Shown: positions 1-64,000 of the stretch, one piece after another
How positions within the stretch are numbered: the stretch's first letter is position 1
How the letters are laid out: every line of letters begins with the position of its first letter
From: Podarcis liolepis
Lineage: Eukaryota
Reading direction: 5' to 3' (one strand)
NCBI GenBank assembly: GCA_965112155.1
Contig: OZ218103.1
Length of the DNA stretch: 64,000 nucleotides
Translations under genes and position numbers: made by a program
Notes under the pieces: model-generated
Database searches by the model: none
Seen by the model: the letters and a program-made list of their open reading frames with translations, nothing else
What the model was told of the DNA's origin: nothing

Positions 1-706
1 GGACAGGCCAGCCACACTTGGGGGCAGCAGGCTAGCTTTGGGGTACAGGGTAGGCCATGTGGCACACAGCTCTGTCCTCCAAAATCTTGCCACTCTCCAG
101 AATCTGCTGTCCGAGGCGACTGCCTTATTCTGTCTAATGGTAGGGCTCTACCCATGAAATGAACTTCACCGGCCCCTGGAATGGGTTATTAGACAGTTGT
201 TCTCTTGGTTCCAGAAAATGAAATAAAATAATGTGTGAAATAATGTGTTTTACTTGATCAACTTTTATAGTTGTAGGAATATATACACTTCTGAATTCTG
301 TGTTGTCTTGGCATAGGTCTGCAAACTTTCAGATTAAGTTGGCCACCTGCTGATTTTAGTGGTCATCAAGTGTTTCTCTGAAATTTGATAACACTTAACT
401 ACCCTGATCAGTGCTAGACACTGTGCCCAGTGTCTCCTCTACCGTTCTTCATAGGTCTGCAGGTTGCCTCTCCTAGGTGAATGGAGAGTGGTAAAAATCC
501 AGGAAGCCTTGAGGGAGGAAGATGTGTTCAGTTATTTTCAGGGATAGTAGGAAAGTGCAGCTGGATGCCTGAGTGTCTGGAACTAAAAGTTCCTGCCTGA
601 GGTTCTAGAGTTGGCGTCCTCTTGGGAGGGATCTTGTGGGTTGCCTGAAAGCAAGCTATTACATGGATATTTCTAACTCCCCTCAGTCTGTCTTTGCTTC
701 CCTCAG

Positions 707-11472
<10,766 letters not shown>

Positions 11473-11574
11473 GTCTATTTTGAGGTCTTGTTAACCATTT
11501 CTTCTGTGTTACATAGTTCCTACATGCAATAATCTCTTACTATCAAGATCCAGAAAGCATGTATGTGTATATAT

Positions 11575-11627
11575 AATAAATTACCAAGTGTGAAGCTTGC
11601 AGATTATTGATAAGCAGATACAATAAA
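11575..11627 (+). terminator. Candidate HECTD3 polyadenylation signals
   Basis: AATAAA at 11575-11580 and 11622-11627, 100-150 nt after the stop codon; usage unverified. Confidence 0.4.
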
Positions 11628-12034
11628 ACAGACAGCCTGCCCCCTTGGATTTTAGTGAGCCCAAAACAAAAAATGGGAATGGTGAAAAACTCTTCATTTC
11701 TGACACAAGTTGCCAGCAAGTGGACAATGGCATGTAGGATTCCAGAATTTAATAATTCTGGTTTCTTTCTCAGGAAAGATGTCAAACAAGAAATGCAGAC
11801 AGTTGCAAAATATATTTGCTGTTAGTTAACATTTTAGAATATTCTTAATTCTCTTCTGAAACCTGTACCTCTCCCTAGGCTGCAATTCCAAACCCACTTA
11901 CTTGGAAGCAAATCCCATGGACCTGAGGTGATGTTTATAAGATTCCTCTGTCAATCTTTCTAGCCAAAGATAAACATGAGGGCCACAGCTTAATTATAAG
12001 TTCTAGAGGAGTATTGGGGGTTTTTGCAGAGAAA

Positions 12035-12102
12035 ACAAGAATCTTACAGCACCATAATGACTAGCATAAGCTAGTGGACTACCATCCACTGCATCAGATG
12101 TG
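12035..12102 (-). mobile_element. Decayed Penelope-like terminal fragment
   Basis: aatcttacagcaccataatgact...gcataagctagtggactaccatccactgcatcagatg; degenerate hammerhead core. Confidence 0.45.
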
Positions 12103-12707
12103 TGTAGTGTTATCATGAGCCTATAGGTTTAGATGCACATTGTTTGGGGAGGAGGGTTGTAATAAGGAAAGGAAATGCAATAAAGTACAGTGATAATTAT
12201 GTACTTAATACAGTACCGGTAATATGAAAAACAGTTCTTGATGACATCCTGGTATTGATAAGCTAATTAGCACACATAATGTACTAAAAATCTATTCAAT
12301 CGGGGGGGGGGATGGGATATATTCAATCCACAAGCAATAGCACCATAAATTCTTAGTACTAAATTACACTGTCTCCTCATTACACACCAACATTGTTAAT
12401 GACTTCATCCTCCGGTTACAGTTCAGGATCTTCCTCTTTGTAGTGATTTCCATGCCTGCTTCTGTGCAGAACTACAGTTCAAAGTTTTCAATACTCCCTC
12501 CACCCACTTTTCTTCTTCCAAGTCTTCCTGTTTTTGTCTCAGCAGTTGCAGTGGTCAGCTCTGGCCACCAGTGGGCATTATGGCACCATAATTAAAAGGA
12601 GCAGTCTGACCATTTGAATTCTAATATTGTTTTGTTCAAATTGTTCAGCTACCCTTCTTACCTGTCCAAAGCATATCGGTATGGCACAATGGAGCCCAAT
12701 ATAATCC

Positions 12708-12861
12708 CATGGCCTGGCATAGCCAGGATTTTTTTGGGCGGGGGCAGAACTTTGTTGGGGGGGGCAGAACCAATGTGATTGATCAGTTAGTTAAGTATTT
12801 CTATTGTTTTACTTGATGGGGGGCAGCTGCCCCACCTTGCCCCCACTTGGCTACACCCATG
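12708..12861. mobile_element. Short non-autonomous DNA transposon
   Basis: Inverted ends ggcatagccagg / ttggctacacccatg; a matching end fragment occurs at ~2433-2465. Confidence 0.5.
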
Positions 12862-13399
12862 AGATAATATAATAACATAAGATGATGCTGAGGTTTAGGA
12901 AAAGTCAGCCCCTCCTCTGCTTTGCTGACTGTGAGGGGCCACACTCCTTCCAATCCCTGCTTCTATTTGATATTAGGCTTTCTCTGATACCACCTTCATT
13001 AAAGCCTTTCACCAAAGCTGTCCCGCGTTGGCTGAGGGAAATAGAACTGTGCTTGGCTAGCTGTTAGAGTCTGTTTGCTAAGCTGGGCCGAGTTCTGACA
13101 TTCTGAAAAGAATTTGAGGGGTGGGGTGGGAATACAGAACCGGGAATATACATTTTTCTGGGGGATTGCTAAACACTTTTTGAAGATCAGCTTTCCAAAA
13201 CAGCAGGGTCTGCCTGCTCCCAATGCTAAATGGAGACTGTGGCCCTCAAAAGCCAGGAGCTTCACTTTACTCAAATAGCAGCAGTTACTAGTATTTATTT
13301 CCCAGTAACAGCAATGGGCTGCGTTTAATAGAAGAGGGGAGACGGAACACTCTGGCAAAATGGCTCCATTCATGGGTCGAGGATGTACTGTCTGTATGT

Positions 13400-14720
13400 T
13401 GGCTGCCTGGGTGGGCCTCGGAGCTGAAGGCTATTGTAGCCGCATAATGGGCTTGATTGGTAATTGGGGAGGTGAATTTGGCGTGGGGGGAAGGGACGGT
13501 GTCATCTCTGCAGCTGGGCTTTTTGTCATGCAAAGCGGGGCAGGAAGGGAAGCTTAAATCCCGCGACTTCACAGCACCTCGGAGCTGCTCTTCAATGCTC
13601 CTCTCCTCCACCCCACCCGCTTTCTCTTATCTCGGCCGGCGTGGTTCTTGCAACCCTCCCAGCCGTTTCCGCCCCTCCCCGGGTTTCCCCACATAAGAGT
13701 CATGAGAGCCTTGGGGAATTTGGGGAGGCGGCGAGCGGGACCGTGTGCAGTTTTTGCTGCAGGGTTAAGCTCAGTAAATTAGGCGAACACCACCGCCTGC
13801 CCTGGCGATGGCAGCTTCCCTCCCCTGTCTCAGGCCTGCGCACAGCCACTTGCGAATCTGACAGGGAGGAAGAGGGGCTGCTGGAGGTGCCGGCGGGCCC
13901 CCTGAGGAGAGCGACAAGAAACGGGGATTAGCCGGGGATGCCGGGGCTCCCCTGCTGGGCGAGGACGTGTAACTCCCCGACACCCTGCGGCGGGGGATTA
14001 ATTACAGACCACACAGCAGGCCAATAAGGGGCACCGAGAGCGCCGCCGCGCGCGGACAGAGGGCCGCGCCCCGGGCTCCAGAGCGCGCCTGCTGGAGAGT
14101 CGTGCAAAAGGGGAACATTCATTTCTGTCCTCTCTCGACATCGCCACGATGCGTGAGGGAGGAACTGCAGGTGGCTCCACATTGCGCGCCGGTCCGGGTG
14201 GGGATGAGGCCCCAGGCCACGCGCGTCGAGTAGCAGGACGAGCGCGCAACTCGCAGGTGCAAAGGAGAGCAAGGGCTCCCGCGCCTCCTTTAATAAGTCG
14301 TGCAAAAAAGGGAATTTCAGCCTTTTGCATCGCCAGCTGTTGCACCTGCTGAAATTCTCAGCTCAGCTGTGAAAGGTGTGGCGGAGCCCTGCTCTCCGTT
14401 GCATGTGGCTCGCTCTCTACCCCGTGGTTCGGCAGGGAGCGGTTACTTGACTGAACCTAAACCGCAGGTGAGGACAACCTGCCACCTTTTAAGTCAGCCA
14501 TAAGCGCCTAGCCTTTAAGCAAGCACGTGACCTCACTATGCGGTGCACGGGGTGAGAGGCGCTGAGGCGCGAGCGGCTTCATAGGTGGAAGCAGCAGAGC
14601 GGGAAGTCGCGGCTGAGGAAGCAAGGTTGAGTCGTGGGTTGGTTAATGGGTCACTCTCGAGGTCTCTTGGGCTGGTTTTCACACAAAAGCTGCTTGAGAA
14701 CAAGCGCGAGCCGACTTCTT
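13400..14720. promoter_or_regulatory. CpG island / candidate promoter or enhancer between the HECTD3 and PTCH2 3' ends
   Basis: Sharp local rise in GC and CpG. Motifs: GC box 13669-13675, CCAAT (13454-13460 reverse; 14021), E-box CACGTGAC 14524-14531, GLI-like GACCACACA 14007-14015. Confidence 0.6.
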
Positions 14721-15589
14721 GTGACTGATAGCATTCCCAGCAGGGGGCACTGTAGTCTAGCCCATGTGTGAAAGACCCGAGATTGCTTTCAGCCAAGCCA
14801 AGGGCGCTTCCAGACGGATGTTTATTGTGGAATCGGTGCTGTTCCAGCATGATTTACCCCCCCCCCGTCTCCAAAACATTGCCATCGAGATGACAGCCCG
14901 CACTTTCCCCACATTTATTGTGGCTTTTGTCATGCAGCAGAAAATCTGTTAAGGAACAAAAATGTAACTCTTTATTAAGAGTTTTGGTACAGTGAAATAC
15001 TGGTGTTGTGCAAAAACTTAGCATTAAGCAACAAACAAAAAAAAACCACACCAAATAGAAATAGATACTGTCCACCCTCCCCACTCAAAAGCAGCACCCT
15101 CCATATTGCCAGTTTTGAAGCATGATATCCAAGGGCTGGTAACATTTGCTCTTCCACTCTTTAAAATTTCCAGTGATTTCTTTTGGAAAAGGTGTATGCA
15201 CCTAGGTACAGAAATACTTGTGTGTGAACCCAAAATGGAGAACAGTAGTGGAGGGTGACTGTAGTAACTGAGGAGAGGGCCCAGAAACTCAGCATGGAAG
15301 TTTTCCATCAACGACCACCGCCTGCTGGTGTGAAATGAAAAACGTAAAACTGAGTGCCAATTGCACATTCAGAAAAAATAGATCTGGACAGCCTGATAGT
15401 GACATAAATTTATTGTACTGAAGCACCACAAGACTTGGCCTGTGAGACAGTTGAAAGATGTTTCTTTCTTTTGCCCCACAGGTCCTGTGTGCTTTCATTC
15501 TGTGTTTTCTGTGTAGATTGAGCTTTCTTTAGGGCTGCAGAAGACTACTTTTGCTTTGCAGCCTAAGAGTGCTGTGTAAGGGTTTTTCT

Positions 15590-15925
15590 TCCCATATGAA
15601 CTGACCCAGACCCTGCAATCATCATCTGAGGCCCTTCTTCATGTGCTTCCTGCATGAGAGATCGGGAGGGTGGCAACATGCGAATGGGTGTTTTCTGTGG
15701 TGGCTCCCTGCTTGTGGAATGCTCTTCCCAGGGAGGCTCACCTGGCGCCTTTTTTACATACCGTATCTTTAGGTGCTAGGCTAAAACATTCCTCTTCTCA
15801 CAGGCTAATTAAACAATCTATGGCTTTTTAAATTGTTTATGTTTGTCACTGCTGTGCGTTTTTGTGCTTTTATATTGTAAGCCACCTGTGATTGTCAAAT
15901 GAAGGGCAGTATGGAAATTTAATAA
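15590..15925 (+). mobile_element. LINE (L2-like) 3' fragment
   Basis: gtggtggctccc...gtggaatgctcttcccagggagg; opposite-orientation relative at 28850-29090. Confidence 0.6.
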
Positions 15926-18900
15926 ATAAGCACATTAATTACCATCTTTAACCACTGGCACTGATTTAGTAGGGCAGCTAGGCAGGAATGAGCCAGCGCC
16001 TTTAAACTCAGGCCTAGACAAACTGGAAGTAGACCATCACTAATAGCTATTGTCTTCTGACTAGCGTAGCTTGCTCCTTCAAGGCCTTCTCTGTTGCTCT
16101 TTGGGTTAAATGTGCTTGCAAGAGGGCCAAGTGCCCACACACTAGAGTCTGTTCTCTAAACTCTTAACAGCACAACTAACCTGTTCAGGGCCAACATGAT
16201 ATCTCAACTAATCAGCTTTAAGGGCATGGATTGGACCTCGAATATGTACTATCAAGTGCACTATTCTGGCTTCTTGAAGAAAGGAAAAGAAAAGAAGCAG
16301 AGATTGAACTCCTGAAGTCTGTCTATCTAAGAGTAACAGAGGCACAATTCACATTTTAGCCACTGAACATGGAGTACAAAATACATAGTGCAGCATTGGT
16401 CAGTGATGCACCTGTATAGAAAGGGCAAGTGGCAAAAATATGTAACATTGCCTCAGTATATATTTTTATTAAGAAAAGCAACTTTGAGAGGTTGCTGTTT
16501 CGCATGAGGGAGCTGGAGGCAAAGGATGCTTCATACATTTCTTGCTTACTGTCCTATTCTAAATTTACCCCGAGCGTTATAAACATACCCTTGTACTGTA
16601 ATAAAAATGAGAAAAGGCAGTGGAGTGATTTTATCATGAGAAAACAGCAGGTGAGAAAAGGGTAAAGCACTCATTCCTTTCCCCACTATTTTTCCACTGA
16701 AAACTGAGCTTTCTAAAGCCATCTTTGTTAACAGAAAAGGGTCTAATGTGTTGCTGTAGAGTTCATCAACATGCTGCATGCCACAGGGACACATGCACCA
16801 CCCACAAAGGCCTTCCCTGGCACCCTTCCTTTGTTTCCTCCTCCCACTGTGATGCTTGAAGAACTGTAGCCAATAGAAGTGTGTGTGCTTGGTTGTGGCA
16901 TGTGCATGCTGCCCATGAGAGGTTGTCCTGTTTGTAAATGTGCCAATGGGCCGCATATTATTTGTCCCTAAATGGCCTTTTTCCTGCCCCCTGAAATATA
17001 CATGGAAGTGGCTGTCAGGAAAGGAATAGGCTGTACACTATTCATAACTAATGCACTGCCTGGGTATTTGCACTCAGGAATGTATAGCCAAAAACGAGAA
17101 GTTAAAGAGAAAATTAACCTAGATAGAGATGGTGCCAAAGAAGAGATAAGATAAACTCGGAAAGAGATGAGGGAAGAAGTTCAGGAAGACTGCAGATGGT
17201 GGTAATTATGAGTCACTTAATGAGGAGCTCAAGACTAAGCCATAGGCTGCTACTTGTAAATTCTATCAGGTTCTTGCAACATGCAGAATTAATGGCTATA
17301 ACATAGGGGGAGAACATGACAAGGAGCATCTGCTATGTCAAGAAGTGTTTGAACAAGGAAAGAAAAAGAAAAATCTTGTGGCAGTATCTCATAGAAGAGT
17401 TCCAAAAGCGAAAGTAGAAGTGCAATAGGCTTGAACAAGAAGCTTCTCCTCCCTGGGAAACGTGGTGATATCATGCTGAGAAGCATCTTGCAGGGGGAAA
17501 GAAGAGGCAGGTAGTGGGAGCAGGGTGTTTAATGCTCAGACACAAAGTCTGGATCCATACAAACTGCTGAGTGAACCATATTTTTAATTCCCAGACCACA
17601 GTTGTTTTAAATGGGCTAATAGATATGAGAAGGGAAGGGTTGGAACTAGCAAGATTAAGAGTTCTCTTCCACTGCTCTCCATTATTCTAATCCAACATTC
17701 TTTCCCCTGGGAGTAACCACTGAATTTTGAACAGAAGTTGCACATTGCTATATTCAAGCATCTGCCTGCCCCCCAGTGCTTTAGTTGCTCCCATAGACAA
17801 TTTCTCTCTGCAAAGAAATGGCAAGATACAAAGCAATTGTGGGGACACCTAATAGGGCCATCAAGTCTGATGGACTTTTGTGAAGAGGGTCCCCTTACTG
17901 AGTCTACAATGCTGCCTGTGTGTGTGTGCAAGCTCTGGTCTCGGTTTGTTTTTCTTTATTCTGCTTGTTGCTCTGCTTGCGGAATCTGCTCAGCTGTGGT
18001 CCCTGTGGCTGCTGACAAGACAACCTCCTAGCCTGCCCGCCCACCCACCCCCCTTTGGCTGGGCTGCACCATTCTGGCTTCCTGAACACACTGGAAAAAT
18101 AAACACTGCCAGGCAGCTGCAGTACAGCCACTGCTGAGATGGCGTTGGAGGCTCAAGAAATTGATCGTGCCAGGGAGGGCAATACAGGGCTGGGGGGTGT
18201 TGTTCCTTGGCCAGACTCCTTTCCATACTTCTGAACTTACAGTGTCTAACTTCCAGCATAATAACAGTTGAAAGCAGACACAGGTTGTGTCTAATTACAT
18301 AGTCCCTCTCTGCACTTTCCAGGGAAGCAAAGATAATGTTTATCCCACTGGACAATTGCTTCCCACTTCATACACCTGTTTTCTGCTGGTTTGTGGAAAC
18401 CTGTGCATATTTATAACATTAATTGAAGTTTATAAAGAATTGAAACTAAGTTGTCACCCCCAACCAAGTTAAAAAATCCAGCTCTTACATCAGAATCGTC
18501 TCCCTCTTCTGCAGAGATTTCACGCTTTTACAGGTTGTTACTGACAACCTAGTATAACAATCCTTTATATTACATGCTATCTTTGGCCATGTCAACTTCA
18601 TCTGTTGGGGTCTCCTACTGCCTTTGACAGGCTGGTTGCAGAAGCTGATTTTCACAAATTGTACTTGACTACATTTTCTGCATCTGTAAATTGCACGAAA
18701 AATTACACTAAGTAGAAATGTACATTTGCGTTTAAGTGATCTCTCTTTAGCTTTATTCTGTCTCCTCAGTAATATTCCCGCATCATAAATTCAGATCGAA
18801 AGTAATTTAGTACCACCTGTGAAAATGTCCAGAGACAACACTCAAGTCAAGGCACACAGATCTTTTCTTCCTTTTTTAAAAATGAAGCACAGTATTTGCT

Positions 18901-21900
18901 GAAGACTGAAAAAAAGTAAACTTTGGATGGTTCCCTCTAGCTCCTGCACCAGTACTTTCCATGCTCTATCAGGCCTTGAAAATACATTTTAAATTGTGTG
19001 AACAGGTTAGTCAGAATCAAATATGCAAATTATATTAAAATGTTTCCTTTAACTAATTAATCCAAAGCTTGCACTTTCTTGGGGCAGGATTTGAACTTTC
19101 TGGGAGCCGAAGAATGTCCAGCTATGCATGCATCATCATATATATTAATTATATATAATGTGCATCCTTACTCATGCATACACAAACTCCTTTTGTTCAT
19201 CAACACACACTTCTCTAAGATGGAAGTCTAGAGCAAAACAAGACACAATGTCAGAAATCTGCGATGGGATTGCATCCTCATTAAGTTTTACCAAATAATA
19301 GCCAAAAGGGAGATTCAGACCAGGACAGTGGTGCTGAGGAGAAAGGCGTTTAACCCTTTCTCCCAGCACCATTTCCCAGCTTAAAGCTTCCTCCCCCAGC
19401 TGTTATTTGTCCTGTTAAGAGAAACCTATGCGTACAGCCTGCATCAATCTAGTAGGTACACTCTTGACTACAAACACAGAGACTCCAAAGCAGGGACCAA
19501 AGAACTGCACACAGGCACCATCAGAAGATAGGTTTATATATAATATATATTTACTTTTAAAAATAAAAACTTCCATTGCAAGGCTAGAGGTCTGTACAAA
19601 CTACAAAAATAAATCTTTTTTCTTTTCATATAAATAATTTATATGGCATGACAACATTTCAGGTTAAAAGGTCTCCAGCACACCTGCTACATACTCACAT
19701 GCACACGCGCACACAGATACACACATGCACACACAATGTGTCCCCCTTTCCACCGTTTCCTGTGCTTTGCTGGTCACAGACTTGTTGGCGGGGGGGGGGC
19801 GCGGGGGGGGGAGGAGAAACACAATTTCTATTGTGAGTTAGCTAGAAGCACTTAGCAGTTTTTTAAGCAGTGTGTGGGTAGAAAGGAGAGCGGGAGAAGT
19901 GGGGCATACATGTCAAATGTTGCTAGGTTCTACCTTTGACAGTGGTTTCTGGTCTAAATAGTTTCATGGTGAGAAAACAGGACAAATCTAAATGGTCAGA
20001 GGAATCTCTGCCACATGTCAAGTTTCTGTGTGCAGGGAATTCTCTCCAGATTCTAGAAGCAGTTCTTAGTTTTAAATCAACTGAATTAATCCATTTTAAT
20101 AGAAGGCCCAATCCTATTGAAGCTGCTAAGGGGGGTTCACACAACCAAAATATGAAAATCTCAGCAGAAACTCCCTTGGCAGCAAGAAGTGAATAGGCAA
20201 TCCGGCATACTTTGGGGGATATAATTACAGCAGTTATTGGGCGAAAGGGAGGGGGAATATAAAGTGCCTGCGGTCGAGAAGGAAGAATGTCACTGAGGAA
20301 GTGGATTCAAAGGTGAATCAGCCCTGCTATCTCACACAAGTAAGCTATGGTGCGTCAGTCTCTGTGCCCAAAAACTACACACAATTTTATGCCCAAGTGG
20401 GTCAGAATTTCACACAGAGCCCCCAAGGGACAACTCCATGTTGGCAAAGAACAGCTAGAAGACATCTGCACTTCTTAATTTATCTCATTCTAAAGACAAA
20501 GTTGTAAAGTGTTATTCCACTACAAATGTCAGTGCCGCTGAGAAACTGGCAAACTACTTGTGTATATAATTGCAGTGCAGAAAGATGTTGAGCAACTTCT
20601 GCAGTTGGAGGGGTCTCTTCCAGAAGCCCAAAATCTCCAAACCTGCAATCGGGAGTACCTAAAGTTATTTCACTGTCTTAAGTGAAAAATACATTTGGTC
20701 CCAAACCTTGTTGAAAGAAATGTGTGTGTGCTGAAAACTGTGGCACATCCATCAGGTTCCAAAATCACTCAAGAATCCTAACAAACAGAATATTTTTTCC
20801 CCAGCTGCCATCTTTTTACTTTAGAGTAGGTCAGAAAGAAAGAAAATAACTTTTTTTTAAAAAAAAGTATTGTGTTTCAGGATTTAGGTTGTGAGCTGTT
20901 GTTTTGTGATTGATGCACAGGGCAGAGCTGGCCAGAAAACTGCACTTTGAATTTTGTGCAAAATTCTGATTTGTGTCCTGAACCAGAATGGAAAAACTGA
21001 AACATTTCATAAAGCAATTTTGACTTAGCTATGTGGAAACCGAGCATGTCAGATGGAAATGGAACTGGTCCTTGAGAACCAATCCTGCTGCCAAGCGACA
21101 GTTCATTTCTTGTTTTTCAGCCAAAGAAGCTGAACCGGAAAGAGATCATTCAGAAACAGAAAAAGCAACCACAGCACTCATACTTTTGGGCAGGAAATGG
21201 AATGTTTTGCCCAACTCGTCTCTCCCGTTGAACATTTTCTGCTCTGATTACTACATAGGGATGTTTTTAGGTGGGAGAGAATCAAAGGATAATTTTACAC
21301 ATGATTTTTTTTCCTACACAGAAATATTTGTGAAGAGGTGGGGGGGTGCTGTACACCATCAGTTGTGAAGGTGCAGCAGGAATGTTTGTGCTGAAAGTAT
21401 GCAGGTCAGGAAGCTAATAATCTCAGTATAGGAAAAACATGTGTTGAAAAACTCAAAACGGTACATTGTCCTTAACAAGGGCAATGAATGGCTGAATTTA
21501 CCACAAGGTCGCCCAGCTTTCTTATTAAAGCAAGCTTAAATTTCCATTTGAAACACTTCCTTCGTAAACCAACACAGTACACATACATTTTTGTACTCAG
21601 GCAGCAGTCTCAGACTACAAACTCACTTGTGAGAAGTACCTCTTAAAACATGGAAGCAGAAAAAACATAAACCCATATAAACTGCTCTTCCAGAAAGCCC
21701 TGCTCTGATCTCCATCTGTGTGGGGTAAATGTCCTGCAGGGCCCAAAAACCTGCCCTGAATGATTCTCATCTTCTGTTAGTCACAAATTATTCCTCAATG
21801 ATATTCTTGGGAAATGATGAAGCTTAAAATGTAAATTCTAAAAGGAAGTACTTATGGGACACTTGTGTGATGGGCTACCTTGGACTGATAAAGAGGCATG

Positions 21901-22900
21901 CAAGCAAAAAGAATAGGGCAGAAAGGTTTTTGTAGTGTGGGATAGGACAGGGAGGAATTTAAAGGGTTTGCAACAGCCAGATGGCGAATGCTGGCATAGG
22001 CAGACATGCCGGTGGAAGCAGGAGCAGAGTGCAGCCCATCCCACACAGCTTGCATAGAAGGCGCTAAGACACATTGTGCCCCTCCATTGCATGCTCCCTC
22101 CACTCCACACGCCCAGGGGGTCCTCTCTCCATTACCACCTCACCCTGGTGTTTCCCCTTAAAGGGATACGCCACTTTTTTTTTTTTAATGAGGGAGCTGT
22201 AAAAATAATAAAAAATAATTATTATAATTATAAGGGGGAGGGTTCGTGACTCTTTTTTATACAGCTTAAAATAATAATATTAATATTAATAAAAATAAAA
22301 GAATAGCAGCACAATGTGGGAGGAGTTTCCCCACGCACAAGTTGAGTCCTGTTCTCTCCATGGGAGGGTCAGTGTTTGGGCAATTCTCTTGCCCTGCCCC
22401 GATGACAGCCATGAGATGGTTCACACAGCATATGGGGAATTGTCACTTTCATTTTCCAGGTTCGATGGGATTGGAACTTTCCCTGTCTGCAGGTGAGTGG
22501 GCACAATGTTATCTGGGCTATCACAGTCCAATGTAAGGATGCAAACTAGGGATGTTTTGAAGCCAGAAGTCCTGGTAACCAAGAAACCCAGCATGTTTTT
22601 GGTGGCAGATAACACCTAGAGAAACATGGGAAAGTGGAGTACCAGGTGCTGAGAGATTCTCCCATCAACCTTTTCACGGCAGTAGCTCATCTGGCCTCCT
22701 TGCTCCAGTTCCCAAAGGCACTGTCTACAGTTGTTTAAACACAGTGCAAGAGCTTCCAGGTATCCATCCTGCTTCACAGTCTGCGGTGTGTGTATGTGTG
22801 AACAATCTGGGCCCCTGACCCCACCAGGGATACTGTGCACATCCCATCCCTGAGGCAGGAGTTCTAGACCCAAGGTCTTGGGCCTGGCAAAAGTGAAATG

Positions 22901-46205
<23,305 letters not shown>

Positions 46206-46839
46206 CTGGAGGGAAAGGGAAAGAAACACTGGAGTGAATATACCTCCCACTTACCTCTGTCCTCTTACTTGGCTCTTCGCTTATTCACATGAGAGACCCT
46301 AGAACTGAGAATAGGCCCACAGGGGAACATCATGCAGTCTGGTCTTCCCTTTAACACATGTATTCTTCTTCACATTATCATGGTTAAAAGAATACATTTC
46401 CCCAACCCTTGGAAGATTTAACTAGTAGACTGATTACTCCAATCTGTGTTGGTTGTCTAATTAATTAAAACAAATTAAAAGACACAGAGAAGTGTTGTGC
46501 TTGATCACACATAGTATTTTTAAAAAACAAAACAAAACACAGCTGCAGAGGTAGAAGTGAGGAGGGGCTCAAGAAGGAGTGGTATTGCTTGATAAGCTCC
46601 CCACCTAGGAGCAAAATGCTACTGGAGAGGAGGCAGGTGTTCAGCAACTTGCAAGGAGCGGTTTTACTGGGGGAGGGGGACACCTGTTGGAGGGAAAGAG
46701 CTAAGAACTGCCTCCCCCACAGTCTTCCACTGTAATTGCAGCTTCTGGGACTGTATTTTATTTTTGAAAAAGAAAGGGAAAGGGCGAGTGGAAGAAGAAA
46801 CTACATATTGAGAAGCTGCTACCAGCACAGAGAGCTATA

Positions 46840-47067
46840 CAGTCATACCTCGGGATAAATACACTTCAGGATAAGTACTTCCGGGCGCGTTACTTCCGGG
46901 TTTCACCGCTCGCGCATACGCAGACGGTCAAAATGACGTCACGCACATGCGCAGAAGCGGCGAAACGTGACCCGCACATGCGCAGACATGCAGTTGTGTC
47001 TTACGTTCTGTTCAGGATACGAACGGGGCTCCAGAACGGATCCCATTTGCATCCCGGGGTACCACTG
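46840..47067. mobile_element. Tc1/mariner-type MITE with related TIRs and a different, CpG-rich interior
   Basis: TA flanks; ends cagtcatacctcgggat / atcccggggtaccactg. Confidence 0.75.
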
Positions 47068-48022
47068 TAGTTCATCGTCTGCCAGAGGAAGTTGCCCACC
47101 GTATACTGTAACTGACCTGGTGCTCCAGAAGCCACAATAAGAAGTATATAAATATGACTAATGTAGTAAGTATATTAAAAACTGAAGGAGAATAACTTTG
47201 TTTGCCCCTTATGGCTTTGAGTGGGATGAGTGAACTAATAATGCCAAGGGGAAATTCACTGTGCCCCAAGCTTCCACTCTGAAGAATCCCCCAATGGTAG
47301 CTTTGCTACAAAATAGTGCAAGTTGCGGAGGAAGTTGCCTGCCTGCCACAGAACAGCTGTATATAGCAAAGGATTCTGGGAAATATTCTACAGCGCATAC
47401 TCAGTTCAGTCATAGTAATGCCCAAGCCTGTTGAGCCTCACATTCACTCTGTACAAAGTGAAAGTACACCCTAGCACACACAAGCTTCTGTGGCTGCACA
47501 TTGCAGAAGATAGGAAGTTAAAGAGATAAAGGTGCCTTTCAGAGACATTTGTTTGCCGTGGTTAAACTTCTCATTGAGGAATATTGCACAAGTGTCTTCA
47601 TAAAATTTTATTTATAAAGTTAACAACAGATATATCATTTGGAAATTGACATTGAATTTACATTGCTTCAGTATTGCTTCAGTAATTTGTTAAGTAATTT
47701 GTGTTATAAATTTAAACCATCTTTATGGTCATTGCGCTTTTTTCAAGGGATTATATCTGAGCACTCAAAGCAACCTCACAAAAACAACTACAATTCCCAC
47801 ACTTCTCCAGGGGAAAATCCATGGCAGTTAAACCAATTTCATACTGGTTTGGGTCTATAGTGTAGACATTCCCTTAATCATCCTTAAAATAAGAATGTGA
47901 GAGAAGTTGTCACTATTTCCATTTTGCAGATATAGAGACACAGGCTGAGAGACAGGTTACTGAACCGAATGATAAATTCTGTTTTGACTACAATCTCCCA
48001 TTTTCAAAATAAAAAAATTCCT

Positions 48023-48096
48023 TCCAGTAGCACCTTAAAGACCAACTTAGTTCTTGGTATGAGCTTTCGTGTGCATGCACACTTCTTCAGATACAC
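48023..48096 (-). mobile_element. Penelope-like retroelement terminal fragment
   Basis: ccagtagcaccttaaagaccaac...gagctttcgtgtgcatgcacacttcttcagatac resembles squamate Penelope pseudo-LTR ends (from recall). Confidence 0.6.
48057..48094 (-). ncRNA. Minimal type I hammerhead ribozyme motif in a Penelope-like element remnant
   Basis: Minus strand reads GUAU-CUGAAGA-A-GUGUGCAUGCACAC-GAA-AGCU-C-AUAC: catalytic core, stem II hairpin, palindromic minimal stem III and 4-bp stem I. Confidence 0.65.
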
Positions 48097-48524
48097 ACTT
48101 TCCCATTTTCGAGCCATTGCAGAAGACTCTCAACATTTGGCTCCAGGTTTATGGGGCTAATGACAACATAGCTGTCTCTTGAGGGTCAGAATCCAAGAAA
48201 CACCAATGCATTCTAACATTTTCTTGATTTTCCCAACTCCTTTTCTTCTAAATGTGTGTGGACATATCTGTCTTTAACTGGTTTAATACATGTTGCCTCT
48301 CTCCAGAAAACACCACAATTTGCAATTCCCAGGATTATTTGATGGTGGCAGCAGCAGGGATGGGGACAAGGAAGGAGTATAGACAGCTAAACTGGGGCAA
48401 AACCAAAATAAGTTTGTGACACAGGTATGTCTTATGGCAGCAGCTGTGGAGCACAACAAATGGAAGGTTCATAATATGCACTGTAGGGTGCTTGCCAACT
48501 ATTCCCAACTATGTGACTCTAGTA

Positions 48525-48630
48525 CAGCGTTCCTCAGCATGGTGTCCTCCAGGTGGTTTGAACTAAAACTCCTATCAACTCCAGCCAGCCTAAGCAATGG
48601 TCAAGGACGATGAGAGCTGTAGTCTATAAA
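48525..48630. mobile_element. Degenerate palindromic MITE, related to 2051-2190
   Basis: cctccaggtggtttgaactaaaactcctatc...gatgagagctgtagtc. Confidence 0.45.
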
Positions 48631-51600
48631 AATATATGGGTCAAACCATCACAAGACGGGCTGAAATTTTGGGAGGTTGGAAAGTTACAATGGAATTGTC
48701 TTGTGGGCAGAGTGCTCATTTTTATTTATTTATTATTATTACTTTGTCAAAATAAAATAATAAAATTATCTTTCTATCTGGAGGGCACCAAGTGGGAGGA
48801 AGAATGCTCTACAGGATAGCCTATCCAAATATTGTTCATATTAAAATAAAAAACATTTCCCACATATTATCTTTTCCTTTTCAAATTCTCTGGCTCACCT
48901 TATTTTTAACAGAAGCAGAAAATGAGGACATAAAAACCACATATTCCACAGCCTGATAATTCTTTTGCTTATTCGTGCTTCTCCCCCTCCATCGTTCTGG
49001 GTTCTTCATCATAAATTTTATTTCTCAAACTTGGTAAGAGAGAGTTTGTGTAGACATTTTTACTACAAGCTCGCTGCTGAGCTCAACAATTCTATCCTGT
49101 CCTGCTATTTTGTCACTTTTTGTAAGTATAAATTCTTCTTTTAATATTTCGTAGCTGTTGATTTTTATAAATATATATATATATAAACCCAAGCTGATTG
49201 ACAGGCATGCTTTTGGTTTCCACGCCACTCTCCCCAAAGGAACAGCTGGGATGCCAGTGAGGGAGGAGGCTATGCCAAGGAACACAGGGAGGGGACAGAC
49301 ACTCTGCGTCTGTCCGAGATGGGAAGAGCTGGGAGGGAAGCATCAGAGGCAGAATCCAAACCATTCCAGGCTGTTTGGGAGGCAAGGCACCAGGAGTCAT
49401 GCTGAGCTCTGCTGATCTTGACTAGGCCACCCAGGAGAGAAACCACACGTACAACCAGAATGTAGAGGAAGGGTGGGGAACACATTCAGGCCAAACTTTG
49501 AAGCCACAGGCGAAGATGGATCCCAAAAATTAGAGGAGTCCTTCATCAGATGGTCTTTAAGTACAAAGCCTCTTTTTAAACAAGTGCCAGGAGATGGTTT
49601 TGTGCCATGTGATGGCCGGGACAGAAATATGCAGAGAGGGAGAGAGAGAGAGAGACCCTCTCAACAACCTTGTTCTTGTCATTGCCCAGGATGAGTGATA
49701 GTAGGAAGTGGACACTGGGAGCCTTATTTATTTATTAACAACGGAGCTGAAATGATAGTACATCTGCAAGTGTTGTGAAGAAGGGAAGAGAGGGAGATAT
49801 TCCTTGTAATTAGGGTTAATTTGGAACAGGACAATCTGAAGCTTCAAAGGGGAATGAGGAAGCCTCAAATTCCAACACCCTAATTAACCAGGGAGCAACA
49901 TGAAAAGACAAGGCAAAATGAGAGAAGCTGCCAAGTATGCTTTACATGGGGCACTCTCTTGTCTGATGGGGAGGGCGTTAAACTTAGGTACTGTCACTCT
50001 ATGTGCCACAGCCTCCCCCCCCAGCTGCTCCTGCTTAACCCCCCTCCCCTCCACTGAGAGGCCAGCATTGTTTGATACAAAGTTGGGGGAGGGGATTCTG
50101 GGCTACAGCGAGGTAGCAACAGTGAGCATGTTAATGAGGAGCCCTATGCAAATTCTTTTTTACTCCAATTAACAAAGGAAGCCCTCTCCTTTTTCATGCA
50201 AAGGGTCCCTCTCCCTCCTGATCAAACTCCCAATTGTACTGCTGCTTTGGCTTTGAGTATTAGATTGGATTATCCCTCATTCCACCCCACATGCATTGAA
50301 CACGTACACACCTCAGATATGCTATATCTCACTCTCACAGCCTCCCCAGGAACATTCAAATATCTTCAGAACAGCAGGGATGAAAACATTGGACCACATC
50401 CTTGTGAACATTAGGGTCTTCTTGTACTCAAGATTCCCAGGTTTCTTTAAGGAGAGGCTGCAAGCTCCATCCCATCAGTTGGCCCTTGCACTGTGTGGGG
50501 TCCGACAGTCTTACACTGCCCCATCTTGCTAGACAAGCCAACTGTGTAGGACACTCCTCCCCTAGCAGGGCCTCTTTGGCTCAGAGGATGCCTCACAGCA
50601 TGCTCCCAGAAACACTCCTTGTCTCCCCACAGCAGCAGAGCTGGGTACCAACAAGGGCAGCCGAAAAAGCAGAATTGGTTGGGAGCCAAGTGGAGAGATG
50701 CCCAGTAACCCAGAGCTGGCTGATCTAGGAACATCTCCACAGCACGTCCGGCAGGACTTGTGTCTAAAGGGCCTAGCCAATTTGCTTTTGCAAAGAGAGT
50801 CTGGGTTGCAAGCCTAGTGCAAGAGCATGCCTGGAAGTACCAGTGCCAACAGGGCACTGGAGCAGAGCTTCATAGCAAGGTTATTCTGTGGAAGACTTTA
50901 TTTCCTGCCACCCTTTCTCATTCCTCAGAAGCCACTCCAAGCCACACCCTGGGCTTCACTATGACATCCTAGTCTAGTAGATTCCAGAGTGCCGCTTCAG
51001 CCTGGCTACATGGTCAACTGCCCTCAAGGCAAGGGTCATCTCTTAACCCAGCTGAGAAATGGGTAGCTATGTAACTGAGGAGCAGGGGAGATCAATTACC
51101 TGGTGTTGACAAAAGCAACTTATCTCAGTCCTGGGTTGCACATGCTGACACCGTCTCTCCCTTTTCTCTCCCCCTAGGTTCAGCAGAGCCGCTTCCCAGG
51201 CAGTGGAACAGGCCTTCAGAATTATCCCCATAATTACAGGCTCTTGGATAAATTGCTGGGCTGGGCACCTCCTCCCTCCCAGCTGGGCCACCCAAATGCA
51301 GCCCCCCTGCTCTGTTTCCACACCAGCTGGGAGGCCCAAGAGAGCTTCAATTAAAAGAGACAGGATAGGGCTCTCCTCTTAAGGGCCCACCTGGCTTGAG
51401 AAAATGTGCGGACAATAAACTCCCCCCCATCCCCAATGAAAACTCCAACCCTCTTCTAGGGTAAAACCTCCTCTCAACCAATTTAGCACTACCATACTGG
51501 AGTAATCTGTTATTAAAGCTTCATAGTTATTATTATGGATATTTATGGTAGAAGGCAGAGATCCAGCCCCAAACACAAAAAAGTAAGAGATAATTTCTTG

Positions 51601-52379
51601 CCTCAAAGAACTGAAATTTTGGTCTGACTGGGCAAGAGGAAAGTCAGGCCCATAGAAGGAAAGGGACTGGAATTTCTCCAGCCCCACAGCAGGGGCTAAG
51701 AAGGGAACAAAACCCTTATGCCCATAGCACCTGCGGGAAAACATCACCCCATAGACTGAACAGAAAGAGTAGGGGTAGCAAGTGAGCAGCAGACAAAGCT
51801 CTTGAGAGAATCCCTTCTCAGAGCCTTCCCAGACATTAAAAAGCCCAGCTTTTATTCAAAGCAGGATGCAATAACACAATATCCTGTCTCCAAAGCAATT
51901 CATAGTAGTTTTGCTGTGGACATAGTTTTGTTGAAGGAGGTGACTCACCCACCACTTAGTAATAAATACATAAAGGCATCCTAAAGAGGGTGTTGCTGCA
52001 AAGGGAGTGTTCCTTGCTAACATGCTGGAGTAGTTAAAAGGGGGGGGCCCAGGGCCCAAGCATGTGGGCAGAAGTGGGACAGTGACTTTCCCCCTGGTAA
52101 AAACAGCAGCCGGGAGGTCAAGGCCACAGCAGGGACAAAGGGTAAAAGGTCCTACCTTCACATTGCTACCCCAAACAGGACACCCCACCCACAGGTAAAG
52201 AAAAGCACACACAAAAGCCACTTATATAGTTAACACAATGTCTTTGTTTGTGTCAAAGAGATATACACCCTTTTACATAAGATGCTCTCTCAAGAGCCAC
52301 AACTTCCAGAGTTCCTATGTTCCTGCTGACATTTCCTGTGCACACTCAAGAGAATCCAACACTGTTGTTGTTGTTTTAA

Positions 52380-53077
52380 AAATTATTTATAGTTTTCAGT
52401 TATTCATCTACTTTAATTGTATACTCTTATGAAATTGCAGGTTATTACAATAATCCTGCCAATGTCCTTATCTGTTTACAATTTGTTTGTAAATATTTAA
52501 TAAACCATTTCCATTCTTTTATAAAAAGTTTGTTATCTTGATTTCTTATTTTTTCCAGTAAGTTTTGCCATGTCTGCAAAGTCCATAAGTTTTGGTATCC
52601 ATTCTTCTTTCATCAAGACTTCTTATTCTTTCCATTTTTGGTCAAATAACATTTTTGCTGCTGTAGTCGCATACATTAATAAATTTCTATACTGTTTAGG
52701 TAGCTCTATCCCATGAATAGGCAAACTAAGGCCCCGGGGCTGGATCCAGCCCAATCGCCTTCTAAATCCGGCCCGTGGGCGGTCCGGGAATCAGAGTGTT
52801 TTTACATGAGTAGAATGTATCCTTTTATTTAAAGCCTCTCTGGGTTATTTGTGGGGCAGAGGAATTCGTTCATTTCTCCCCTCCAGAATATAGTCCGGCC
52901 CACCACATGGTCTGAGGGATGGTGGACCAGCCCATGGCTGAAAAAGGTTGCTGATCCCTGCTCTATCCCTACAATTCCCAGAATAAAAGCTTCTAGTTTT
53001 TTGTTTTGTTTTTTGAATGTTATTTTAAGCATATTTTTCAATTCATTATATATCATTTCCCAATAAGCTTTAACCTT
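52380..53077 (-). mobile_element. L1-clade LINE 3' fragment (ORF2 C-terminus), interrupted by a hAT element
   Basis: Minus strand reads KAYWEMIYNELKNMLK...EAFILGIVG / LPKQYRNLLMYATTAAKML...EEWIPKLMDFADMAKLT across the insertion, typical of reptile L1 ORF2 ends; contains a stop. Confidence 0.7.
52712..52960. mobile_element. Non-autonomous hAT element (MER1/OposCharlie-like) nested in an L1 fragment
   Basis: 8-bp TSD CTCTATCC (52704-52711, 52961-52968); degenerate TIRs; repeated ccggccc subterminal motifs. Confidence 0.8.
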
Positions 53078-54160
53078 AACTGCAAGACCACCACATACGA
53101 TGGTCTTTAAACATAAAATCCCAATAGACAAGAATCCAGCACTTTTGGCATCTGACTGCCAGAAGGAGGGATGAACAAGCACTGTACCAACAAGGGACAG
53201 CAAGACAAGAGTGCTGCTTAATAGGATTTGCAGGTCCCAGAACATACGTCAGCAAACATATTAGGCCTCTAGCCTTCACAATGTGTAGAACTTACAGTAG
53301 GTCCATGACAAGGGAACACAGTGCCTATACAGCATTTAGTATGAGATCCACCCACCCACCCACACCCATATTGCCACATCTGGCTATAAATACAAATCAG
53401 GCAGCCACTAATAGAAAGAGCCTCCTTAGTTCCCATTATTTATGCTAACATATTCCAATCAAGCCTCTAATTTTTCAAAATAGACAAAGCCTTTTGTGGG
53501 GGGTTGGGAGAAGAGGGAGGGAGCAGCAGAGAGGAAAGAAGACTCGTGTTACAAATTTGTACCAGACCCCGAGAAGTGACACACAGATACTTGGTGGGGG
53601 CAGCCATTACAAGCACTATCCAATAGGTGTCTGTAACTCTCATGCCATGTTGTTCCATCCAGTATTCACAACAGAAGGGGGGGGGGTCAAATATCATTTA
53701 CTCAGCTAATACTGCAGCTTGAGCACTGGAAAAATGCAATATGCATGAAACAGAAATGCTTCCTTGAGGAAAGCTGTCTGTTTCCCATATATAACAAATG
53801 AGTAACAGCAGTCTCCACAAATCCCATGTTTTCCAAGGAAGGGAAATTCCAACATTTGCCTCCCCTTCTCTCTTTATTTGTGGGAGTGGGGGTGGAGGGG
53901 GTAATTCTCCAGAGTGAAAGGTGCGCAGAGGAACAGAAATTCAACCTTGAGTTAAAAAAGCATTTGTAACTGTTTTGAGGTTGAGGAAAATATACATGGT
54001 CACTTTCATCACAAGGGTTTTTTGTACACATGGGCAGGAAACTTACAGCAAGCCCACATAGGGCTGCTGTACTTCCTGGTCTGATTCACATGGGCTTCCA
54101 AAGAAGCCCTTCCTGGAGTACAGAACTGGGCAGTTTGAATGTTACTGGAGCTCTCTAGGG

Positions 54161-55598
54161 CAGTGTTTCCCAACCACTGTTCCGCGGCACACTAGTGTGC
54201 CGCGAGATGTTGCCTGGTGTGCCGCGGGAAAAATTAAAAAATTCGAAAGATTTTTTTTTTTAAAGTCAAATTTTCGATTGGGGCGCCGTCACTAGATGAC
54301 CCCTGGGGTTCCCTCCCTCCCTCCCGCTCTGCGCCTCCCTCCTCCTCCTCCTCCTCCTCCTCCTCCGGGGAGGCCCTTCCTGGCTCTCGGCCAAGGCTTG
54401 GCGGCTGCCACTCACTCGCTTGCCCACCTGTCCCTCCATCCCTGCACCCGGCCTCTCCCCCTCCGTCCCCGGCGCGGGGGCTGCCGGGATCCGTAGTCCC
54501 CTCGCTCTTGGGCTCCGCGCCCGCGCGGGGTGCGTGAAGTACGTTTCCCAGCGTGGCCTGGCGGGCCGGGCGTTTTGTTTGAAGCGCTCTTCTCCCGGCC
54601 ATGGAATGAGCGCGGCGGCGGCGGCCGGGCGGGCAGGGGCTCTTCCGCGCAGACCCCGCGCAGCCTGCCTGCGCCCCCGCGGAGATCGGGCGGCAGGATG
54701 GAGCCCGGGGATCCCCGCGGAGGCGGAGCGGCGGAGGCGGAGGCTGCCCCCCAGGTAGGGCTGCGTCGGGGGGGTTTATTTTTGCAATGCTGCATCCGCG
54801 CCGGAGGGGACGCATCAGACAGCGGGGAGACCCCTTGGCGGGCGTGCAAGGCAATGCATGCGTGCAGGCGTTGCATGGAGTGCAGTGCAATGCAATGGCA
54901 ACGCGGCGCCCTGCATGCATGCATGCAACTTCCACCAGCGCTCCGGATTTGGCAGGTGAGGGGGGTCCCCAGTGGGTGGCAGAGAGAGCCGGGAGGGCGA
55001 AGGGGAGCCGGGGGGGGAGCAGCGCTGCTCCCCGAGCCGAGCCCGGGGGGAAACTTCGGCATCGTTGCGCCGGGTGTTGGAAGCGGAGGCTGGCAGGGGC
55101 CCCTCACCTGCAAAACCTGGTCGCCTCTCATATATTTCGTGCATTGCATTCATCGCCCGCTTTCTCCTCCAAGGAGCTCCCGGGGGCGCGCGTGGTTCTC
55201 CCCGTGTTATCCTCGCAACAACAGCCCTGCGAGGTGGGTCAGGGGAGTGGCCCAAGGGAGCACCCAGGGATTGTCCTGGCCAGGTGGGGTGATTTGAACC
55301 CTGCTCTCTGCCCGGTCTTCGTCCTCATTTAGCCCCCACATGTGCATGACTGTGCATGACTGAGGTTTTCCCCCCTCGTCTTGGCTATGGTGTGAGTCTG
55401 TCCTGTTAATTAATGGGGTTCTGCCTTCGGAGAAGATGAGCCAGCCCTCAAGGAGGTGATTATGTAATTTGCTAGCAATTCATGTCGCTCCCGGCGTGAC
55501 GCTGCGCGCTGATGTCACGGGGCTGTAATGGTGGTGTGCCTCGAGATTTTTTTCATGAAACAAGTGTGCCTTTGCCCAAAAAAGGTTGGGAAACACTG
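54161..55598. mobile_element. Non-autonomous hAT DNA transposon (Charlie/Buster-like), 1438 bp, CpG-rich interior
   Basis: Perfect 15-bp TIRs CAGTGTTTCCCAACC / GGTTGGGAAACACTG; perfect 8-bp TSD CTCTAGGG (54153-54160, 55599-55606); no transposase ORF. Confidence 0.92.
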
Positions 55599-58119
55599 CT
55601 CTAGGGAAAACAATTGCCTTGATTCCATGAGTAGGGCAACCCTATAATTTGCCCTGGATCGGGTGTAAGTATTAATAGCAAATATTGGGCCAGACTGAAA
55701 AAGGAAAGCACCTGGCATTAGACTCATGAGACCCTCCAGGGATGCAGTGACTACAAGGCATTAAGAAACATTTGTGTAATTAATCAACTGGACAAGAAGA
55801 CCCTTCTCCATGCATAAAACTGGCATCTACCTTCAGTCTGCCCTTTCCATTCAGTCTAGGCATTGTCACTACAAATAACAATGGAACACAGAGTTTGTCT
55901 TTACTCCTTGTATTAACACACATAATGTTCCTTTGCACCTAACAGGAGATATCAGAGGTCATCAAAGGAGAAGGGACAAACAATCCAAGAGCATGCCAAA
56001 AAATCATCCGGATAAAGTGAGAGGATAGAAACTTGCCTCAGGAAGATTGTTAGGATCCTGAAGGCTTATCCAAATGATAAAAAAAAAAAATCTCAGACAT
56101 AGCCCTTCACAGAAGTCATTTCCAGCAACAGTTGTACAATATCCTGCTCAAACCTGTGACACCTGTGCAGCCACATAACATATTAACACTTCAAGTTGCA
56201 CTGGCCCTTCAAGCTAAGGAGATTTTCTCATTGAAACTACATTGTAGTTTGTGTTGGGAAAATAAAATAACCCTGAAACAAAAGCACTTCCTTGATGGAA
56301 AACAACAACATCCTGAAGTACACGAGCAACAATTTTACATTTACTGCTGAAAAAGATTCTGGATTTGATTCATGGGACACAGATGATATAGAGTAAAATC
56401 CTAAATTCTAGCTACTTGCAGAAATCAGAAACTGGAGGAGGAGAGGTTTCAGTACCTGAAAATGTGAACTAGGTGGTTTCTGTACAGAAACTAAGGTACA
56501 ACAAATCAATTTCACACAAGCACTGAATTGACACCCGTGTTATTTACCTTGCATCCTTCTAACAGGAATTCTGAGTGAAAAGCATTTTCTTCTCCCAATT
56601 ATGAAGGCAGCAGTACTGCGCAAAGAGACTTAATATTTTTACTGAAAGCCACTTTAAGACACATAAAGAAAATAAGGGTATAAATTCCTTAAATAAATAA
56701 TAAAGTCCCACATTGCCTGCAAGCAAGAGCAACAGATTACTTTTTAAATTTTCAACATTTAATGCATGAAAACAAGGATACTAGTTTTACATTGAGGCAG
56801 ACCTGTTGCGACTTCAGGGGGTGGAAAGCTAGACATCAGCTGGGGCTCCACAGCAAAGACCCCACCAGCCCAAAAGTGTCTTGCCTAAGAGCCCCACAGA
56901 TCTTGAGATGGATGCTTAATGGTTTAAATAATTTCTATACTGTTTAGGTAGCACATGCTTAATATCAATTGGAAAATGGAAGCTAAAACATGGATAAATA
57001 TATGCCGTAGATGCCTCTTGACCATGTGTCCTCAGTATATTGTCCTTCATCCTGCCCTTACCCACTATCACTGCTGGAGATACAGAAGGATCTCATTTCA
57101 GTTGGGCAGCTGAAGCCCCAGAATTTTAAGTGACTCACCCATGATCAGAAACCAAGAGACTAAATACAGTAGAGGACTTTTGAGATTTGAACTGCTCATG
57201 TTAATTTAGCACACATCATCATTTTATACTGAGAAAATGGACATTGTCATAAGATATCTGAGCATGACCCCACCGTGCTTCACTCAGCCACCTGAAGACG
57301 AAGGGCTCTGTCACCCACTGTGGCACCATTCCGTGTACTGTTTAGTATCCATATATGTTCAGTTCCTTATTTCCAAGGAGCGGGAGTCACTTTTTGTACA
57401 AAACTTGTGCATACCAACTTACTTTAAAAAAAAAAATTTCTATACTTATTGTAAAAAACAATCCGCAGTTTTTAGATTGACTTGCCTAAGATCCAGGACA
57501 AAGCACCATCTAGTTCGGCATCTTGTTCTCATGGTGGCCAAGCAATCATTTGATTATCTACAGCTGAATGTGCAAAACTGCCTCACTATAATACTGTAGT
57601 GCTTCCACATTCAAGGGAAAGTATTCATGATCTGTTTGATTTCATTACTTGAATGAGTCTTAGTTGTGACTAGCTTTTGCTGATTGAACCCACCATTTCT
57701 GAATTGCAGTGAGAAGGCTCAGAAGCCCTGCCTGTGATGTTCGATCTGCAATGGTGGTTTCTGTCATTATGAACTTCTATTTGAACTTATAATTAACAGT
57801 CTTCCCTTTCTGAAAAATAATATGGAAGAAGCACCCTCTTATGGGGGACATGTTAACACTGCACGGTAAGCTGATCACTGTATTTCAAATATCTCATAAC
57901 CTCCATTTAAAATGCAAATCACAGACATTTAGGATAGGTAGAAGCTATGATGTTGGACATAGAAGTATGTGCAGCAGTGATTCTTGGTTGACACTTTTAA
58001 ATTGTTACTGTACCAGTGATGTTTCTGGTATTTTCATGGGATGGTGTGGCAGCAGCATTTGTTGTTATTGGTATGTTTTATATTTTATATCATTATAATA
58101 ATTAATAATAATAATTTTG

Positions 58120-58290
58120 TTATGTACACCCCACCCATCTGGATGGGTTCCCCCAGCCACTCTGGGTGGCTTACAACTTATCTAAAAACATCAGTCCTTA
58201 AAACTTTCCCTAAACAGGGCTACCTTCAGAGGTCTTCTAAAGTCAAGATAGTTGTTCATTCCATTGACATCTGAAGGGAGGGTGTTACTA
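58120..58290 (-). mobile_element. LINE (L2-like) 3' fragment
   Basis: Reverse-complement similarity to 3530-3722 (ccccagccactctggg, ccctaaacagggc). Confidence 0.55.
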
Positions 58291-59282
58291 CCGAGAAGGC
58301 CCTCTGCTTGTTTCATATTGCTTGTAAGCTGCTTTGAGACTGTTTGTCACCTTAGGCAACAAAGTAAATAATTAAAATAATAAATAACAAAGCAAATGAA
58401 AACAAAAAAGTTGCCATGGATAAAAATATGGGGCTTGTTGTCTAGAAGAGAAAGGTTATTCAGATCCACAATGGATCTCATCTCTTTTAAAAAGCAAACT
58501 AGACTGAATGTGACAAAACAAGGTAGTGGGTGTATAAAAGAAAAGCAGGAGTAATCAACTCCTGGAGACCATGTGCTAGTGGTCAGGGGTAGGCTTCTAA
58601 CTATAACAGCCAAAGCAACAATATTAATCCTAGTCCAAGGTTGTTCTGCATTAGATGGAGCTTAGAGTGCAACTGAACAGCATCTGAACTGTTGTCTCTT
58701 AGGAACAATCCAGTTTTTTAAACATAGGAAAGTGTGTCTTTGTAATGTCAAGAGGGTCAGACATGAATATGGGATCCATGAACTCCAGATAAAAGCATGG
58801 AAGCATTTTCAAGACATAGGTCTCTCTCACACATCTGTCTCTTCCAATATTCAAAGGATGAAGTTCCCCACAATTATTTGCTGGAGGGGAAATATAATGC
58901 TCTTAATGTATCAGTAAAGAACACGTTCCTGGCATCTGCTGAGATCCCATCCAATAGAAAACACATGCCTGTGGGCACCTCTATATAAGCCATGGTAACA
59001 TCCCGGAAATCATATATCTTCCCAATGTGCTTATTTAATAAGCAGACTACATATTTTCTCATTCCTTTTATCATGTGCAAACATGTGCACCCAATACTGC
59101 AGTGTACCTGCCGCTTGTGTTTCTGTAGGTAGTACAAGACTGGCTTACTTGATTTTATTTCCTCATTTCCAAAGCATTCACTGAATTTTGAAACATGTTC
59201 ATCTTTTGAGAGATAATGACTATTGCAAGATACAAGTTTTACAATGCATTGTTTTCTGAATTATAAGGATTTTGATAAATTC

Positions 59283-59410
59283 CAAAGGGATAGCCATGCT
59301 AGTCTGATACCGCAAACCTCCCCACAAAAAATAACTTGTGACACCTTAAAAACAGATTTATTGTGGCTTATGTGAAAAGAAAACGGTCTATAAGGTGCCA
59401 CAAAATTCTG
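59283..59410. mobile_element. Decayed Penelope-like fragment with inverted ends
   Basis: ttgtgacaccttaaa...taaggtgccacaa inverted pair, preceded by gatagccatgctagtctg. Confidence 0.4.
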
Positions 59411-59966
59411 TATATTTCGACATCAACCCTTCAGAACATTTTCGGTCACCTGTCTTCTAGTCCAATGGATGAAAGTCATCTGGGGTAAAGAAGTATGATA
59501 TTGATATATGTCCTTATGGGGTTCAACTTGACCTCCTATCATGGCTGTTTTGAGGGACCATAACCAAATGTTCCTCGACACCTTTTATAGCTCCATCTTT
59601 TCAAAATGATAAAGACAATGCCCCACCCCAGGATCCAGCTGGGATTTTTCTGCTTACAGCAGTTTGCCAGAGAAGAGGCTTCAGTTATCAGATACCAACA
59701 GCTGGGTGGACTCTTTGGGGCTGGGAGGAGCATCCTTCAAAGCCAGCATGCCGGAAATGGATATGGGGAACTCTCAGGATCCTTTTCTGCAACAAACCTA
59801 CTTGGTGCTAGAACAAGGGCAGAATCTTGGCTTCCAGAACAAAAGTTTAAATAAGGATTTAACAGAATGGACACAAGAAAACCAGAGTAACTTCGGGCTA
59901 TGCCCTGTACCATCCAAGCTCAATAGAAAAGGTAGACATGTAGAAAAGAAGCACTAAGGTCTATAC

Positions 59967-60148
59967 CAGCCATGTCCAAAGTCCGTTTCGGGGGCCTAAT
60001 CAGGCTCGCCGGTCAGTTTAATCCGGCCCCTGTAGCAGTTTACCTCAACAACATCAATCCTAAAAAAAGGTTAACAACTTTGGTCGGCCCTCAAAGCCCT
60101 TCACTTCATCAAATATGGCCCTCTTTGAAAAAAGTTTGGACACCACTG
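59967..60148. mobile_element. Short non-autonomous hAT element
   Basis: 8-bp TSD GTCTATAC (59959-59966, 60149-60156); imperfect TIRs cagccatgtccaaagt / agtttggacaccactg. Confidence 0.8.
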
Positions 60149-63100
60149 GTCTATACTATAGGAACATTCCAACCTTTCCTGCAAGTCTCTCATTCACACT
60201 TTGCCCCAGCAAATGGTTGCAGACAGTGGACAGTTTTGCTTTCTAATCTCTTCCTTGTGGAGACTTGAGTAGAATATCCTTTGGGTTGCTGGCCCAGTTT
60301 ATAAGGGCAGACTGAAATTAGTAGAAGTTCCTTTAAATTGGCCTTACCCCGCAGAAACCTCAAATAGAATGGCAACTGATCTACATGGACAAATAACCAT
60401 CCACTTCTCAAGTTGAGTCACACCCTTGCTATCTTCCCACCTTTCTAAGGGCTCAATTGATGACAGTAAGAGGATGTAAGACCCAATTAGAAGGGAAACC
60501 TGGGCCTTTCACTTGCTGTTTTCTCTCACCTTTGCATTACGAACCTGAGCAGAAAACATAATTTAGTTCAGTCAGAACTGAAGTTTGGGGTCTCTTATTA
60601 GACCATTTGCATGGACTTACTATGCTTGTGTGATCTGCGACACCACAAACTGTTCAAAGTTCATTGCTCCCACATTGTATCACCAACTACCCTGGTCACA
60701 AACAAAGCAGGACACTCCTCTCCTACTCTGCATGCCTGCATCCTAAAAGTCAGATGATTTGGGTCAAGTGGCATGGAAATCTTCCCCATGAGAGACTGCT
60801 CTTAGGAAGCCCAAGCCAGCACCACAGCCAGCTGATCAAGATTCCATAATTTCTGGTTTCTCCATAGGAGGGACTGTGTGGGTGAACTGTTTAGCTCTGA
60901 TCACCTTATAAATGAGAAGCCTCAGCTTAAGTAAAAGTATAGCTCTTAGGGTCAGTAAATCAACTCAAGTATTTCAAGTCAAGCTTCTCTTGAGTAGATG
61001 GAGCTTTAATGAAGGACACAGCACTCCCCACAGCTTGCAATATCTGATCTACATAGTTTAAGAAAGAAAGTGTACTAAAATGAAATCTGTGTGCTCTTAA
61101 AGCCTCTGCTGCAGAGTTCCCTGGTCCTGGTTAATTGATCTTTGGGCTCAACTTCAGGGTGACAAAAGGTGGACCTAAACATCAACAAAATGTCTTGAGC
61201 AGTGGGTGCTGGCCCAAAGACTGCTACATTGTCTGCTTGCATAATGTCTGTGTGTGTCCTGGCCCAGACTCTGTAGCGCTAACCACAAACCCCTCTGATC
61301 CAGGGCATGGAAAACTGCCATATTCAAGTGAGAACCTGTCCAAAGAACATATGAAAAGCTATTCACTGATTTGGAAGCAGGGCAGTGGCCCTTCCCTTGG
61401 CCCTCCAAAGCTCATTCTTCTGACAAAACACTCATCAACCAATCCTTTTGATACTCTAGCTACCTGTACCAGCACAAAGTGACCTCAACTGGGACATAAA
61501 AATACTCCTAGAACTTCTCTCATCATCAGCCCAACAACAAGAAGTGTGACTGACTCAGGCGCCCCACTGTGACAGATGCAGTCCTAGGTGCCATCTCCAC
61601 AAGCCATATTATGGAGCCTGGTGCATAATAAGTGCTTTGTTCTCTCTCTTCTTCTTGGAAATCTTTTGAAGAGACAACTGATGGAAAGAGATAACCCAAA
61701 CCTTGCTGTGGAACTGGTACTAGATGCTCAGCAGGGTATTAGTGTTCATTCTTTCATTTTTCTAATTTGAAAAGATCATAATAGGGGAGTAAGACTTATT
61801 CTATATTCATCTCAATAAATTCATCAGACTTTAACTTTTTGCATGGAAACTAGATGATTAAATGACATCTATTCCCCCCCCCCAATAAATAGTGCTATCT
61901 GTATCCAGCCTTGCTCTTTGGGTTCAGTCATAGTGTGAGTGCTGCAGTCTTGATAAACAAGCAAAGTGGAACCAGGTTTCATGAAATCCAGAGGGAAAAA
62001 CCTCTTCTCTTGACAGTGTTACACATAACTTGGATAATTGCCTTTTAAAATCGGAGGATATCCTTGAAAGAACTACCTAATCTGTCATGATCTGGACTCA
62101 GGAGAATAGTTCCTCAAAGAGGACTTCTTCAAGGACACAATTCAAAGCCTTGGAAATAAAAAAAAATGGACCTTTCTGCCTCAAAAGTGAATACAAAGAC
62201 AAATTTGTTCTACAATAGAGAGAGTTTCACTGGCTTTGGGAGTAGATTCTCTATCTTAGAAGCGCCAATGGGCCTCTTGTATGTATTCCCACCTCTTACT
62301 GATCCTAGGCAAGGTGCTTTGCAATAAGGTAAGAGACTTGGGTGATCTCAGTCACCCTGTATTTATCCCATGGATTGTGGATTCACAACTTATGGGAGTG
62401 GATTCACAACCTACTGTGTTCCAAAACCCAGTAGCTTATCCACATCTGTACATTCTGAATCTGACCACTTGGTGCCCTAAGCCAGGAGCATACAAGGTCT
62501 TTGGTATTTGATGTGATATTCACTAAGACAGTCCACTAACAGAATTTATGAAGCTAGCTGGAGGACATTTGTGTCAAAACCCTATTAAGGGTTGGCCCAA
62601 TACAATTTGGCACCTGAGGCAAACCACAAAACACTGCTCCCCACCCCACCCCGCCAGGGAAGAAGGGGTAGGTGAAGATCTACACAGGAACAAGGAAGTA
62701 ATAAATATTTACATCAGGATCTGTTGCCTCTGTGGAACCTGCCACCTGAGGTGGTCATCTAACCTTGCCTCATAGGTGGGCCAGTCCTAGCCCTAGTCCC
62801 CCACATCCTAGATTTTCTACAAGATGGGATATAAAGGCCTTCTGCCAAATACTCTGAAGAGGTAAAGGTGGTAACTTTGAAGAGTGTTATCTACAACAGC
62901 CAACCACAGAGAATATTTGGTGCTTCCATAGATTTTGGAGTGACACATAAGAAAAATTGGAGAAACAACTACTGGAAAAGGAAAAAAATATAGGAGGACA
63001 GGCAAACAGGTAGCAAGCAGACACAAGACTTAGTTGGTGGGAGGGCCTGACTTAATGGGGCATAAGTTCTGCAGGCCTGATCTAAAACCATATGAGGCAA

Positions 63101-64000
63101 ACTAAGGTCATTAATTAGGATAGGTATGAACAGCAGAACAGATAAATCAGAAACAAAAAAATAAGGTCTAAACATCAAGTGAAAAGGGAAAAAAAGGAGA
63201 ATGCTTGTTCTGAAGGACGAGAAAAATAATTTAAAATTTGCAGCAGGACTAGGGCTACAACCACATCATACCTCTTATATATTACAAACCACTACAAATC
63301 TGTGAAAGGTGAACTTGGGATGAGCATAAATAAATGCATAAACATGAACTGTTGCTTTTTTCTGCTGTAGGATAAATGATGTCCTCTTTGCTGCTCTTTC
63401 CCTGCTTCAGGTACCCTTTCCACCTTTAATATCCCTTCAACTGTCTTGTCCATTTATACTCTTAGACATTTGTTCTGTGCCTTATTATTTTACTATTGCT
63501 CATTATTATTTGTATACCTATTTTTTAAATTTGAAAATCTGCTGGGATGTGGCTTTTTAATTTTACATTGCACACAGCATTCTGCACAGCTGGCTTCTGC
63601 TGGAAAATAGCAGAGACCATTTATGCAAAGCTTGATCCTCATGGAATATTGCATGTATGACTAAAATAGGATGGGTACAGTTTCACAGTGCAATCCTATA
63701 CATGCCTGTTCAGAAGGAATTCCCAGAGTTCAATAGGCTTATTCCCAGATAGATGTTTATAGGATTGCAGCTCAAACCACACTAATTATGCACATATGTA
63801 TGCATCCTTCATTAACTGAATATTCACACAAGGGATCGTGAGAAATAAAAACTTAAAGTCCAGTAAAAGAGAAATAAAACAGCTATCTTTAATAAAAGAA
63901 ATCATGAACCAATATTGTTCCTAAGAAATGTACTACTTAGGAAATTCAGTGTGATAAAATATCATGTAAGTTATTGCTGTAGTGTGGTATTTTGCTTTAA

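Follow-up and report, generated by a model that had tools for sequence, protein, structure and literature searches.

The hammerhead motif and its host gene

The window (the whole stretch of 64,000 nucleotides analysed here) carries part of a Patched gene on its minus strand, and a minimal type I hammerhead motif lies in an intron of this gene (Table 1). The Patched exon at about 46015–46200 shares 35 of 60 residues with the PTCH1 chains in the PDB, as against 54 of 60 residues that match PTCH1 at a second Patched locus on contig C12 (both hand counts). Because the C12 locus is closer to PTCH1, the gene in the window is the paralogue and is assigned as PTCH2 by exclusion; its exons were followed down to about position 24,500. 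Exons 1 and 2 were located in the 50 kb beyond the window using short Patched motifs, which we take to identify these two exons. They are at about 75.0 and 73.7–73.9 kb (extended coordinates) and have GT/AG ends. Since both are outside the window, the motif is in intron 2, which is about 27.5 kb long, and it is in the sense orientation. A first-pass annotation, made from the sequence alone, had placed it there, and this placement holds.

Table 1. Features at the PTCH2 locus in the window, and matches of a second hammerhead family elsewhere in the genome
Feature	Position	Strand	Basis or remark
Minimal type I hammerhead motif	48057..48094	minus	4-bp stem I; core; stem II, a palindrome of 14 nt; AGCU palindrome; cut predicted at 48061/48060
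Penelope pseudo-LTR fragment	48006..48096	minus	alignment to full-length element L117; only family member in 114 kb
Four extra bases, 5′ junction	48097..48100	minus	bases read directly
Target-site duplication, upstream copy	48101..48110	minus	10 bp; 11 bp allowing one mismatch at 48111
Target-site duplication, downstream copy	47996..48005	minus	direct repeat of 48101–48110
PTCH2 exon 3	46012..46204, ends approximate	minus	1.85 kb downstream of motif
PTCH2 intron 2	46205..64000, on to about 73,730 past the window	minus	exon mapping
Different-looking hammerhead family, five matches	G000:C3:94505365, C4:53332035, C5:93282020, C15:41620326, C17:16800847

Read on the minus strand from 48094 to 48057 (38 nt), the motif displays the CUGANGA, GAAA and UH elements of the hammerhead core, with C3 at 48090. 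Helix I has 4 bp, within the 4–5 bp typical of the minimal hammerhead ribozymes (min-HHRs) of Penelope-like elements (PLEs), and an AGCU palindrome takes the position of helix III. The long helix II is closed by G10.1–C11.1, and the extra A that follows A9, at 48083, is the unpaired base between 9 and 10.1. The UC at 48062–48061 places the predicted cut between 48061 and 48060. The letters therefore agree with the motif, intact core and cut site proposed earlier.

The PLE min-HHRs described by Cervera and De la Pena (2014, PMC4209133) share with the window motif the type I core, the short helix I and long helix II, the unpaired base between 9 and 10.1, G10.1–C11.1 and the palindromic 15–16 region, as well as a pseudo-LTR position and thousands of genomic copies. 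All their sequence features are present here, and the assignment to the Penelope-type minimal hammerheads is thus borne out. The motif differs in its stem II (48069–48082), which is a perfect, loopless 14-nt palindrome. In place of the 6 bp with a 2-nt loop proposed earlier, RNAfold gives 5 bp with a 4-nt loop.

A hammerhead descriptor gives a single match in the 64 kb, both strands included. On 200 dinucleotide shuffles it matches in 11 of 200 when stem II is at least 4 bp and in none of 200 when it is at least 6 bp. An Rfam 15 scan of positions 46000–50000 at E ≤ 10 returned one weak irrelevant match and no hammerhead. The hammerhead search that had been suggested as a check thus detects the motif with our own descriptor and not with Rfam.

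It should be noted that intron 2 also has a GC-rich island (0.58) at 54001–56000, 19–21 kb downstream of exon 1, which is possibly an enhancer or internal promoter. Another dispersed repeat of 247 nt (90% alike) is found at 9600–9846, 43512–43758 and 47011–47072; one piece of it is inverted and lies at a distance of 1 kb from the hammerhead motif. A hairpin element with 52-bp arms is at 2057–2180.

A recent insertion from a young Penelope family

The motif lies inside a 95-bp insertion (48006–48100) between two copies of a 10-bp target-site duplication (TSD). The pseudo-LTR fragment extends from 6 nt before the core C3 to a T-rich run just ahead of the first ATG of the element, and has neither tail nor coding sequence. 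Aligned from 48096 to 48006 with the full-length element L117, it shows no substitutions in 90 aligned bases, one 4-nt deletion and one extra T. The extra bases at 48097–48100, together with the next three, duplicate a seven-base stretch taken from where stem II starts; they are likely a scar of re-copying that would have arisen by slippage, and other family copies also carry similar short re-copied pieces. The first two bases of the downstream TSD copy are the next two bases of the element (microhomology).

Eight of the 14 sequencing runs that share half or more of the sampled words were compared at 47500–48600; no RNA run is among those listed for the stretch, which carries no weight for expression. 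All eight (organisms A–F, seven samples, five studies) display the empty-site joint, 48006 to 48112. The empty-site contigs skip exactly 105 bases, i.e. the insert plus one TSD copy, and a single contig crosses both flanks in six runs (organisms B–F). Contigs drop rare alleles, thus an empty-site contig shows that the empty allele is present, not that a filled allele is absent.

Runs X1 and X4, from one sample of organism A, have in addition a 66-nt contig that reads without mismatch from the flank to 20 nt into the insert. Its depth is 30.6 and 17, about half (haplotype pairs nearby have 22/33 and 21/18), which suggests that this sample is a heterozygote with a probable filled allele beside the empty one. 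This is a hint and not an independent one, since the assembly may have been made from this very sample and the contig is under the threshold of 31 letters on each side.

On these sequence comparisons the insertion is very recent. The first-pass annotation had proposed a check of presence and conservation at the orthologous site in relatives, and had set beforehand that absence there, with no RNA ends at the predicted cut, would mark a transposon fossil; absence is what the eight runs show.

An exact search of the 1.57-Gb genome gives 9,879 copies of the 38-mer (4,999 forward, 4,880 reverse), while a reversed-pattern control gives none; a downstream 28-mer has 15,228 exact copies. L117 (G000:C4:88613500-88620000) is a tandem, full-length element; its unit measures 3,008 bp and it has an intact 910-aa frame. 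Pfam matches in this frame are RVT_1 (positions 441–586, E = 8.8e-12) and, at the C terminus, GIY-YIG (808–860, E = 2.1e-05), and a C-x4-C-x2-C linker is found at residue 770. Within the pseudo-LTR the hammerhead follows the stop codon at a distance of 184 nt and precedes the next ATG by 92 nt.

Neptune/Nematis EN+ PLEs (Craig et al. 2021, PMC8557442) likewise have one ORF with RT, a CX2-5CxxC linker and, at the C terminus, GIY-YIG, and they also show tandem copies, inverted 5′-truncated copies and an optional 30–40-bp tail at one end only; the window copy differs in being a solo tail-less stub. By the RT, linker and GIY-YIG features of that paper the family is a PLE of the Neptune/Nematis type; it is called Neptune-like here. 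A non-LTR retrozyme, which would consist of tandem non-coding units each with a hammerhead, does not agree with the single copy in 114 kb and the coding source element.

Since L116, L117 and L118, which are tandem and inverted full-length elements, are 99.3–99.7% identical and the L117 frame is intact, the family is probably still active. Min-HHRs are known from turtle and snakes; copies number in the thousands per genome (about 9,000 in Xenopus tropicalis), and most of them are single (PMC4209133). The lizard family is unusually uniform, with its 9,879 identical copies, and resembles the young D. virilis family in that paper. A lacertid min-HHR family is not named in the text consulted of PMC4209133, whose supplements may list a related reptile family. 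Among the papers listed for Podarcis and Penelope, none concerns this family, judging by title and opening of the abstract.

One stem II position was tested: just 65 family copies (roughly 0.6%) deviate there, not one of them with a compensating change. The different-looking hammerhead family, which has another stem II, retains a pair at this position in four of five matches. This indicates that the structure is kept between lineages whereas genomic copies decay neutrally. Judged from these sequences, the family is very young and its genomic copies decay regardless of structure.

A common variant of the family should also be mentioned: at the position equivalent to window 48061 a U replaces C17, which gives a 6-nt palindrome. 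The variant makes up about 12%–33% of summed contig depth (runs X1, X3, X6 and X9).

Very probably the 95-base insert is the front end of a Neptune-like Penelope element that was inserted very recently, with the hammerhead as a passenger that likely has neither activity nor a function for PTCH2. It appears to be an ordinary recent insertion because there are about 10,000 identical copies, it is missing in relatives, and the motif is likely inactive. The locus in the window is thus a recent transposon scar and matters little as a locus.

A domesticated intronic hammerhead that serves the host, like the conserved one in RECK, has next to no probability here. Such a role would fit a sense copy in an intron of a developmental gene, and amniote cases have been described: RECK, CTCL/C10orf118 and DTNB (PMC6155905) also have a type I hammerhead in a host intron. 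These hammerheads are canonical and conserved across species, whereas the window motif is minimal and missing in relatives. It lacks both the orthologous presence (all eight runs are empty) and the Rfam-detectable canonical type I structure (E ≤ 10) of the RECK type, it has no canonical stem III, and it shows no divergence from its source element. The empty runs include the run pair of the organism that also shows window-identical pieces. With one copy per 160 kb genome-wide, about 0.17 would be expected in a 27.5-kb intron, and a copy in this intron is for that reason unremarkable. Domestication of the RECK type is refuted by the empty orthologous sites.

Copy ends, presumed transcription start and template

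The role of Penelope hammerheads is still called unclear in PMC8557442. A young family such as this one is a large natural record of where copies start relative to the ribozyme and its cut site. A census was made of 94 copies, from 100 listed places in the first 4.55 Mb of contig C1, using a 28-nt anchor (shifted by one base) and extending each copy against L117; the exact 28-mer selection makes the census lean to young copies. A separate DNA search, in which 40 of 534 candidates were scored, is biased to copies that share the 5′ junction of the window and was therefore kept out of the census.

The 3′ ends fall into two groups, 47 of the 94 at +78 to +94 and 47 at +118 to +133 from C3, with peaks at +82 and +118 that are drawn in by reference variants. 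In 24 of 27 inverted pairs one arm is tailed and the other tail-less. The two groups reflect the optional 30–40-bp tail, which has been explained by reverse transcription starting at two internal sites (PMC11167929).

The 5′ ends display a pile-up just ahead of the core: 39 of 94 are at –11 to –1, 14 of these at –6, so that the rate there is 0.052 per base versus 0.002–0.011 elsewhere. No copy among the 94 begins at the cut site (+29 to +31), and the rate around it (0.0065) is like that of its neighbours (0.0046 and 0.0048). Genome-wide, 4,190 of the 9,879 exact copies match 6 nt further upstream; in 58% (5,689/9,879), an uncontrolled raw figure, the match breaks off in the 6 nt ahead of stem I.

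In the pseudo-LTR of L117, positions –37 to –7 from C3 include a TATA box, followed 30 nt on by an initiator-like site. It is the sole TATA box in the 250 nt upstream, and it starts exactly 30 nt before position –7. The simplest reading of the TATA box, the initiator-like site and the pile-up of ends is that the pile-up reflects run-off at the transcription start.

A splice acceptor, or stalling of the reverse transcriptase, could produce a similar pile-up and would leave the account of the insertion the same. The bases ahead of the pile-up do resemble a pyrimidine tract followed by AG, and there is a parallel in the D. virilis Penelope, where an intron ends at helix I (PMC4209133). Copies of spliced RNA would be expected to share an element leader upstream, and none of the 39 pile-up copies has one, which weakens the splice reading; they continue as an inverted copy (23), as re-copied sense pieces (5) or as neither (11). 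The position of the only TATA box also speaks against both processes, and together they are rather unlikely. Run-off at a transcription start is accordingly kept as the reading of the pile-up. Literature on a start-site pile-up of Neptune copies was not found in searches of mainly open-access texts.

The RNAs that were copied were likely uncut, because 39 of 94 copies start 1–11 nt before the core and none at the cut site. The census is in line with in vitro work on the Poseidon element PAc of Anolis carolinensis, in which the template is uncut RNA (Frangieh et al. 2024, PMC11167929). PAc is similar also in its two internal RT start sites bounding the tail, and differs in belonging to another clade and in an ORF that begins inside the hammerhead, the first ATG here being 92 nt behind C3.

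The insertion in PTCH2 would then have been formed as follows. The element endonuclease would nick the intron with a stagger of 10–11 bases. Of the two start sites, the reverse transcriptase would use the tail-less one, a T-rich site inside the element RNA that lies about 88 nt past the ribozyme core. It would copy through the uncut hammerhead and run off at the 5′ end of the RNA, about 7 nt before the core; a few bases would be re-copied before joining to the target. The window copy, which spans –6 to about +88, would be such a product of run-off on uncut RNA.

At the 5′ junctions of several members of the query-biased set (L007, L012, L013, L021 and others), the first bases of the element recur as short, stuttered repeats. 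This suggests repeated re-copying at the end of the template.

Partners, folding and possible cutting of PTCH2 RNA

A search of 114 kb (the window and 50 kb upstream) for a second family copy or core motif that could be a partner in cis found none. The predicted probability of the hammerhead fold is 0.12 for the bare 38-mer and falls to between 3e-6 and 9e-5 with 80–350 nt of native flanks, partly because extra 5′ bases pair with stem II; these figures are secondary-structure predictions on arbitrary cut-outs. Single min-HHRs did not cleave in vitro and dimers cleaved at a low level (PMC4209133). The Poseidon ribozyme of Anolis cut only with the protein of the element; it was dispensable for insertion, and RNA-seq gave no ends where it is cut (PMC11167929). 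The predicted misfolding and the missing partner are in keeping with the earlier suggestion that the solitary copy is probably inactive alone.

The classical dimer has a predicted energy of –11.1 kcal/mol. Two monomers together reach –13.6, and a duplex formed by the 14 bp of stem II reaches –30.6. Two copies are thus predicted to pair through the stem II palindrome and not through the 4-nt stem III, as a strand-swapped dimer.

The first-pass annotation had further proposed transposon-dependent cleavage of this particular pre-mRNA. As a property of PTCH2 this is not supported, given the 9,879 identical copies, the very young insertion with its TSD, the empty site in all eight runs, the want of a partner in 114 kb and the predicted misfold. 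Any such copy might instead be cut in trans during activity of the element, if the element transcript, its protein or both fold it into an active hammerhead, and a filled PTCH2 allele would then lose some pre-mRNA.

The motif has a fully intact core and is sense in a transcribed intron, and the intact, near-identical full-length elements make both partners and protein plausible. The Poseidon hammerhead of Anolis, in another clade, is protein-assisted (PMC11167929). Introns of Xenopus are depleted of retrozymes (bioRxiv 10.64898/2026.07.22.740005), in keeping with intronic hammerheads carrying some cost.

Against cutting in trans, the classical dimer is predicted to be weaker than two monomers and far below the stem II duplex, and dimeric min-HHRs cleave weakly in vitro (PMC4209133). 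The Anolis protein has been hypothesised to bind the first 172 nt of its own ORF, although that element is of a different clade (PMC11167929), and the window copy is without the tail and coding sequence, the region of this hypothesised binding site. That none of 94 genomic copies begins at the cut site also argues against it. Cutting of the filled PTCH2 allele in trans is therefore very unlikely. The wider proposal, that an active Neptune-like family spreads thousands of intact min-HHRs through lizard introns, some of them segregating, and that element RNA or protein triggers trans cutting of host pre-mRNAs such as that of the filled PTCH2 allele, is likewise very unlikely.

If cutting in trans were true, host pre-mRNAs would be cut in step with transposon activity, and a heterozygous animal would be a ready-made pair of alleles. 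Sense intronic copies that exist as both a filled and an empty allele would lend themselves to a clean test of host RNA cutting.

In L117 (–17 to +8 from C3) the core has a complement in the bases that directly precede the presumed start. The predicted probability of the hammerhead fold is 0.08–0.15 for an RNA starting at –7 and 0.0002–0.0003 for a read-through RNA. This complementarity could form a switch that depends on the start site.
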